A stretch of DNA of 64,000 nt from Chloroflexota bacterium (GCA_003228125.1 QGNP01000002.1:64880-128879), one strand, 5' to 3'. Shown: positions 1-64,000, numbered from the stretch's first letter. Notes: generated by a model from the letters alone, not told the origin. Program-made: numbers and translations.

Positions 1-974
1 TACTTGGGATAGGATCACTACCTACAAGCCACTCACGTAATTATGGATGGATGGGCATGCATGGAGCATTTCATGCAAATATTGCAGCATCTAATGCAGA
101 TACAATTATTGCACTAGGCATGAGAATGGATGATAGGGCATTAGGAAGATTTGATGATCTTAATCGCAATGCTCAAATTATTCACATAGATATAGATCCA
201 GCAGAACATGATAAAAATATTAAAGCAACTGTCCCAGTTGTGGGAAACTTAAGTGAAGTGTTGCCTCATCTCATTAATAAAGTAGATGAAACAAATCATG
301 CTGAATGGATTTCATGGATAGAAAAAATTAAAGCTGATCATTCCCAATCTATGTCAATTCCTGATTCAAAAAATTTAACTGTTCAGTATGTAGTGAGTCA
401 AATTGCTAAGGAAAATGAAGAAAATGAATTAATTGTTGTCACAGGCGTGGGCCAACATCAGATGTGGGCAGCACAACATATGAATATTTCAAAGCCACGA
501 CAACTCATAACTTCTGGTGGTCTAGGAACAATGGGTTTTGAGGTTCCAGCTGCTTTGGGTGCGCAAGTTGCAAATAGAGATGCATTCGTTTGGTCTATTT
601 GTGGAGATGGTGGATTTCAAATGACTTTTCAAGAATTAGCAACAATCGTTGATGAGAAATTACCAATAAAATTTGCCATTATTAATAATGGATATTTAGG
701 AATGGTTAGGCAATGGCAAGAATTGTTTTATAAAGATAATCTTGTTGATGTAAATATGAGTCAGCCAGATTTTATTAAAATTGCTGAAGCATATGGAATT
801 AAAGGAATAGAAGTGACAAAAAAAGAAGAAGTCTCAGTTGCCATTAAAGAAGCAAATAAAATTAATGGTCCAGTATTAATCAATTTTATGGTTGAATCTG
901 GAGGTAATGTCTTTCCTATGGTTCCTGCTGGCGCAGCATTAAGCGAAACAGTTGAATCGGCTGAGGAGTTATAG
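1..974 (+). CDS. ilvB: Acetolactate synthase large subunit, C-terminal part (5' end runs off the window)
   Basis: The frame is open from base 3 (LGIGSLPTSHSRNYGWMGMHG...). TPP-binding motif GDGGFQM...NNGYLGMVRQWQ. ilvN and ilvC follow. Confidence 0.9.
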   Translation, partial: LGIGSLPTSHSRNYGWMGMHGAFHANIAASNADTIIALGMRMDDRALGRFDDLNRNAQIIHIDIDPAEHDKNIKATVPVVGNLSEVLPHLINKVDETNHAEWISWIEKIKADHSQSMSIPDSKNLTVQYVVSQIAKENEENELIVVTGVGQHQMWAAQHMNISKPRQLITSGGLGTMGFEVPAALGAQVANRDAFVWSICGDGGFQMTFQELATIVDEKLPIKFAIINNGYLGMVRQWQELFYKDNLVDVNMSQPDFIKIAEAYGIKGIEVTKKEEVSVAIKEANKINGPVLINFMVESGGNVFPMVPAGAALSETVESAEEL

Positions 975-1554
975 TGTGAAACACACAGTAGTAGCATTAG
1001 TTGAAGATAAACCTGGAGTATTAAACAGAGTCGCTTCTTTATTTCGAAGAAGAGGGTACAATATTGATTCTCTGGCAGTTGGCACAACTCATGAAATTGG
1101 AGTTTCAAGAATGACAATAGTTATTGAAGGCAATGACAATATGGTAGATCAATTAGAGAAACAATTGTACAAACTTATTGAAGTAATAAAAGTAGAAAAT
1201 TTTACATCAAAAAATTCAATTATGAGAGAACTTGCACTGATTAAAGTTAAGGCAAGTTCTCAAAATCGAAGAGAAATATTAGAAATTCTAGAAGTTTTTA
1301 GAGCACAAGCAATAGATTTATCAACTGCAAGTCTAGTTATTCAAATTGTTGCACATAGAGATACAATTGATGCATTAATAGAAAATCTCGATCGTTTTGG
1401 AATCTTAGAAATGGTAAGAACTGGCAGAATTGCAATGAGAAGAGGTTATACAACTACGACAGACGATGAAGATTTTAATGATGAAGATACATTAAGATTT
1501 AATTCTCAAATTGGACGTTTAACGAACGGAAATTTTCCATTCGTTAGTGATTAA
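952..1554 (+). CDS. ilvN: Acetolactate synthase small (regulatory) subunit
   Basis: ACT-domain N-terminus HTVVALVEDKPGVLNRVASLFRRRGYNIDSLAVG. The real start may be the in-frame GTG at 976, which lies 6 nt after GAGGAG. Acidic C-terminal tail is longer than usual. Confidence 0.85.
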   Translation: MNRLRSYSVKHTVVALVEDKPGVLNRVASLFRRRGYNIDSLAVGTTHEIGVSRMTIVIEGNDNMVDQLEKQLYKLIEVIKVENFTSKNSIMRELALIKVKASSQNRREILEILEVFRAQAIDLSTASLVIQIVAHRDTIDALIENLDRFGILEMVRTGRIAMRRGYTTTTDDEDFNDEDTLRFNSQIGRLTNGNFPFVSD

Positions 1555-1575
1555 TTTTATTAAGGAGTTTTTAAA

Positions 1576-2577
1576 ATGGCTAAAATTTATTATGAAGATG
1601 ATGCAGATTTATCAGTTTTAAATGGTAAAAAGATTGGTATTATTGGATATGGTTCTCAGGGACATGCCCATGCACTAAATCTTAAAGATTCTGGAGCAAA
1701 AGTTACAGTAGGTCTTTATCCTAATTCCCCTTCATGGGAAAAAGTAAAAAAAGATGGACTAAACGTTGGTACTGTTGATGAAGTAGCTAAAGATTCTAAC
1801 ATCATTATGATATTAGTTCCTGATCAAGTACAGAAACAAGTTTTTGATGAACATATTGCACCATTTATTGAAACGGGTGATACAATTATGTTTGCTCACG
1901 GATTCAATATACATTTTTCACAAATTGATGCGCCTAAAGGAATTGATGTATCAATGATAGCTCCTAAAGGGCCTGGTCATTTAGTAAGAAGAGTCTATAC
2001 CGAAGGTAAGGGAGTTCCTGCATTAGTAGCTATCCATCAAGATGCATCTGAATCAGCAATGGCAACTGCTCTTGCATATGGAAAGGGCATAGGATCAACT
2101 AGGGCGGGTATTTTAGAAACTACTTTTAGAGAAGAAACTGAAACAGATCTTTTTGGAGAACAGGTTATTCTTTGTGGAGGTGTTACTTCATTAGTTAAAG
2201 CTGCTTATGAAACATTAGTAGAAAATGGATACCAGCCAGAATCTGCATATTTTGAAACACTGCATGAATTAAAATTAATCGTTGATCTAATGTATGAAGG
2301 CGGCATGGAATACATGAGATATTCAATATCAGAAACTGCTGAATATGGAGATTACACAAGAGGTCCTAGAGTGGTGAATAAAGATACAAAAGCAGAAATG
2401 CAAACAATCCTTGAAGAAATTCAAACTGGTGAATTTGCTAGAGAATGGATTGTAGAAAATCAAGCTGGTCAACCTAAATTTAAAGCCTTGAGAGAGAAAA
2501 ATATCAATCACCCTATTACTAAAATAGGTAAGGAAATTAGAGCAATGATGGGTTGGTTAAATAATGAATCTAAATAA
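1576..2577 (+). CDS. ilvC: Ketol-acid reductoisomerase (class I)
   Basis: [20 protein letters not shown] Rossmann motif, conserved throughout its length, sits in the ilv context. Confidence 0.95.
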
Positions 2578-2601
2578 TGAAGATTAATTAAGGAAATACT
2601 A

Positions 2602-4170
2602 ATGAGTTCCTCATCTGAAAAAATATATATTTTTGATACTACTTTAAGAGATGGCGAGCAATCTGCTGGAATAGGCTTTACAAAAGAAGATAAATTACAA
2701 ATAGCACATGCCTTAAATAAATTAAATGTTGATATTATAGAAGCTGGATTTCCAGCGTCATCTATTGGAGATTTAGAAGCAGTTGCTGCAATTGCACGAG
2801 AAATCAAAGGTCCTGTTATATGTGGGCTAGCTAGAGCAAATGAAAAAGATATTGATGCAGTCTGGGAAGCTGTAAGATTAGCAGAAAGTCCAAGAATTCA
2901 TGTTTTTCTTTCATCAAGTGACATACATATGGCACAGCAGTTACATAAAAACAAAGAAGATGTAATAGCTATGGCTAGGACTTCAATTGCTCAAGCATCT
3001 AAATATTGCTCAGATATAGAATTTTCACCGATGGATGCAACTCGTTCAGATCCAGATTTTGTATATCAATTAGTTCAAGCAGCCATTGAAGAAGGTGCAA
3101 CAACTATAAATATTCCTGATACTGTTGGGTATGCAATACCGGAAGAATTTAGTAAATTTATAAGTTCATTAAAAACTAATGTAAAAGACATCGACAAAGT
3201 ACGTATATCAGTACATTGCCAAAATGACTTAGGTATGGCAACGGCAAATTCTATTGCTGGTATTATGGCTGGAGCAAGGCAAGTTGAAGGAACTATCAAT
3301 GGAATTGGCGAAAGAGCTGGAAATGCATCACTTGAAGAAATTATCATGACAATAAATACGAGACAGGATATAATAAATCTTCATACCAACATTAACACTG
3401 AAGAAATATATGCATCAAGTAAATTAGTTGAAAGACTTTCAGGTATGCATGTACAATCTAATAAAGCAATAGTTGGTAAAAATGCATTTAGGCATTCATC
3501 AGGAATTCATCAAGATGGCGTACTTAAAATGAGAGAAACTTATGAAATTATAGATCCCAAAACTATCGGCTTATATAACGATCAATCAATAGTTCTAACA
3601 AAAGTTTCTGGCAGACATGGGCTAAAAGCCCGATTAGATGACTTAGGAATTATTGTGTCTGATGAAGATTTTGATCAAGTATTTAATGCTTTTAAAGACG
3701 TTGCTGATAAAAAAAATGAAGTAGATGACAGAGATCTAGAAGTCATACTTTCGGAACTTGGCAATATTGATTTTGAAGAAGAATGGATTTTAGAAAGCGT
3801 TCAAGTGTCTACTGGTGATAATCAAAAACCAACAGCAGCAGTAGAATTAAAAAATAATGAAAATAATAAACTATTTCAAGACGCGGCTATTGGCGATGGT
3901 CCTATTGATGCTATATGTAAAGCTATAAACAGAATAGTAAAAACAGACAACAAGCTTACTGAATACAGAGTAAAATCAGTTACTGAGGGAATTGATGCTC
4001 AAGGTGAAGTAGCTGTAAGCATCAATTATCAAGGCCAAAGTTTTGCAGGCAATGCAGCTCATACTGATATACTCGTAGCGAGTGCTAAAGCCTATATGAA
4101 TGCTTTAAACAAACAAATTATATATAACAAAAGAAGAGAAAAAAAAGGAGAAAAACATAATGACGAATAA
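2602..4170 (+). CDS. leuA: 2-isopropylmalate synthase
   Basis: [14 protein letters not shown] and [13 protein letters not shown] motifs, C-terminal LeuA dimer/regulatory region, located upstream of leuCD. Confidence 0.85.
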
Positions 4171-5560
4171 AACTCTTGCACAAAAAATTTGGGACAAGCA
4201 CGTAATACATAAGGAAGATGGCCTGCCTGACCTCTTGTACGTCGACTTACATTTAATTCATGAAGTAACTTCACCTCAAGCATTTGAGGGCTTAAGAATA
4301 AATAACAGAAAAGTTAGAAGGCCCGATCTATGTATAGCCACCATAGACCATAACGTCCCAACTACTGATAGAACTCTGCCTAATCCAGATCCGCTTTCAA
4401 TAAAACAAATCGACACTCTAAGAAAAAATACAAAAGAATTTAATATTCCATTGTTAGATATATTTGATAATAGGCAAGGCATAGTCCATGTGATAGGTCC
4501 TGAACAAGGATTAACTCAACCAGGCTTAACTATAGTTTGTGGCGATAGTCATACTTCTACTCATGGTGCATTTGGTTCTCTGGCATTTGGAATAGGAACT
4601 TCTGAAGTTGAACACGTATTAGCAACGCAATCACTTCCCTCTCCAATGCCAAAAATGATGCAAATAAATATAAAAGGGAATGTAAAACCAGGCATAACAG
4701 GCAAGGATATTATTCTAGCTATCATCAATAAAATAGGAGTCGATGGCGGCATAGGGCATATTATAGAATATACAGGTGACGCAATAAAAAATCTATCTAT
4801 GGAAGGCAGAATGACTGTCTGCAACATGACAATTGAAGCAGGTGCAAGAGCTGGCTTAATAGCTCCTGACCAAGTAACATTCGATTATTTAAAAAATAAA
4901 CCATTGGCACCAAAAGGTGAAGAATGGGAACGAGCTTTGACATATTGGAATACTCTTTACTCAGATGAAAATTGTAAATTTGACACAATTATTGAAATTG
5001 ACGCTGCTACCATAGAGCCATTTATAACTTGGGGCACAAATCCTGCTCAAAGCATACCTGTCTCTGGAATCATTCCTGATCCAGACCAAATATCAGATCC
5101 ATTTGCTAAAGAAACTGCACAAAGAGCATTAAAATATATGGAGTTAAGTCCTGGCACTAAAATACAAGAAGTAAAAATAAATAAAGTATTTATTGGTTCT
5201 TGCACTAATTCCAGAATAGAGGATCTTAGAGCAGCATCCAAAATTGTCAATGGTAAAAATATTGCTGACAATGTACATGCGATTGTTGTACCAGGATCGG
5301 GTTTGGTCAAAAAACAAGCAGAAGATGAAGGGATAGACCAAGTATTTATAAATGCTGGATTTGAATGGCGTGAAGCAGGTTGTTCAATGTGCCTTGGCAT
5401 GAACCCAGATATTTTAAAACCTGGAGAAAGATGTGCATCGACATCGAACAGAAACTTTGAAGGCAGACAAGGCCAAGGTGGAAGAACTCATTTAGTAAGC
5501 CCAGAAATGGCGGCCGCGGCAGCTATCGCTGGTCATTTCACAGACGTAAGGAACATGTAA
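4160..5560 (+). CDS. leuC: 3-isopropylmalate dehydratase large subunit
   Basis: Aconitase-family motifs [24 protein letters not shown] and GCSMCLGMN. Confidence 0.95.
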
Positions 5561-5561
5561 C

Positions 5562-6164
5562 ATGAATTCGTTAAAAAATATATCAAGTATAGTACTCCCA
5601 CTTAATCGTGCTGATGTAGACACTGATCAAATTATGCCAAAACAATATTTGAAGAGAATTGAAAGAACTGGATACGGGCCATTTGCATTTGATGAGTGGA
5701 GGAAAAATCCTAATTTTGTCCTTAACAATCCATTATATAAAAATGCTCAAATTTTATTAGCACAAAGAAATTTTGGATCTGGTTCATCTAGAGAACATGC
5801 AGTATGGGGACTTGAAGACATTGGTATAAAAATTGTAATCGCTCCTAGTTTTGCAGATATTTTTAATTCAAATTGTGGAAAAGTTGGTCTTTTATGTATT
5901 CAATTAAATCAAAAAGAAATTAACACATTAATGAATTTATCAGAAAGTAAGTCAGGATTAATTCTTTCAATAAATCTTGAAGATCAAAAAATCATTAATG
6001 AAGAGTATTCTATCAATATTAATTTTGAAGTAGATAATTTTCTTAAATATAGATTGCTTAATGGACTTGATGATATAGGCATTACAATGCAAAGGGATGA
6101 AGCCATACAAGATTTTGAAAGTAAAAGATTTAACTTTTATCCTTCATCAAAAACAATCATATAA
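5562..6164 (+). CDS. leuD: 3-isopropylmalate dehydratase small subunit
   Basis: GSGSSREHA swivel-domain motif; immediately follows leuC. Confidence 0.9.
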   Translation: MNSLKNISSIVLPLNRADVDTDQIMPKQYLKRIERTGYGPFAFDEWRKNPNFVLNNPLYKNAQILLAQRNFGSGSSREHAVWGLEDIGIKIVIAPSFADIFNSNCGKVGLLCIQLNQKEINTLMNLSESKSGLILSINLEDQKIINEEYSININFEVDNFLKYRLLNGLDDIGITMQRDEAIQDFESKRFNFYPSSKTII

Positions 6165-6186
6165 CACATATTAAAAATATTACATA

Positions 6187-6915
6187 ATGCAATTTATAGG
6201 TACTGGTAAACACTCAAGCGTATTTCGATCAAATGACAATGCTATAAAATTATTAAATAAAAATATGCATAATCAATATAATTTCAATAAAATCAATCAC
6301 GAATTCAATGCAATCATTGCTTTGGCAGAACACGGAATGCCAACTCCTAGGAATGCCAAACTTATTATTAATGAACTTAAAAAAAAACATGGCATACAAT
6401 ATGATTTTATAAATGGCATACTTGCAAAAAATTTTAAATTTACAGAGGAAAATAATAAAAAATTCCAAAGTGCATTAAAAATATTTTTTGAGAAACTTCA
6501 TTCAATTCAATTACCTTTAAATAAAGTTCAATTAAAAAAAACAAATATCTCAAAAGATATCTACCCAAAAATTATTGAAGAAAATAAAAAATTATTTACA
6601 AAAAAAGAATTCGATCAAATTATTACTAAGATAGAATTGCATGCTAAAAAAAAGAATTTTATTAATAGTCCAAATGTAATGTTACATGGCGATATAAGTA
6701 ATTCTAATATTATACTTTTAAAAAATGGATCAATAAATGGTGTAATCGATTGGTCTGAATGTATGATTGGAGATCCCGCTTATGATCTTGCCGGAGTCTT
6801 AATTTACTTTGGAGAAAAAACACTTAAAAGCTTATTAATACATGAAAACTATAGCACTGAAATGCTTGAAAGAATAAACTACTATGCAAGCATGGAGTAT
6901 TTATTTCGTTTGTAA
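6187..6915 (+). CDS. Aminoglycoside/choline-kinase-like phosphotransferase (APH family), substrate unknown
   Basis: Catalytic loop HGDISNSNIIL and DWSECMIGDPAYDLA. Inserted between leuD and leuB. Confidence 0.6.
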   Translation: MQFIGTGKHSSVFRSNDNAIKLLNKNMHNQYNFNKINHEFNAIIALAEHGMPTPRNAKLIINELKKKHGIQYDFINGILAKNFKFTEENNKKFQSALKIFFEKLHSIQLPLNKVQLKKTNISKDIYPKIIEENKKLFTKKEFDQIITKIELHAKKKNFINSPNVMLHGDISNSNIILLKNGSINGVIDWSECMIGDPAYDLAGVLIYFGEKTLKSLLIHENYSTEMLERINYYASMEYLFRL

Positions 6916-6925
6916 ATGAGGTATT

Positions 6926-8023
6926 ATGAAAAAATTTAAATTATTAGTACTAGCAGGTGATGGAATCGGTCCTGAAGTTACTGATTGCGGACTACAATTA
7001 ATTAATGCAATAGAAAATAAAGAAGATATCTCTTTTGAGATAAAAAAAGAACTCGTAGGTGGAGCTGCAATTGATGCATTTGGTGAAGCAATAAAAAATG
7101 AAACAATTGAATTAGCAAAAAAATCAGATGCAGTCCTTTGGGGAGCAGTTGGTGGTCCTAAATGGGACAATCCATCTGCATCAGTTAGGCCTGAACAAGG
7201 CTTATTAAAAATTCGCTCTGAACTAAATCTTTGGGCAAATTTAAGGCCTGTAAAAATTTGGAAAGAACTTATTGATTCGTCCTCCATAAAAAAAGAAAAG
7301 TTAGAAAATGTAGATATTTTAGTAATAAGAGAACTAGTCTCTGGAGCTTATTTTGGAAAACCGCAAGAAAGAAGAATTGTTAATGGTAAGAGAGAAGCAG
7401 TTGATACAATTTATTATAATGAAGATCAAATTGCAAGGATAGCTCATCTTGGATTCAAATTAGCCAAAAAAAGAAGAAATAAATTACATTCAATAGATAA
7501 AGCTAATGTACTTGAATCTTCAAGACTATGGAGAGAGGTTGTTCAAGAAATTCAAACACAATACACAGAAGTAGATTTTCAAAATATATTAGTAGATGCT
7601 GCAACAATGCATCTTATTCGTGAGCCAAGTGATTTTGATGTTGTCATAGCATCTAATATGTTTGGTGACATTATTACAGATGAGGCTTCTATGCTTTCAG
7701 GATCATTAGGAATGTTGCCGTCTGCGTCATTGTCAAACCTTTCTGATGAAGGCATTGGCTTTGGATTATATGAACCTATTCATGGTTCTGCTCCAGACAT
7801 TACAGGACTAGGAATTGCAAATCCAATTGCGATGTTTCTTTGTATAGCAATGCTTTTCAGACATTCATTGAACTTAGAAAATATAGCTTTAAAGATTGAA
7901 TCAAGTGTAGCAGATACAATTAAAGCTGGATTACGAACGCGCGATATTGCTATAGAACTTAAAGAGAGCATATCAACTAATGAAATGGCTACTGCTATCA
8001 TTAATTCATATAACAAAAAATAA
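6926..8023 (+). CDS. leuB: 3-isopropylmalate dehydrogenase
   Basis: LAGDGIGPEV N-terminus and NMFGDIITDEASMLSGSLGMLPSASL motif. Confidence 0.95.
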   Translation: MKKFKLLVLAGDGIGPEVTDCGLQLINAIENKEDISFEIKKELVGGAAIDAFGEAIKNETIELAKKSDAVLWGAVGGPKWDNPSASVRPEQGLLKIRSELNLWANLRPVKIWKELIDSSSIKKEKLENVDILVIRELVSGAYFGKPQERRIVNGKREAVDTIYYNEDQIARIAHLGFKLAKKRRNKLHSIDKANVLESSRLWREVVQEIQTQYTEVDFQNILVDAATMHLIREPSDFDVVIASNMFGDIITDEASMLSGSLGMLPSASLSNLSDEGIGFGLYEPIHGSAPDITGLGIANPIAMFLCIAMLFRHSLNLENIALKIESSVADTIKAGLRTRDIAIELKESISTNEMATAIINSYNKK

Positions 8024-8044
8024 CTACTGCCATTCAGAAATGAG

Positions 8045-9625
8045 ATGAACTTGAGAAAAATAATTTTATACGATACTACGCTTCGGGATGGTTTGGGAAT
8101 GGAAGGAATTTCCTTGTCTTTAAAAGATAAAATTACGATAGTTCGTAAACTAGATGGATTAGGCGTGCATTTTATTGAAGGTGGATATCCTGGATCAAAT
8201 CCGAAAGATGCAAGCTTTTTCCAATCTGTAAAAAAACTTAAATTAAAAAATTCTGAAATTGTTGCATTTGGATCCACAAGAAAAATTAATTCAAAAGCTG
8301 AAAATGATATATCCCTTAAAGCACTTTTAGATGCAAAGACTACCTACATAACAATTGTTGGAAAATCATCATTCAGTCAAGTTCAAGATGTTTTACAGAC
8401 TACTGGCGAAGAAAATATATCAATGATTAAAGATTCAATTAAATTTTTATTATCAAAAAAAAGAAAAGTTATTTTTGATGCTGAGCATTTTTTTGATGGC
8501 TACAAAGAGAACGAAGATTATGCAATTAGCACTATTAAAGCTGCCGCTGAAGCAGGAGCTGAAACAGTAGTATTATGTGACACTAATGGTGGTAATCTTA
8601 CTAGCGAAATCCAACAGATCGTAAAAAAAATTGCAGAAATGAATATTACAGAAATAGGCATACATGTCCATAATGATGCTGATATGGCTGTAGCAAATAC
8701 AATAGCTGCAATAGAACAGGGAGCCACTCATGTCCAAGCATGCCTCAATGGTTGGGGAGAAAGAACAGGAAATGCAAATATTATTTCTATAATTGCAAAT
8801 ATCAAATTAAAGTTAAAAATAGACATAGTTACTGATGAACAACTTGCGCAATTAACTAAATTATCACATTTTGCTGATGAACTAGCAAATCTAATCCCAA
8901 ATGACAAGCAACCTTATGTGGGTAAAAGTGCATTTGCACATAAAGCCGGGCTTCATGTAGCAGCAATTACAAAATCATCTGGCACTTATACACATATCAA
9001 TCCAGAGTTAGTTGGTAATCAAGAAAGGATTTTAGTCTCTGAGTTGTCAGGCAGAAGAAATGTTGAACAAAAGATTAAAGAACAAAATATAAAAATATCA
9101 CTTAGCACTGATGAAGTATCCAAAATATTAAAAAAAATTAAAGAACAAGAGGCACTTGGTTTACAATATGAATCAGCAAATGCTTCATTTGAATTAATAG
9201 TAAAAAAAATAAAACAAGATTATCAAGCACCTTTTTATGTTGAAGATTTTTTAGTAATAGAACGAAAGCAACATGTCAATCATATAGATAGTGCAATTAT
9301 TTCAGATGCAATGGTTAAAGTTAAAGTTAAAAATGAAACTTTTCAATCAGCAGAAAATGGAAGCGGTCCAGTCGCTGCATTAGATTCAGCATTAAAAAAT
9401 GCGCTTACAAATTTTTATCCTAATTTAAGTATAATTAAATTAATTGATTATAAAGTTCGTATTTACAATCCCACAGAAGGATCTGCTGCTGGGGTTAGAG
9501 TTTTTATCGAATCTACAGATGGCAAGCATTCATGGAAAACTGTTGGCGCATCTACAGACGTCATTGAAGCATCCTTTAAAGCATTGCAGGATGCTTATGA
9601 ATATTGGCTAATAAAACAAAATTGA
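8045..9625 (+). CDS. cimA: LeuA-family paralogue, most likely (R)-citramalate synthase
   Basis: YDTTLRDGLGMEGISLS, HVHNDADMAVANT and a C-terminal LeuA-dimer-like region. It is the second LeuA-family gene in the same operon. Confidence 0.65.
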   Translation: MNLRKIILYDTTLRDGLGMEGISLSLKDKITIVRKLDGLGVHFIEGGYPGSNPKDASFFQSVKKLKLKNSEIVAFGSTRKINSKAENDISLKALLDAKTTYITIVGKSSFSQVQDVLQTTGEENISMIKDSIKFLLSKKRKVIFDAEHFFDGYKENEDYAISTIKAAAEAGAETVVLCDTNGGNLTSEIQQIVKKIAEMNITEIGIHVHNDADMAVANTIAAIEQGATHVQACLNGWGERTGNANIISIIANIKLKLKIDIVTDEQLAQLTKLSHFADELANLIPNDKQPYVGKSAFAHKAGLHVAAITKSSGTYTHINPELVGNQERILVSELSGRRNVEQKIKEQNIKISLSTDEVSKILKKIKEQEALGLQYESANASFELIVKKIKQDYQAPFYVEDFLVIERKQHVNHIDSAIISDAMVKVKVKNETFQSAENGSGPVAALDSALKNALTNFYPNLSIIKLIDYKVRIYNPTEGSAAGVRVFIESTDGKHSWKTVGASTDVIEASFKALQDAYEYWLIKQN

Positions 9626-9657
9626 ATAGCTTTAATCACTTATTATTAAAATTACTA

Positions 9658-9870
9658 TTACAAACGAAGTTTACCATGTGATGGCTGTCGTCTTCTAAGC
9701 TTGCCAAAAGCAAGCTCTTCTTCCTTTTTAATATCTTCAGGATCAGCGACTTCATTTTCATGAACAAATCCACATTGTACGCAAGTAGAAAACTCACCAT
9801 GTGTATCGTCTTCAGCTAATAAAAACCCAGTACATCGTGGGCATAAAGCTGGTGGTAAAGTATAAACCAT
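9658..9870 (-). CDS. Small zinc-ribbon protein (CPRC...CVQC) with acidic linker and basic RRRQPSHGKLRL tail, function unknown
   Basis: 70-aa ORF with noticeably higher GC than its neighbours. AGGAGG lies 7-8 nt upstream of the ATG. Two CxxC pairs. Confidence 0.5.
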   Translation of the reverse strand: MVYTLPPALCPRCTGFLLAEDDTHGEFSTCVQCGFVHENEVADPEDIKKEEELAFGKLRRRQPSHGKLRL

Positions 9871-10010
9871 AATTACAGACCTCCTTTGAAAACCGGACCC
9901 CCGGCATTAGGTCTGTTCCATTGCCTACGAAGTTAGCTTACGGGTTCGGATGGAACAGTCACCCGCTCAAAAAAGAGTTCACCCAAAAAAATGGTTTCTC
10001 CGCTCGTAAT
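9871..10010 (-). promoter_or_regulatory. GC-rich structured 5' leader (candidate cis-regulatory RNA) of the zinc-ribbon gene
   Basis: Helices read directly: 9913-9921 pairs with 9950-9958 (CTGTTCCAT/ATGGAACAG). 9876-9882 pairs with 9909-9915 (CAGACCT/AGGTCTG) and overlaps the SD. CCGG-ACCC-CCGG mini-hairpin at 9893-9904. Confidence 0.3.
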
Positions 10011-10107
10011 CACACTACATTTGTAATCTGTGTGAAAAAATTAGGCAAAATTCAAAAATTGAATTTGACTACAAACATTTCAAGGCTTAGTTTAAACTAG
10101 CATTATA

Positions 10108-10165
10108 AATTAAAGCAAGTTAAAGATGATCTGAATTGATAATTATTCTTTAACTTGCTTTAATT
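10108..10165. repeat. Perfect 19-bp inverted repeat (AATTAAAGCAAGTTAAAGA / TCTTTAACTTGCTTTAATT) with a 20-nt spacer
   Basis: Read directly: arms at 10108-10126 and 10147-10165, in the divergent intergenic region. Confidence 0.9.
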
Positions 10166-10197
10166 AAAATTTATTTAATTATATAAAATTGGATATT

Positions 10198-11796
10198 ATG
10201 AAATTAAATTCATATCAAATAAAAATAATCTTTCTGTCCTTAATATTCTCTACTACAATTTCTTGTGAAAAAATAGCAAATATTATTCCTGATAATATTC
10301 CAACTAGAAATAACCCGGAAGTAACGCAAATTATTTCTAATGAAAAAATATCAATTGGCAAACCTATATTGCCATCATTAGATTTTATTCAAAAGAATTC
10401 TTCTCAAGAAAAATTAGATAAATTTGATACTTCAGTTTATGAGAGATCATTAAGTATAGTAAGAATTACTATTAAACTTATAGATAGTAATCAGAAAATT
10501 ATCGAAAGAAATGGCAACGGTGTAATTATTGATCGAAAAAATGGAATATTAATGACTACAAAGAGTTTAATTAATTTACAAGAACTATCAAAAAAAAATA
10601 TAATAGATTCAATTAAAATATCACTAAACTTTGATCAATCAGATAGTAAACCAAAGACATTCGATGCAAAAATAATTCCAACTGATGATTTCAATGTAAC
10701 ATTATTAAGAATAATCAATAATCCTAATCAAAAACAAACAAAACTACTGATGACTGAATCAAAAATGCCTAATTTTATCAATGTGTTGCCAGGTGATAAA
10801 ATAGAAATTATTAATTTTATTAAGGAAAATAATTCAGATGAATTCAGCATTAGTTTAACCGATGCTTTAATAAAAAGAAAATATAGCGGTGTTGGAAAAA
10901 CTTACAGTAAATGGCTTTCAACAAATATTGTACTTCCTAATTCATATTTAGGTACACCAGTATTTGATCAACAAGGTCTATTAATAGGTCTTGTTGATCA
11001 AATACGATACAATGAAGATTCCCCTTTAACATTCATAACTACAGCTTTAATTAGTGGAAAAGACATTGAGTCAATTCTTTTAATTGACAAACAGGCATCA
11101 ACAATTCTAAATCCTACTTTTAATTATTTAGATAATAAAGAGAATATTATTATAACTGAACCAGTTTTTTCAACAAATTCAATCATGCAAAATGGAGCTT
11201 TAACATTGTATGATTATAATTTTTACTTTAATGATAAAGTTTATCTTTTGTATTATCAATTTTTTACTCAAGGATTGCAAATAGGCGATTCAATAGAAGA
11301 AAAATGGTTTTGGAATGATATTCATCAAGAAAATATTTCTTCACAATATATATGGCAAGCTAACAATAATATTATTACTGATAGCATCTCTTTTTCTTAT
11401 CCAAAGGGAATTCCAAAAGGTATATGGACATTAGAAATTCATGTTAATGAACAAATAAAAGCATCTAGTTCTCTGAATGTAATGGAAGAAATGGATAAAA
11501 AAATATTCAAAAACTTCAAAATACAGAGCACTTTTTTAAATAGTAATCAACTATTACTCTCATTCAATTATGCTAACACTGTCTACGATGCAATTTTAAC
11601 TTATATCTTATATTCAAATGGAAAAATACTACATGAATCTAAGCAATTGACTTTTAATCAAAAGGGTGATGGCATAATAAATATCGTGTATTATGATACT
11701 AATGAAGAAGCTATGAATAGCTTAGATAATCTAGAAGTTGATTTTTTCATCAATTTTGAATTTGTAGGCAATGCTAAACTAAATAAAGGAGAATAA
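10198..11796 (+). CDS. Putative lipoprotein with a degenerate trypsin-like (S1C-like) domain and a C-terminal beta-rich region
   Basis: Signal plus lipobox-like LIFSTTISC. Protease-like blocks NGNGVIIDRKNGILMTTKSLI, DDFNVTLLRI and LGTPVFDQQGLLIGLV appear to lack the His and Ser. The track start at 10189 is TTG; the ATG is at 10198. Confidence 0.45.
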   Translation: MKLNSYQIKIIFLSLIFSTTISCEKIANIIPDNIPTRNNPEVTQIISNEKISIGKPILPSLDFIQKNSSQEKLDKFDTSVYERSLSIVRITIKLIDSNQKIIERNGNGVIIDRKNGILMTTKSLINLQELSKKNIIDSIKISLNFDQSDSKPKTFDAKIIPTDDFNVTLLRIINNPNQKQTKLLMTESKMPNFINVLPGDKIEIINFIKENNSDEFSISLTDALIKRKYSGVGKTYSKWLSTNIVLPNSYLGTPVFDQQGLLIGLVDQIRYNEDSPLTFITTALISGKDIESILLIDKQASTILNPTFNYLDNKENIIITEPVFSTNSIMQNGALTLYDYNFYFNDKVYLLYYQFFTQGLQIGDSIEEKWFWNDIHQENISSQYIWQANNNIITDSISFSYPKGIPKGIWTLEIHVNEQIKASSSLNVMEEMDKKIFKNFKIQSTFLNSNQLLLSFNYANTVYDAILTYILYSNGKILHESKQLTFNQKGDGIINIVYYDTNEEAMNSLDNLEVDFFINFEFVGNAKLNKGE

Positions 11797-11797
11797 A

Positions 11798-12460
11798 ATG
11801 AATAAAAAAATTGCACTTATAGGTGGTACAGGACCAGAAGGTAAAGGATTGGCAAAACGATTAGCTATAACTGGAAATCAAATTTTTATTGGAAGTAGAA
11901 AGCAAGAAAGAGGCAAAGAAATTGCAGAAGAATTAACTAATGAATTAAATGAATACCCTCAAATCTGCATCAAAGGTGGAGACAATCGAGAAATGGCAGA
12001 GTTATCTGAAATTATTATCATAGTTGTTCCATATTCAGCGCATAAAAATACTTTAATGCAGATTGAAAATGAATTAGAAGGCAAGATAGTAATTGATGCA
12101 GTAGTTCCAATGGAATTTCAAAAAGGACCTCGATCAATTGAAGTTGAAGCAGGTTCAGCCACTGAAGAAGCAGCGCAAATATTAGAAAATTCCACTGTAA
12201 TAGGGGCTTTTCATAATTTATCAGCAGAAATTTTAATGGATTTAAAAAAAGATGTAATTGGTGATGTTCTAATAACTGGTAACAATAAAGAGGCAAAACA
12301 AGAAGTGTCATCTTTGGCAGAAGAAATTGGTTCAATTAGAGCAGTAGATGCAGGACCACTAAGAAATTCAAAGCATGTAGAAAATTTAACTGTTTTATTA
12401 ATTGGTATTAATGGTCGATATAAAGCACACTCTAGTATCATTATTACTGATATAAATTAA
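11798..12460 (+). CDS. npdG: NADPH-dependent F420 reductase-like oxidoreductase
   Basis: KIALIGGTGPEGKGLAKRLA Rossmann N-terminus, about 220 aa, adjacent to cofE. Confidence 0.65.
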   Translation: MNKKIALIGGTGPEGKGLAKRLAITGNQIFIGSRKQERGKEIAEELTNELNEYPQICIKGGDNREMAELSEIIIIVVPYSAHKNTLMQIENELEGKIVIDAVVPMEFQKGPRSIEVEAGSATEEAAQILENSTVIGAFHNLSAEILMDLKKDVIGDVLITGNNKEAKQEVSSLAEEIGSIRAVDAGPLRNSKHVENLTVLLIGINGRYKAHSSIIITDIN

Positions 12461-12481
12461 ATCATTTATTAAGAGATTTTT

Positions 12482-13237
12482 ATGAATGAAGAAATAAAAA
12501 TTATAGGCATACCAAACTTTCCACTAATAAAAAATGGCGATGATTTGGCAAGCATTATTAAAAATAAAATTTTAGAAGAAAAAATATCTTTAGATCAAGA
12601 TGATATTATTGTTATTACTCAAAGAATATGTTCAATTGCTGAAGATAGAATTAAAAACCTTAATTCATATATTCCTAATACATTTGCAAAAAATTGGGCA
12701 GAAAAATATAATAAAGATTCTAGGCTAATTGAAGCTGTGATACAAGAATCAAAAAAAGTGATAAGAAAGAAAAATGGAATCCTCATAACTGAAACTAAAC
12801 ATGGATTTATATGTGCAAATAGCGGTATTGATAATTCAAATGTTGCTGGCATTGATAACATATGTCTGCTGCCGCTTGATCCCGATTCTTCTTGTCGAAT
12901 TATAAAAGAAAAAATAAAAAACGAGATGAATAAAGACATAGCTGTAATAATGACTGATACTTTTGGAAGACCCTGGCGAATGGGACAAACCAATATAGCA
13001 ATTGGAATATCAGGAATAAATCCGATACAAGATTATGTAGGAAAAAAAGATATATTTAACAGAACTATGAATTTTACAATGATATGTATCGCCGATGAAA
13101 TAGCGAGCGCAGCAGAATTAATGATGGGTAAAACAAAAAAAATGCCTGTGGCTATTATAAAAGGTTACAAATATGAAAAGAACTTGGATACTATATCTAG
13201 AATAGTTAGAGATGAAAAGAACGATCTATTTAGATAA
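12482..13237 (+). CDS. cofE: Coenzyme F420-0:L-glutamate ligase
   Basis: CANSGIDNSN, LLPLDPDSS, DTFGRPWRMGQTNIAIG and ADEIASAAELMMGK blocks typical of CofE/FbiB-N. Confidence 0.85.
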   Translation: MNEEIKIIGIPNFPLIKNGDDLASIIKNKILEEKISLDQDDIIVITQRICSIAEDRIKNLNSYIPNTFAKNWAEKYNKDSRLIEAVIQESKKVIRKKNGILITETKHGFICANSGIDNSNVAGIDNICLLPLDPDSSCRIIKEKIKNEMNKDIAVIMTDTFGRPWRMGQTNIAIGISGINPIQDYVGKKDIFNRTMNFTMICIADEIASAAELMMGKTKKMPVAIIKGYKYEKNLDTISRIVRDEKNDLFR

Positions 13238-13242
13238 ATATA

Positions 13243-13485
13243 ATGAAAAAAAATATTAAAAAAATACTAATAAACCAATTGCAAGATGACAAAGACCCAC
13301 GATTTAATATTTGGTTACTTTTGCCTGGTATTTGCATTGCAATTTTATGGTCATTATGGAAAACAATTATAATACAAGGTAGCATTTCGTTAGATTTTTT
13401 CTCAATTTTAATTTGGCCTGGTTTTGCTATTTTTTTCATTACATCAATATTCGCTATCCTAGGATGGCAATTGGATATTGATTAA
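13243..13485 (+). CDS. Small membrane protein (2 TM), unknown function
   Basis: Two hydrophobic segments. The ATGA overlap suggests translational coupling to holA. Confidence 0.4.
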   Translation: MKKNIKKILINQLQDDKDPRFNIWLLLPGICIAILWSLWKTIIIQGSISLDFFSILIWPGFAIFFITSIFAILGWQLDID

Positions 13486-14477
13486 TGATACATATAATTA
13501 TTGGTAGTGAAGAATTTTTAATTAAAGAAAAAGTTAGAGACATTTTTCAAGAAATAAAAATAAATACTGATGCAAACCTTAATATAATTGAAGGAAAAAA
13601 AATTGATAGTAAAGTTTTAATAAGCAAGTTAGCAAATATGTCTTTATTTGATGACAAGAAAATTTCATTAGTAGAAAATTATTTTACAAATTTTAATGGT
13701 ATAAAAAAAGCAACAATAATTACAAAACTTTTTCAAGAATTAGCAAATATAACAATTAAGTCCGAAATTATTTTTGCTGAATACCCAAAAGAAAATAAAA
13801 ATAATTTTCGTGAAGATTTTTTAACAGCTAAAAGTCCTATTTTTAAATTGATACCTAAAGATTTAAAAATAAAATACTATGAATTAAATAGATTAAAAAA
13901 TTTTACAAATAATAATGAGATTGAAGATTGGTTAAAAAAAAGATGCAATAAATTATCAATTAAAATTGATAATTTAGCTCTAAAAGAATTAATTAACTTA
14001 AAAGGCAATAATTTAAGATCTTTATTAAATGAGATTAAAAAACTTAATATATACGTTAATAATGCAAATATAACTTTAAAAGAAGTGAAAGAATTAACGA
14101 TTGAATGGAAGAATTATAATATATTCCCTATAATCGATTCCATTGTAATAGGCAAAGGCAATACTAGTAGAAATAATTTAAATAAACTGCTTTTAAAAGG
14201 AGATACTTCTCACCAAGAAATACTTTATAGAATCGCAAATCAAACATCGCAATTATTAAGAATATCAGACATTGCTCATTTACCAAAAAATAAAATTTCA
14301 GAAAAAGCACACGTTAGTGGATTCAGATTAGAAAAAATTATTACACAAGCAAAAAAAGGCCGTAATTATTTTGCAAATAATTTAAAAATTATCAAAAAAT
14401 ATGATATAAAAATTAAATCTGGCGAAGTAAATGAAAAAGTTGCATTAGATTTAATAATAAATGAATTTAATAGATGA
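13485..14477 (+). CDS. holA: DNA polymerase III delta subunit
   Basis: N-terminal IIGSEEFLIKEK...SLFDDKKISLVEN and central LRSLLNEIKKLNIY pattern typical of HolA. About 330 aa. Confidence 0.65.
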   Translation: MIHIIIGSEEFLIKEKVRDIFQEIKINTDANLNIIEGKKIDSKVLISKLANMSLFDDKKISLVENYFTNFNGIKKATIITKLFQELANITIKSEIIFAEYPKENKNNFREDFLTAKSPIFKLIPKDLKIKYYELNRLKNFTNNNEIEDWLKKRCNKLSIKIDNLALKELINLKGNNLRSLLNEIKKLNIYVNNANITLKEVKELTIEWKNYNIFPIIDSIVIGKGNTSRNNLNKLLLKGDTSHQEILYRIANQTSQLLRISDIAHLPKNKISEKAHVSGFRLEKIITQAKKGRNYFANNLKIIKKYDIKIKSGEVNEKVALDLIINEFNR

Positions 14478-14478
14478 A

Positions 14479-14706
14479 CTACCAATTCCTAATTGAAGTA
14501 ACTAATCGACCTTGAACATTAAAATCAGTAGCATCAATAAAAAATGGTTCCATGCTTTTATTCATTGGTTCTAGTTTTATTTTATTGCCATTTTTATAAA
14601 TTCTCTTAAAAGTCGTAGCATTTTCCGACTCAATCCATACTGCAACCATGTCGCCATTATCAAACTGATTAGTTTTTTCTAATATTATAATATCTCCATC
14701 TTGAAT
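14479..14706 (-). pseudogene. lexA: In-frame continuation of lexA after the TAA (75 codons containing the catalytic Lys region)
   Basis: Same frame: IQDGDIIILEKTNQFDNGDMVAVWIESENATTFKRIYKNGNKIKLEPMNKSMEPFFIDATDFNVQGRLVTSIRNW, then TAG at 14479-14481. Collinear with B. subtilis LexA ...GILDGDYVIV...ATVKRF...L.PEN..MEPI. Confidence 0.8.
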
Positions 14707-15111
14707 TTATGCATCAATCATTGAGTTACCTTTAATTTGCAAAGCAAACAAACCAGTTTTACTTCCTACTTGATCTTTTGATAATTCGATTGAATCTATA
14801 GCAACATTATTAAATGTATTATCATCTGGAAATTGAATTGGTATACCTGCTGCAATTTTTCCCAGTAATGGAATCCTGACTGTTCGAGAACGGATATTGT
14901 TCTCTCCTAAAAGTTCAATCCCACGAGAAATATCTTTATCTCTTCTAATCAAACCTTTCTCTTCTAATTTTTTCAAATTATAATCTACGACTGAAGTAGA
15001 AGAAATATCGCAATTATTTTGTATGTCTCTAATAGAAGGTGGGTAATCTTTTTCTAAGATAAAATATTTTAAAAAATTAAAAATTTTATCTTGTTTATCA
15101 GTAAGTTCCAT
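14707..15111 (-). CDS. lexA: LexA repressor, N-terminal 134 codons (wHTH, linker, Ser nucleophile GNSM), ending at an in-frame TAA
   Basis: LTDKQDKIFNFLKYFILEKDYPPSIRDI wHTH. ...LQIKGNSMIDA then TAA at 14707-14709. Confidence 0.85.
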   Translation of the reverse strand: MELTDKQDKIFNFLKYFILEKDYPPSIRDIQNNCDISSTSVVDYNLKKLEEKGLIRRDKDISRGIELLGENNIRSRTVRIPLLGKIAAGIPIQFPDDNTFNNVAIDSIELSKDQVGSKTGLFALQIKGNSMIDA

Positions 15112-15140
15112 ATTCTAGCCTTCAAATACACGTATAAATA

Positions 15141-15152
15141 AAACATATGTTC
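15141..15152. promoter_or_regulatory. Candidate SOS (Cheo-type) box AAACATATGTTC (11/12 match to GAAC-N4-GTTC)
   Basis: Palindrome 30-41 nt upstream of the lexA ATG, in the divergent lexA / PIG-L intergenic region. A weaker AAC-N4-GTT site lies at 15175-15186. Confidence 0.45.
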
Positions 15153-15247
15153 TATACATATTTATATGCTAATACAACTTATGTTAAAATACAAGCACTA
15201 TAAGCTGTTAGCTAATATAATATAGATATAATAATAAAGGAGTTTTT

Positions 15248-16003
15248 ATGGCACCGAGCGGATTAGAAGATCTATTTGGAAATGAAATTTCAAATGGACC
15301 AAATATTGAAAATGGAGATCTACCTAGGGCAATGGTTATTGCTGGTCATCCAGATGATTCTGATGTTGGAGCAGGAGGAATTACTGCTAAGCTTGCTAAA
15401 GCTGGATGGGAAGTTAGAATAATAGTTGCTACTGATGGTTCAAAAGGATCTAGTCAAGCAAATATTAATCAAAAAGAGTTAGTAGCAAAAAGAATTATTG
15501 AGCAACAAAATGCATCCAAAGTCTTAGGTGCTAAAGATGTCAAATTTTTAGATTTTATTGATGGTGAATTAGAATATAATAGAAATTTAATTGCAAAAAT
15601 TACAAAAGAAATTAGAATTTTTAAACCATATGCAGTATACACTCACGACCCTGAAGCAATAATAATTAATAATTCATTTGTAAGTCACAGCGATCATAGA
15701 GCAACCGGACTAGCAACAGTAGACAGTGTTTATCCTACTGCAAGAGATCCATTAAATTTTCCTGAACATATGGAAGAAGGCCTTGAAACTCATAAAGTAA
15801 GAGAGCTTTTTTTATGGGGAACAAACCAATCTAATCTTGAAATAGATATAAGTGATTACTTTCAAAAAAAGATTGATGCTTTAAAAGAACACAAGAGTCA
15901 ATTTGATTTTACAGATGAGATGCAAAATAGATTTCTTGAAAGATGGAAAAATGACGATGGTAAATATACTGAAAAATTTAGAAGAATTGTTTTTTCTAGA
16001 TGA
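15248..16003 (+). CDS. PIG-L/LmbE family N-acetylglucosaminyl deacetylase (MshB/Mca-like)
   Basis: AGHPDDSDVGAGG and HSDHRATG zinc-site motifs. Confidence 0.8.
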   Translation: MAPSGLEDLFGNEISNGPNIENGDLPRAMVIAGHPDDSDVGAGGITAKLAKAGWEVRIIVATDGSKGSSQANINQKELVAKRIIEQQNASKVLGAKDVKFLDFIDGELEYNRNLIAKITKEIRIFKPYAVYTHDPEAIIINNSFVSHSDHRATGLATVDSVYPTARDPLNFPEHMEEGLETHKVRELFLWGTNQSNLEIDISDYFQKKIDALKEHKSQFDFTDEMQNRFLERWKNDDGKYTEKFRRIVFSR

Positions 16004-16983
16004 ATATTAATCAAATTAATATACAATTTTGCACTGAATGTGGAACAAAGTTACATAAAAAAGCTACATCTGGTAGTCCAATGCAATGTCCTAAATGTAA
16101 TAAAATGATTTACATTGAACCAAAAGTTGCAGTTGGTGCAGTTGTTCTGAATAATAATAAAGAAATATTACTAGTAAAAAGAAACACTGAGCCATTTATC
16201 GGGCAATGGTCTTTTCCGGCAGGATTTGTAAATCCTGGCGAATTAATTGAAAATGCATTAATGAGAGAGGTTTTAGAAGAAACTGCTATAAAAATTGAAG
16301 TACAAAATTTACTTGGAGTACATGCAACAAAAAATGAACAGGTCATTTTTATAGCTTATCAGGCAAAAGCAAAATCAGAAAAGATTTTTATTAGCAATGA
16401 AATTCAAGAGGCAACATTTTTTAATATGAAAAAATTACCTAAACTAGCATTCCAGCATGATGGTGCCATAATAAAAAAAATAATCACTGATTCAATAAAT
16501 ATTGAAGAGAAAAATATATTTAACTTAAGTCTTTTACAAAAACGAGGCATTGAAGCAGATGTATTAATTCCATTCATTAGAAATTTAGAAAATAAACTAG
16601 GAAAAAAACAAGCTCATAAACTAGCACAATCAGCTATCAAAGAAATTGCAAAAAAACAAGGTGATCAATTTTCTAAAGCAATGAATCGTAATGATTTAAA
16701 AGGTTTTAAAGAAATTCAAGACACATGGTCGGGTGCTGGTAATGATATTATCTTTGAGATATTAAAAGAAGATGAAAGCACTCTGGACTTTAATGTTAGC
16801 AGATGTAGATTTGCAGAAATGTACAAACAACTTGGAGCTCCAGATTTAGGTTATATATTATCCTGTGGAAGAGATTTTTCATTATCTGAAGGATATTCCG
16901 ACAAAATCCATTTATCGCGTTCACAAACTATCATGGAAGGTGCTGATTTTTGTGATTTTAGGTATAGCAAAAAGGATCAATAA
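16000..16983 (+). CDS. Zn-ribbon + Nudix hydrolase fused to an ATC-hydrolase-like C-terminal domain
   Basis: CTECG...CPKC. Nudix box GFVNPGELIENALMREVLEETAI. C-terminal CRFAEMYKQLGAPDLGYILSCGRDF...GADFCDFRY resembles the L-2-amino-thiazoline-4-carboxylate hydrolase family. ATGA overlap with the upstream gene. Confidence 0.65.
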   Translation: MNINQINIQFCTECGTKLHKKATSGSPMQCPKCNKMIYIEPKVAVGAVVLNNNKEILLVKRNTEPFIGQWSFPAGFVNPGELIENALMREVLEETAIKIEVQNLLGVHATKNEQVIFIAYQAKAKSEKIFISNEIQEATFFNMKKLPKLAFQHDGAIIKKIITDSINIEEKNIFNLSLLQKRGIEADVLIPFIRNLENKLGKKQAHKLAQSAIKEIAKKQGDQFSKAMNRNDLKGFKEIQDTWSGAGNDIIFEILKEDESTLDFNVSRCRFAEMYKQLGAPDLGYILSCGRDFSLSEGYSDKIHLSRSQTIMEGADFCDFRYSKKDQ

Positions 16984-17003
16984 ACAAAAAGTATTCATCG
17001 ATA

Positions 17004-18236
17004 TTAAAAAACTATTTTTTTTGCCTGCTTAAATGCTAGAAAAAATAACAATGCAGAAAATACAGACATAAGACTATACAAAATAAATGGAATAGCATAT
17101 GAATTGGTTAAATCAAAAATCCATCCGCCTAAAATAGGGGCTATAATTTGACCACCAAAAGCAAAAGCAAGTACCATGCCAGAAATTGCTCCATAGTGCT
17201 TAACTCCAAAAGTCTTAGTTAAAATCAATGACTCTAACATAGGAACAAAAATTCCACCGCCTCCCCAAAGTAAAACAAAAGCTACAAGAAAAAAAATATT
17301 TGTTGAATAAACAATAGTTAACATTGCAAAACCTTGAAGCAAGGCAACTACAATTGCTAAGAAAAAAATATTTTCTATTTTATTGATCATAATGCTTCCT
17401 GGAATACGACCCAAGGCTCTAATTAAAGAACTAACTCCTAAAAAAATAGCTGCTCCAGTTACGCCCTCACTAATTAAAAAATCTAATCCTAATAAATTAA
17501 CTGCTCCCTGTCCCATAAAAAAGAATATAAAACCAGCTGTTACTAACCAAAAAACTTTAGTTTTATTAGCAACATTTAATGTTACTCCTTTAAGAGTTAT
17601 TCTTTGTTTAAAATTATTTTTATCCTGAACTGGATCAAGTCCAAAATCTTCAGGTTTATCTCTAATTAAAACAATAGCAAAAAAAATATTAATTATAGGA
17701 AATATTATTGCAGCAGAATATAAAGTATACTGCCAAGAATATAATTCAGTAAAAAAAGTTAGGAACGGCAACATGACGCCCCCTAAACCTAAGCCTGTTG
17801 TGACTAGTCCAAGTGCTGCTTGTTGATTACTTACAAACCACCTTGTTGCAAGCCAATTAAAAGTAATGGGCAAAACAAATGGTCTAGCAATTCCTACTAC
17901 GAGCCAGCCAATAAATACAATATAAATGTTGCCGGCACTAGCAGTTATAAGAAATCCTAAAGATGCAATTAAACTGCCTATAATTAGTGATTTTCTAGCA
18001 CCGTGTTTATCCATAAATTTACCGACAGATGTACTGCAAACTGCAGACAATGCTTGCCCAGCAGTAAAACATAAAATTACTGGCAATCTGCCAATAGAAA
18101 AATATTCAGAAATTTCAGGTATATAAACTGCAATGGCCCAAAAAATATAACCTGCAGCTAGCATATTAGAAAGTATACCGACGAAAATTATAATCCATGC
18201 ATAATGGAATGGAATGCGATTGATGATATTTATCAT
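17004..18236 (-). CDS. MFS transporter
   Basis: About 12 hydrophobic segments with an MFS-like loop GKFMDKHGARK. Confidence 0.75.
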   Translation of the reverse strand: MINIINRIPFHYAWIIIFVGILSNMLAAGYIFWAIAVYIPEISEYFSIGRLPVILCFTAGQALSAVCSTSVGKFMDKHGARKSLIIGSLIASLGFLITASAGNIYIVFIGWLVVGIARPFVLPITFNWLATRWFVSNQQAALGLVTTGLGLGGVMLPFLTFFTELYSWQYTLYSAAIIFPIINIFFAIVLIRDKPEDFGLDPVQDKNNFKQRITLKGVTLNVANKTKVFWLVTAGFIFFFMGQGAVNLLGLDFLISEGVTGAAIFLGVSSLIRALGRIPGSIMINKIENIFFLAIVVALLQGFAMLTIVYSTNIFFLVAFVLLWGGGGIFVPMLESLILTKTFGVKHYGAISGMVLAFAFGGQIIAPILGGWIFDLTNSYAIPFILYSLMSVFSALLFFLAFKQAKKIVF

Positions 18237-18245
18237 TAGAATATG

Positions 18246-19544
18246 CTAGTCTTTTTTAGAAGTTTCATCTATCTTAATTAAAGAAAGTTTAGCAATACGT
18301 AACCCGTCCATTGCTTTTACAGACAATTCCCATTTTTCAAAATAAATTTTATCATTGACTCTAGGAATTTTACCAAAATATTCTAAGAAAAATCCAGCCA
18401 CTGTTTTAACAGTCATATTCGTTTGAATAATACCAGTTTTTTCAAATAATAGATCGACTGAATCTAATCCATCCAATAACACTTCTTTTAGATTTGATTG
18501 AAAAAATTTATCATATTTTGGATATTGAAAATCATCTAAAATCTCTCCAAATATTTCATCGATTACATCTTGAAGAGTTACTAATCCATCGGTTCCACCA
18601 TATTCATCTACTACAATTGCAAATTGAGTATGCCTCTGACGCATTTGTACAATTAATTCATTTAAATCAATTTGCGCAGGAATCATTAAGGGTTCTCGAA
18701 GCAAAAGCTTCCAGTCATCAACAGAAGGTGAATGATAAAGATCCCCCACATGCAAGACTCCAACTATGCTATCAAGATCCTCATCGAAAACAGGATAGCG
18801 AGAATGTCTGAATTTAAAAGCAATGCTCCTAATAGAATCTAAATTATCATCTTTGCTGATTGCAATCATCTCAGTTCTTGGAATCAAAACATCTGCAACA
18901 TTTAATTCACTAAAACGTAATACTTTATCAAGCAGCATTTTTTCATCTGAATGTAACACTCCAGCTTCTGCGCTTGCTTTAATTAAAAGTCGTAATTCAT
19001 GTTGATTAATATGTGTATGTTGAATAGGCCCTCTCTCAACTTTAAATAGACTTAATATTTTCCATCCACTTTCATTAAGCAACCAAATAAATGGTTTAAA
19101 AATAAATCTAAATAATTTTAATGGAGGAGAAACAAATAACGCAGTACGTTCAATATTTTGCAAAGCAAAACCTTTTGGTGCTAATTCACCTAAAATAACA
19201 TGCATAGCAGTGATGATAGTAAACATAATAAATACACTTAAGCTATGGCTTGCAATGTTTCCAAATTGCATAGAAAAAATATGCGACAATCCTTCTTCCC
19301 CAATCCAACCTAGAGCAAGACTAAAGATAGTTATGCCTAATTGGCATGTTGCAATATATGAATCCAGATTATTTACAGCATCTTCTAAAGCATTCGCACC
19401 AATTCTATGTTCATTTTTAAATTGCTGAATACGTGTTTTTCGAATTGATACTAATGAAAATTCTGCTGCAACAAAGAAGCCATTCCCGCTTACCAATAAT
19501 AATAAAGTAAATAAAATTAGAAAAAAATCAATTAACATTGTCAA
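18246..19544 (-). CDS. CNNM/TlyC-family protein (DUF21 + CBS pair + CorC_HlyC)
   Basis: N-terminal TM domain with FFVAAEFSLVS, CBS region, and C-terminal transporter-associated domain. Confidence 0.8.
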   Translation of the reverse strand: MTMLIDFFLILFTLLLLVSGNGFFVAAEFSLVSIRKTRIQQFKNEHRIGANALEDAVNNLDSYIATCQLGITIFSLALGWIGEEGLSHIFSMQFGNIASHSLSVFIMFTIITAMHVILGELAPKGFALQNIERTALFVSPPLKLFRFIFKPFIWLLNESGWKILSLFKVERGPIQHTHINQHELRLLIKASAEAGVLHSDEKMLLDKVLRFSELNVADVLIPRTEMIAISKDDNLDSIRSIAFKFRHSRYPVFDEDLDSIVGVLHVGDLYHSPSVDDWKLLLREPLMIPAQIDLNELIVQMRQRHTQFAIVVDEYGGTDGLVTLQDVIDEIFGEILDDFQYPKYDKFFQSNLKEVLLDGLDSVDLLFEKTGIIQTNMTVKTVAGFFLEYFGKIPRVNDKIYFEKWELSVKAMDGLRIAKLSLIKIDETSKKD

Positions 19545-19587
19545 CCTAAAATAAGCTATTTCATACTATACAATTGTTATATAGAGA

Positions 19588-20781
19588 CTAAACAATAATT
19601 CCTAAAACTAAGGATAATTCTCTTAAAGTAGGAATGGCTGTTTTTGCTTCTAATTTACCGATATGCAGTTGATTAGCAATTTCACATAAAACATCTATAG
19701 CAACAGGCGTATCAAAATCATCATCCATCGCATCCATAAACGATTTTCTAAAAGGTTGGATTAAAAGTTTATCGACTGGTCCACCTTTAACATTCATAGC
19801 TTCTTCAATTAATTTAGATTGTAATGCAATATTATTCATTGCTTTTTCATTAAATTCTAGCCCAGCTCTGTAATGATGACTTAATAAATACATTCTAATA
19901 TTATTACTACTATAGCCTTTTTTTAATAAATCACTTACCCGAATTAAGTTACCTAGTGATTTTGACATTTTTTGACCATTAATATTAAGTGAGCTCACAT
20001 GCATCCAATTTTTACAATAGGGATTAGTCTCAGTAATTGATTCTGATTGAGCAATTTCGCATTCATGATGAGGAAACATTAAGTCGATGCCTCCGCCATG
20101 AATTGTAACTTGTTCGCCAATAATTTCGTTAACCATTGTTGAGCACTCAATATGCCATCCTGGTCTTCCTTGTGACCATGGAGAACTATAACTAGCTTCC
20201 TCAAAATCTTCAGGTTGCCACAATAAAAAATCTAGCTTATCCCTTTTTAGTTCATCCGGCTCATCAGGCATTGTGTCAGTTTTATCCATATTTCTAATAT
20301 CATTTACATTCATTCTAGATAAATGTCCATAATTATTTAATTTTGTATGATCAAAAAAAACATAGCCATTTTTTATATATGCAAAATCTTTTTTTATTAA
20401 AAGGTCAATATTATTAATCATATGAGAAATATAACTAGAAGACAAAGGATACATGTCTGGCCTTAAAACATTTAAAGCATCCATCTCATTTAAGTAAATC
20501 TGATGATTTTTTTCAGTTAATTTTTTAATAGAAATATCATTTTGTTTAGCTTTTTCAATCATTCCATCATCAATGTCAGTTATGTTTTGAATATGCTTAA
20601 CTTCATGTCCGCAAAATTCTAAATATCTTTTTACTGTATCAAAAAAAACATACGTGAGCGCATGTCCTAGGTGTCCTACATCATAAGGAGTCACTCCACA
20701 AACATAAAGATTTACTGTATTATCTCTTTCAGATTGAAAAGAAACTGCACGATCTTCAATAGGATTATATATTTTTATCAT
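19588..20781 (-). CDS. Cysteine-tRNA ligase family enzyme, short form (MshC-like cysteine ligase or CysRS)
   Basis: HIGH-type GHLGHALTYV and KMSKS present. At 397 aa it lacks the long C-terminal domain. GVTPYDVGHLGHALTYVFFD and IQNITDIDD resemble the MshC blocks I remember more than those of E. coli CysRS. Confidence 0.6.
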   Translation of the reverse strand: MIKIYNPIEDRAVSFQSERDNTVNLYVCGVTPYDVGHLGHALTYVFFDTVKRYLEFCGHEVKHIQNITDIDDGMIEKAKQNDISIKKLTEKNHQIYLNEMDALNVLRPDMYPLSSSYISHMINNIDLLIKKDFAYIKNGYVFFDHTKLNNYGHLSRMNVNDIRNMDKTDTMPDEPDELKRDKLDFLLWQPEDFEEASYSSPWSQGRPGWHIECSTMVNEIIGEQVTIHGGGIDLMFPHHECEIAQSESITETNPYCKNWMHVSSLNINGQKMSKSLGNLIRVSDLLKKGYSSNNIRMYLLSHHYRAGLEFNEKAMNNIALQSKLIEEAMNVKGGPVDKLLIQPFRKSFMDAMDDDFDTPVAIDVLCEIANQLHIGKLEAKTAIPTLRELSLVLGIIV

Positions 20782-20810
20782 AAGATTTTATTAACCAGAG
20801 TATCTATTTA

Positions 20811-20887
20811 TGGGGTGGGTGGAGGGTCTCGAACCCTCGATCTCCAGGGCCACAACCTAGCGACTTAACCACTCGTCCACACCCACC
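20811..20887 (-). tRNA. tRNA-His (GTG) with encoded G-1 and CCA
   Basis: Folded by hand: G-1, acceptor GTGGGTG/CACCCAC, anticodon arm CTAGG-TTGTGGC-CCTGG, T arm GAGGG-TTCGAGA-CCCTC, discriminator C, CCA. Confidence 0.9.
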
Positions 20888-20944
20888 ATAAAAGATGATT
20901 ATCGCATCCCAGGCTGCATCAGTAAACATGAAAAAAATTATACA

Positions 20945-21496
20945 TTATGCAATTTCACTGTAGTCGCCATTATAATAAACCAATGGTTTTAGATTTTCAT
21001 CCTGTATTTTCATGTTAGTAACTTCTCCAAGAACAATAGAATGATCACCACCTTCATACCATGATGATATCTTGCATTCAATCCAGCCTATAACATCGTC
21101 CAGTATTGGGCTTCCATTATTACCTAAAAGAAATGAAAAACCTCCCATAGAATTATTTGTATCCGAAGTAGAATTAGCAAAAAAACGTGAAGCGTCTTTT
21201 TGTTCATTAGATAAAAAATTTATAGAAAATTGGCCTACTCTTTTTAAAACTTCATGTGAAGCAGCATTTTTATCAATGCATACTAATAACAACATGGGCT
21301 TCAAGGAAACTGATGTAATAGAATTTGCTGTAATACCTTTTGATATACCATTTTCATTCATTCCAATAACAGTAACACCTGTTGGGAAATTGCCAAATAA
21401 TTGTCTAAAATCTTTTTCAGAGTATTTTTCTTCGTTAATCATAAAATTATGTATCCCACGTAAATAATAAAAAATAGTAATTAAAACAATACCCAT
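20945..21496 (-). CDS. Flavin reductase-like (FMN-binding split-barrel) protein
   Basis: FRQLFGNFPTGVTVIG...GITANSITSVSLKPMLLLVCI...FSINFLSNEQ pattern. The start is possibly the internal Met at 21442. Confidence 0.75.
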   Translation of the reverse strand: MGIVLITIFYYLRGIHNFMINEEKYSEKDFRQLFGNFPTGVTVIGMNENGISKGITANSITSVSLKPMLLLVCIDKNAASHEVLKRVGQFSINFLSNEQKDASRFFANSTSDTNNSMGGFSFLLGNNGSPILDDVIGWIECKISSWYEGGDHSIVLGEVTNMKIQDENLKPLVYYNGDYSEIA

Positions 21497-21558
21497 ACAT
21501 TGTATGATTTTTCTATTAAACTAATCTATGCTTGTAAAACATTTTAGGAAAAATAATC

Positions 21559-22917
21559 ATGCCTGAAAAAATGCATATTAATCAAAATCAAAATAATTTA
21601 GAAAAATTTATCAAAGATAAAAAATACAAAAAAGCTATTGCTCAGGTAGCTGTAATGCATCCTGCTGAAATAGCAGATATTATTTCAAATATAGAGCAAG
21701 AATTTAGTCATCCATTTATAAGTCGACTAAAAATCAATGAAATAGCAGAAATTATTCACTATATTGATCCAATATTTAGAGCGAACATACTAAAAGATTT
21801 TAAAATTAATAAGATAGCAGATATTCTTAAAAATTTATCTGATGATATTGCTACTGATATTTTGCAATCTTTTCCTATAGAAATTGAAAAAAAAGTATTA
21901 TTAAAACTACCAAAAAGAACTACTACTGCAATTGATAAACTGTCTATATATGAAGCAGATACAGCAGGAGGAAGAATGACAGGGCAAAAAATTTCAGTTA
22001 AGCCAAATCTAACTATTTTCGAAGTACAAGAAAAAATTAGAAGTTTAAAACCAGATTTTAGGCAACCATTTTATATTTATGTAGTAAATGAAAAAGAAGA
22101 ACTCATTGGAACGATGAACCTGAGAACTCTTTTTTCAAAATCACCAAATATTCAAGTTGCTGATGTTACAGATAAAAATGTCATTTCTGTTCTATATTCT
22201 ACTGACCAAGAAGAAGCAGCAAGATTACTAAAGCAATATAATTTACTTGCTCTTCCAGTTCTTGACAAAACCAAAAAATTACTAGGAACTGTTACTCATG
22301 ATGACTTGGTAGATATATTAGAACAAGAAGCAACAGAGGATATGTATATGCTTGTTGGAGTTGATGCATTAGAAGATTTAAAAAGTATAAGAAAATCAAT
22401 AAGATTTCGACTTCCTTGGTTAATGGTTAATTTAATTTTAGTAATGATAGCAGCATATACAATCTCTATTTTTGAAAATACTTTAAATCAATTATCTATC
22501 TTAGCAGTTTTTTTACCAGTCATAGCAGGGCAAGGAGGAAATGCTGGAATTCAAACATTGACAGTTGTTGTAAGATCATTGGCACTTGGAAGAATTACTT
22601 TAAGAGACACTTTCAGACTAATTAAACATGAATTAATTTCAGGATTAATTATTGGAATCATCACTGCATTTTCTGTTGGATTATTAACAACAATATGGAT
22701 GGGCAATCCTATCCTTGGGCTTGTCGTTGGAGTATCACTAATAGCAAGCGTACTAATTGGAGTATTGTCAGGTTTATTGATTCCAATGGGACTGACAAAA
22801 TTAAAACAGGATCCTGCATTATCAGCAGGAATATGGTTAACGGCAATCACCGATTTGCTTGGATTTTTAGTATATCTAACTCTAGCAACATTTTTATTAA
22901 AATTTTTATTAAATTAA
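21559..22917 (+). CDS. mgtE: Magnesium transporter MgtE
   Basis: MgtE N-domain, CBS pair, and 5-TM C-terminal domain with GQGGNAGIQT. Confidence 0.9.
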   Translation: MPEKMHINQNQNNLEKFIKDKKYKKAIAQVAVMHPAEIADIISNIEQEFSHPFISRLKINEIAEIIHYIDPIFRANILKDFKINKIADILKNLSDDIATDILQSFPIEIEKKVLLKLPKRTTTAIDKLSIYEADTAGGRMTGQKISVKPNLTIFEVQEKIRSLKPDFRQPFYIYVVNEKEELIGTMNLRTLFSKSPNIQVADVTDKNVISVLYSTDQEEAARLLKQYNLLALPVLDKTKKLLGTVTHDDLVDILEQEATEDMYMLVGVDALEDLKSIRKSIRFRLPWLMVNLILVMIAAYTISIFENTLNQLSILAVFLPVIAGQGGNAGIQTLTVVVRSLALGRITLRDTFRLIKHELISGLIIGIITAFSVGLLTTIWMGNPILGLVVGVSLIASVLIGVLSGLLIPMGLTKLKQDPALSAGIWLTAITDLLGFLVYLTLATFLLKFLLN

Positions 22918-23699
22918 ATAAGACGATTACGTAAATTTTCAATTGTGATATTATTTTCTTTATTCCATTCTTTGGCTGTTAAAGCTTGGCCATTTATTCC
23001 TGAAGAATTTTCAGTAGCCAAAAATAAAATAATATCATCACAAATATTTGCTGGTAAAATTTCATCTAATTTAGATTTATTCATTTTACCTAAAAATTTT
23101 TCAGAGCTATTAGTAAGCCCTCCAGGCGCAACAGAATTACAAAAAATATTTTTATTTGCATTTTCTAATGCAATGATTTGCATCATGGCTTCCATTGCAA
23201 ATTTTGAAGCACTATAAGGGCCATATTGTAAATATCCTTTCCTTCCTAGTCCAGAAGAAATCATAACAATTTTTCCACTTGATTGTTTTCTCATAGTTTT
23301 TAAAACTTCTCTGCTAAAATACATAACTCCATTAAGATTAATATCAATAATCCGTTTCCAGTCGTCTGTTGGCATATTATGAATAAATCGATTCGATGAT
23401 TCAGTGATATATCGCATGCCAACAGCAGCATTATTTATCAATATATCTATTGTTTTGAATTCCTTATTAATTTTTTTTATTGTATCAACAACAAAGTCTT
23501 CGCTGCTTTGATCTCCTATATATCCAAATGATTCGACGTTATAATTTTTTAATTCATCAACAGTTGAATTAACTTCGTCTCTAGTTCTTCCAATGATAGA
23601 AACATTACAATTTTCTTTAGCTAAATAACAAGCAATTGATTTTCCAATTCCTCTGCTGCCACCAGTAATAATCGCATTTTTATTATCAAGTAAACCCAT
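22914..23699 (-). CDS. Short-chain dehydrogenase/reductase (SDR)
   Basis: ITGGSRGIG, NNAAV and YSASK motifs. The track ORF extends to 23735; I prefer the ATG at 23699 preceded by AAGAGGA. Confidence 0.8.
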   Translation of the reverse strand: MGLLDNKNAIITGGSRGIGKSIACYLAKENCNVSIIGRTRDEVNSTVDELKNYNVESFGYIGDQSSEDFVVDTIKKINKEFKTIDILINNAAVGMRYITESSNRFIHNMPTDDWKRIIDINLNGVMYFSREVLKTMRKQSSGKIVMISSGLGRKGYLQYGPYSASKFAMEAMMQIIALENANKNIFCNSVAPGGLTNSSEKFLGKMNKSKLDEILPANICDDIILFLATENSSGINGQALTAKEWNKENNITIENLRNRLI

Positions 23700-23783
23700 A
23701 AATCCTCTTTTCATCACTAATGAATACAAGTACATTGTATTAATTCAATAATAAAAGGATATAATAGGAAAACGAGATAATCC

Positions 23784-26762
23784 ATGCCAGAAAAAATACT
23801 TACAAAAAATTATTCAAATAATATAAACCTACAAGATTTATTTAAAGATCTTAAAATGATCATTGATAATAATAATGATATTAAATTTGATAAAGCATCG
23901 AAATTAATGTATTCAACCGATGCTTCAATTTATCAAATAGAACCATTATGTATCATTTTTCCAAAAACTAAATTACAAATAAAGAAAATTGTTGAAATTG
24001 CAAATAAATACAATGTTTCAATTGTTCCTAGAGGAGCTGGTACTAGCTTGGCTGGTCAAGCAATTAACAATGGTATTATGATTGATTTCAGTAAATATAT
24101 GAATCAAGTAGTTGAAATTAATGCTGATGAACAATGGACACGAGTTCAGCCTGGAATCGTTATAGCTGAACTTAATAAAATACTTAAAGATTATGGATTA
24201 CACTACGCTATTGATACTTCAACAAAAAATCGTGCAACGATTGGTGGAGGTATTGGAAACAATTCATGCGGCACTCATTCAATTATTTATGGTAAAACTA
24301 TTGATCAGGTAATTGAAATAGATATGGTGCTCTCTGATGGTAAATTAACAACATTTAAAAAATTAACAAATGAAGAGATAGAAGAAAAAAAGAAAAATAC
24401 CGATCTAGAAGCAAATATATATAAAAAATTTTATAAAATAGTTCAAAAATATCATACAGAAATATTAAATAATTTTCCTAAAATTGATAGAAGGGTATCT
24501 GGATATAATTTAGATTCCTATACTGCTGAAATGCATACAGGAAATAGCAAAGAATTAGCTAAAACAATTATTCAAGATGAAAAAAACATAGATTTAACAA
24601 AAATAATTGTTGGCTCAGAAGGAACTCTGGGAATAATTACTGAAGCAAAGGTAAAATTAGTTAAGCTGCCAAAATATAAAGGATTAGTAGTTTCCACATA
24701 TGGATCCATTATAGATGCAGCAAAAATGACTAACTATCTATTAGAATATGAACCTGCGGCCATAGAAATGGTCGATAAAAATATCATCCATGGATGTATT
24801 GAAAATCCCGGATTCAAGCACTTAGTAGACTTTTTAGATGGTAAGCCTGAGGCAATGTTAATATGTGAATTTTTTGCTGAAACTCAAGAAGAATTATCAA
24901 GTATATTGGAAAAAGTTTCTAAAAATTTAGCTGATTTAAATAAAACTGAACAGATATTAAAATTGATTACTGATGCCGATCAAAATAACATATGGAAAAT
25001 GAGACAAGCTGGATTAGGTTTATTAATGAATGTCAAAGGAGACGCTAAGCCATTAGCATTTGTAGAAGATACTGCAGTCCACCCAAATGACTTGCCAAAT
25101 TTTTTAGATGAATTTCAACAAATTATTACTTCTCACAATACAACAGCAGGATTTTATGGTCATGCCAGCGTAGGTTGCATACATATAAGACCAATGATTA
25201 ATATAAAAAATAATAACGAAATAAAAAAAATGCAAAGCATTGCTGATCAAGTTGCAGATTTAGTACTTAAATATGGTGGTTCTCTTTCAGGCGAACATGG
25301 CGATGGTATTTTAAGAGGAATTTACACAGAAAAAATGTTTGGAAAAAAATTAACTAATGCATTTCGTGAAATTAAAAATCTCTTTGATTCAAATAATTTA
25401 ATGAATCCAGGTAAAATTATAGATACACCTAAATTCACAAGTAACCTCAAAATTGCTCCCACTAGAAAAATGTTTAACCCAAACACGACGCTTGATTTTA
25501 CTGAGGAAGGTGGCTTTCAAGCGCTAGTTGAGCAATGTAATGGCCAAGGTGCATGTCGAAAATTCGAAGGCGTAATGTGTCCTTCTTATATGGCAACAAT
25601 GGATGAGCAGCATTCTACTAGAGGGAGAGCTAATCTCATAAGAGAGCTGCTAACAAATCAAACAGACAGTCAGGCCCTTTTAGATCCAAAATTGATAGAT
25701 GCTTTAGATCTATGCATTGGCTGTAAAGCTTGCAAAACTGAATGTCCCTCGCAAGTTGACATGGCAAAATTAAAAACTGAAATACTTAACAAATATCAAG
25801 ACGAATATGGAACTTCAATAAGAACTAATTTTTTAATCAATGTCAACAAATTTTCATCATTAGCAAGTAAATTCCCAAACTTATCAAATATGATTTTAAG
25901 CAATAAATTAATAAGATTTTTCTTACATCAATTTTTAGGTATTCATTTTAAAGCAAAATTACCTAAAATATCCACATATTCATTTTATGAGTGGTTTTCA
26001 AGTCGAAAAGAGAAACAAATAGATAATAAAAAAGATAAAATCGTCCTATTTATTGATACATTTACTAATTTTTACGATCCAAGTATAGGAAAATCTACAG
26101 TTAAAATTATTGAGGCACTCGGGTATGAAGTTATCATTAATGAACAACAACAATGTTGTGGTCGTCCTGCAATATCAAAAGGGAAAATTGAATTAGCAAA
26201 AGACATGGCTAATAAAACTACTTTATCTTTATTACAATATGCAGAAAAAAATATACCTATTATTTTTATTGAACCTTCATGCTTTTCCGCAATATACGAT
26301 GACTACCAATCAATAATCAACAAAAAAACACAAGCAATAATATCAAGTAAATCTCTGTTATTAGAAGAATTTATACTGGATCATGAAAAAAATAATCCTA
26401 ATTCATTAAATAAAATATTTAGTAGAAAAGAAAATCAACTTGCTGTACATCCTCACTGTCATCAAAAAGCATTAGGTAAAGGAAATATAAGTTATGAACT
26501 ACTCGATATCATTGCTGATCAAGTTTATCAAATTGATTCAACATGTTGTGGAATGGCAGGTTCCTTTGGGATAGAAAAAGAACACTATCAAATTTCAAAA
26601 GACATTGCGAATATAGGTATTATAAAAGAACTTAATAAACTTAAAAAAAATACGATAATTATTACAACGGGCACTTCTTGTAAGCAACAAATTTTTCAAC
26701 ATCATGATTCTCAAAGTATGCATTTAGCAGAATATTTAGCAGAGAACATTAGGATAATTTAG
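23784..26762 (+). CDS. FAD-linked oxidase (GlcD-like) fused to a 4Fe-4S / CCG-domain (GlcF-like) module
   Basis: FAD-binding PCMH region (RGAGTSLAGQ), two CxxCxxC-type ferredoxin motifs (CIGCKACKTECP) and C-terminal Cys-rich CCG repeats (QQCCGRP, STCCGMAG). Confidence 0.8.
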   Translation: MPEKILTKNYSNNINLQDLFKDLKMIIDNNNDIKFDKASKLMYSTDASIYQIEPLCIIFPKTKLQIKKIVEIANKYNVSIVPRGAGTSLAGQAINNGIMIDFSKYMNQVVEINADEQWTRVQPGIVIAELNKILKDYGLHYAIDTSTKNRATIGGGIGNNSCGTHSIIYGKTIDQVIEIDMVLSDGKLTTFKKLTNEEIEEKKKNTDLEANIYKKFYKIVQKYHTEILNNFPKIDRRVSGYNLDSYTAEMHTGNSKELAKTIIQDEKNIDLTKIIVGSEGTLGIITEAKVKLVKLPKYKGLVVSTYGSIIDAAKMTNYLLEYEPAAIEMVDKNIIHGCIENPGFKHLVDFLDGKPEAMLICEFFAETQEELSSILEKVSKNLADLNKTEQILKLITDADQNNIWKMRQAGLGLLMNVKGDAKPLAFVEDTAVHPNDLPNFLDEFQQIITSHNTTAGFYGHASVGCIHIRPMINIKNNNEIKKMQSIADQVADLVLKYGGSLSGEHGDGILRGIYTEKMFGKKLTNAFREIKNLFDSNNLMNPGKIIDTPKFTSNLKIAPTRKMFNPNTTLDFTEEGGFQALVEQCNGQGACRKFEGVMCPSYMATMDEQHSTRGRANLIRELLTNQTDSQALLDPKLIDALDLCIGCKACKTECPSQVDMAKLKTEILNKYQDEYGTSIRTNFLINVNKFSSLASKFPNLSNMILSNKLIRFFLHQFLGIHFKAKLPKISTYSFYEWFSSRKEKQIDNKKDKIVLFIDTFTNFYDPSIGKSTVKIIEALGYEVIINEQQQCCGRPAISKGKIELAKDMANKTTLSLLQYAEKNIPIIFIEPSCFSAIYDDYQSIINKKTQAIISSKSLLLEEFILDHEKNNPNSLNKIFSRKENQLAVHPHCHQKALGKGNISYELLDIIADQVYQIDSTCCGMAGSFGIEKEHYQISKDIANIGIIKELNKLKKNTIIITTGTSCKQQIFQHHDSQSMHLAEYLAENIRII

Positions 26763-26791
26763 GATAATAAATTAGTAGAACATCAATCCAA

Positions 26792-27913
26792 TTGACAAGA
26801 ATTTCAATAGGCCTTTTTTGGGCATCATTATACTTGTATGTTCCTGTATTACCTTTGCATATAACCACAATAACAGGAAATTTAGAAATTGTTGGATTAA
26901 TTCTTAGCTCATACGCTATTGCACAATTGTTGCTAAGAATACCTATTGGATTACTTGCGGATAGAATCGGAAAAAAGAGGCTATGCTTAGTTGCAATTAC
27001 TTTATCAAGTATGAGTGCAATATTACTTATGTTTTCAAACAATGGACAAATGCTCTTTTTCTCAAGATCTCTCACTGGTTTAGCTGCTGCAGGATGGGTG
27101 CCAATAAGCGTATTATATAGTTCATATTTTTCAGATAAAAATGCAGCTAAATCAATGTCTGAAGCAGTTATGATCAATTCAATTGGCCTGTTAACTGCAA
27201 CATACTTTGGTGGCATGATTTCAGAACATTTTGGTATCAATGTTGTATTTATTATTGCATCGTCTCTTGGTGCTTGCAGTGGGATATGTATGTTTTTTAC
27301 TAAAGAGCCAGTTGTATTTAAAAAAGAGTCAAAATTATTACCATTAACAAGCTTAGTAAATAAAAATTTACTAAAAATTTGTGTAGTTGGAATGTGTTTA
27401 TTTTATTTAACATTTTCCACAATTTATGCCTTTATTCCAATTTACCTTCAAAAAATTGGTTATTCTGAAACAAACATTGGATTAATAATATCTTTATCTT
27501 TAGTTGCATCATTATTTGGTGCTGGCTATTTACCAAAAATAAAAAAAACATTAAATAATAAAACAATACTACTGAGCACTTGGACATTAATGATAATCAC
27601 TACATTATTAACTCCGTTATCTACCACGATAGGAGTTATTCTTTTTCTGCAATTTTTTTGCGGTATTGGTCGTGGAATAATAACGGCACTACTCATGTCA
27701 CTTGTGATTCAACATACTGATTTGAAAAATAGATCTACAGTCATGGGCGTGTATCAATCTTTATATTCAATAGGTATGTTTCTTGGGCCTTTCTTATCTG
27801 GTATTAGTGCATCAAAGTTTGGCGTGGAAAGCATCTTTTATGTTGCAATTATATTCTGTATTATAGGAATGTTTATAGGAATGTTTATAGCAGATCCACT
27901 TGAATCAAAGTAA
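26792..27913 (+). CDS. MFS transporter
   Basis: Hydrophobic repeats and MFS loop GLLADRIGKKR. TTG start in the track. Confidence 0.75.
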   Translation: MTRISIGLFWASLYLYVPVLPLHITTITGNLEIVGLILSSYAIAQLLLRIPIGLLADRIGKKRLCLVAITLSSMSAILLMFSNNGQMLFFSRSLTGLAAAGWVPISVLYSSYFSDKNAAKSMSEAVMINSIGLLTATYFGGMISEHFGINVVFIIASSLGACSGICMFFTKEPVVFKKESKLLPLTSLVNKNLLKICVVGMCLFYLTFSTIYAFIPIYLQKIGYSETNIGLIISLSLVASLFGAGYLPKIKKTLNNKTILLSTWTLMIITTLLTPLSTTIGVILFLQFFCGIGRGIITALLMSLVIQHTDLKNRSTVMGVYQSLYSIGMFLGPFLSGISASKFGVESIFYVAIIFCIIGMFIGMFIADPLESK

Positions 27914-27948
27914 ACAACAAATTAAATTAAAAAATATAAGGAATTAAT

Positions 27949-28863
27949 ATGATTACAAAAAAAATAGCTATCACTGGTTCTACTGGACTCATAGGCACTG
28001 CATTAGTAGAAAAACTTTTAAAAGATGGCCATAATGTTTTACAATTAACACGCGGCAATCATCTTAAAGAAGATGTTTTATGGGATCCTGAAAATGAATG
28101 GTTTAAAGAAAATATCTTTGAAGGCATTGATGTACTAATAAATTTATCTGGCCATACTATTGGAGGTAGATTAACCAACAAAATAAAAAACAAAGTCTAT
28201 TCTTCTCGAATTGATATTACTAATTTATTAATCAAAGAAATTAGTAAATATTCAAAAAAACCAAAACAAATAATTAATGCATCAGCAACAGGGTATTATG
28301 GCAATCGATACAATGAAGAAATAAATGAGCAATCTACTTCTGGTTTTGGATTTTTATCTGAAGTACCCAATGAATGGGAAAAAGCAGCAAATCAAGGATC
28401 TAAGTATGGAATAAAAATTGCAACTACTAGGTTTGGTTTAGTATTATCCAAAGATGGTGGTTTTCTTAATAAACCAATAATTGCAGGATTATCATTACTA
28501 AAATTATTCCAATTAGGTATTGCAGGAAAATTAGGTAATGGCAAGCAATGGATGCCATGGATTAGCTTAGAAGATACAACTAGAGCAATTGCATTTATCA
28601 TCAATCATGAATTAGATGGACCAATCAACATAGTAGGACCAACTCCTACTACAAATTATGAATTTACAAAAACATTAGGTGGGTTAATCAAACGTCCAAC
28701 AATTATTCCTATTCCTGCCTTACCTCTTAAAATCATATTTGGTGAATTTGCAAAAGACGGACTTTTGGGTGGACAAAAAGTTAGCCCTAAAGTACTGCTG
28801 AATAATGGATTTAAGTATAATCATGAAACAATTGAACAAGCATTAATTCAAGTAATAAAATGA
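27949..28863 (+). CDS. TIGR01777/YfcH-like NAD-dependent epimerase family protein (with DUF1731-like C-terminus)
   Basis: ITGSTGLIGTAL Rossmann motif, about 300 aa, C-terminal GGQKVSPKVLLNNGFKY. Confidence 0.7.
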   Translation: MITKKIAITGSTGLIGTALVEKLLKDGHNVLQLTRGNHLKEDVLWDPENEWFKENIFEGIDVLINLSGHTIGGRLTNKIKNKVYSSRIDITNLLIKEISKYSKKPKQIINASATGYYGNRYNEEINEQSTSGFGFLSEVPNEWEKAANQGSKYGIKIATTRFGLVLSKDGGFLNKPIIAGLSLLKLFQLGIAGKLGNGKQWMPWISLEDTTRAIAFIINHELDGPINIVGPTPTTNYEFTKTLGGLIKRPTIIPIPALPLKIIFGEFAKDGLLGGQKVSPKVLLNNGFKYNHETIEQALIQVIK

Positions 28864-28864
28864 C

Positions 28865-31114
28865 TTAATTATCTATAGGCCTTAGCTTCGAAGGCCACCA
28901 ATTTTTATCACCTAATAATTTAACAATTGCAGGAACAATAATTGTTCTGGTAAGAAAAGTATCCATTATCACACCTAAGGCAACTGCAAATCCTAATTGA
29001 AATAAATCAATTAATGGCAATGTCATTAAAACTGCAAAAGTACCTGCAAGAATTAATCCAGCGGAAGTAATAACTCCTCCTGTTGCTGATATTGCATCTT
29101 TGATAGCTAATTCAAGATTCTTGCTTTTTGCTTCTTCTCTAATTCTAGACATTACATATATATTGTAATCCACTCCAAGTGCATTAAGAAAAACAAATAA
29201 GTAAAAAAGAGTCCCAGGAGCAATACCTGTGTGACCAAAGATATACTTAAACACTAACAATGACAAGCCTAGTGTTGCTCCATATGTAACCAAAATAGTT
29301 GCACATAAATAAATTGGTGCAACTAATGATTTCAGTAAAATAGCTAAGATGATCGCTATTGCTATTAAAATTAAAGGTAAAATAATTAAATTATCTCTAT
29401 TAATTGCAGTTCTTGAATCAGCTTGCTCAGCTGTATCTCCACCAAATGATATCGATGAATTCATTAAACCTAAATTTTGTAAAGATTGCATCGATATTTC
29501 TCTCAGTTCTAAAATTGAATCTAAAGATGATGATGAAAAAGGATTCTCAACAAAAGTAATATCAAATCTAAATACTTTTAAATTAGAAGATGCGAATCGA
29601 AATGCACTATTTTTTATTAATTCTTCTTCTGGTTTATCTTGTGGATCAAAAATAATTTTTTGTATAATCTGGGAACTGACAGGCCCATTAATACCAAAAG
29701 GCATCGCAATACTTGCGGCATCAGCAACATTTGGATGACTTGCAATATCATCTGTAATTTGCTCAATTTTATTAAAAACATTTTCATTAAATTTTTCATT
29801 TAATGTCAAGTAAGCATAGCTTGGGGAAATTTTACCATCTGGGAATCCTTGTCTAAGCATTCGAAAACTTTTCACAGATTCTGTTTCACTTGGGAGACTA
29901 TCTAAAGCATCATAATTTGGACTATACAAAAAAATACCTAGAGAACAAATTAACAAGATAGATAAATTGGTTACAATAATTTTTTTAGGCCTAGTAAGCA
30001 CCCAAGATGCTATTTTGCCATAAATTTTTTTGTCATTATCTTCATATGTTCCATATTTTGGAATCATAGGCCAAAACGAAATTCTTCCTAAAGCCAATAA
30101 AATAGCTGGTACCAATGTTAAGGAAGCCGCCATCATTACAAAAAGTGCAATGGCAAGCAATGGACCTAGCGAAACCGTACTTCCAAGAGAAGCAATTAAC
30201 AAAATTAAAGATGCAATTATGATAGTTCCACTAGAAGAAAGAACAGCTGGGCCTACTGATTGCATTGTAATTTGCATTGCATCATGTTTATTTTCATGTC
30301 TTAATAATTCTTCTCGATACCTAGATGAAATAAATAAACAATAATCAGTACCTGATCCGAAAAGAATGATAGTCATTATGCCTGATGACTGTCCATTAAT
30401 AGAAAAACCAAATTCATTAGCAAAAACTGCGCCAAGAGTACCTGCAATAAAGTATACAATTCCCACTGCCAATAATGGAACGAAAGGAATTATTGGAGAT
30501 CGATATATAATAACCAGCAATATAAGTACCAGCATTGCACTCGCTACAAGTAATTGAACATCTATCGTTGCAAAAACTGCGACAAGATCTACTATTAATC
30601 CACCTGGACCACCGACATTAATCTGTAATGAATCAGTTCTAAATTGATGAGCATAATTCCTTACATCTTTAACTAGGCTTGTAAATTCATCTGAATTTGG
30701 TTCGCCAATAACATTTACTATAATATTCATCACTGTTCCATCGGGAGAAATCAACTCAGAACGAGCATTTGGAACATTATATACTGAAGTAATATTTCTA
30801 ATGCTTTTAGGAGCATCGGGCGAATTCAGCCAATCATTAATTTTTTTTCCTGAATCATAATCTACTTCAGTTAAAGTATTTTTATTAGCAAATACAATCA
30901 TTAAAGGTATGCCATCTGAAGGAAATGCAGCTTGTGAAACTTTCAATGCCTTGAGCGAGTCAGAATCGGTAGGTAAGAAGCTTGATGCATTATTTTCTGT
31001 AGCATCAACTAAAGATGGTCCTAATGTTGCTAAAAAGACAAAAAATATCCAAAGAGCAATCACCGCCCACTTACCAGTTTTATTTGTAGAAAAATTAAAT
31101 ATTTTTTTTATCAT
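28865..31114 (-). CDS. MMPL-family (RND-like) membrane transporter
   Basis: Two blocks of about 6 TM separated by soluble domains. GTDYCLF and GVDYNIY motifs. Confidence 0.8.
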   Translation of the reverse strand: MIKKIFNFSTNKTGKWAVIALWIFFVFLATLGPSLVDATENNASSFLPTDSDSLKALKVSQAAFPSDGIPLMIVFANKNTLTEVDYDSGKKINDWLNSPDAPKSIRNITSVYNVPNARSELISPDGTVMNIIVNVIGEPNSDEFTSLVKDVRNYAHQFRTDSLQINVGGPGGLIVDLVAVFATIDVQLLVASAMLVLILLVIIYRSPIIPFVPLLAVGIVYFIAGTLGAVFANEFGFSINGQSSGIMTIILFGSGTDYCLFISSRYREELLRHENKHDAMQITMQSVGPAVLSSSGTIIIASLILLIASLGSTVSLGPLLAIALFVMMAASLTLVPAILLALGRISFWPMIPKYGTYEDNDKKIYGKIASWVLTRPKKIIVTNLSILLICSLGIFLYSPNYDALDSLPSETESVKSFRMLRQGFPDGKISPSYAYLTLNEKFNENVFNKIEQITDDIASHPNVADAASIAMPFGINGPVSSQIIQKIIFDPQDKPEEELIKNSAFRFASSNLKVFRFDITFVENPFSSSSLDSILELREISMQSLQNLGLMNSSISFGGDTAEQADSRTAINRDNLIILPLILIAIAIILAILLKSLVAPIYLCATILVTYGATLGLSLLVFKYIFGHTGIAPGTLFYLFVFLNALGVDYNIYVMSRIREEAKSKNLELAIKDAISATGGVITSAGLILAGTFAVLMTLPLIDLFQLGFAVALGVIMDTFLTRTIIVPAIVKLLGDKNWWPSKLRPIDN

Positions 31115-31117
31115 TTG

Positions 31118-32326
31118 CTACCTTGGTAACCCTAATCCTCTGGTAGCAATAATATTCCTTTGAATTTCATTAGCCCCACCGAAAATCGTCCTGACAACAG
31201 AATGGGTGTATTCTCTCGTAAAATAAGCATCCATAGGCGCAGTTTTTTCATCCCATAAATTGCCATATAGTCCAAAAATTTTTGTACCTACATTAGAAAT
31301 TTTTTGACTTAATTCAGAATTAAATATTTTTGAGACAGACGCTTCATAATTTGGTACAATATCCTTAGACTGAAGCGAAACTATTCTAAAAGAAAAATTA
31401 AATAAAACTTCTGATTCTATATATCTGTCAGTCAAGGCACTACGAAATCTACTACTAAGATAATTAAAAATAATATTTTCTTTTTTATTCAAAAAATCAA
31501 TAAGCTCATTAATTCTTTTTCTTATATGAACGGCACCAGAAATATTCGACCTCTCGTAGTCTAAAAGAGTCATTGCAACATACCAGCCTCGATTTTCTTC
31601 TCCAATAACATTATTACTAGAAACTTCAACATTTTCATAAAAAGTTTCATTAGTAGAATGTTCCCAGGCCATATCAATAATTGGATTCACTGATAAACCT
31701 GGAGAATTTTGATTCATAACAAAAAAACTTATCCCTCTATGTTTAGGTGCATCTGGATCAGTTCTAAAAAGTCCAAATATCCAATTAGATTTGTGAGACC
31801 GCGACGTCCATAATTTTTGACCATTAATTTGATAATTATCTCCATTTTTTTCTGCCCTAGCCTGCAAAGAAGCAAGATCAGACCCCGCGCCTGGCTCAGA
31901 AAATCCTTGAGCCCACAACATTTTACCTTCTAAAGTAGGCTGTAAAAACATTTGTTTTTGTTCATCAGTTCCATGAATTAAAATAGTTGGCCCAAGCATA
32001 GAGACACCTTGCCCACCAACAGAAGGAGCATCATGAAAAGCCATTTCTTGATGTAAGATAAATTGATCTATTGATGAAAGGCCAGCACCTCCGTATTGCT
32101 TTGGCCAATGTGGCGCTACCCAACTTTTTTTTTGTAAAGCTTTCATCCAATCTGATGCAGCTTGTTTTTGATATTTATCACCAAGAACAAAAAAATTCTG
32201 CCAATCACCAGATTCTAATCCAGTAGGTGGTTTTAATTTTTTATAGTAATTTGGTAGATTTTTTTCAATATAATCTATGACTTCAGTTCTAAATTTTTTT
32301 TGATTTTCTGAATCAGACCAATCCAA
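31118..32326 (-). CDS. Acyl-CoA dehydrogenase family protein
   Basis: GFSEPGAGSDLASLQ and C-terminal GGANEIQRNIIA motifs. Confidence 0.85.
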   Translation of the reverse strand: MDWSDSENQKKFRTEVIDYIEKNLPNYYKKLKPPTGLESGDWQNFFVLGDKYQKQAASDWMKALQKKSWVAPHWPKQYGGAGLSSIDQFILHQEMAFHDAPSVGGQGVSMLGPTILIHGTDEQKQMFLQPTLEGKMLWAQGFSEPGAGSDLASLQARAEKNGDNYQINGQKLWTSRSHKSNWIFGLFRTDPDAPKHRGISFFVMNQNSPGLSVNPIIDMAWEHSTNETFYENVEVSSNNVIGEENRGWYVAMTLLDYERSNISGAVHIRKRINELIDFLNKKENIIFNYLSSRFRSALTDRYIESEVLFNFSFRIVSLQSKDIVPNYEASVSKIFNSELSQKISNVGTKIFGLYGNLWDEKTAPMDAYFTREYTHSVVRTIFGGANEIQRNIIATRGLGLPR

Positions 32327-32358
32327 AATAACTCCTTCTATATTTAATTAAAAATAAC

Positions 32359-33156
32359 TTATTTTTTACTCGCTAAAGAATAAAAACCAAAAAGTACCAG
32401 TAAAGTGAATCCTAAAGCTAAAATAATTATTTTATTATTGGAATTACTGCTGGAATCTTCTAACATTATTTTTTCTTCAATTTTTTGTTGTGAAGAAGGG
32501 TTGTTTGACGTCGATTTTTCATTTAAATTATTTTTATCTGAATCAATAGATAATGTATCTTTATTTTCAGAAGGAACGACAATAATCATATCTTCAGATT
32601 TTTTAGATTCTTTAACTACAACTGTATTTTCTTTTTTTTCTATTTTTGCAATCTCAGGAGTAACTCTTAGTGCAGGACCGGGCAACTCGGGAACTATCTT
32701 TTTATCTTTAGTGTTTCCAATAGAATCTGAGTCTGAATTTAAATTTCCTGGAGTATTGCCATTAATAGTTAAGGTTAATCCGATAGGATTGGTAGGTGCT
32801 CCACCTTTTCTCCAAATCATTGTTTCTGAAGCTTTTTTACCATCAACTGTAAAACCGATTTGAGAATTAACAAATGCACTGCATTCTCCTTCGTCTATAT
32901 AAGCCAAGAATATATATCCAGTAGAACTATTAGCTTCATTTAATATTTTTGCATCTTTGCAGTATTGATCATTAATTAAAATTTTCACTATTGTGGAATC
33001 ATTGCTTGCTATTCCAAAAACAGTCATGGGTGCTTGAGCAAATATTTTCAAGGGAGACAGAAAAAAGATAATTGATAATAGAATAAAAAAAACAATACGA
33101 GAAAATTTACTAGTAATTTTACTCTTATTAAATGAATAATAAAATAAGCTGCTCAT
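32359..33156 (-). CDS. Secreted protein with signal peptide, small Cys-containing domain, S/N/K-rich linker and C-terminal TM anchor
   Basis: N-terminal hydrophobic segment ending IFAQA, and C-terminal IIILALGFTLLVLFGFYSLASKK. I recognised no family. Confidence 0.4.
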   Translation of the reverse strand: MSSLFYYSFNKSKITSKFSRIVFFILLSIIFFLSPLKIFAQAPMTVFGIASNDSTIVKILINDQYCKDAKILNEANSSTGYIFLAYIDEGECSAFVNSQIGFTVDGKKASETMIWRKGGAPTNPIGLTLTINGNTPGNLNSDSDSIGNTKDKKIVPELPGPALRVTPEIAKIEKKENTVVVKESKKSEDMIIVVPSENKDTLSIDSDKNNLNEKSTSNNPSSQQKIEEKIMLEDSSSNSNNKIIILALGFTLLVLFGFYSLASKK

Positions 33157-33322
33157 TTAAATCTCCTATCATTAAATCTATCAAAAATATTTATTACGAG
33201 TAAGTGAAATACGTATATCAATTCTTATATTTTTTTACTACATTAGTAAAAAATTTACTAATAAAAAAATTGATGCTACAAAAATTATCATGCTTGCTTC
33301 ATATAAACTATACTATCATTAT

Positions 33323-34066
33323 TTATAATATTTGACTCAAAAACAACTTAGTTCTGTCTTCTTTGGGAGAAGTAAAAAAATGATCAGGAGTGCCTTCTTC
33401 AACTAATAATCCTTCGTCAAAAAAATAAAATTTATCAGCTGCTTCTCTTGCAAAACCCATTTCATGAGTAACAACTATCATAGTCATCCCTGAAGCAGCT
33501 AGCTCTTTCATGACATCTAGGACTTCTTTAATCATTTCTGGATCAAGGGCTGATGTTGGTTCATCAAAAAGCATTATTTTTGGTTGCATGGCTAACGCTC
33601 TAGCAATAGCAACTCTTTGTTGTTGCCCGCCAGATAATTGCGTAGGGAATTTATCGGCTTGTTCTGGTATTCCTACCCTTTCTAATAAAGGTCGTGCAAT
33701 TGCTTCGGCATCATCAACAGAAAGGCCTCTAACTTTTTGAGGAGCCAACGCAATATTTTTTAGTACGCTCAAATGTGGAAATAAGTTAAATTGTTGAAAA
33801 ACCATTCCTACATTAGAACGAATTGTTTCAAGATTTTTAATATCATCGTTTAACTCAGTACCATCGACAACAATTAATCCTGCGTCATGTTTTTCTAATT
33901 GATTAATTGTTCTAATAAAAGTAGATTTTCCTGAACCAGAAGGGCCTAAGATTACTACTACTTCACCTTCTCTTACATCCATAGATATTCCTTTTAAAGC
34001 TTCGAAATCTCCAAAATGTTTCTTAACATTTTTAGCATGAATAATTACTTTTTTCTCTTGTGTCAT
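33323..34066 (-). CDS. Polar amino-acid ABC transporter ATP-binding protein (AapP/GlnQ-like)
   Basis: Walker [10 protein letters not shown], signature LSGGQQQR, Walker [12 protein letters not shown]. Confidence 0.9.
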
Positions 34067-34067
34067 G

Positions 34068-35252
34068 TCAGTCTCCTTTATTCAAACCTAATTTTTTTTC
34101 AAAATTTAAACTAAAACGAGACATGCTAAATGAAACAATCCAAAATAATAAAGCAACAAATAAGTATACCTCACTGTATTTTCCAATAAATTCCAATTGA
34201 CTCAATGCTGCCTTCCCAGAACCAAGTAATTCTCTAAATGCTAAGCCAGCAGCCAAAAGCAAAGTTGTATCTTTCCATAAAGCAATAAACTGACTTACTA
34301 AAGCAGGAATTACAGCACGAATAGCTTGAGGCAAAATAATTAAGCTAGTAGATTGATATGCATTCATTCCTAATGCTTTCGCTGCTTCTATTTGCCCAAA
34401 ATGAACAGATTGTAAACCGCCACGAATAATTTCAGCTATATAAGCAGCTGTAAAGCCTGAAAGAACAATCACAACACGCAAAGCAATATCTACCTTGTTT
34501 GCAAAAATATCTGGTAATAAATCAGGGATCACTAAATATGCAAAAAACAACCACGCAACTAATGGCGCAGCTCTAATTACTTCAATATAAACAGTACAAG
34601 AATATTTAATAACTACCAAAGAGCTTGCGCGACCAATAGCCAAGAGTAAGCCAAAAATAAAACCAAAAATAATTCCTGTCCAAGCGAGCATTATATTTAA
34701 AAAATATCCTCCCCATTTAGTAGTCTCAACTCCTCCAAAAATCTTTAAGAAAAGGACAACTAATGGAAGAGTTATAGCCCATCCAATCAAAACCATCTTA
34801 TTTTTATAAATACTTTTAATTTTTATAATAGAATGAAATAGATAGCCAACTATAAAAAAAATAATACTGAGTATCGACAAAATAAAAAGATTAACATTAC
34901 TCATTGGTTCTATTAAAAGCATTAGCAGAAAAATACTTAAAAAAGAATACAAAAGTATTTTTCTGCTAATGCTTCCATAATGAGCAAAGGAAAAACCTGA
35001 TAAAGCAGTTATCCAATAAACAGATGCCCAAATTCTCCACTCCTCGTTTTCAGGGAATGGTCCAATTAATAACAGTCTTAGATTTGTATCAATAACCTTC
35101 CATTCAGCTGAAAAGAAAACAAAGCTCAGCAATGTAGTTAAAAAATAAAATATAAATAATAAAGAAATTAGTGTAAGAATTGTGTTTAATTTAGATGAAA
35201 ATAAATTAATCTTAATCCATTTGAAAGTATGAAATAAATTAGCGCTGATCAT
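34068..35252 (-). CDS. Amino-acid ABC transporter permease (AapM-like, long form)
   Basis: His/Glu/Gln/Arg-type permease EAA-like region IEAAKALGM. Confidence 0.85.
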
Positions 35253-36415
35253 TGATTACCAACCAATGCAACTTTTTTATTAAAATAATTCATAATTAAT
35301 GCAATAACAAAACTCATTAATTGATAAGTAAGAATGATTAACACAAACATTGGAATAGCATGTCCGGCTTTATTCATAATAATTCCGCTAATTAGAAAAA
35401 GATCAGAATATCCTATTACAACTGCAAGGCTAGAATTTTTTGTTAAATTTAAATATTGATTAGTTACTGGAGGAATAATAATTCGCAGCGCTTGGGGTAA
35501 GACAATCAAAGAAAGCGCTTGGTAATCAGTAAGACCTAGAGCCAAGGCAGCTTCATTTTGACCTTTAGGTAGTGACTGAATAGCACCGCGAACAATTTCT
35601 GCAATAAAAGAAGCAGTGTACAAAACTAATCCTAATAGTATTGCAATAAATTCAGTAGTAACTACAAAACCATTTGCGTATCTTATAACATTAGTATCGG
35701 ATACAGAAATACTTGGTTGATCTATATTGACAGCATTGACTAAAAATAAAATACAAATAGTGACCAACAATAACGGGACATAGCCAAAAAACAAAATTCT
35801 TAAATAAGAAAAATCAACATTCATTTTACTACTGATAGTATTTTTTACAGATGGTATGAAAAATAATAAAATAATTAAAGCAATAAAAATAAAAAAACTT
35901 AATTGAGATATAATAATTTTTGGAAAAGCTATACCTCGGTTAGAAATAAAAACAAGATTGGCAAAATTAATATACTCACTGATTCTAGGCAGGCTAAGTG
36001 CAAAGCTCCACCAAAAAATAATTTGTAATAATAATGGAACATTTCTAATAATTTCTACATATGCTGTTGCAATATTGCTGACAAGCCAATTATTTGAAAG
36101 TCTAGCTATTCCAACAATAAAACCTATAATAGATGCTAAAAAAATACCTACGACGACTAGTCTAACTGTATTAAAAACACCAGTTAAATAAGCGACTATC
36201 CTTGTGTCAGTTGGGTTGTAGTTTGTAAGCCATTGATTGGATAAAGCAAAGCCTGATTCATTAGTTAAAAACTTAAAATCAAGATCCAAATCTGAAATTT
36301 TAATAAATAAATAAAAAAGAAATATGACTAAAAAAAACAAATATAATCCTTGTATAGAGTTATTTTTTCTCTTATTTGTTCTAAAAAAGAAATCTTTAAT
36401 CACAATCAACTCCAT
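35249..36415 (-). CDS. Amino-acid ABC transporter permease (AapQ-like, long form)
   Basis: Permease core with QNEAALALGL. ATGA overlap with the downstream permease. Confidence 0.85.
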   Translation of the reverse strand: MELIVIKDFFFRTNKRKNNSIQGLYLFFLVIFLFYLFIKISDLDLDFKFLTNESGFALSNQWLTNYNPTDTRIVAYLTGVFNTVRLVVVGIFLASIIGFIVGIARLSNNWLVSNIATAYVEIIRNVPLLLQIIFWWSFALSLPRISEYINFANLVFISNRGIAFPKIIISQLSFFIFIALIILLFFIPSVKNTISSKMNVDFSYLRILFFGYVPLLLVTICILFLVNAVNIDQPSISVSDTNVIRYANGFVVTTEFIAILLGLVLYTASFIAEIVRGAIQSLPKGQNEAALALGLTDYQALSLIVLPQALRIIIPPVTNQYLNLTKNSSLAVVIGYSDLFLISGIIMNKAGHAIPMFVLIILTYQLMSFVIALIMNYFNKKVALVGNQ

Positions 36416-36446
36416 TGCAGAAAATGAATATACGTATATAACAAAA

Positions 36447-36481
36447 ATATGGCCATCTCGCTAAAAACGACATGGCCATAT
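36447..36481 (-). terminator. Intercistronic hairpin/attenuator after the binding-protein gene
   Basis: ATATGGCCAT-N15-ATGGCCATAT perfect 10-bp arms, followed on the minus strand by TTTTTGTTAT. Confidence 0.5.
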
Positions 36482-36503
36482 ACAAATCAAAAAATAATTA
36501 AAA

Positions 36504-37565
36504 TTACCTCATTGGTGGAGCATAAATTAATCCACCATCTTTCCATGAAGCATTTAAACTACCAGCACGTGCAAGTCCAATTGGTTCAATAGTTTTAGCA
36601 TATATTTCACCAAAATTACCAACTTGAGATATAACATCTTGCATAAAAGTGGCTGAAATGCCTAGATTAAATTCAGTTGGTTCTGCGCCTGCTCCTAATA
36701 ATCGAGCAACATCCTTGTTCTTAGGATTTGCTGACTGTGCAGCGACATTAGAACTATCGACTCCAAATTCTTCTGCAAGAATTGTACCGAGTACAACCCA
36801 ATCAACAATTTGTGACCATAGTGCATCATCTTCTCTTGTGACTGGTCCCAATGGTTCCTTCGATAAAGTATCAGGAAGAACTCTCAAAGCTGCAGGTCCG
36901 CCGCCGTCAACAGGGTATGCACTTCTTTGGCCAGCTAAGTTAGACTTATCACCAGTCCAACCATCACATCTGTCCTGTAAGAAAGCTGCCTGAGATTCAG
37001 CATCATTTGCTACTGCAAGGGCAGTATATGCTAAGCCTCTATCAGCAAAAAAATCTTCTAAATTTTGCTCAGTTGTTGTACCAGTTGTTACACAAATTGT
37101 AGCACCATTCAAATCAGAAGTTTTACCAAACTTAGAGTTAGCTTTAACCATCATTCCTTGACCATCATAAAAAGTAGTGTGAGCAAATGTTGTTTTTAAA
37201 TTAATATCTCTGCTAGCAGTCCAAGTTGTTGTTCTGATTAGAACATCAATTTCTTTTGCAGCAAGAATATCAAAACGTGCTGATGCTGATGCTGGAACAT
37301 ACTTAACTTTTGAAGCATCTCCTAATACTGCTGCAGCAATCGCTTTACAGTATTCTACATCATTGCCTTCCATAACGCCGGATGGAGTCATAAAGCCAAA
37401 TCCAGGTTGACTATCTTTCACTCCGCAGTTCAAGACACCTCTATCAGTAACATCTTTTAAAGTTGCACTTCCAGCAGAACTAGTGTCATCACTAGAACAT
37501 GCAGCAAGAGCAATTCCAAGGACAGCAAATGAAGCAAGCATTGCCCTTATAAATTTAGATCCCAT
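36504..37565 (-). CDS. General amino-acid ABC transporter substrate-binding lipoprotein (AapJ-like)
   Basis: Lipobox GIALAAC, SBP family 3 body. Preferred start is the ATG at 37565 preceded by GGGGAG (the track ORF starts at 37607). Markedly higher GC and Ala/Gly content than its neighbours. Confidence 0.85.
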   Translation of the reverse strand: MGSKFIRAMLASFAVLGIALAACSSDDTSSAGSATLKDVTDRGVLNCGVKDSQPGFGFMTPSGVMEGNDVEYCKAIAAAVLGDASKVKYVPASASARFDILAAKEIDVLIRTTTWTASRDINLKTTFAHTTFYDGQGMMVKANSKFGKTSDLNGATICVTTGTTTEQNLEDFFADRGLAYTALAVANDAESQAAFLQDRCDGWTGDKSNLAGQRSAYPVDGGGPAALRVLPDTLSKEPLGPVTREDDALWSQIVDWVVLGTILAEEFGVDSSNVAAQSANPKNKDVARLLGAGAEPTEFNLGISATFMQDVISQVGNFGEIYAKTIEPIGLARAGSLNASWKDGGLIYAPPMR

Positions 37566-37696
37566 AAGAATCTCCCCTCTAATAATCTGGAAAGCCTTTA
37601 AACGCAAAATTATATTGAAAAAATAATACTCCCAGTTTGATTATCATAACATTAAAAATACCCAAATAATTAAATATTACGTAGCATTAATCAACC

Positions 37697-39715
37697 TCAT
37701 TCTTTTGTAAATATCTGCCTCATTAAATTTTCCGTCATTCCTGATTTAACGCGTACATCATACATCATAGATATAATTTTTTTATCTAATGAAGAATAAA
37801 AATCATTTAGCCCTAATTCCAACTCATAAAAAATGCTGCTAGGATACCTATATGAATCATTCAACAAGCCTAATCCTTGCGTTATCTCTTCTAGTAGAGT
37901 ATTTCTAATTTCTTGAAACCTAATTGAATCTAAATCGTCATTAATAATTAAGGCACTTGCATGTAAAATTTGAAAATTACTATTACTCCATATACTTGCT
38001 AGTCCACGAGCATTTAAATTCTGAAGAAAGAAAAATGGGTTAATTTTTCCTAAGTCATTTCTTTTGCCAACATAAACATTATAATTTGGATTTCTTGAAT
38101 CCAACAAAATATTAACTGATGGTGTCATGCCATTCAATTGAGTAATGATTTCTATAAAAGCATCTAATATTTCATCAGTAACATCTCCTTCTAAATGAAT
38201 TCTTATATCTTGCTCCCATTTTACTAAATTCATCGAATCTTTAGTAAATTCTCTTCCTAATCCAATTTCAATCAAATAATCTATTTCGAAATCATAATAA
38301 TTAACGTATTTTTTTTGAGAAACAGAATTGATCGGTAAAGAATTATAGGGTGCATACTTATTGACTACATCTAAGTCTTTTATTAATTGTTCAGGTTTCA
38401 ATAAAACATTTACGATATCTACTGGAATCATCCTTGAATACAAAATTGGATGATACAAAAGTTTTACAATTTCCATATCAATCTGTAAAAAATTATTAGC
38501 CTTAGTTGTAGAATGGAACATACTTAAAATATACCTATTAGTCAAGCCAGTTAGACCTAGTCCTTGCATCAAGCCTTGTTGAATATAATGATTTGTATTT
38601 TGAACACAATCTTGTTCATTATTAATAAACAAACGAAAGTTTCCTATGGAACCAGAAATACGATAATAAATCACATCCCAAGTCCAGCATTCAAAATTTT
38701 TTGGTGCACCTTGAGAATTTAAATAATCCCTTGAACCACTAATTATTTGAAAATTTGAATCACTTTCAATATTATGTATAATCTTCAAATCTATTGAATC
38801 AATGATACGATTCAAATCAATAACTGATTGGACTGCATTTTTTTTATTTTCAAATGCGATATCTCCTTTAAATGAAATTAATACATCTTCTTCCCATTTT
38901 CGTAATACATATTCTTTAGAAATTGCATAATTTTTATCAAAATATAAATCTTCTAAGCTAATAAAATTTAAGTCCTCGAACGCAACATCCAGCATTAATG
39001 TTAATGTTTCTGCCGAAAACTCAGGTAATGGAACATTAATGCCAATTTTATCTATAGGTGTTTTTTTCTGACTATCATCAAAAACATTGTTTTGTGGTTC
39101 TTCAATAATATCAATAATATTTTGCTTTAAAATTTCTTTAGTATTTAAAATTGTATCAAGTTCTGCAATATTATAACTGTACAAATTAGCTGATTCTAAA
39201 TTTTGATCAATCATCAACGAGCTTAAACATTCACCATCAATATTTTTTATCAAGATAATAGTCTCTTGAGTAAATTGAATGTTATAAGTGGCTCCTGCAG
39301 AAATTTTGTTTGTTTTGGATTCATTTAGTAAAGAAAATTCTAAAAAATTATCATTTAATGCATACAAATAATAATCTTGATCTGATAATTTTGAATCAAT
39401 AATTAGCGTTCCGTTAAAGCGACTTCTTACAAAATTTTTAGGAAGTTCACTACATAAAATGCTATTAATTGTCTTGATTCTAACTGCATTTTTATGATTT
39501 TCACCTAATATGGCAAAATCATTTTTTGTCTCAGATTCATCATTATTAATAATAGAACTTTTAGGGAGAATCAGTTCTGAATTACTAGCAGGCAAAAAGT
39601 ATGAATTAACAGATTTATCATTAAATAAATTATTTCTTAATAACAAAGTAAGGATAAGTACAAAAATAAATATCACTACAAAAAATATTCTAAAAATCTT
39701 GTTATTTTTTTTCAT
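37697..39715 (-). CDS. Membrane-anchored/secreted protein with two tandem DUF2927-like modules
   Basis: N-terminal TM. Repeated blocks KWEEDVLISFKGD...QQGLMQGLGLTGLTNRY...LLYHPILYSRM and KWEQDIRIHLEGD...EEITQGLGLLNDSYRYPSSIF...MMYDVRVKSGM. Confidence 0.5.
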   Translation of the reverse strand: MKKNNKIFRIFFVVIFIFVLILTLLLRNNLFNDKSVNSYFLPASNSELILPKSSIINNDESETKNDFAILGENHKNAVRIKTINSILCSELPKNFVRSRFNGTLIIDSKLSDQDYYLYALNDNFLEFSLLNESKTNKISAGATYNIQFTQETIILIKNIDGECLSSLMIDQNLESANLYSYNIAELDTILNTKEILKQNIIDIIEEPQNNVFDDSQKKTPIDKIGINVPLPEFSAETLTLMLDVAFEDLNFISLEDLYFDKNYAISKEYVLRKWEEDVLISFKGDIAFENKKNAVQSVIDLNRIIDSIDLKIIHNIESDSNFQIISGSRDYLNSQGAPKNFECWTWDVIYYRISGSIGNFRLFINNEQDCVQNTNHYIQQGLMQGLGLTGLTNRYILSMFHSTTKANNFLQIDMEIVKLLYHPILYSRMIPVDIVNVLLKPEQLIKDLDVVNKYAPYNSLPINSVSQKKYVNYYDFEIDYLIEIGLGREFTKDSMNLVKWEQDIRIHLEGDVTDEILDAFIEIITQLNGMTPSVNILLDSRNPNYNVYVGKRNDLGKINPFFFLQNLNARGLASIWSNSNFQILHASALIINDDLDSIRFQEIRNTLLEEITQGLGLLNDSYRYPSSIFYELELGLNDFYSSLDKKIISMMYDVRVKSGMTENLMRQIFTKE

Positions 39716-39745
39716 AAAACAGTCAATTGATTAAATTAAAATTTA

Positions 39746-42592
39746 TTACACAATCGTTTCAACTGGAGGACAGCTACAAAAAAGATTTTTATCACCAAAA
39801 ACGTTATCAATTCTTGCAACTGGACACCAGTATTTATTATTTCTAATTGAAGCAAGTGGATAAGCAGCTTCCTCTCGTGTATAACAATGTTTCCAATCTG
39901 TTGTAAGTAACATTTCAGACGTATGCGGGGCATTAATAATCGGATTATCCTCGACAGACCATTCTTTTTTAGTAATTTTCTTTATTTCTTCAGCAATTTG
40001 AATCATTGGATTGCAAAATCTATCTATTTCATACTTTGATTCTGATTCTGTTGGTTCGACCATAAATGTATTTGGAACAGGCCAAGACATTGTTGGTGCA
40101 TGAAAACCATAATCAATTAAACGCTTTGCTATATCTTCTGCAGTAATGCCTGCAGGTTCTTTAAAAATTCTTAAATCTATAATGCATTCATGTGCAACAA
40201 GTTGATTAATGCCTTTAAATAAAATTTTATAATGACTTTCTACTTTTTTAGCTATGTAATTTGCATTTAAAATGGCAATTTTAGTAGCTAGTTTTAATTT
40301 ATTAAGCCCCATTAATTTCATGTAAACCCAAGAAATAACTAATATACTTGCAGAGCCCCATGGAGCTGCAGAAACAGGACCAATGCCAGTATCTGGACCA
40401 GCAAATTCATTAAGCGGATGATTGGGCAATAAATGTGCTAATTTTTTTACAGTTCCAATAGGACCAACGCCAGGACCACCGCCGCCATGAGGAATAGCAA
40501 ATGTTTTATGAAGATTAAAATGTGCCACATCTGCGCCAATTAACCCAGGCTTACATATGCCAACTAAAGCATTTAAATTTGCTCCATCCATATATACTAG
40601 TCCTCCTTGATCATGAATAATTGTACATATTTCTTTAATAGTGCTTTCAAAAACACCATGCGTCGAAGGATACGTAATCATTAAGCAAGCTAAGTTATTC
40701 TGATGAAGTAGAGCTTTTTCTTTCAGATCTTCAATATCAACATTGCCATCAGAGTCACATTTAATAATAACAACGTCTAGTCCTGCCATTTTAGCGCTTG
40801 CAGGATTTGTGCCATGTGCTGAAGATGGTATCAAGCAAATATTTCTATTCAATGATCCTTGTTCTTGGTGCCATTTTTTTATTACTAACAAGCCTGCATA
40901 TTCACCTTGCGAACCCGCATTAGGTTGGAAAGATATACTATTAAAACCAGTTAATTCAGTTAACATACTACTTAACTCATCAATAATCTGCATATAGCCC
41001 TCTGTCTGATAATTTGGAGAAAAGGGATGTATTTCAGAAAACTCAGGCCAAGAAATTGGTACCATCTCAGCAGCTGAATTCAATTTCATAGTACATGAAC
41101 CAAGAGGTATCATTGATTGATCAAGTGCAATATCCTTAGATTTTAATCTATTGAGATATCTCATCATTTCTGTTTCAGAATGATATTTATGAAAAGTAGG
41201 ATGTTGTAAAAAATCTGTCTTTCGTATTAAGGATTTATCAATAGAAATTTCTCCATCAAGTAAATCTATTTCCGTATAATGTTGATCAATTCCTGTAAAT
41301 ATTTTAACTAACTTATTTAAATCGCTAAGATTTGTTGTTTCATCTAAAGCAACGCCTACCATTTCATTATTTATCTTTCTTAAATTAATTTTAAGCTTTT
41401 CAGCATCACTTATAATTTTCTCTGTTTTGTCTTTAGTCATTATTGTCAATGTGTCAAAAAACATTTCTTGAATAATCTGGAAATTTGAATTAATTAATGC
41501 TTGGGATAATATATTTGTCATTATATGTATTTTTTTTGCTATTTTTTTTAAACCTTCGGGGCCATGATACACTGCATAAAAACCAGCAATGACTGCCAAT
41601 AAAACTTGTGCAGTGCATATATTACTAGTAGCTTTTTCTCTTCTAATATGTTGTTCCCTAGTTTGTAATGCTAAGCGCAGAGCTGGTTTATTTAATTTAT
41701 CTACAGAAAGTCCGACCAATCTACCAGGTAGCAATCTTTTAAACTCTTGTTTAGTAGCTATAAATGCAGCATGCGGACCACCAAATCCTAATGGGACACC
41801 AAATCGCTGTGCACTACCAAAAGATATATCAGCACCCATTTCGGCAGGAGTTTTAATCAAGGTTAAACTTAATAAATCAGTACCTATAGCAACTAAAGAA
41901 TGAGAATCATGAATTTTTTTTATAAAATCAGAATAATCATAAAGTGCTCCATAAGTATCTGGATTTTGTAAAATTACTCCAAAAAAATCATTAGTATTAA
42001 ATTGTTTTATATCACCTACAATAATATTAATTCCTAATGAATCTCCTCTTAGCTTCACAACTGCGATAACTTGAGGATGACAGTCACGATGTATTAATAA
42101 TGAATTTCTATTTTTTGGATCAGATCGATACATTATTTGCATTGATTCTGCTGCAGCGGTTGCTTCATCTAACAATGATGCATTGGCAATATCTAAGCCA
42201 GTTAAATCAATAATTAAATGTTGAAAGTTAAGAAGTGCTTCAAGTCTTCCTTGAGATATTTCAGGTTGATATGGAGTATAAGCTGTATACCAACCTGGGT
42301 CTTCTAAAACATTTCTTTTGATTACTGATGGGAGAACTGAATTACTATATCCCATCCCAATAAAGTTTTTAAATACTAAGTTCTTACTAGCAATTTTTTT
42401 TAATTCTTCATGAACGCTCTGTTCAGAATAAAAAATATCTTCATACTCATTATGACTGAATATATCACGTGGCAAAGCATCAGAAATTAAATGATCCAAA
42501 TCATTATAGCCAAGAAAATCTAGCATCGACTCTATTTCTTTTTCTGAAGGACCAATATGCCTAGTTGAAAAATGTTCTTCAAAATAATTCAA
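39746..42592 (-). CDS. gcvP: Glycine dehydrogenase (decarboxylating), single-chain P protein
   Basis: 948 aa, both GcvP halves present, PLP-Lys region NLHKTF. Confidence 0.95.
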   Translation of the reverse strand: MNYFEEHFSTRHIGPSEKEIESMLDFLGYNDLDHLISDALPRDIFSHNEYEDIFYSEQSVHEELKKIASKNLVFKNFIGMGYSNSVLPSVIKRNVLEDPGWYTAYTPYQPEISQGRLEALLNFQHLIIDLTGLDIANASLLDEATAAAESMQIMYRSDPKNRNSLLIHRDCHPQVIAVVKLRGDSLGINIIVGDIKQFNTNDFFGVILQNPDTYGALYDYSDFIKKIHDSHSLVAIGTDLLSLTLIKTPAEMGADISFGSAQRFGVPLGFGGPHAAFIATKQEFKRLLPGRLVGLSVDKLNKPALRLALQTREQHIRREKATSNICTAQVLLAVIAGFYAVYHGPEGLKKIAKKIHIMTNILSQALINSNFQIIQEMFFDTLTIMTKDKTEKIISDAEKLKINLRKINNEMVGVALDETTNLSDLNKLVKIFTGIDQHYTEIDLLDGEISIDKSLIRKTDFLQHPTFHKYHSETEMMRYLNRLKSKDIALDQSMIPLGSCTMKLNSAAEMVPISWPEFSEIHPFSPNYQTEGYMQIIDELSSMLTELTGFNSISFQPNAGSQGEYAGLLVIKKWHQEQGSLNRNICLIPSSAHGTNPASAKMAGLDVVIIKCDSDGNVDIEDLKEKALLHQNNLACLMITYPSTHGVFESTIKEICTIIHDQGGLVYMDGANLNALVGICKPGLIGADVAHFNLHKTFAIPHGGGGPGVGPIGTVKKLAHLLPNHPLNEFAGPDTGIGPVSAAPWGSASILVISWVYMKLMGLNKLKLATKIAILNANYIAKKVESHYKILFKGINQLVAHECIIDLRIFKEPAGITAEDIAKRLIDYGFHAPTMSWPVPNTFMVEPTESESKYEIDRFCNPMIQIAEEIKKITKKEWSVEDNPIINAPHTSEMLLTTDWKHCYTREEAAYPLASIRNNKYWCPVARIDNVFGDKNLFCSCPPVETIV

Positions 42593-42610
42593 AATACCCT
42601 CACAGAATCT

Positions 42611-42985
42611 CTAATTGTCGTTTTTAATAAAATCTTCATACTCATTTTCATTCAATAATGAATCAAGATCATTGACTGAATCTAACTGAATTTTAAACAT
42701 CCAACCTGTATTTATGGGATCGTCATTAATTAACTGAGGATTATCAATAAGAGATTCATTAACTTCTACTATTTCACCTGCAGCTGGAGCATATATTTCA
42801 CTTGCAGCTTTTACAGATTCAATAACTGCTACTTCATCGCCATTTTTTTTTCTTAAACCAATATCTGGTAATTCGACAAAGACTATCTCACCTAACTCAG
42901 CTTGTGCAAAACTGGTAATACCGACAATCCCAATATTATCAATCAACTTAATCCATTCGTGTTCTTTAGTAAATTTAATTATCAT
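42611..42985 (-). CDS. gcvH: Glycine cleavage system H protein
   Basis: Lipoyl-lysine motif VESVKAASEIYAP. Confidence 0.95.
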   Translation of the reverse strand: MIIKFTKEHEWIKLIDNIGIVGITSFAQAELGEIVFVELPDIGLRKKNGDEVAVIESVKAASEIYAPAAGEIVEVNESLIDNPQLINDDPINTGWMFKIQLDSVNDLDSLLNENEYEDFIKNDN

Positions 42986-44142
42986 TAGCTTACTTTCCTT
43001 TTAGAATTAATATATTTATGACTTACAAATGGGAATGTTGTGATTAACCCAGATCTTATTTTCCCACGAATATTAAAAAAAACATTGCGGTTTACAATCG
43101 ATTCTTTTTTATCAATAAATGCCATTGCAATAGACTTTTTAAGTATTGGGCTATAGCATCCACTACTAACAATTCCAATTTGATTTTCTTGTTCATCATA
43201 CACTAAAGCATCTTTTCTAATAATAAAATTTTCGTTACATATAATAGCAGTTCTAATTTTTTCTATTCCATCCTTTAATTGTTTTTTAATCATAAGATTT
43301 CCAGGAAAATCATTGTGCTCGATTTTTTTATTAATAACCCAAGAGATCCTTGCCTCCAATGGAGTAGTAAATTCAGAAAGCTCATTGCCATACAAACAAA
43401 GGCCTGCTTCAATTCTTAATGAGTCTCTAGCACCTAATCCAGCCAATTGAACATCATTGAAATCTAACAACTGACGGACAAATAAATCAACGTCTTCGTC
43501 AAGAATGTCTATTTCAAAACCATCTTCTCCCGTATACCCACTTCTTGAAATAAAAGTAGGCTTTTTATTTATATCAAAATTAGATCCACTCATAAAATCT
43601 AGGCTTTCATGTCCAGAAATAAAATTGGATAAGATATCTTGGCTTAATGGGCCTTGTATAGCTATTAAAGAATGATCTGATAACATGTTTATATTTTTAT
43701 TGCCTAATTTATTTTGTAAATATTTCAAAACAGTAAGTTTATTTGAAGCATTCACTACTAACTTTAAATAATCCTTAAATTTAGTAATAATCAAATCATC
43801 AATAATACCACCAGATTCATTTGTTAAAATTGTGTATAGAGAATTATGAATAGCGAGGTTGTCTAGATCAGACGGAATCAGTTTTTTAAAATTATCTATC
43901 GCATGAATACCAAAAATATTTATTTGACCCATATGCGAAACATCAAATATGGAACATGACTTTCTTGTATGAATATGTTCATGTAGTATTCCATGCGTAT
44001 AATGAAGTGGCATTTTATAGTTATAAAATTTAACAAACTTAGCATCATTGCTGTCATGTATTGAAAATAATGCAGTTGTGTTAATTTCATTATTGAGTGG
44101 CATATAGTGGTTATACTTAATCGAATAAGATTGATCAATCAA
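42985..44142 (-). CDS. gcvT: Aminomethyltransferase (glycine cleavage T protein)
   Basis: FDVSHMGQ and SRSGYTGEDGFEI motifs. The start may be the internal Met at 44103. Confidence 0.9.
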   Translation of the reverse strand: MIDQSYSIKYNHYMPLNNEINTTALFSIHDSNDAKFVKFYNYKMPLHYTHGILHEHIHTRKSCSIFDVSHMGQINIFGIHAIDNFKKLIPSDLDNLAIHNSLYTILTNESGGIIDDLIITKFKDYLKLVVNASNKLTVLKYLQNKLGNKNINMLSDHSLIAIQGPLSQDILSNFISGHESLDFMSGSNFDINKKPTFISRSGYTGEDGFEIDILDEDVDLFVRQLLDFNDVQLAGLGARDSLRIEAGLCLYGNELSEFTTPLEARISWVINKKIEHNDFPGNLMIKKQLKDGIEKIRTAIICNENFIIRKDALVYDEQENQIGIVSSGCYSPILKKSIAMAFIDKKESIVNRNVFFNIRGKIRSGLITTFPFVSHKYINSKRKVS

Positions 44143-44192
44143 ATTAAAAAAAAATTATAAAAAATTAAACAGAAGCTAAAATTAAATTATTT

Positions 44193-44480
44193 TTATATTT
44201 CAATTGTGCCGCCTGCAACTGCTGGTACAATTGAAATTTCATCATTATCTTTAATGCTGCTTTGTAAATCATCAAGAAATCTTATGTCTTCTCCATTAAT
44301 ATAAATATTAACAAACCGACGCAGTGAGCCATCTTCTTCGCACACTCTTTCTTTAATTCCTGGAAATTGTTTCTCTAATTCATTAATAGCTGATTCAACA
44401 TTAGTGGCTGAAATAGAAACGAGCCCTTGATCTTGAGTCAAACTACGTAATGGAGTTGGGATTTTAACTTTAATAGTCAT
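44193..44480 (-). CDS. CysO/MoaD-family sulfur-carrier protein with a 4-residue tail after the Gly-Gly
   Basis: Collinear with M. tuberculosis CysO as I remember it (IPT.LR...RFVNIY.N.EDIRF...PAVAGG), but ends AVAGG-TIEI. Confidence 0.75.
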   Translation of the reverse strand: MTIKVKIPTPLRSLTQDQGLVSISATNVESAINELEKQFPGIKERVCEEDGSLRRFVNIYINGEDIRFLDDLQSSIKDNDEISIVPAVAGGTIEI

Positions 44481-44494
44481 TATATCATCCTTAA

Positions 44495-44737
44495 TTAACC
44501 TGCTATTACATCACCTTCAAGTGGATCAATTCTAACGCCTTTACTGCTTACCCACTCTAACGATTTAATAATTTCTGCTTCATTACCTATTAACTCCAAG
44601 ATAACCCATCCTATTTTTTCATCTACATCGGCCATCCTAATATTAGTAACCACTTTAAATTCATGTCCAAGTTGATAGACTAATGGTTCTGTAACAGATG
44701 CTGTTGAAAAAGTAAATCTTACTTTTTTGCTAGACAT
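44495..44737 (-). CDS. Stand-alone NIL-domain protein
   Basis: 80 aa. The pattern VRFTFSTASVTEPLVYQLGHEFKVVTNIRMADVDEKIGWVILELIG matches the NIL domain of MetN-type proteins. Confidence 0.65.
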   Translation of the reverse strand: MSSKKVRFTFSTASVTEPLVYQLGHEFKVVTNIRMADVDEKIGWVILELIGNEAEIIKSLEWVSSKGVRIDPLEGDVIAG

Positions 44738-44761
44738 AATTTTTTATTCCTTTAAAATATA

Positions 44762-45991
44762 TTACTTTAATTTATTAAATTGATCCATAAATTCTTCTGT
44801 TTTTGGAGAAATCATAATAGCTGGTTTCATATTATCTACAACAGCTTCAACAGTTTTTAAACCAGCTCCAGTTATAAATAATACTGTCTCTTCGTCTGTC
44901 GAAATTACACCTGATTCAACTAATTTTTTTAAACATGCCACTGAAACTCCACCAGCTGTTTCAGCAAAAATTCCTTCTGTTTCGGCAAGCAATTTAATTC
45001 CTTGGACTATTTCTGCATCAGAAGCCATCTCTGCTGAACCATCAGTTTCTTCCATAACTTTTAATGCATAATAGCCATCAGCTGGATTGCCAATGGCTAA
45101 AGAACGAGCAATTGTATTTGGTTTTTGTGGAACAAAATTTTTAGTACCTTCCTGAAAAGCTTTAGAAATTGGAGAGCATCCTGTTGCTTGAGCACCGCTC
45201 ATTCTAGTGTCTAAATTATTAATTAAACCTATGTGCTGCAACTCTTTAAAACCTTTCCATATTTTAGTAAATAATGATCCGGAAGCCATAGGCACTACGC
45301 AATGATCTGGTGCTCTCCATCCTAACTGTTCAGCAACTTCAAATGCTAAAGTTCTAGAACCTTCTGCATAATATGGCCTCATATTAATGTTAACAAAAGC
45401 CCAGTTATTTGAGGCAGCTAGCTCTGTACACAATCTATTAACATCGTCATAATTACCATCGACCATTGTTAAAATGGGGTTATATACCAAGCTACCTATT
45501 ACTTTACCTGACTCTAGATCGTCGGGCATAAAAACTAATGCACGCATACCAGCTTTTGCTGCATGTGCAGATACAGAATTAGCCAAATTGCCTGTAGAAG
45601 CACATGCTAAATCTTGATAACCAAACTGACGTGCTCTTGCAATAGCTATACTGACAACTCTATCTTTAAAAGACCATGTGGGATTTACCGTATCATTTTT
45701 TATCCATAAATTTTTTAATCCTAAATGCTTAGCTAGAGATTGCGATTTAATTAAAGGAGTAAAACCTGCGCCTATATCAACCTTAAAGCTCGTATCACAT
45801 GGGAGCAAGTCTTCATATCGCCATAAAGAACTCGGACCATTAGCAATTGATTCTTTTGAAATTTTTGCTTTAATTTGATCGTAATCATAATCAACTTCCA
45901 AGGGACCGAAGCAAAATTCACAAGAGTAAATAGCTAATAATTCAAATTTCCTACCGCATTCGCGACATTTTAAAGCAATTTCATATGACAT
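44762..45991 (-). CDS. Threonine-synthase-like PLP enzyme with N-terminal zinc ribbon (candidate O-phosphohomoserine-dependent homocysteine synthase, MetM-like)
   Basis: CRECG...CEFC ribbon. PLP-Lys block NPTWSFKDR. ThrC fold throughout. Controlled by a SAM riboswitch and followed by a sulfur carrier. Confidence 0.7.
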   Translation of the reverse strand: MSYEIALKCRECGRKFELLAIYSCEFCFGPLEVDYDYDQIKAKISKESIANGPSSLWRYEDLLPCDTSFKVDIGAGFTPLIKSQSLAKHLGLKNLWIKNDTVNPTWSFKDRVVSIAIARARQFGYQDLACASTGNLANSVSAHAAKAGMRALVFMPDDLESGKVIGSLVYNPILTMVDGNYDDVNRLCTELAASNNWAFVNINMRPYYAEGSRTLAFEVAEQLGWRAPDHCVVPMASGSLFTKIWKGFKELQHIGLINNLDTRMSGAQATGCSPISKAFQEGTKNFVPQKPNTIARSLAIGNPADGYYALKVMEETDGSAEMASDAEIVQGIKLLAETEGIFAETAGGVSVACLKKLVESGVISTDEETVLFITGAGLKTVEAVVDNMKPAIMISPKTEEFMDQFNKLK

Positions 45992-46047
45992 AACTTACCA
46001 ATCAAAATCAACGATGAATAAGGAAATATAAGATAAGTTAAAAATTT

Positions 46048-46156
46048 CTTTCATCGTCCCGTACAATATTCGGTCGGCTGTAGCACTATTTTTTAAATAA
46101 ATCACAGGTGCCGTGGTTTCTCAGGTCCGATTCCATCCACCACTCTAGATGATGTA
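46048..46156 (-). promoter_or_regulatory. SAM-I (S-box) riboswitch
   Basis: Minus strand: CATCATCTAGAGTGGTGGATGGAATCGGACCTGAGAAACCACGGCACC...GTGCTACAGCCGACCG...CGGGACGATGAAAG. P1 is TCATC/GATGA. Conserved AGAG, GGTGGA, GAAACC, GGCA(A)CC and GTGCTA blocks. Confidence 0.8.
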
Positions 46157-46236
46157 CTTTTTATTAATTAATAATATAAAGTACATTAATGAGATTACAT
46201 TGCTGTCGAAGATTTGGTCAAGAGAATTAGAACAAA

Positions 46237-46959
46237 TTATTCTAAAATTGGAGGCACCCCTAGTTTTGCAGAAAAAATACCATTGCTATAAATAAAGCCA
46301 ATAATCTCAGCATTCAAAGGAATTTGAAAAGAAATCCATCCACTCAATAATAAGTCAGGTTTTAATAAAGTTGGAATTAAAGGATCATTTGTTCCTGAGA
46401 ACACTTTGTCTGCAGTAATACTTTCTGATTTTTTTTTATCAATGTATAAACTAATGGTAAAATCAGTAGGTCTAATTGAAAGTGGTTGAGAAATTGCCAT
46501 AGCTTCAATTTTAACAGCTACAAATCTATTGCTTGTATTATATTGAACAGATTTCTGAATATTAATAAATGGATCAATTAATATTTTAAGTGCAATTTGA
46601 CCAAATGATTTATTTTTTATATCATCATCAGAGTTTAATTCAGATAATTGAAATTTTAATTTATTCTGAATATCTTCTAGTTCTAAATAATTTTGCTCTA
46701 GGATTGTCAAATTATTATTAATTTCAGAAGAATCGACAAGTAGCTTATTTATCTTTAATTGAATTAATCTTTGTGAATCATTCATGTTAATCAATATCAA
46801 GCTAAATAAAAAAATAATGACTATTGTAAATAATGTGATAAAAAAAATAAAAATTTGTTTCCAGTACAATAAAAAATAGTCGGAAACATTATGAATTTTC
46901 AATTTTTTTCTTTCCAATGAATATCTCGGCAAATTTTCTCTGTTGTGGTTCTTTCGCAA
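46237..46959 (-). CDS. Membrane-anchored protein with coiled-coil segment and C-terminal beta domain (DUF4352-like?)
   Basis: One TM (IFFITLFTIVIIFLFSLILI), heptad-like region, beta-rich C-terminus. The 5' end overlaps the upstream MFS gene by 71 nt, so the true start is uncertain. Confidence 0.4.
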   Translation of the reverse strand: MRKNHNRENLPRYSLERKKLKIHNVSDYFLLYWKQIFIFFITLFTIVIIFLFSLILINMNDSQRLIQLKINKLLVDSSEINNNLTILEQNYLELEDIQNKLKFQLSELNSDDDIKNKSFGQIALKILIDPFINIQKSVQYNTSNRFVAVKIEAMAISQPLSIRPTDFTISLYIDKKKSESITADKVFSGTNDPLIPTLLKPDLLLSGWISFQIPLNAEIIGFIYSNGIFSAKLGVPPILE

Positions 46960-48193
46960 TAAAAATTAATACTGAAGCAAATAAAGCAAAGAAGGCAAGG
47001 CAGGTAAAAGTTTCTAGATAAGTACCAACGCTTTCAGCATACCAAGTGGCAATAAGAGGACCACTTCCATGAAAAATTAACTCAAAAGGCATAATGAATC
47101 CCCTAATTGAACCAAGATTTTTTCTTCCAAAATAAATTGGCCATAAAATTTCTTTAACTGGCTGAGTACCAGCTAGACCTATGCCAGTAATAAAATAACC
47201 AATATTGCAATAAAAAAGACTTGAGTTGTCTGCACCATAAACTATAACCAATAAGCCAGCTCCTACAAAGAAAAAAGCAATGCAAGCAAGATATTTTATT
47301 AATATTTTTTCAGCAAAAAGACCCCAAAATGGTCTTGTAAAAACACCAGGGATGGCAAGCACAGCAATAAATTGAGCAGATTGAGTTCTGCTAAATAGAT
47401 AGTCTGTCATAAAAGGGATTGTTAAAGTTGCAATAGTTAAAACTGCAACCCCAACTAAATTATAACTAAACAATATTATCCAAAACGAAGGGAGTTTAAT
47501 AACTTCAGAACGAGTCAAAGATTTTTCATAGTCATATTTTTCAAGTAGATCATTTTTTTTAGTTTCTAAATTATCTACGCCATCAGGTAGAAGTCCATAA
47601 TCTTCTGGACTTTTTCTCATTATAAAAGCACAAGGTAAAATACATAATAATGCCAAAAAAGCTAGAAAATTCCAACCAAATCTCCATCCATATGTATCGA
47701 CAATAAATGTCATTAAATTAGGTATTATTATTCCAGCAAAGGATAAACCAAGAGCTATTAAACCTATGGCTCTACCTCGATATTTGACAAACCATTTTGA
47801 TATAGTCACTGTTACTATCATGCTCCCTGCTAATACAAGTGCGATGCCTTGAAAAATACCTCTAATAATTAACCATTGATATAATTCAGTAACAAGAGCT
47901 GTACAAAGTAAAGATACAAAGATCAGTATGGTCCCAGCAATCATAAATCTTCTGGGACCATACTGATCAACTAATCTACCGACAAATAATCCAGTAAAAG
48001 CCATGGCAAACTGACTAATTGTAAAACCAAGCATAAATTGTGTTCTGGTCCAACCAAATTCATTACTCATTGGATCCATAAATACATTGGCAATATATCC
48101 AACAATTCCTGCGCCCATTATTAGATTCACAAATATACCTGCAAATACTAAATACCAGCCAAAAAAAATTGGTTTATTTTTATATTTAATAAT
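46889..48193 (-). CDS. MFS transporter (oxalate/formate-antiporter-like), probable non-canonical ATT start
   Basis: The track starts at GTG 48130, inside TM1. The frame stays open upstream (KYKNKPIFFGWYLVFAGIF), with GAGGA-N6-ATT at 48204-48191. Confidence 0.7.
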   Translation of the reverse strand: MIKYKNKPIFFGWYLVFAGIFVNLIMGAGIVGYIANVFMDPMSNEFGWTRTQFMLGFTISQFAMAFTGLFVGRLVDQYGPRRFMIAGTILIFVSLLCTALVTELYQWLIIRGIFQGIALVLAGSMIVTVTISKWFVKYRGRAIGLIALGLSFAGIIIPNLMTFIVDTYGWRFGWNFLAFLALLCILPCAFIMRKSPEDYGLLPDGVDNLETKKNDLLEKYDYEKSLTRSEVIKLPSFWIILFSYNLVGVAVLTIATLTIPFMTDYLFSRTQSAQFIAVLAIPGVFTRPFWGLFAEKILIKYLACIAFFFVGAGLLVIVYGADNSSLFYCNIGYFITGIGLAGTQPVKEILWPIYFGRKNLGSIRGFIMPFELIFHGSGPLIATWYAESVGTYLETFTCLAFFALFASVLIFIAKEPQQRKFAEIFIGKKKIENS

Positions 48194-48207
48194 TAATAAT
48201 CCTCACA

Positions 48208-48753
48208 TTAAGCTTTTTCATCAGATCCAACTACGCCATCTCTGTAATTAGCTTTATTTATAACGGGAATGTCGAAATTATTTATTAACAATACTTCTCT
48301 ATAATACTCTGTAAAACCTTCTGCCCTCAGTCTTACAGGATGAAGAAGCATTAAATATCTATCATAGTCTTTTTTTATAGATGAGTGATCTTGATCTCTG
48401 CTCTCAGATCTTTTTATTAAAAATTCATTAATTATTTTTTCATCATAGATAATTTCAACATTGGCATGAATCCAAACATTTCTCACTGCCCAACGAGGTC
48501 CAATTGTTTCTCCACTAGTTTGCACCCAATGCATAGTTGCTTTTGGATTTGATTTTAAATGCTTGATCTTAAGATCTCCCTCTCTGTATCTACCAATTGT
48601 ACCTACTGTCCAACTAGCTTCAAAATTAACATGAGTGCTAACTTGCCGTATAGTAGACCGTCCATATTGATTAACAGTAGACAAAAAACTTACAACTCCA
48701 GGCTCATACCCACCAATAAATTCTTTAATTTGCTTAATAACTATTTCACTCAT
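48208..48753 (-). CDS. Possible PNPOx-like / F420-binding split-barrel protein
   Basis: Weak pattern only (FLSTVNQYGRSTIRQV...KHLKSNPKATMHW). About 180 aa. Confidence 0.3.
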   Translation of the reverse strand: MSEIVIKQIKEFIGGYEPGVVSFLSTVNQYGRSTIRQVSTHVNFEASWTVGTIGRYREGDLKIKHLKSNPKATMHWVQTSGETIGPRWAVRNVWIHANVEIIYDEKIINEFLIKRSESRDQDHSSIKKDYDRYLMLLHPVRLRAEGFTEYYREVLLINNFDIPVINKANYRDGVVGSDEKA

Positions 48754-48779
48754 AACTCACCTTCAAATAATAATTTTAT

Positions 48780-49943
48780 TTATAACACTGCTTTTTTAAA
48801 ACTTAGCACTCTTTTTTTCAATAAAAAAAGAATAACTAACAACGCAGAGAATGGAAAAAAAGCGCCAGCAATAAAAATACTGGTAACTCCAAATTGAGTT
48901 GCAATTAATCCCAAACCAACACCACTTATTACAATGCCGACATCCCAAGCCAACTGAACAACTGCAGTTGCTCCTCCTTGTTCATTTAGTGAAACTCTAT
49001 CTAAAGCTAATGCAAATAAACCTGTATTAGATAAAGAAACTCCTAGTCCAGAAAATAACCCAACAATGATCATTCCGCTATTAGTAGAAATCATTGATAA
49101 GCTTATCATAGCTACTGTCATGCATGTCATTCCTACAATGACAATGGGAATGCGGCCAAATAAATCACCTGCTTTTCCTCCCAGTGGTCTAGCTAATATA
49201 GAAACACCACCATGAGCAATAAAAAAGAACGACACTTGCGTTATGTTTCTTTCAGTAGCCAAAAGAGGTATAAAAGCACAACAAGCAGCAAAACATAGTG
49301 TGATAGAAAAAAATAATGCAGCAGGTAAAATAGCATTTTTAGGAATTAATGAAGTATGATTCATCTTCGTTTGTTTAGGAATTTGCGGTTCCTTGACGAA
49401 ATGAATTAACCCTAAAGAATAAATAGCTGTAAATGCAGACAATAGAAAAACAGCTTCGTAACTATATTGATTTAAAACAAAAGCCCCTACTGCAGGACCT
49501 ACAGCTTGTCCAAGGCTAGAAGTGATACCAAAATATCCAAGTCCTTCACCTCTTCTTGAAAATGGTGTTATATTTGCAATCAGAGTTCCACTAGCAGTAG
49601 GTATGGTAGCAGAACCAATTCCTTGAATGAAACGTAAAATAAATAAAGCCATAATTGTTTTTGAAAATGACATTAATACATAAACAATAACAAGGCTTAT
49701 TAAACCAATGCGTATTAATAATTTTTTATTTGAAAAATTACTAAATCTTCCTACATACAACCTAAGTACTAATGGCAAGTATCCCCATGCACCTACAACA
49801 AGGCCAACTTGGAACGGAGACCCGCCAATTTCACTGATATAGTTTGGCAAAACAGTCACTAGATAAAATGCACCTGAAAAAAAAGAAAAAGATGTTAACA
49901 GTGTTAGTGCAAAATCAATTGTCCATAATCGATTATTTGTCAC
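48780..49943 (-). CDS. MFS transporter
   Basis: 12 hydrophobic segments with the loop GRFSNFSNKK. Confidence 0.75.
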   Translation of the reverse strand: MTNNRLWTIDFALTLLTSFSFFSGAFYLVTVLPNYISEIGGSPFQVGLVVGAWGYLPLVLRLYVGRFSNFSNKKLLIRIGLISLVIVYVLMSFSKTIMALFILRFIQGIGSATIPTASGTLIANITPFSRRGEGLGYFGITSSLGQAVGPAVGAFVLNQYSYEAVFLLSAFTAIYSLGLIHFVKEPQIPKQTKMNHTSLIPKNAILPAALFFSITLCFAACCAFIPLLATERNITQVSFFFIAHGGVSILARPLGGKAGDLFGRIPIVIVGMTCMTVAMISLSMISTNSGMIIVGLFSGLGVSLSNTGLFALALDRVSLNEQGGATAVVQLAWDVGIVISGVGLGLIATQFGVTSIFIAGAFFPFSALLVILFLLKKRVLSFKKAVL

Positions 49944-50022
49944 AAATACTCATTTCAAAAAAAATAGGTGATAAAAGATAATTATGTATTCATGAAGAAC
50001 GGAAGTCAAACTAAATATTGAT

Positions 50023-51312
50023 TTAGTCAATGTTTGTTAAAAATTCATATAAAATTTTAATACCTAATAATAAATTATCAATAGAAATCTTTTCATCTAT
50101 GCCATGTATTCCTAGTAAATCTTGTTTAGTCACTAATATTGGAATGAACCCATACGCAGGAATATTCATCTCGCGAAAAATTCTTGAGTCTGTAAATCCA
50201 GAAGTAACATATGGCACAACAATTGCATTTGGGACGATTTTTTTTATAGATTGATTAATTGCTTCATAATACTTGTTGTTAATAGAAGATGTTTTAGTAG
50301 ACGAATGAAAAATAGTCTTAATAACAACAGTTGGGTCATTGATAATTAATTGCAAATCAGAGATAAACTGACTCGCAGAATAACCAGGTACTAATCTTAT
50401 GTCCAGTGATGCAGATGCAGTAGAAGGTACCACATTATTTTTATAACCAGCATCAATCCTTGTAATGGCTATTGTATTAGTTAGAATAGAATTTGCAAAT
50501 TTATCTTTATTTCTAATGTCATTTAAAAAAGTATTATCGATATTTACATCAATCATTCCCGCTTGATGTAAATATCGATAATACTGTTCTACTTCTTTTG
50601 ATAATTGTAAAGAATGATTTGATTCTATGATTTTCTGTAATGTTAATATTAATTTATATGTTGAGCTTTGAAAATTTTGCTTTGATCCATGACCTGATTC
50701 TGCATTAATAATAATTTTAAGCCAAAGAGGGCTTTTTTCAGAAATGCCAATATTAAAAATATTTTCTTGTTTATTAAAAGCATTAAAGGTTCCTATTCCT
50801 CCCTCATTAATAACTAAATCTGCATCCAAAACTTCTTTATGATTTTTCAATAAAAAATTAACACCTTGTTTCGAACCTGATTCTTCGTCAGCTGTTGCAA
50901 GAAATATTACATTATTTTTTTTATAATTATTCCTTTTTAATAATATAAGTGTCATTAATTCAATGATTGCCATGCCTTTCATATCCAAGGCTCCTCTGCC
51001 ACACACATAGCCATCACGAATAACTCCAGAAAATGGATCGTCTTTCCACTCTTCAGAAGATGCAGGAACAACATCAATATGATTTAAAAGAATAATTTTA
51101 CTTTTCTTTTGTAAGTCTTTATTAATTTGAGTAATAAAATTTGCTCTTTTATCATCAGTCAACATTAAGGAATAATCTAAATTTTCATTTTCAGCAATGC
51201 TTGCAAGCCAATTACATCCTTTTACTTCATCTCCAGGCGGATTTATTGTGCATACTTGTATATATTCCGAAAGCATCTTAGAAGCTTCCTGTTTAATTAT
51301 TTCCCAATTCAT
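50023..51312 (-). CDS. M20-family metallopeptidase/deacylase
   Basis: NHIDVV, GRGALDMKG and ADEESG motifs characteristic of M20 (ArgE/DapE/CPG2). Confidence 0.7.
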   Translation of the reverse strand: MNWEIIKQEASKMLSEYIQVCTINPPGDEVKGCNWLASIAENENLDYSLMLTDDKRANFITQINKDLQKKSKIILLNHIDVVPASSEEWKDDPFSGVIRDGYVCGRGALDMKGMAIIELMTLILLKRNNYKKNNVIFLATADEESGSKQGVNFLLKNHKEVLDADLVINEGGIGTFNAFNKQENIFNIGISEKSPLWLKIIINAESGHGSKQNFQSSTYKLILTLQKIIESNHSLQLSKEVEQYYRYLHQAGMIDVNIDNTFLNDIRNKDKFANSILTNTIAITRIDAGYKNNVVPSTASASLDIRLVPGYSASQFISDLQLIINDPTVVIKTIFHSSTKTSSINNKYYEAINQSIKKIVPNAIVVPYVTSGFTDSRIFREMNIPAYGFIPILVTKQDLLGIHGIDEKISIDNLLLGIKILYEFLTNID

Positions 51313-51337
51313 TAATGCTCTTTAATAATAATTATAA

Positions 51338-52738
51338 TTAATTACGAATAATCAGTATCGCCTGATTATTCCTCTTCAAATTAATAATAATTCCTTGTTT
51401 TTTATTTCGAGCAGCAACAAACATTTCTTCGGTATTATTAACTGATTTTTGATTTATAGCTTGAATTAAATCTCCAGCTTGCAGACCTATTCGATATGCA
51501 TTTGAATTAATTTCTACAGATAAAATCTCTATTCCATTAGATACTGTTTTAAATATAGCACCATTTAAAACAGCAACATCTAGAGGAGGGCTAATTCCAA
51601 ATAGTAACGCTTCGTCCTGTTCTCTAATTGCTTGAATAATAAGTAATTTCTTCATTTTCCGTTTATCGCGCAAAAGCATAATACTGATTTCTTCTCCAAC
51701 TCTAAAAGTGCTTAATTTGCTATTGAAATCTGAAGGATTTGAAATATCAAAATCATTCATTGCAATAATTAAATCTCCCTTCATTAATCCAGCAATTTGA
51801 CTAACTGAATCCTGCAATATTTTTTCAATTACAACACCTTCTAAAGAAAAACGTTCATCGGCATGAATTTTTCGAACAACAAGGCCTAGGGTGCCTCTTT
51901 TAATTTCTCCAAATTCTATTAATTGATCAGCAATTTTCTTTGTTACATCTACTGGAATTGCAAAACCAATACCTACGCTAGAACCTTTGCTAGAAAAAAT
52001 TGCCGTATTAATACCTATTAACTGCCCCTTTAAATCAACTAAAGCACCTCCGGAATTTCCAGGATTAATAGATGCATCAGTTTGAATCAATCTTTCATAG
52101 CCATCACTAATGTTGCTATTAGCTCTTTCAAGTGCACTGACAATTCCATAAGTCACAGTATGCCCAAGCCCAAATGGATTGCCAATTGCAATAACATGAT
52201 CTCCTACTTGAACTTGTGAATTGATTGCTAATGAAACTTGCATTAAATTATCACTGTCTATTTGCAATACAGCTAAATCAATTTCAGGATCAGACCCAAC
52301 AAGTTCTGCTAACAATTTACGTTCGTCAAATAAGGTTACAAAAATTTGATCTGCGTCTTTTACTACGTGATAATTTGTTAAAATATATCCATTCATAGCA
52401 TCATAAACTACGCCTGAACCAATGCTTTGCACTTCTTTCTCAATCATCATATTATTTCGAAAAATATTATTAAAAAAAGGATCTTGAAAAAAGGGATTAT
52501 TATTAAAAGCCACGTTCCCTTTAGTGGTTATATTAACTACTGATGGATTGACCTTTTTGATTATTGGGGCTAAAGATATAGGTTCTATCATTACATTTGA
52601 TATAGCAGGGTTTGTTTGTTGCAGTAATTCGTCGCCAGATTCATAAAAATGAAACTTGTATTGATTTAATATAAGTCCAACTATTAATATAAGTATTACT
52701 GCATTCAAAGAATATAACAATTTAATTTTTTGATCCAT
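51338..52738 (-). CDS. htrA: HtrA/DegP serine protease with two PDZ domains
   Basis: Catalytic blocks TNYHVV, DLAVLQI and GNSGGAL, N-terminal TM, two PDZ-like regions. Confidence 0.9.
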   Translation of the reverse strand: MDQKIKLLYSLNAVILILIVGLILNQYKFHFYESGDELLQQTNPAISNVMIEPISLAPIIKKVNPSVVNITTKGNVAFNNNPFFQDPFFNNIFRNNMMIEKEVQSIGSGVVYDAMNGYILTNYHVVKDADQIFVTLFDERKLLAELVGSDPEIDLAVLQIDSDNLMQVSLAINSQVQVGDHVIAIGNPFGLGHTVTYGIVSALERANSNISDGYERLIQTDASINPGNSGGALVDLKGQLIGINTAIFSSKGSSVGIGFAIPVDVTKKIADQLIEFGEIKRGTLGLVVRKIHADERFSLEGVVIEKILQDSVSQIAGLMKGDLIIAMNDFDISNPSDFNSKLSTFRVGEEISIMLLRDKRKMKKLLIIQAIREQDEALLFGISPPLDVAVLNGAIFKTVSNGIEILSVEINSNAYRIGLQAGDLIQAINQKSVNNTEEMFVAARNKKQGIIINLKRNNQAILIIRN

Positions 52739-52760
52739 TGCTTACTGCTTTCATACAATA

Positions 52761-52857
52761 TGGCGAGAATGCGCAGGAGTCGAACCTACCCAAGCTTGCT
52801 TAGCAAGCTTGCATTAGTTTTGAAGACTAAGAGTGCCACCGGACACTATCCATTCTC
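52761..52857 (-). tRNA. selC: tRNA-Sec (anticodon TCA)
   Basis: Folded by hand: anticodon arm TTAGT-CTTCAAA-ACTAA, 6-bp D stem AGTGTC/GGCACT with 4-nt loop CGGT, long variable arm (CAAGCTTGC-TAA-GCAAGCTTG), T arm GTAGG-TTCGACT-CCTGC, 7-8 bp acceptor, G discriminator, CCA. Confidence 0.85.
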
Positions 52858-52926
52858 AAAAAACTTTTTACCTATTAAAATATATGATACTATCAAGATA
52901 ATTAAAATCAATTATTAAGTTGCATT

Positions 52927-53385
52927 ATGTCCGATGAAGATCAATCAGTTGAAAAAGTTTCAGATTCTGATAGATCCCAGGCTTCTGAGAAAAACACTGC
53001 TAAAATGTGGAAATTTGTAAAAAAATTTGCAGAGAAAAGCGGTAGCTTCTTGCATCCTCAAAAAGACATAACTGAGTTCCTAGTTATTGGTCTTGCAAAG
53101 CATATAGATGAATTAGGTAGGCCTCTTTGCCCATGTAACTTTTATGAAAATAAAGAAGAAGAAGTAAAAAAAAGCACATGGATATGCCCATGTGACGAAA
53201 TGCAAAAATGGAAATATTGTCACTGAATGCTTTTTTGTAATGAGGAAGGTCTTCCCATCACCGAACACTTACCAGACGACCATGAAGGAAAAGAAATTTA
53301 TGGAATTATTAAAGATATTCTGCCTGATAAAGGCAGAGTACTAACAAGGCTCAGTAAACAACAAGGTCGAGAAATAAACAAATAA
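52927..53385 (+). CDS. Ferredoxin:thioredoxin reductase catalytic-subunit homologue, predicted selenoprotein (UGA at 53224-53226 read as Sec)
   Basis: CPC-x16-CPC-x8-CH[TGA]MLF. The frame stays open and FTR-like after the TGA until TAA at 53383-53385. selC lies 70 nt upstream and a SECIS-like hairpin lies downstream. Confidence 0.75.
53240..53258 (+). promoter_or_regulatory. Candidate bacterial SECIS hairpin
   Basis: AUG-A-GGAA-GGUC-UUCC-CAU: 7 bp with a bulged A on the 5' side and a GGUC apical loop. It starts 13 nt after the UGA. Confidence 0.55.
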
Positions 53386-53390
53386 ATTAT

Positions 53391-53714
53391 TTATAAAACA
53401 AGATCAATTTCTTTTGCTAATGCTTGCTTTGGCTTGAATCCTACAATTTGACCAACTTGATTTCCATCTTTAAAAATTAAAAGTGTTGGTATAGATCTGA
53501 TTCCATACTTGCCGGCAATATTAGGATTATCATCAGTATTTAATTTATAAAACTTAACTTTGCCTTCGTAATCATTTGCTAGTTCCTCTACGACTGGAGC
53601 AACCATTCTGCATGGACCGCACCAAGGTGCCCAAAAATCAACAAGCACGGGTAAATCTGAAGCAATCACATCGCTGTCAAAAGTGTTATCTGAAGTATCC
53701 ACTGGCTTTGACAA
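53391..53714 (-). CDS. trxA: Thioredoxin
   Basis: WAPWCGPCR active site, 107 aa. Confidence 0.95.
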   Translation of the reverse strand: MSKPVDTSDNTFDSDVIASDLPVLVDFWAPWCGPCRMVAPVVEELANDYEGKVKFYKLNTDDNPNIAGKYGIRSIPTLLIFKDGNQVGQIVGFKPKQALAKEIDLVL

Positions 53715-53765
53715 AATAGACTCCTTTTAAATTAAAATATTTAATTATAAGAATAATATCATCTT

Positions 53766-54791
53766 TTATATTATATTTCTAGTATTGACTATATTTTTTG
53801 CAACAGATTCCTTTAAGGACTCAAATAATTGACTATTAACACCTAAGACAGCTGCTTTAACAGCATTTTTTACTGTTGCTTGATCGCTTTTTCCATGTCC
53901 AACATATACTAGGCCATTGACACCTAATAAAGGTACGGCTCCATACTGGCGATAGTCGAGTCTTTTATAAATATTCTTTAAGGATGACTTAAGTAAAAAT
54001 AAACCAAATATAGATTTTAGGCTTTTTTTTGATTCTAGAATTAGACTTCCTCTAATTAATTCAGCTAAGCCTTCAATAGATTTTAATGCAATATTACCAG
54101 TAAATCCGTCAGTAACAATAACATCTACATCTTTATCATTTGTTAAATCATTGCCCTCAATGTTACCAATAAAACCAGAGCAATGTTCTAAAAGAAAATT
54201 ATAGGCTTCCAAAGACAATGAATTTCCTTTAGATGGCTCTTCACCAATAGAAAGAAGCCCTATTTTGACATTTTTTTTTGAAAAAATAGTTTTGATATAT
54301 TGTTCACCTAATAAAGCAAAATGTAAATAATGTTCTTTTTTTGCATCTGCATTTGCTCCTCCATCAATGAGTATTTTAACTCCATTCTTAGATGGCATAG
54401 GAATTGCAAATCCTGGCCTACTAACACCTTTAATTCTACCTAAAATTGTTAAAGAATTTGCAAGAATAGCCCCAGAATTACCAATAGATATAAATGCATC
54501 AGCATCATTTTTTTTAATTAATTCGATGCCCTTATACATAGATGAATTTTTATCTGAACGAAAGTCAGCTATTTTTGCATCCATCTTAATAAAACTAGAT
54601 GCATGGACAATATGGACACATTGAGGATATTTATTTTTTTTAAATTTCATTTTTTCTAAAATCAAATTTTCTTCGCCTACTAAAAAAATAGAGAACGAGC
54701 CATCTAAATCATCTAAGGCATCTAAGGCACCATAGATATTCACATCTATGTCTAAGTCACCAGCCATTACATCAATTGCAATATTAATCAT
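53766..54791 (-). CDS. plsX: Phosphate acyltransferase PlsX
   Basis: IAIDVMAGD N-terminus and FTGNIALK motif. Confidence 0.9.
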   Translation of the reverse strand: MINIAIDVMAGDLDIDVNIYGALDALDDLDGSFSIFLVGEENLILEKMKFKKNKYPQCVHIVHASSFIKMDAKIADFRSDKNSSMYKGIELIKKNDADAFISIGNSGAILANSLTILGRIKGVSRPGFAIPMPSKNGVKILIDGGANADAKKEHYLHFALLGEQYIKTIFSKKNVKIGLLSIGEEPSKGNSLSLEAYNFLLEHCSGFIGNIEGNDLTNDKDVDVIVTDGFTGNIALKSIEGLAELIRGSLILESKKSLKSIFGLFLLKSSLKNIYKRLDYRQYGAVPLLGVNGLVYVGHGKSDQATVKNAVKAAVLGVNSQLFESLKESVAKNIVNTRNII

Positions 54792-54855
54792 TAATAAAGT
54801 TTAACCTACAAATTATTCAAATAAAATTGCTATTATCATATTATAATAAAAAACA

Positions 54856-55716
54856 TTGATAATTAAGAAAAATAAGCTGATGGACTGTCAGATAAAAAAA
54901 CAAAACATTGATGAAATATTATTTTATTTAAAAAAAGAAAAAGTATATTCCATTTATTGTTTATGGGTTTTAGAAAATTTTCCAAGTAACCAGTTTAATT
55001 TATACTACATAATTGATAAAAAATTGAACTTTGGAATGGTTATCAGCAATTTTACAAAAAAAAAATTTTTATTTCTAGCAGGAAAAGAATCGTTAGTGCA
55101 AAAAATAATTAATACAATTAATCTTCCCAAAAAAAATTACCTGTTAACAGCATCACCAAGATACTTACCTTTAATCAAGAAAAAATTTATTATCAAAGAA
55201 TACAACCATCAATATCGAATGGCAGTTACAAATGAAACATTTCATGAATTTAAAAATAAGTCAGATTACGTAATAAAAAAAATGACTACTTCGGATATTA
55301 ATGCAATGCATGAATTTTATCTACATGCAAATCAAGAAATCAATTTTGATCAACAACTGACTGAACAAGGAGCATTTTATGGAGCATTCATAGAAAATAA
55401 ATTGATTGGATGTGCTGGAACACATTTTATTGATAAAATATATGAACATGCAGAAATAGGAAACATTTATACTGATAAAAATTATAGGGGTCAAGGCATT
55501 GCTTCTGCTTTAACAAGCTTAGTAACAAAATGCTTAATAAATAAAAAAATAACAAAAATATCTTTATCAGTAAATATTGATAACAAAATAGCATGTAGAA
55601 TATATAAAAAATTAGGATATCAAATAGTAGCAAAGAATATAGAAGGAATCATTGTAAAAAAAAATATCCTAGATATATCGGAGCATTTGTATAAATATAT
55701 TAGAATAAAAAAATAA
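54856..55716 (+). CDS. GNAT-family N-acetyltransferase with an N-terminal accessory domain
   Basis: Acetyl-CoA loop YRGQGIASAL. TTG start in the track; first ATG at 54880. Confidence 0.6.
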   Translation: MIIKKNKLMDCQIKKQNIDEILFYLKKEKVYSIYCLWVLENFPSNQFNLYYIIDKKLNFGMVISNFTKKKFLFLAGKESLVQKIINTINLPKKNYLLTASPRYLPLIKKKFIIKEYNHQYRMAVTNETFHEFKNKSDYVIKKMTTSDINAMHEFYLHANQEINFDQQLTEQGAFYGAFIENKLIGCAGTHFIDKIYEHAEIGNIYTDKNYRGQGIASALTSLVTKCLINKKITKISLSVNIDNKIACRIYKKLGYQIVAKNIEGIIVKKNILDISEHLYKYIRIKK

Positions 55717-55733
55717 GGAAAAGGTTTAATTAT

Positions 55734-56981
55734 ATGTTAGGTGATATTAAAGATATAAGTCTCGCTTCAAACGGATCTAAGGCTATTGAATGGGCTGCAA
55801 GAGAAATGCCAGTTTTAATGCAAATCAAGAAAAGATTTTCATCAAAAAAAATATTTAAAAATGTCAATATTGCTTGTTGCTTACATGTTACTTCTGAAAC
55901 AGCTAATTTATTAATCACATTAAAAGAAAGTGGTGCAAATGTACAATTGTGTGCATCAAATCCTTTGTCAACTCAAGATAATGTTGCAGCTGCGTTATTA
56001 GCAAAATATAAAATACCAACTTTTGCTATTCGAGGTGAAAGTAATAAAATATACAATGAACATTTAAAAAAAGTTGCTTCTATGCAACCAGAAATTATCA
56101 TCGATGATGGTGCAGATCTTGCATCATTAATAATAAAAAGCCAAAAAAAATATTCTACTAAATTAATTGGAGGCACAGAAGAAACAACAACAGGAGTGAC
56201 TAGACTCAAAGCAATGGCTATGAAAAATAATCTAACTTTCCCAGTAATTGCAGTAAATGAAGCAAAAACTAAATATCTTTTTGATAATAGGTTTGGAACT
56301 GGTCAATCCACTTTAGATGGAATCATACGAGCAACTGACACTCTGCTAGCTGGTAAAAAATTTGTTGTTTGTGGTTATGGTTGGTGCGGAAGAGGCATAG
56401 CAAGCAGAGCAAGAGGCATGGGAGCACAAGTGATTGTCACAGAAATTGATCCATTAAAAGCACTGGAGGCTGTAATGGAAGGTTTTGAGGTTATGCCAAT
56501 TATGCAAGCTGCTTTAAGCGGTGATATTTTTGTCACTGCAACAGGAAATATAAATGTAATTGATAAAGAATCATTAACAAAAATGAAAGATGGAGCTATG
56601 TTGGCAAATTCTGGTCATTTTGATTGTGAAATAAACTTACAAGAATTACAGAACATGTCTAAAAAAATTAATAAAGTAAATGAGCATATTCAAGAATTTG
56701 TAATAACAAATAATAAAAAACTTCTTCTCATTTCTGAAGGAAGATTAGTCAATTTAGGAGCAGCAACTGGGCATCCTGCCTCTGTCATGGATATGTCCTT
56801 TGCTAATCAAGCTTTATCTGCAGAATACATTTTAAAAAATAAGGATAAACTTTTAACTAGGGTTTATGATGTGCCAGAAAAAATAGATAATGAAATTGCT
56901 AAATTAAAATTAAAGGCCATGCATATTAATATTGACAATTTATCCAATGAACAAAAAAAATATTTAGAATCATGGGAATAG
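55734..56981 (+). CDS. ahcY: Adenosylhomocysteinase
   Basis: GYGWCGRG NAD motif, short (about 415 aa) form, adjacent to metK. Confidence 0.95.
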   Translation: MLGDIKDISLASNGSKAIEWAAREMPVLMQIKKRFSSKKIFKNVNIACCLHVTSETANLLITLKESGANVQLCASNPLSTQDNVAAALLAKYKIPTFAIRGESNKIYNEHLKKVASMQPEIIIDDGADLASLIIKSQKKYSTKLIGGTEETTTGVTRLKAMAMKNNLTFPVIAVNEAKTKYLFDNRFGTGQSTLDGIIRATDTLLAGKKFVVCGYGWCGRGIASRARGMGAQVIVTEIDPLKALEAVMEGFEVMPIMQAALSGDIFVTATGNINVIDKESLTKMKDGAMLANSGHFDCEINLQELQNMSKKINKVNEHIQEFVITNNKKLLLISEGRLVNLGAATGHPASVMDMSFANQALSAEYILKNKDKLLTRVYDVPEKIDNEIAKLKLKAMHINIDNLSNEQKKYLESWE

Positions 56982-56984
56982 ATA

Positions 56985-58196
56985 ATGGATTTTAAAAACA
57001 ATAATGAATCATACTCATTAACAAGCGAATCAGTGACAGAAGGGCATCCCGATAAAGTATGCGATCAAATTTCTGATTCAATTTTAGATAAAATTCTTTC
57101 AACTGATCCAGACGCTAAAGTAGCAATTGAAACTAGCATCAGTCATGGATTAATCGTACTTTTTGGAGAGATTACTTCTAAATCTAAACATGATTATGAA
57201 AAAATAGCAAAAGATACTTTATTAAAAATAGGATATGTCAGTAAAATAAGTGGATTTGATTATAATAATTGTAAAATAATTTCAAATATACATGAGCAAT
57301 CTAAGGACATTGAAGCAGGAGTAAGCAATGCTTTAGAATCCAGGAACTTAAAAAATATTTCTGATAAATACAATCAACAAGGAGCCGGAGATCAAGGCAT
57401 TGTATTTGGATTTGCATGCAGTGAAACAGATTCATTATTGCCATTGCCAATTTATTTAGCTCATAAACTAACGAAGCGATTAGCTTTCATTAGGCATGAA
57501 AATATAACAGATTTTCTGCTACCTGATGGCAAAGCCCAAGTAACAATTCAATATTACTCAGGTATTCCAAAATCAATAGAAAATATTATTATATCTACTC
57601 AACATAAAGAACATGTTCAACAAAAAACACTTGAACAAATCATGAGAAAAGAAGTAATTGATAAAGTCATTCCTGAAAAATTACTTAAAAATTCCCCAAA
57701 TTTATCCATAAACATTAATCCATCAGGCAAATTTGTCAAAGGAGGACCTGAAGCAGATGCTGGATTAACTGGAAGAAAAATCATAGTAGACACATATGGG
57801 GGCAGCGCTAAACATGGAGGTGGTGCTTTTAGTGGCAAGGATCCTTCAAAAGTTGATCGATCTGGAGCATACATGGCAAGATACATCGCAAAAAATTTAG
57901 TTGCTGCAAAATTAGTAAGTAAAATTGAAATACAAATATCATATGGAATAGGTATGGCTAACCCAATATCAATATATGCCGAATGTTTTAATACAAATAC
58001 AGTTTCCCAACAAAAAATTAATGAAATTATTCACAAATGCTTTGATTGTCGGCCAGCAGCGATCATTGAAAATTTTAACTTAAAAAAACCAATGTATGCA
58101 CAATTAGCAGCATATGGACATTTTGGGAGAGAAGAACTCAATTTACCTTGGGAAAAATTAAACAAAATTGAAGAGATTATACAAGCAACTACTTAA
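56985..58196 (+). CDS. metK: S-adenosylmethionine synthase
   Basis: SESVTEGHPDK, GAGDQG and GGGAFSGKD motifs. Confidence 0.95.
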   Translation: MDFKNNNESYSLTSESVTEGHPDKVCDQISDSILDKILSTDPDAKVAIETSISHGLIVLFGEITSKSKHDYEKIAKDTLLKIGYVSKISGFDYNNCKIISNIHEQSKDIEAGVSNALESRNLKNISDKYNQQGAGDQGIVFGFACSETDSLLPLPIYLAHKLTKRLAFIRHENITDFLLPDGKAQVTIQYYSGIPKSIENIIISTQHKEHVQQKTLEQIMRKEVIDKVIPEKLLKNSPNLSININPSGKFVKGGPEADAGLTGRKIIVDTYGGSAKHGGGAFSGKDPSKVDRSGAYMARYIAKNLVAAKLVSKIEIQISYGIGMANPISIYAECFNTNTVSQQKINEIIHKCFDCRPAAIIENFNLKKPMYAQLAAYGHFGREELNLPWEKLNKIEEIIQATT

Positions 58197-58219
58197 TTTT
58201 AATTCTGTATCATATATTC

Positions 58220-59638
58220 ATGGAAAAAATTAATTTTGGCACAGAAGGTTGGCGAGGCACATTAAATACAACTTTCAATAAAAAAAATATTAATATTTTT
58301 ATATTTGCATTTGCAGAATATTTAAAAGAACAATCTGTAAATAGTAAAGTATTGATAGGATATGATACTAGGTTAAGATCTAAGGCATTCGCTAAATTTA
58401 GCGCTAAATTACTACAGCAATTAGATGTGCATGTAGAAATTTCAGAAAATTACATACATACTCCGCTATTTTCTTTTTCAGTATTAAAAAGTAAATCAAA
58501 TTATGGTTTAATTTTTACTGCTAGTCATAATCCTGCAAATTGGCATGGATTAAAAATTAAAGATCGTCATGGAACACCGATAAAAGAAGAAGAAATAAAG
58601 AAAATAATCAAAAAGCTTAAAAAAAATAACATCATTAAAGATAAAAATACAAAAAAATTAAAATTAATTAAAAAATATAACTTTGAAAAAGAATATATAA
58701 GTTCAATTTCTAAAACAATAGACACTTCTATTTTAAATAAAAATGATACGAAAATTGTAGTCGACTACATGTACGGATCTACAATAGACTGGCTAACTAA
58801 GTTCACATTTCTTGAATCAATGAAAATAAAATCAGTACACAATAAAATAAACCCAACATTCCCAGGAATAGATGCGCCAGAACCAATAGAAAAAAATTTA
58901 CAAAAAATAAAAAATGAAATGACACAAAATAAATATGATTTAGGTATAGCATTCGATGGAGATGGAGACAGATGTGGAATTTTAGATGAAAATGGTCATT
59001 ATGTTAATTCACAAATAATATATTCACTTATTACTCAATATATAGTAAGGGAACAAAAAAAACGTGGAAATATTATTAAATCAGTATCAACCACTTCACT
59101 ATTAAACAAAATTGCAATAAAGCACAATTGTAAAATAATTGAAACAAAAATTGGTTTTAAACATTTAAGTAAAAGATTAATGAATAAAAGATCTATAATT
59201 GCCGGTGAAGAATCAGGTGGGATTGCATTCAAAAATCATATCCCTGATAGAGATGGAATATTAACTGCATTGATGATCGTAGAGATATTAATTAAGAGCA
59301 AAAAAAAATTATCACAATTAATAAATGATTTATTTATTGAATATGGGGAATATTTTTATAATAGAGAAGATATTAAAATTAACAATGACATAGATTATTT
59401 ACTAGATTTTTTTACTTCTAACGAATTTACTTCTAAGATTAAATCAAAAATTATAAATATAACAAAAAAAGATGGTTATAAAATAAATTTTACTAATGGA
59501 TCATGGATATTAATTAGAAAAAGTGGAACTGAGCCTCTTATAAGAATATATTCAGAAATGAGGGCAAATAATATTTCAAACTATATAGTAAAATGCATTA
59601 AAAATAACGATATCATTTTTTCAGAAAAAACTTTTTAA
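58220..59638 (+). CDS. Phosphoglucomutase/phosphomannomutase family protein
   Basis: Active-site TASHNPANWHG, Mg site FDGDGDRCG, sugar loop GEESGG. Confidence 0.85.
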   Translation: MEKINFGTEGWRGTLNTTFNKKNINIFIFAFAEYLKEQSVNSKVLIGYDTRLRSKAFAKFSAKLLQQLDVHVEISENYIHTPLFSFSVLKSKSNYGLIFTASHNPANWHGLKIKDRHGTPIKEEEIKKIIKKLKKNNIIKDKNTKKLKLIKKYNFEKEYISSISKTIDTSILNKNDTKIVVDYMYGSTIDWLTKFTFLESMKIKSVHNKINPTFPGIDAPEPIEKNLQKIKNEMTQNKYDLGIAFDGDGDRCGILDENGHYVNSQIIYSLITQYIVREQKKRGNIIKSVSTTSLLNKIAIKHNCKIIETKIGFKHLSKRLMNKRSIIAGEESGGIAFKNHIPDRDGILTALMIVEILIKSKKKLSQLINDLFIEYGEYFYNREDIKINNDIDYLLDFFTSNEFTSKIKSKIINITKKDGYKINFTNGSWILIRKSGTEPLIRIYSEMRANNISNYIVKCIKNNDIIFSEKTF

Positions 59639-60030
59639 CGCTTCGTATATTGAGGAGCTTTTCTAGCCCTTTTTAATCCAGGTTTCTTTCTTTCTTTTAC
59701 CCTAGCATCTCTAGTTAATAATCCACTAGATCTTAATTGAGTTCTAAATGTATCATCAAATACCAATAATGCCTTTGCAATACCTTGACTTATAGCACCT
59801 GACCAACCAGATTGACCGCCGCCCGAGACTTTAATTTGAATATTAAACTTATTGATAGTATTAGTGACGGTTAATGGCGCCAGCATCTCCTGAATTAAAG
59901 AGGCTCGAGGAATAGATTTTTCAGGAGAATCACCATTAATTACTACAGTGCCATTGCCCGCATATAATCTAACTTTTGCAACACTTGTTTTCCTTTTACC
60001 AAGGCCATAATAATATTTAGATTCTTCCAT
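59635..60030 (-). CDS. rpsI: 30S ribosomal protein S9
   Basis: C-terminal RKKPGLKRARKAPQYTKR. Confidence 0.95.
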   Translation of the reverse strand: MEESKYYYGLGKRKTSVAKVRLYAGNGTVVINGDSPEKSIPRASLIQEMLAPLTVTNTINKFNIQIKVSGGGQSGWSGAISQGIAKALLVFDDTFRTQLRSSGLLTRDARVKERKKPGLKRARKAPQYTKR

Positions 60031-60047
60031 AATTTCTCCAAAACTAT

Positions 60048-60689
60048 TTATTTATTGACTTCATTAATAAGAGCAATAATTTCATCTTTTTTTAATTTTT
60101 TATCAAAAGTAATATGCAAGCTTTCAGCTTTTGCGACTAATTCTATTTTTGTCATTTTTTTTAAAGAATTTTTTGTTGTCTCATCTAAATTATTTTGAGT
60201 ATCTTTTTCAACTTTATTAAGTACTTTAGGTTTAACCTTAGACTCTTTTAATGAAACATCTCCTTTTTTAAAGTTTAATTGCGATGCATGTGGATGTTTA
60301 TTATCAGAATAAACTTTTAGCATCCTAAAAAGACTTCTTCCTCTAACATTATGAGGAAGCATGCCTTTGACTGCTTTTTCAATAATCTTTGTTGAGTCAA
60401 TGCTCATTTGTTCTTCAAAAGTTCTAGAGCGAATGCCCCCCGGATAACCAGAATGTCGATAGTACAACTTTTGTTCAAACTTTTTACCAGTAACAACAAC
60501 TTTATTAGCATTAATAACGACTACAAAATCTCCCATAATAAGACTAGGTTCGTATTCAGGCTTATGTTTACCGAGCAATAATTTACTAATTTCAGATGCT
60601 AATCGTCCTAAAGTTTTATTATTTGCATCAATTAAATGCCATTTAATTGATATGTCTTGTTTTTTTAATCTATAAGTTTTATTCATCAT
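60048..60689 (-). CDS. rplM: 50S ribosomal protein L13 with a C-terminal extension of about 70 aa (Rho_N/HeH-like)
   Basis: The L13 core runs to ...NKHPHASQ. The extra tail ends LKKMTKIELVAKAESLHITFDKKLKKDEIIALINEV. Confidence 0.9.
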   Translation of the reverse strand: MMNKTYRLKKQDISIKWHLIDANNKTLGRLASEISKLLLGKHKPEYEPSLIMGDFVVVINANKVVVTGKKFEQKLYYRHSGYPGGIRSRTFEEQMSIDSTKIIEKAVKGMLPHNVRGRSLFRMLKVYSDNKHPHASQLNFKKGDVSLKESKVKPKVLNKVEKDTQNNLDETTKNSLKKMTKIELVAKAESLHITFDKKLKKDEIIALINEVNK

Positions 60690-60700
60690 TAATCCTTAGT

Positions 60701-61450
60701 TTACTGAAAAAGAGGCATGTCATATTGAATTTTTGTTAAATTTAAACCTTTTGCAGGTGCAGTAAAATGAACACTGCCAGATGGACCATTAATTAAATTC
60801 TCAAATTCATTGACTGATATTTTATGAGTACCGACATGTTTAATTGCACCAATCATTCGTCTTACTTGATGAGGTAAAAATCCAGATGCTTGGACAAATA
60901 CTTGAATATTTTTTTCATTGCCAATCATTTTTATTGATTGTAATTGACGAATTGTTGAGTAATTTTCAGGAACTTTACCAGCAAAAGGAGACCAGTCAAT
61001 TGAATCATAAGGCAAAGTCTCGATAGCTTTTTTCATCGATTGAACATCCAAGCAATAGTTCATCTGCCAAGTAAATCTAGATTGCTGTGGCGAACGAGCT
61101 TGGCCATGCTGTATTGAATAAGTATAAAGCCTACTTATAGCATCGCTTCTCGGGTTAAAAAATGAATCAACTGTACACGCTGATTTAATTGAAATATCTA
61201 TATCAAGAAAATGATTTAAAGCTGATTGCAATTCAAAAGAATTAACTTCCTTATTTATATCAATTTTTACTACTTGACCAAAAGCATGAACTCCACTATC
61301 AGTTCTACTGGCAAATTTTGTTCTTTTATTTAGAGAGGCAAATTTAATTATAGAATCTTCTAACGTTCCTTGTACGGTACGTACATTAGGCTGATACTGC
61401 GAACCAGCAAAATTTGTTCCATCATATTCTAACAACAAAGCATACTCCAT
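60701..61450 (-). CDS. truA: tRNA pseudouridine(38-40) synthase
   Basis: ASRTDSGVHA catalytic Asp block, in the rplQ-truA-rplM context. Confidence 0.9.
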   Translation of the reverse strand: MEYALLLEYDGTNFAGSQYQPNVRTVQGTLEDSIIKFASLNKRTKFASRTDSGVHAFGQVVKIDINKEVNSFELQSALNHFLDIDISIKSACTVDSFFNPRSDAISRLYTYSIQHGQARSPQQSRFTWQMNYCLDVQSMKKAIETLPYDSIDWSPFAGKVPENYSTIRQLQSIKMIGNEKNIQVFVQASGFLPHQVRRMIGAIKHVGTHKISVNEFENLINGPSGSVHFTAPAKGLNLTKIQYDMPLFQ

Positions 61451-61462
61451 TTATTATTTATC

Positions 61463-61813
61463 CTACACAAGTTCAATTCTTGCCATTTTAGAATCGTCTC
61501 CTTGTCTATTAGGCAATTTAATGACCCTAGTATAGCCACCGTTTCTCTCAGTGTATTTTGGGGCTATTTCTTTAAATAATTTTTTAACAATTTTTTTATC
61601 ATATATAAAACTAGCCGCTTTCTGTTTAGCAATAACAGTGTCTTTTTTACCTAAGGTAATCATCTGATCGATTAAACGTCTCAATTCTTTTGCACGGGCT
61701 TCAGTAGTTTTAACATATCCATAATTAAGAACATCAGTGGTAAGATTACGCAACATAGACATACGTTGACTTGTTGGCATATCAAATTTACGTCTTTGAA
61801 TCCTATGTTTCAC
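61463..61813 (-). CDS. rplQ: 50S ribosomal protein L17
   Basis: MRHR-type N-terminus (MKHRIQRRKF), follows rpoA. Confidence 0.95.
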   Translation of the reverse strand: MKHRIQRRKFDMPTSQRMSMLRNLTTDVLNYGYVKTTEARAKELRRLIDQMITLGKKDTVIAKQKAASFIYDKKIVKKLFKEIAPKYTERNGGYTRVIKLPNRQGDDSKMARIELV

Positions 61814-61815
61814 AA

Positions 61816-62880
61816 TTAATCCTTATCTTCATCAACTAATGCTTCCATTAAAGCTTGCCCTAAAGAACCTATATCATCTCTATTAATCTCACTGCTGGCA
61901 ATTTCAGTGTCTTGCTCTTCAGATCTTTGTTCCTCTAATAAAATTGTTTTTTGACTTCTAGGCGCAGGAAACCCATGAGCTATTAATTTTCCTTTTAATT
62001 CTACATAGGACTTAAGGCCAAAATTACGTAAAGACATCAAATCTTCTTCTGGTTTTTCAAGAACAATTCCAACAGTTATAAGACCTGATCTTTTAAGACA
62101 ATTATAAGCTCTTACTGATAATCCAAGATGTTCAATTGGTGTTTCATGACCTTCAAAAGGTTTTGGTTCTTCTTCTTGAATTTCTGCTACTTCAACTTTT
62201 CCAAACTCATAAAAATTAAATAATTGATCTCTTAAAATTTCTGCAGAAATAGATAGGGCTCTTTTGCCCTCAATGGTTCCATCAGTCCAAACATCCATTT
62301 CTAATTTATCAAAATTAGTATCTTGACCAACCCTAGTATTAGTCACATTAAAATTTACTCTTCTAATTGGAGAGTAAATCGAGTCAACGGGAATAATACC
62401 AATAGTATCTGTTTTTTTATTTTGATCAGATGTCACAAATCCTCTACCACTTTGGACATACATGTCAACGCTTAATGCAGCATTAACATCAGTCAATGTT
62501 GCTAAATATAAATCTGGATTCATTACTTCGTAATCAGCAGATGTTTCAATCATACCTGCAGTTACAATTTGACCTCCAGTTACATTTAAGCTAATATTTG
62601 TTGGTCTGTCAGCAAATGCTTTTAATCTAACTTCTTTTAGATTCAAAAGAAATTCGACAATATCTTCTTTCATAAAATCAAGTGTAGAAAATTCATGTTC
62701 TGCACCTTCAATCTTCACCCAAGTTATAGCCGCTCCAGGTAAAGAGGAGAGAAGGATCCTACGCAAAGAATTTCCTAAAGTAGTTCCAAAACCTGGTTGA
62801 AGAGGTTCAGCAACGACTCTAATAAATTCACTTTCTTCTTTTTCTAAAATAACCTCAGGAATTACAAATTCGCCAGCCAC
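61816..62880 (-). CDS. rpoA: DNA-directed RNA polymerase alpha subunit
   Basis: NTD (GNSLRRILLSS) and CTD (LGLSVRAYNCLKR), with an acidic tail. Confidence 0.95.
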   Translation of the reverse strand: MAGEFVIPEVILEKEESEFIRVVAEPLQPGFGTTLGNSLRRILLSSLPGAAITWVKIEGAEHEFSTLDFMKEDIVEFLLNLKEVRLKAFADRPTNISLNVTGGQIVTAGMIETSADYEVMNPDLYLATLTDVNAALSVDMYVQSGRGFVTSDQNKKTDTIGIIPVDSIYSPIRRVNFNVTNTRVGQDTNFDKLEMDVWTDGTIEGKRALSISAEILRDQLFNFYEFGKVEVAEIQEEEPKPFEGHETPIEHLGLSVRAYNCLKRSGLITVGIVLEKPEEDLMSLRNFGLKSYVELKGKLIAHGFPAPRSQKTILLEEQRSEEQDTEIASSEINRDDIGSLGQALMEALVDEDKD

Positions 62881-62924
62881 AAAATACTCCTTTTCAAAAT
62901 AACTATTAAGTTATTAATACGAAA

Positions 62925-63533
62925 CTACCTTGAATAATACTCAACAATTGCATTTGGATTATATATAGGCTCTATATCATCCAGATTAGGCCTACTTATA
63001 ACTTGGCCTGTAAGTTTTTTTTCATCTAATTCTAACCAATTCGGATTTGTACGATTTTTAATTTCTTCTTTAAGAATTTTGACATAATTGCTATTTAAGC
63101 CTTTCTTTGTAAAAGAGATCTCATGTCCAATTTGTATATGAGCACTTGGAATATCTAACTTTTTACCTCCAACAGAAATATGTCCGTGCGTAACTAATTG
63201 CCTTGCTTGATCTCTAGTTGCTGCAAAACCTAATCTATAAACAGCATTGTCTAATCTTTCTTCAAGTAAGAGCAATAACTCATCTCCAGTTGGATTAGGA
63301 CTTCTAACAGCTTTTTCATAAACATTTCTAAATTGTTTTTCAACCAATCCATATGCATATCGAACTTTTTGTTTTTCAATTAATTGTACGCCTCTATCTG
63401 AAATCTTTTTTCTTCTAGTAGGAGGTGGGCCAGGAGGATTTGTCTTCCTAGATTTTGTAATAGATGCATTAGCAAAAATAGGCGCTCCGTACCTTCTAGC
63501 TTTTCTAACTCGTGGACCAGTGTATCTTGACAT
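62925..63533 (-). CDS. rpsD: 30S ribosomal protein S4
   Basis: MSRYTGPRVRKARRYG N-terminus and S4 RNA-binding domain. Confidence 0.95.
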   Translation of the reverse strand: MSRYTGPRVRKARRYGAPIFANASITKSRKTNPPGPPPTRRKKISDRGVQLIEKQKVRYAYGLVEKQFRNVYEKAVRSPNPTGDELLLLLEERLDNAVYRLGFAATRDQARQLVTHGHISVGGKKLDIPSAHIQIGHEISFTKKGLNSNYVKILKEEIKNRTNPNWLELDEKKLTGQVISRPNLDDIEPIYNPNAIVEYYSR

Positions 63534-63535
63534 AA

Positions 63536-63937
63536 TTACTTCCTCGGTCTTCTTCTAGCACGACATCCATTATGAGGCATTGGAGTAATGTCACGCATTG
63601 CTTTTACTTTTATTCCTGCAGAAGCAAGTGCTCGAATTGCTGCTTCTCTACCAGATCCTGGACCATTAATATAAATATCTAATTCTCTCATGCCATTATC
63701 CATGGCTTTAGACGCAACAGTTTCTGCAGCTAACTGAGCAGCAAATGGAGTACTTTTACGAGATCCTGTAAATCCAGCCGTACCACCACTACCCCAAGCA
63801 ATAACATTGCCAGAAGTATCAGTAATAGTAATGACAGTATTATTAAAGGTTGAATTAATATACGCTCTTCCTATTGGTATATTTTTTTTCTTAGCCTTAG
63901 CTTTCGAACTCTTTTGACCACCAACACTCTTTGCCAT
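63536..63937 (-). CDS. rpsK: 30S ribosomal protein S11
   Basis: [21 protein letters not shown] block and [13 protein letters not shown]-terminus. Confidence 0.95.
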
Positions 63938-64000
63938 AAATCCTCCGTTTATTTTGCAGATTAAAAGCTTACTAATAAATCAATTAATGAGCTATAAAAT

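Follow-up and report, generated by a model that had tools for sequence, protein, structure and literature searches.

The closest described relatives of the gene considered here are the catalytic chains of ferredoxin:thioredoxin reductase (FTR) from cyanobacteria and chloroplasts. In the structures of Dai et al. (2000 and 2007), residues 55, 74, 76 and 85 of the chain FtrC reportedly bind a [4Fe-4S] cluster. Cys57 and Cys87 are said to form the redox-active disulfide, of which Cys57 attacks thioredoxin, and Cys87 does not leave the cluster, where it becomes an iron ligand in the one-electron intermediate. PMC2398784 and PMC6006212 both cite the 2007 study. FTR-like [4Fe-4S] disulfide reductases are also found in non-phototrophs among the archaea and Desulfobacterota, where they are ferredoxin-dependent and work without a variable subunit. 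The solved examples, the FDR of M. acetivorans (4TPU) and the Grx-FDR fusion of Desulfotalea (7PWE), carry fused rubredoxin or glutaredoxin domains and contain no selenocysteine (Sec).

That FTR has a Sec form is established in the literature since 2008, as a prediction and for a remote subfamily with two Sec residues. Zhang and Gladyshev (2008; PMC2398784) described homologues of the FTR catalytic subunit as a new selenoprotein family in the GOS metagenomes, with two Sec sequences, one of them having Sec at both redox-active positions. In Dataset S2 of that paper both reads (JCVI_READ_1093012271142 and 841845) are of a short CPU...CPC...CIU type. Reviews of 2022 and 2026 include ‘ferredoxin-thioredoxin reductase, CxU’, and the 2026 review gives for it the NCBIfam model NF041072, with two Sec, which is named ‘FtrB family double-selenoprotein’. 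Our search of the full-text literature returned the 2008 GOS paper and these two double-Sec reviews, and no paper on a canonical FtrC with a single Sec in a CHU motif. An NCBIfam model for a single-Sec canonical FTR was likewise not found, and BSepDB and similar homology-based resources may include such proteins.

Here we describe an FTR catalytic-chain gene with an in-frame UGA codon in a 64-kb stretch of DNA, hereafter the window. From the comparative evidence set out below we consider it highly probable that this UGA encodes Sec, and that the frame it interrupts specifies one selenoprotein of 152 residues, a canonical-type FTR catalytic chain. By its sequence features the gene is a member of a different, canonical FtrC-like subfamily, with a single predicted Sec at the cluster-side position. 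It shares with the NF041072 family its COG4802/FTR-like character, a UGA at the cluster-side redox-active Cys (CxU) and a SECIS-type hairpin after the UGA. In sharp contrast to that family, which has two Sec (CPU...CPC...CIU), no His in the last motif, another spacing and a length of ~104 residues, the window protein keeps a Cys at the thioredoxin-attacking position (Cys70), has CPC as its first motif and contains one UGA; the two are 27% identical. As a candidate member of NF041072 the window protein was rejected, scoring 41.3 bits against a cut-off of 160, compared with 187.5 bits for the GOS prototype sequence.

Reading frame and catalytic residues

From the ATG at 52927 the frame runs through ...LCPCNFYENKEEEVKKSTWICPCDEMQKWKYCH and reaches the TGA directly after ...KWKYCH. 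Past this codon the same frame continues as MLFCNEEGLPITEHLPDDHEGKEIYGIIKDILPDKGRVLTRLSKQQGREINK up to a TAA at 53383-53385, giving 99 + 1 + 52 = 152 codons, exactly as a previous sequence-only reading had stated for the ORF 52927..53226 and its readthrough. The joined product carries the motif C68-P-C70, x16, C87-P-C89, x8, C98-H-U100-MLF. By our own arithmetic, the chance of 52 open codons is ~0.013 (~8% stops per random codon at 30% GC), and the alignment of homologues reveals family-specific conserved residues in the readthrough part. We also screened the whole window for long TGA-bridged frames, treating TGA as sense, and the FTR frame was the only one in 64 kb without an opposite-strand gene as its explanation.

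With U replaced by C, the joined product matches Pfam PF02943 (FeThRed_B) with 88.5 bits (E = 3.7e-25; gathering score 22), which bears out the identity as an FTR catalytic subunit proposed from the sequence. Its alignment with the Synechocystis FTR catalytic chain 1DJ7_A (E = 7.7e-23) contains no gaps, and neither does that with the Arabidopsis chain 7BZK_A. In the 1DJ7_A alignment a constant offset places C68, C70, C87, C89, C98 and U100 at FtrC positions 55, 57, 74, 76, 85 and 87. Five Cys of the six-Cys FTR signature are present with exact spacing, and the sixth position is the UGA, in a column occupied by Cys in all full-length homologues aligned. Since the alignment is gapless and its offset constant, the UGA had been rightly placed at the second Cys of CHC, Cys87 in Synechocystis numbering. 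An AlphaFold2 model built from 26 sequences has a mean pLDDT of 80, and FTR catalytic chains make up the whole of its top 10 Foldseek matches in the PDB (E = 6.5e-5 to 1.9e-3; target TM-score 0.67-0.70).

The likeness to FtrC/FTRB (PDB 1DJ7, 2PU9, 7BZK) comprises membership of the same Pfam family, 38-42% identity in a core that aligns without gaps, an identical CPC-x16-CPC-x8-CH(C/U) spacing, in which the His of the final motif is shared as well, and a matching predicted fold. The window protein differs from these chains in its predicted Sec where FtrC has Cys87 and in ~20 extra N-terminal residues. It also has, in place of the cyanobacterial tail, a C-terminal extension of ~45 residues (EGLPITEhLPxxHEGrEIYG..DP.PDKGR), which is conserved and common to >1000 bacterial homologues. 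A further difference is that the gene for the variable subunit is not adjacent: PF02941 (FtrV) gave no match among the ORFs scanned, a set holding few of the window's small ORFs. No ferredoxin gene adjoins the FTR gene either. The FDRs of non-phototrophs are distant matches in both sequence and fold, and their similarity to the window protein is far weaker (E = 1e-7 and 4e-3; TM-score 0.35-0.44).

Table 1 Features of the locus, in window coordinates.
Feature	Position	Strand	Basis
tRNA-Sec gene (selC), anticodon UCA	52761..52857	-	ARAGORN; Rfam RF01852
FTR catalytic-chain-type [4Fe-4S] disulfide reductase gene, 152 residues, Sec predicted at 100	52927..53385	+	Translation; PF02943
In-frame UGA, predicted Sec100, equivalent to Synechocystis FtrC Cys87, second Cys of CHC	53224..53226	+	Alignment; gapless PDB match
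SECIS-like hairpin within coding sequence	53237..53261	+	Comparative evidence
Thioredoxin gene (WCGPC), presumed substrate	53391..53714	-	PF00085, E = 6e-34; TIGR01068

Recurrence of the UGA and the hairpin that follows it

A scan of one genome per GTDB species yielded 21 loci. The five closest, from Dehalococcoidia or Chloroflexota MAGs with 63-66% GC and ~70% amino acid identity, have TGA at this codon and a conserved ORF after it, and the other 16 have TGC or TGT. For metagenomes we used a degenerate DNA pattern that stops six codons short of the hairpin, and obtained at least 119 stretches with TGA at this codon, ranging from 36 to 74% GC. Every stretch among the matches listed encodes an FTR catalytic chain with CH-UGA-[ML]LF, and several C-terminal types occur. 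Counting the five GTDB loci, these stretches and one further contig, at least 125 independent contigs have TGA here. Four more assemblies, independent and of near-identical sequence (L141-L144), share this TGA.

Conservation had been said to continue past the stop, and it does: for the 108 Sec forms among the matches listed, the 73 residues ahead of the UGA show an identity of 0.70 to the window, and the 38 behind it one of 0.69. The orthologues, which the sequence-only reading had proposed to check at this codon, do not end there; the at least 125 contigs with TGA read on into a conserved ORF, and the downstream ORF is at least 52 codons long in all 123 complete Sec forms among the matches listed. 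A neighbour-joining tree of 222 unique cores, drawn from the matches listed, implies at least 14 switches between Sec and Cys at the UGA codon and places the window within a large Sec clade.

In bacterial SECIS elements, for example that of E. coli fdhF, the hairpin is located inside the coding sequence and begins ~11-17 nt after the UGA, as it does here. The hairpin of the window has the layout AUG / bulged A / GGAA, loop GGUC, UUCC / CAU. Its lower stem pairs AUG 53240-42 with CAU 53256-58, with the bulged A at 53243, its upper stem pairs GGAA 53244-47 with UUCC 53252-55, and outer pairs join 53237-38 with 53260-61. The apical loop GGUC (53248-51) lies 25-28 nt from the U of the UGA. Conserved guanosines in a small apical loop and a bulged nucleotide under the upper stem are features that it has in common with the fdhF element. 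It differs from bacterial SECIS elements in that the predicted stem is short (4 + 3 pairs, and 2 more past a mismatch) and in that the stems vary among subclades of the window protein's family. Bacterial SECIS elements are described in general terms in PMC2398784. Rfam at gathering thresholds returned no SECIS family here, and may hold no model that fits this hairpin.

Taken alone, the window hairpin folds with -5.3 kcal/mol, with pair probabilities of ~0.4 and a competing alternative fold of -6.8 kcal/mol. When folded as a single sequence, the stretch that follows the UGA had z ~0 against shuffles, in the window as well as in two homologues. Because thermodynamics alone gives no support for a SECIS, the case for the hairpin is carried by comparative tests.

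In the 77 unique UGA forms of the main class among the matches listed, the 12 nt at +21 to +32 read GGNN-GGUC-NNCC. The identical GGAAGGUCUUCC (GGAA-GGUC-UUCC) is found in 73 of these 77, again among the matches listed, from 30% to 74% GC and with the window included; the codons GAA-GGU-CUU-CC(N) for E-G-L-P are therefore fixed. It is missing from all 21 Cys forms examined, in which the synonymous codons there varied. Across the same 77 forms of the matches listed, the pair 19-33 is U-G in 43, G-C in 24, C-G in 6, G-U in 2 and non-pairing in 2; the pair 18-34 is U-A in 61 and C-G in 5; the pair 17-35 is A-U in 68; and the upper-stem pair 23-30 is A-U in 73 and C-G in 2. The Pro codon has its free third base at position 33, and this base follows the first base of codon 6, which varies with the amino acid encoded there (E or A versus S or P). 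Such tracking of codon 6 by a free base argues for selection on the RNA structure. Other subclades form different stems round the same Gly-codon GG, with compensatory changes of their own. Among them are GUAAACCC-GGA-GGGUUUAC, where G-U and C-G replacements occur, CGGAAGA-GGG-UCUUCCG, and GGAC-GGA-GUCC, whose lower stem UGUUCG/CGAACA is long.

Stability was measured for each form against 200 synonymous recodings. The Sec forms among the matches listed fold better than their recodings, with a mean z of -1.21 (Wilcoxon p = 1.7e-17), versus -0.06 for the Cys forms (Sec versus Cys, Mann-Whitney p = 2.4e-5); as the sequences compared are related, these p-values overstate independence. Among the matches listed, 69 of 97 Sec forms place the Gly-codon GG inside the apical loop, and of the Cys forms 4 of 16 do so. 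A stable hairpin also forms in this segment in two of the five closest Cys-form relatives (z = -2.3 and -1.5), so that hairpin propensity is not exclusive to Sec forms, and none of the five has GGAAGGUCUUCC. The hairpin of these two may be a relic of a recent Sec-to-Cys conversion, or may be due to chance. The SECIS-like hairpin that had been suspected downstream of the UGA is, in short, conserved with covariation across the UGA forms, though its copy in the window is thermodynamically weak.

Neighbouring genes and competing readings of the UGA

A tRNA-Sec gene had been noted ~70 nt upstream. ARAGORN and RF01852 (72 bits, E = 8.9e-13; gathering score 47) place it 69 nt from the FTR ATG and on the minus strand, which had gone unstated, and the two genes are divergent. 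In six further loci a tRNA-Sec gene is located 0.07-2.5 kb from the Sec-FTR gene, and the arrangement is also found in the syntenic, near-identical contig L141. The arrangement of one contig with 36% GC (L137) mirrors that of the window. Pfam scans detected no selA, selB or selD in the 64-kb window; they covered every ORF of at least 100 aa not nested in a longer opposite-strand ORF, and the one at 58220-63937 was judged from the Pfam matches of the syntenic contig L141. There are no sel genes among the ten ORFs flanking tRNA-Sec in two other loci (L028 and L107), and tblastn with an approximate E. coli SelD query gave no match in 1.04 Mb of DNA. We also considered the HtrA/MucD-like protease beside selC as a selenoprotein, a MucD-like family being among those of Zhang and Gladyshev (2008; PMC2398784), and rejected it: its ORF (51338-52738) is intact and has no in-frame TGA.

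On the other side of the FTR gene lies a thioredoxin gene (TIGR01068, 137.8 bits versus a cut-off of 96.8), which is convergent with it, with 5 nt between the two stop codons. The gene next after the thioredoxin gene is plsX. Most of 32 Sec-FTR loci have a thioredoxin 67-79% identical to that of the window at 190-390 nt from the TGA, usually convergent, and an adjacent thioredoxin was found in none of the five closest Cys-form relatives. This synteny supports thioredoxin as the substrate, in a pattern that is confounded with lineage.

We weighed Sec decoding against other fates of the UGA. The codon might be read as a residue other than Sec, either as Trp or Gly if the code were reassigned, or as Cys or Trp through near-cognate decoding or a mis-charged tRNA-Sec. 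One homologue in the databases (P0002) was in fact translated as CHW by a pipeline whose gene caller took the TGA as Trp. In other systems Cys is known to be inserted at Sec codons when selenium is limiting, and the genes for Sec synthesis were not found in the window. Reassignment, however, sits poorly with the use of TGA in the window, where it ends 7 of the 50 long ORFs and is present in frame in no other gene of the 64 kb, which argues for the standard code. The position itself demands a Cys-like redox residue, a dedicated tRNA-Sec adjoins the gene, and any partial insertion of Cys through that tRNA would have to be counted as a side reaction of the Sec machinery itself. Readthrough to another residue is, in our judgement, very improbable.

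If the UGA terminated translation, the product would be a truncated FTR-like protein of 99 residues, perhaps with a separate 52-residue peptide from the ATG at 53227. Gene callers and public records make exactly this split, cutting the gene into 99-aa and 52-aa ORFs (contigs L141-L143; NCBI records), and the 52-aa tail is deposited at NCBI as a protein of its own (PZC40972.1, MFB0900821.1), once under the name ‘hypothetical protein’ and once as ‘ferredoxin-thioredoxin reductase catalytic chain’. Other genes of the window use TGA as a normal stop, and in the window copy an ATG directly follows the UGA, from which the 52-aa part might in principle be made on its own. Yet in most homologues the codon right after the UGA is CTG or CTA, not a usual start. 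The truncated product would be without the Cys87 equivalent and so without the redox-active pair, and the stop would have to fall on this catalytic Cys codon, and nowhere else, in at least 125 contigs. The downstream sequence is conserved like the upstream sequence and in the same frame, a conserved and covarying hairpin follows the UGA, and selC adjoins the gene. We regard termination as highly improbable. Sec decoding was held from the outset to explain the locus better than termination, and the recurrent UGA, the conserved downstream ORF, the covariation in the hairpin and the tRNA-Sec gene support that preference.

A pseudogene, or an assembly or sequencing error for TGC or TGT, would take a single base change (TGY to TGA) in what is apparently a metagenome-assembled genome, but this reading is effectively refuted by recurrence across independent assemblies, as the same TGA appears in four near-identical ones, in 5 GTDB genomes and in at least 119 diverse metagenome stretches, and none of the 123 complete copies among the matches listed has a further stop or frameshift downstream.

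Proposed mechanism and wider occurrence

For the Sec-containing enzyme, we infer Sec insertion itself, the electron donor, the thioredoxin substrate and an Fe-Se intermediate as follows. If decoding follows the usual bacterial route, SelB would bring Sec-tRNA(Sec), supplied by the adjacent selC, to the hairpin, which sits inside the conserved EEGLPI coding segment. By analogy with the Synechocystis and plant enzymes, Cys68, Cys87, Cys89 and Cys98 would hold the [4Fe-4S] cluster, and Cys70 and Sec100 would form the redox-active pair beside it, as a selenenylsulfide. A ferredoxin-type donor would open the selenenylsulfide by giving up two electrons, one at a time, and Cys70 would attack the disulfide of the thioredoxin encoded by the adjacent gene. 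Residue 100 would remain at the cluster and ligate iron transiently; because this cluster-side residue is predicted to be Sec, the intermediate would contain an Fe-Se bond. Both the selenenylsulfide and the transient Fe-Se contact can reasonably be expected from the published FTR mechanism. By homology and synteny, the protein is likely to function as a thioredoxin reductase that depends on a ferredoxin-type donor and uses a Cys70-Sec100 selenenylsulfide. Unlike the organisms of FtrC and FTRB, the host of the window belongs to a non-photosynthetic marine Dehalococcoidia lineage, and the electron donor would for this reason not be light-reduced ferredoxin.

Tentatively, and with somewhat less than even confidence, we propose that canonical FTR includes a widespread and uncurated subfamily with a single Sec, represented by this gene and occurring in Chloroflexota, both marine and terrestrial, as well as in other phyla, in which Sec would occupy the cluster-ligating and not the substrate-attacking residue and catalysis would proceed via an Fe-Se(Sec) cluster intermediate. 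If this is true, the recurrent neighbourhood of selC, Sec-FTR and thioredoxin genes would make thioredoxin reduction a principal reason why streamlined genomes retain the Sec machinery.

The same unrecognised predicted selenoprotein is carried by at least 125 contigs, and NF041072, the only curated Sec-FTR model, misses the window protein. The main value of the locus would lie in mending a widespread annotation error and in placing natural selenium at a cluster-interacting residue. With Sec at the Cys87 equivalent and the thioredoxin-attacking Cys kept, the protein would provide a natural selenium probe of the iron site in the one-electron intermediate of FTR. The Sec/Cys switches, at least 14 in number, and the selC/thioredoxin neighbourhood could furnish a compact system in which to learn when selenium is used by marine Dehalococcoidia. 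Current understanding is not overturned, as Sec in place of Cys at redox-active sites is the common pattern in bacterial thiol-oxidoreductase selenoproteins.

The window has a GC content of ~30% and is ordinary chromosome, with ilv/leu and F420 genes, the glycine cleavage system, metK, ahcY, rpoA and ribosomal protein genes. Exact copies of its RpoA, MetK, thioredoxin and CysS-like proteins occur in Chloroflexi/Chloroflexota and Dehalococcoidia MAGs, and a copy of the CysS-like protein is also present in Tara Oceans data.

Gene neighbourhoods of the Sec and Cys forms

Comparison of 32 Sec-form loci with the five closest Cys-form relatives (L147-L151, which have TGC or TGT at the UGA codon) shows that the neighbourhood of the ferredoxin:thioredoxin reductase (FTR) gene and the thioredoxin gene, in some cases with plsX, is kept in the Sec forms of the Dehalococcoidia-type clade. 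In the five Cys-form relatives, no thioredoxin gene lies near the FTR gene and the contexts are unrelated. One of them, L148, carries a glutaredoxin-fused pyridine-nucleotide-disulfide oxidoreductase gene ~2 kb upstream.

Six Sec-form loci of one subclade (L028, L072, L099, L107, L136 and L137) have a tRNA-Sec gene 0.07-2.5 kb from the Sec-FTR gene, and in L136 and L137 the two genes point away from each other across a gap of roughly 70-120 nt, the same layout as in the window. This recurrent proximity suggests that selC and the Sec-FTR gene have been retained as neighbours.

In the window, selC is directly adjoined on its other side by a DegP/HtrA protease gene. A "MucD" selenoprotein family is among those listed by Zhang and Gladyshev in 2008 (PMC2398784). 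We considered the MucD-like protease of the window as a further selenoprotein and rejected it, its 466-codon ORF being intact and free of in-frame TGA.

Structure was also examined in the Cys forms downstream of the TGC codon, over positions +10 to +45 (36 nt), the stretch in which Sec forms have the predicted SECIS hairpin. Measured against synonymous recoding, L147 and L150 have a markedly stable hairpin there (z = -2.3 and -1.5, respectively), which could be a relic of recent Sec-to-Cys conversion or could have arisen by chance in GC-rich DNA.

Annotation of the predicted Sec-FTR gene

Two NCBI records, PZC40972.1 and MFB0900821.1, hold the 52-residue portion after the UGA (53227-53385, + strand) as a protein of its own, under the name "ferredoxin-thioredoxin reductase catalytic chain" in one case and "hypothetical protein" in the other, and metagenome gene callers likewise output the gene as two ORFs, of 99 and 52 aa. 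The Sec-FTR selenoprotein is therefore systematically mis-annotated.

Riboswitches and unmatched ORFs in the window

At the thresholds used, Pfam gave no match for four sizeable ORFs of the window.

Riboswitches, protease gene and ORFs without Pfam match in the window
Feature	Position	Strand	Remark
c-di-AMP (ydaO-type) riboswitch	9907-10057	-	Rfam RF00379, 58 bits
ORF, 535 aa	10189-11796	+	no Pfam match; signal-peptide-like segment at start
ORF, 265 aa	32359-33156	-	no Pfam match
SAM riboswitch	46048-46155	-	RF00162, 52.7 bits
ORF, 240 aa	46237-46959	-	no Pfam match
ORF, 181 aa	48208-48753	-	no Pfam match
DegP/HtrA (MucD-like) protease gene	51338-52738	-	directly adjoins selC

The c-di-AMP riboswitch is intergenic and flanked by two plus-strand genes. 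The first minus-strand ORF downstream of it (9658-9870) encodes a 70-residue zinc-ribbon-like peptide (CxxC...CxxC), neither a transporter nor a cell-wall enzyme. Downstream of the SAM riboswitch, minus-strand genes (44193-45991) encode a PLP-dependent enzyme (PALP), then NIL-domain and ThiS-like small proteins; together with the riboswitch they look like a sulfur-carrier-protein-dependent Met/Cys biosynthesis cluster.
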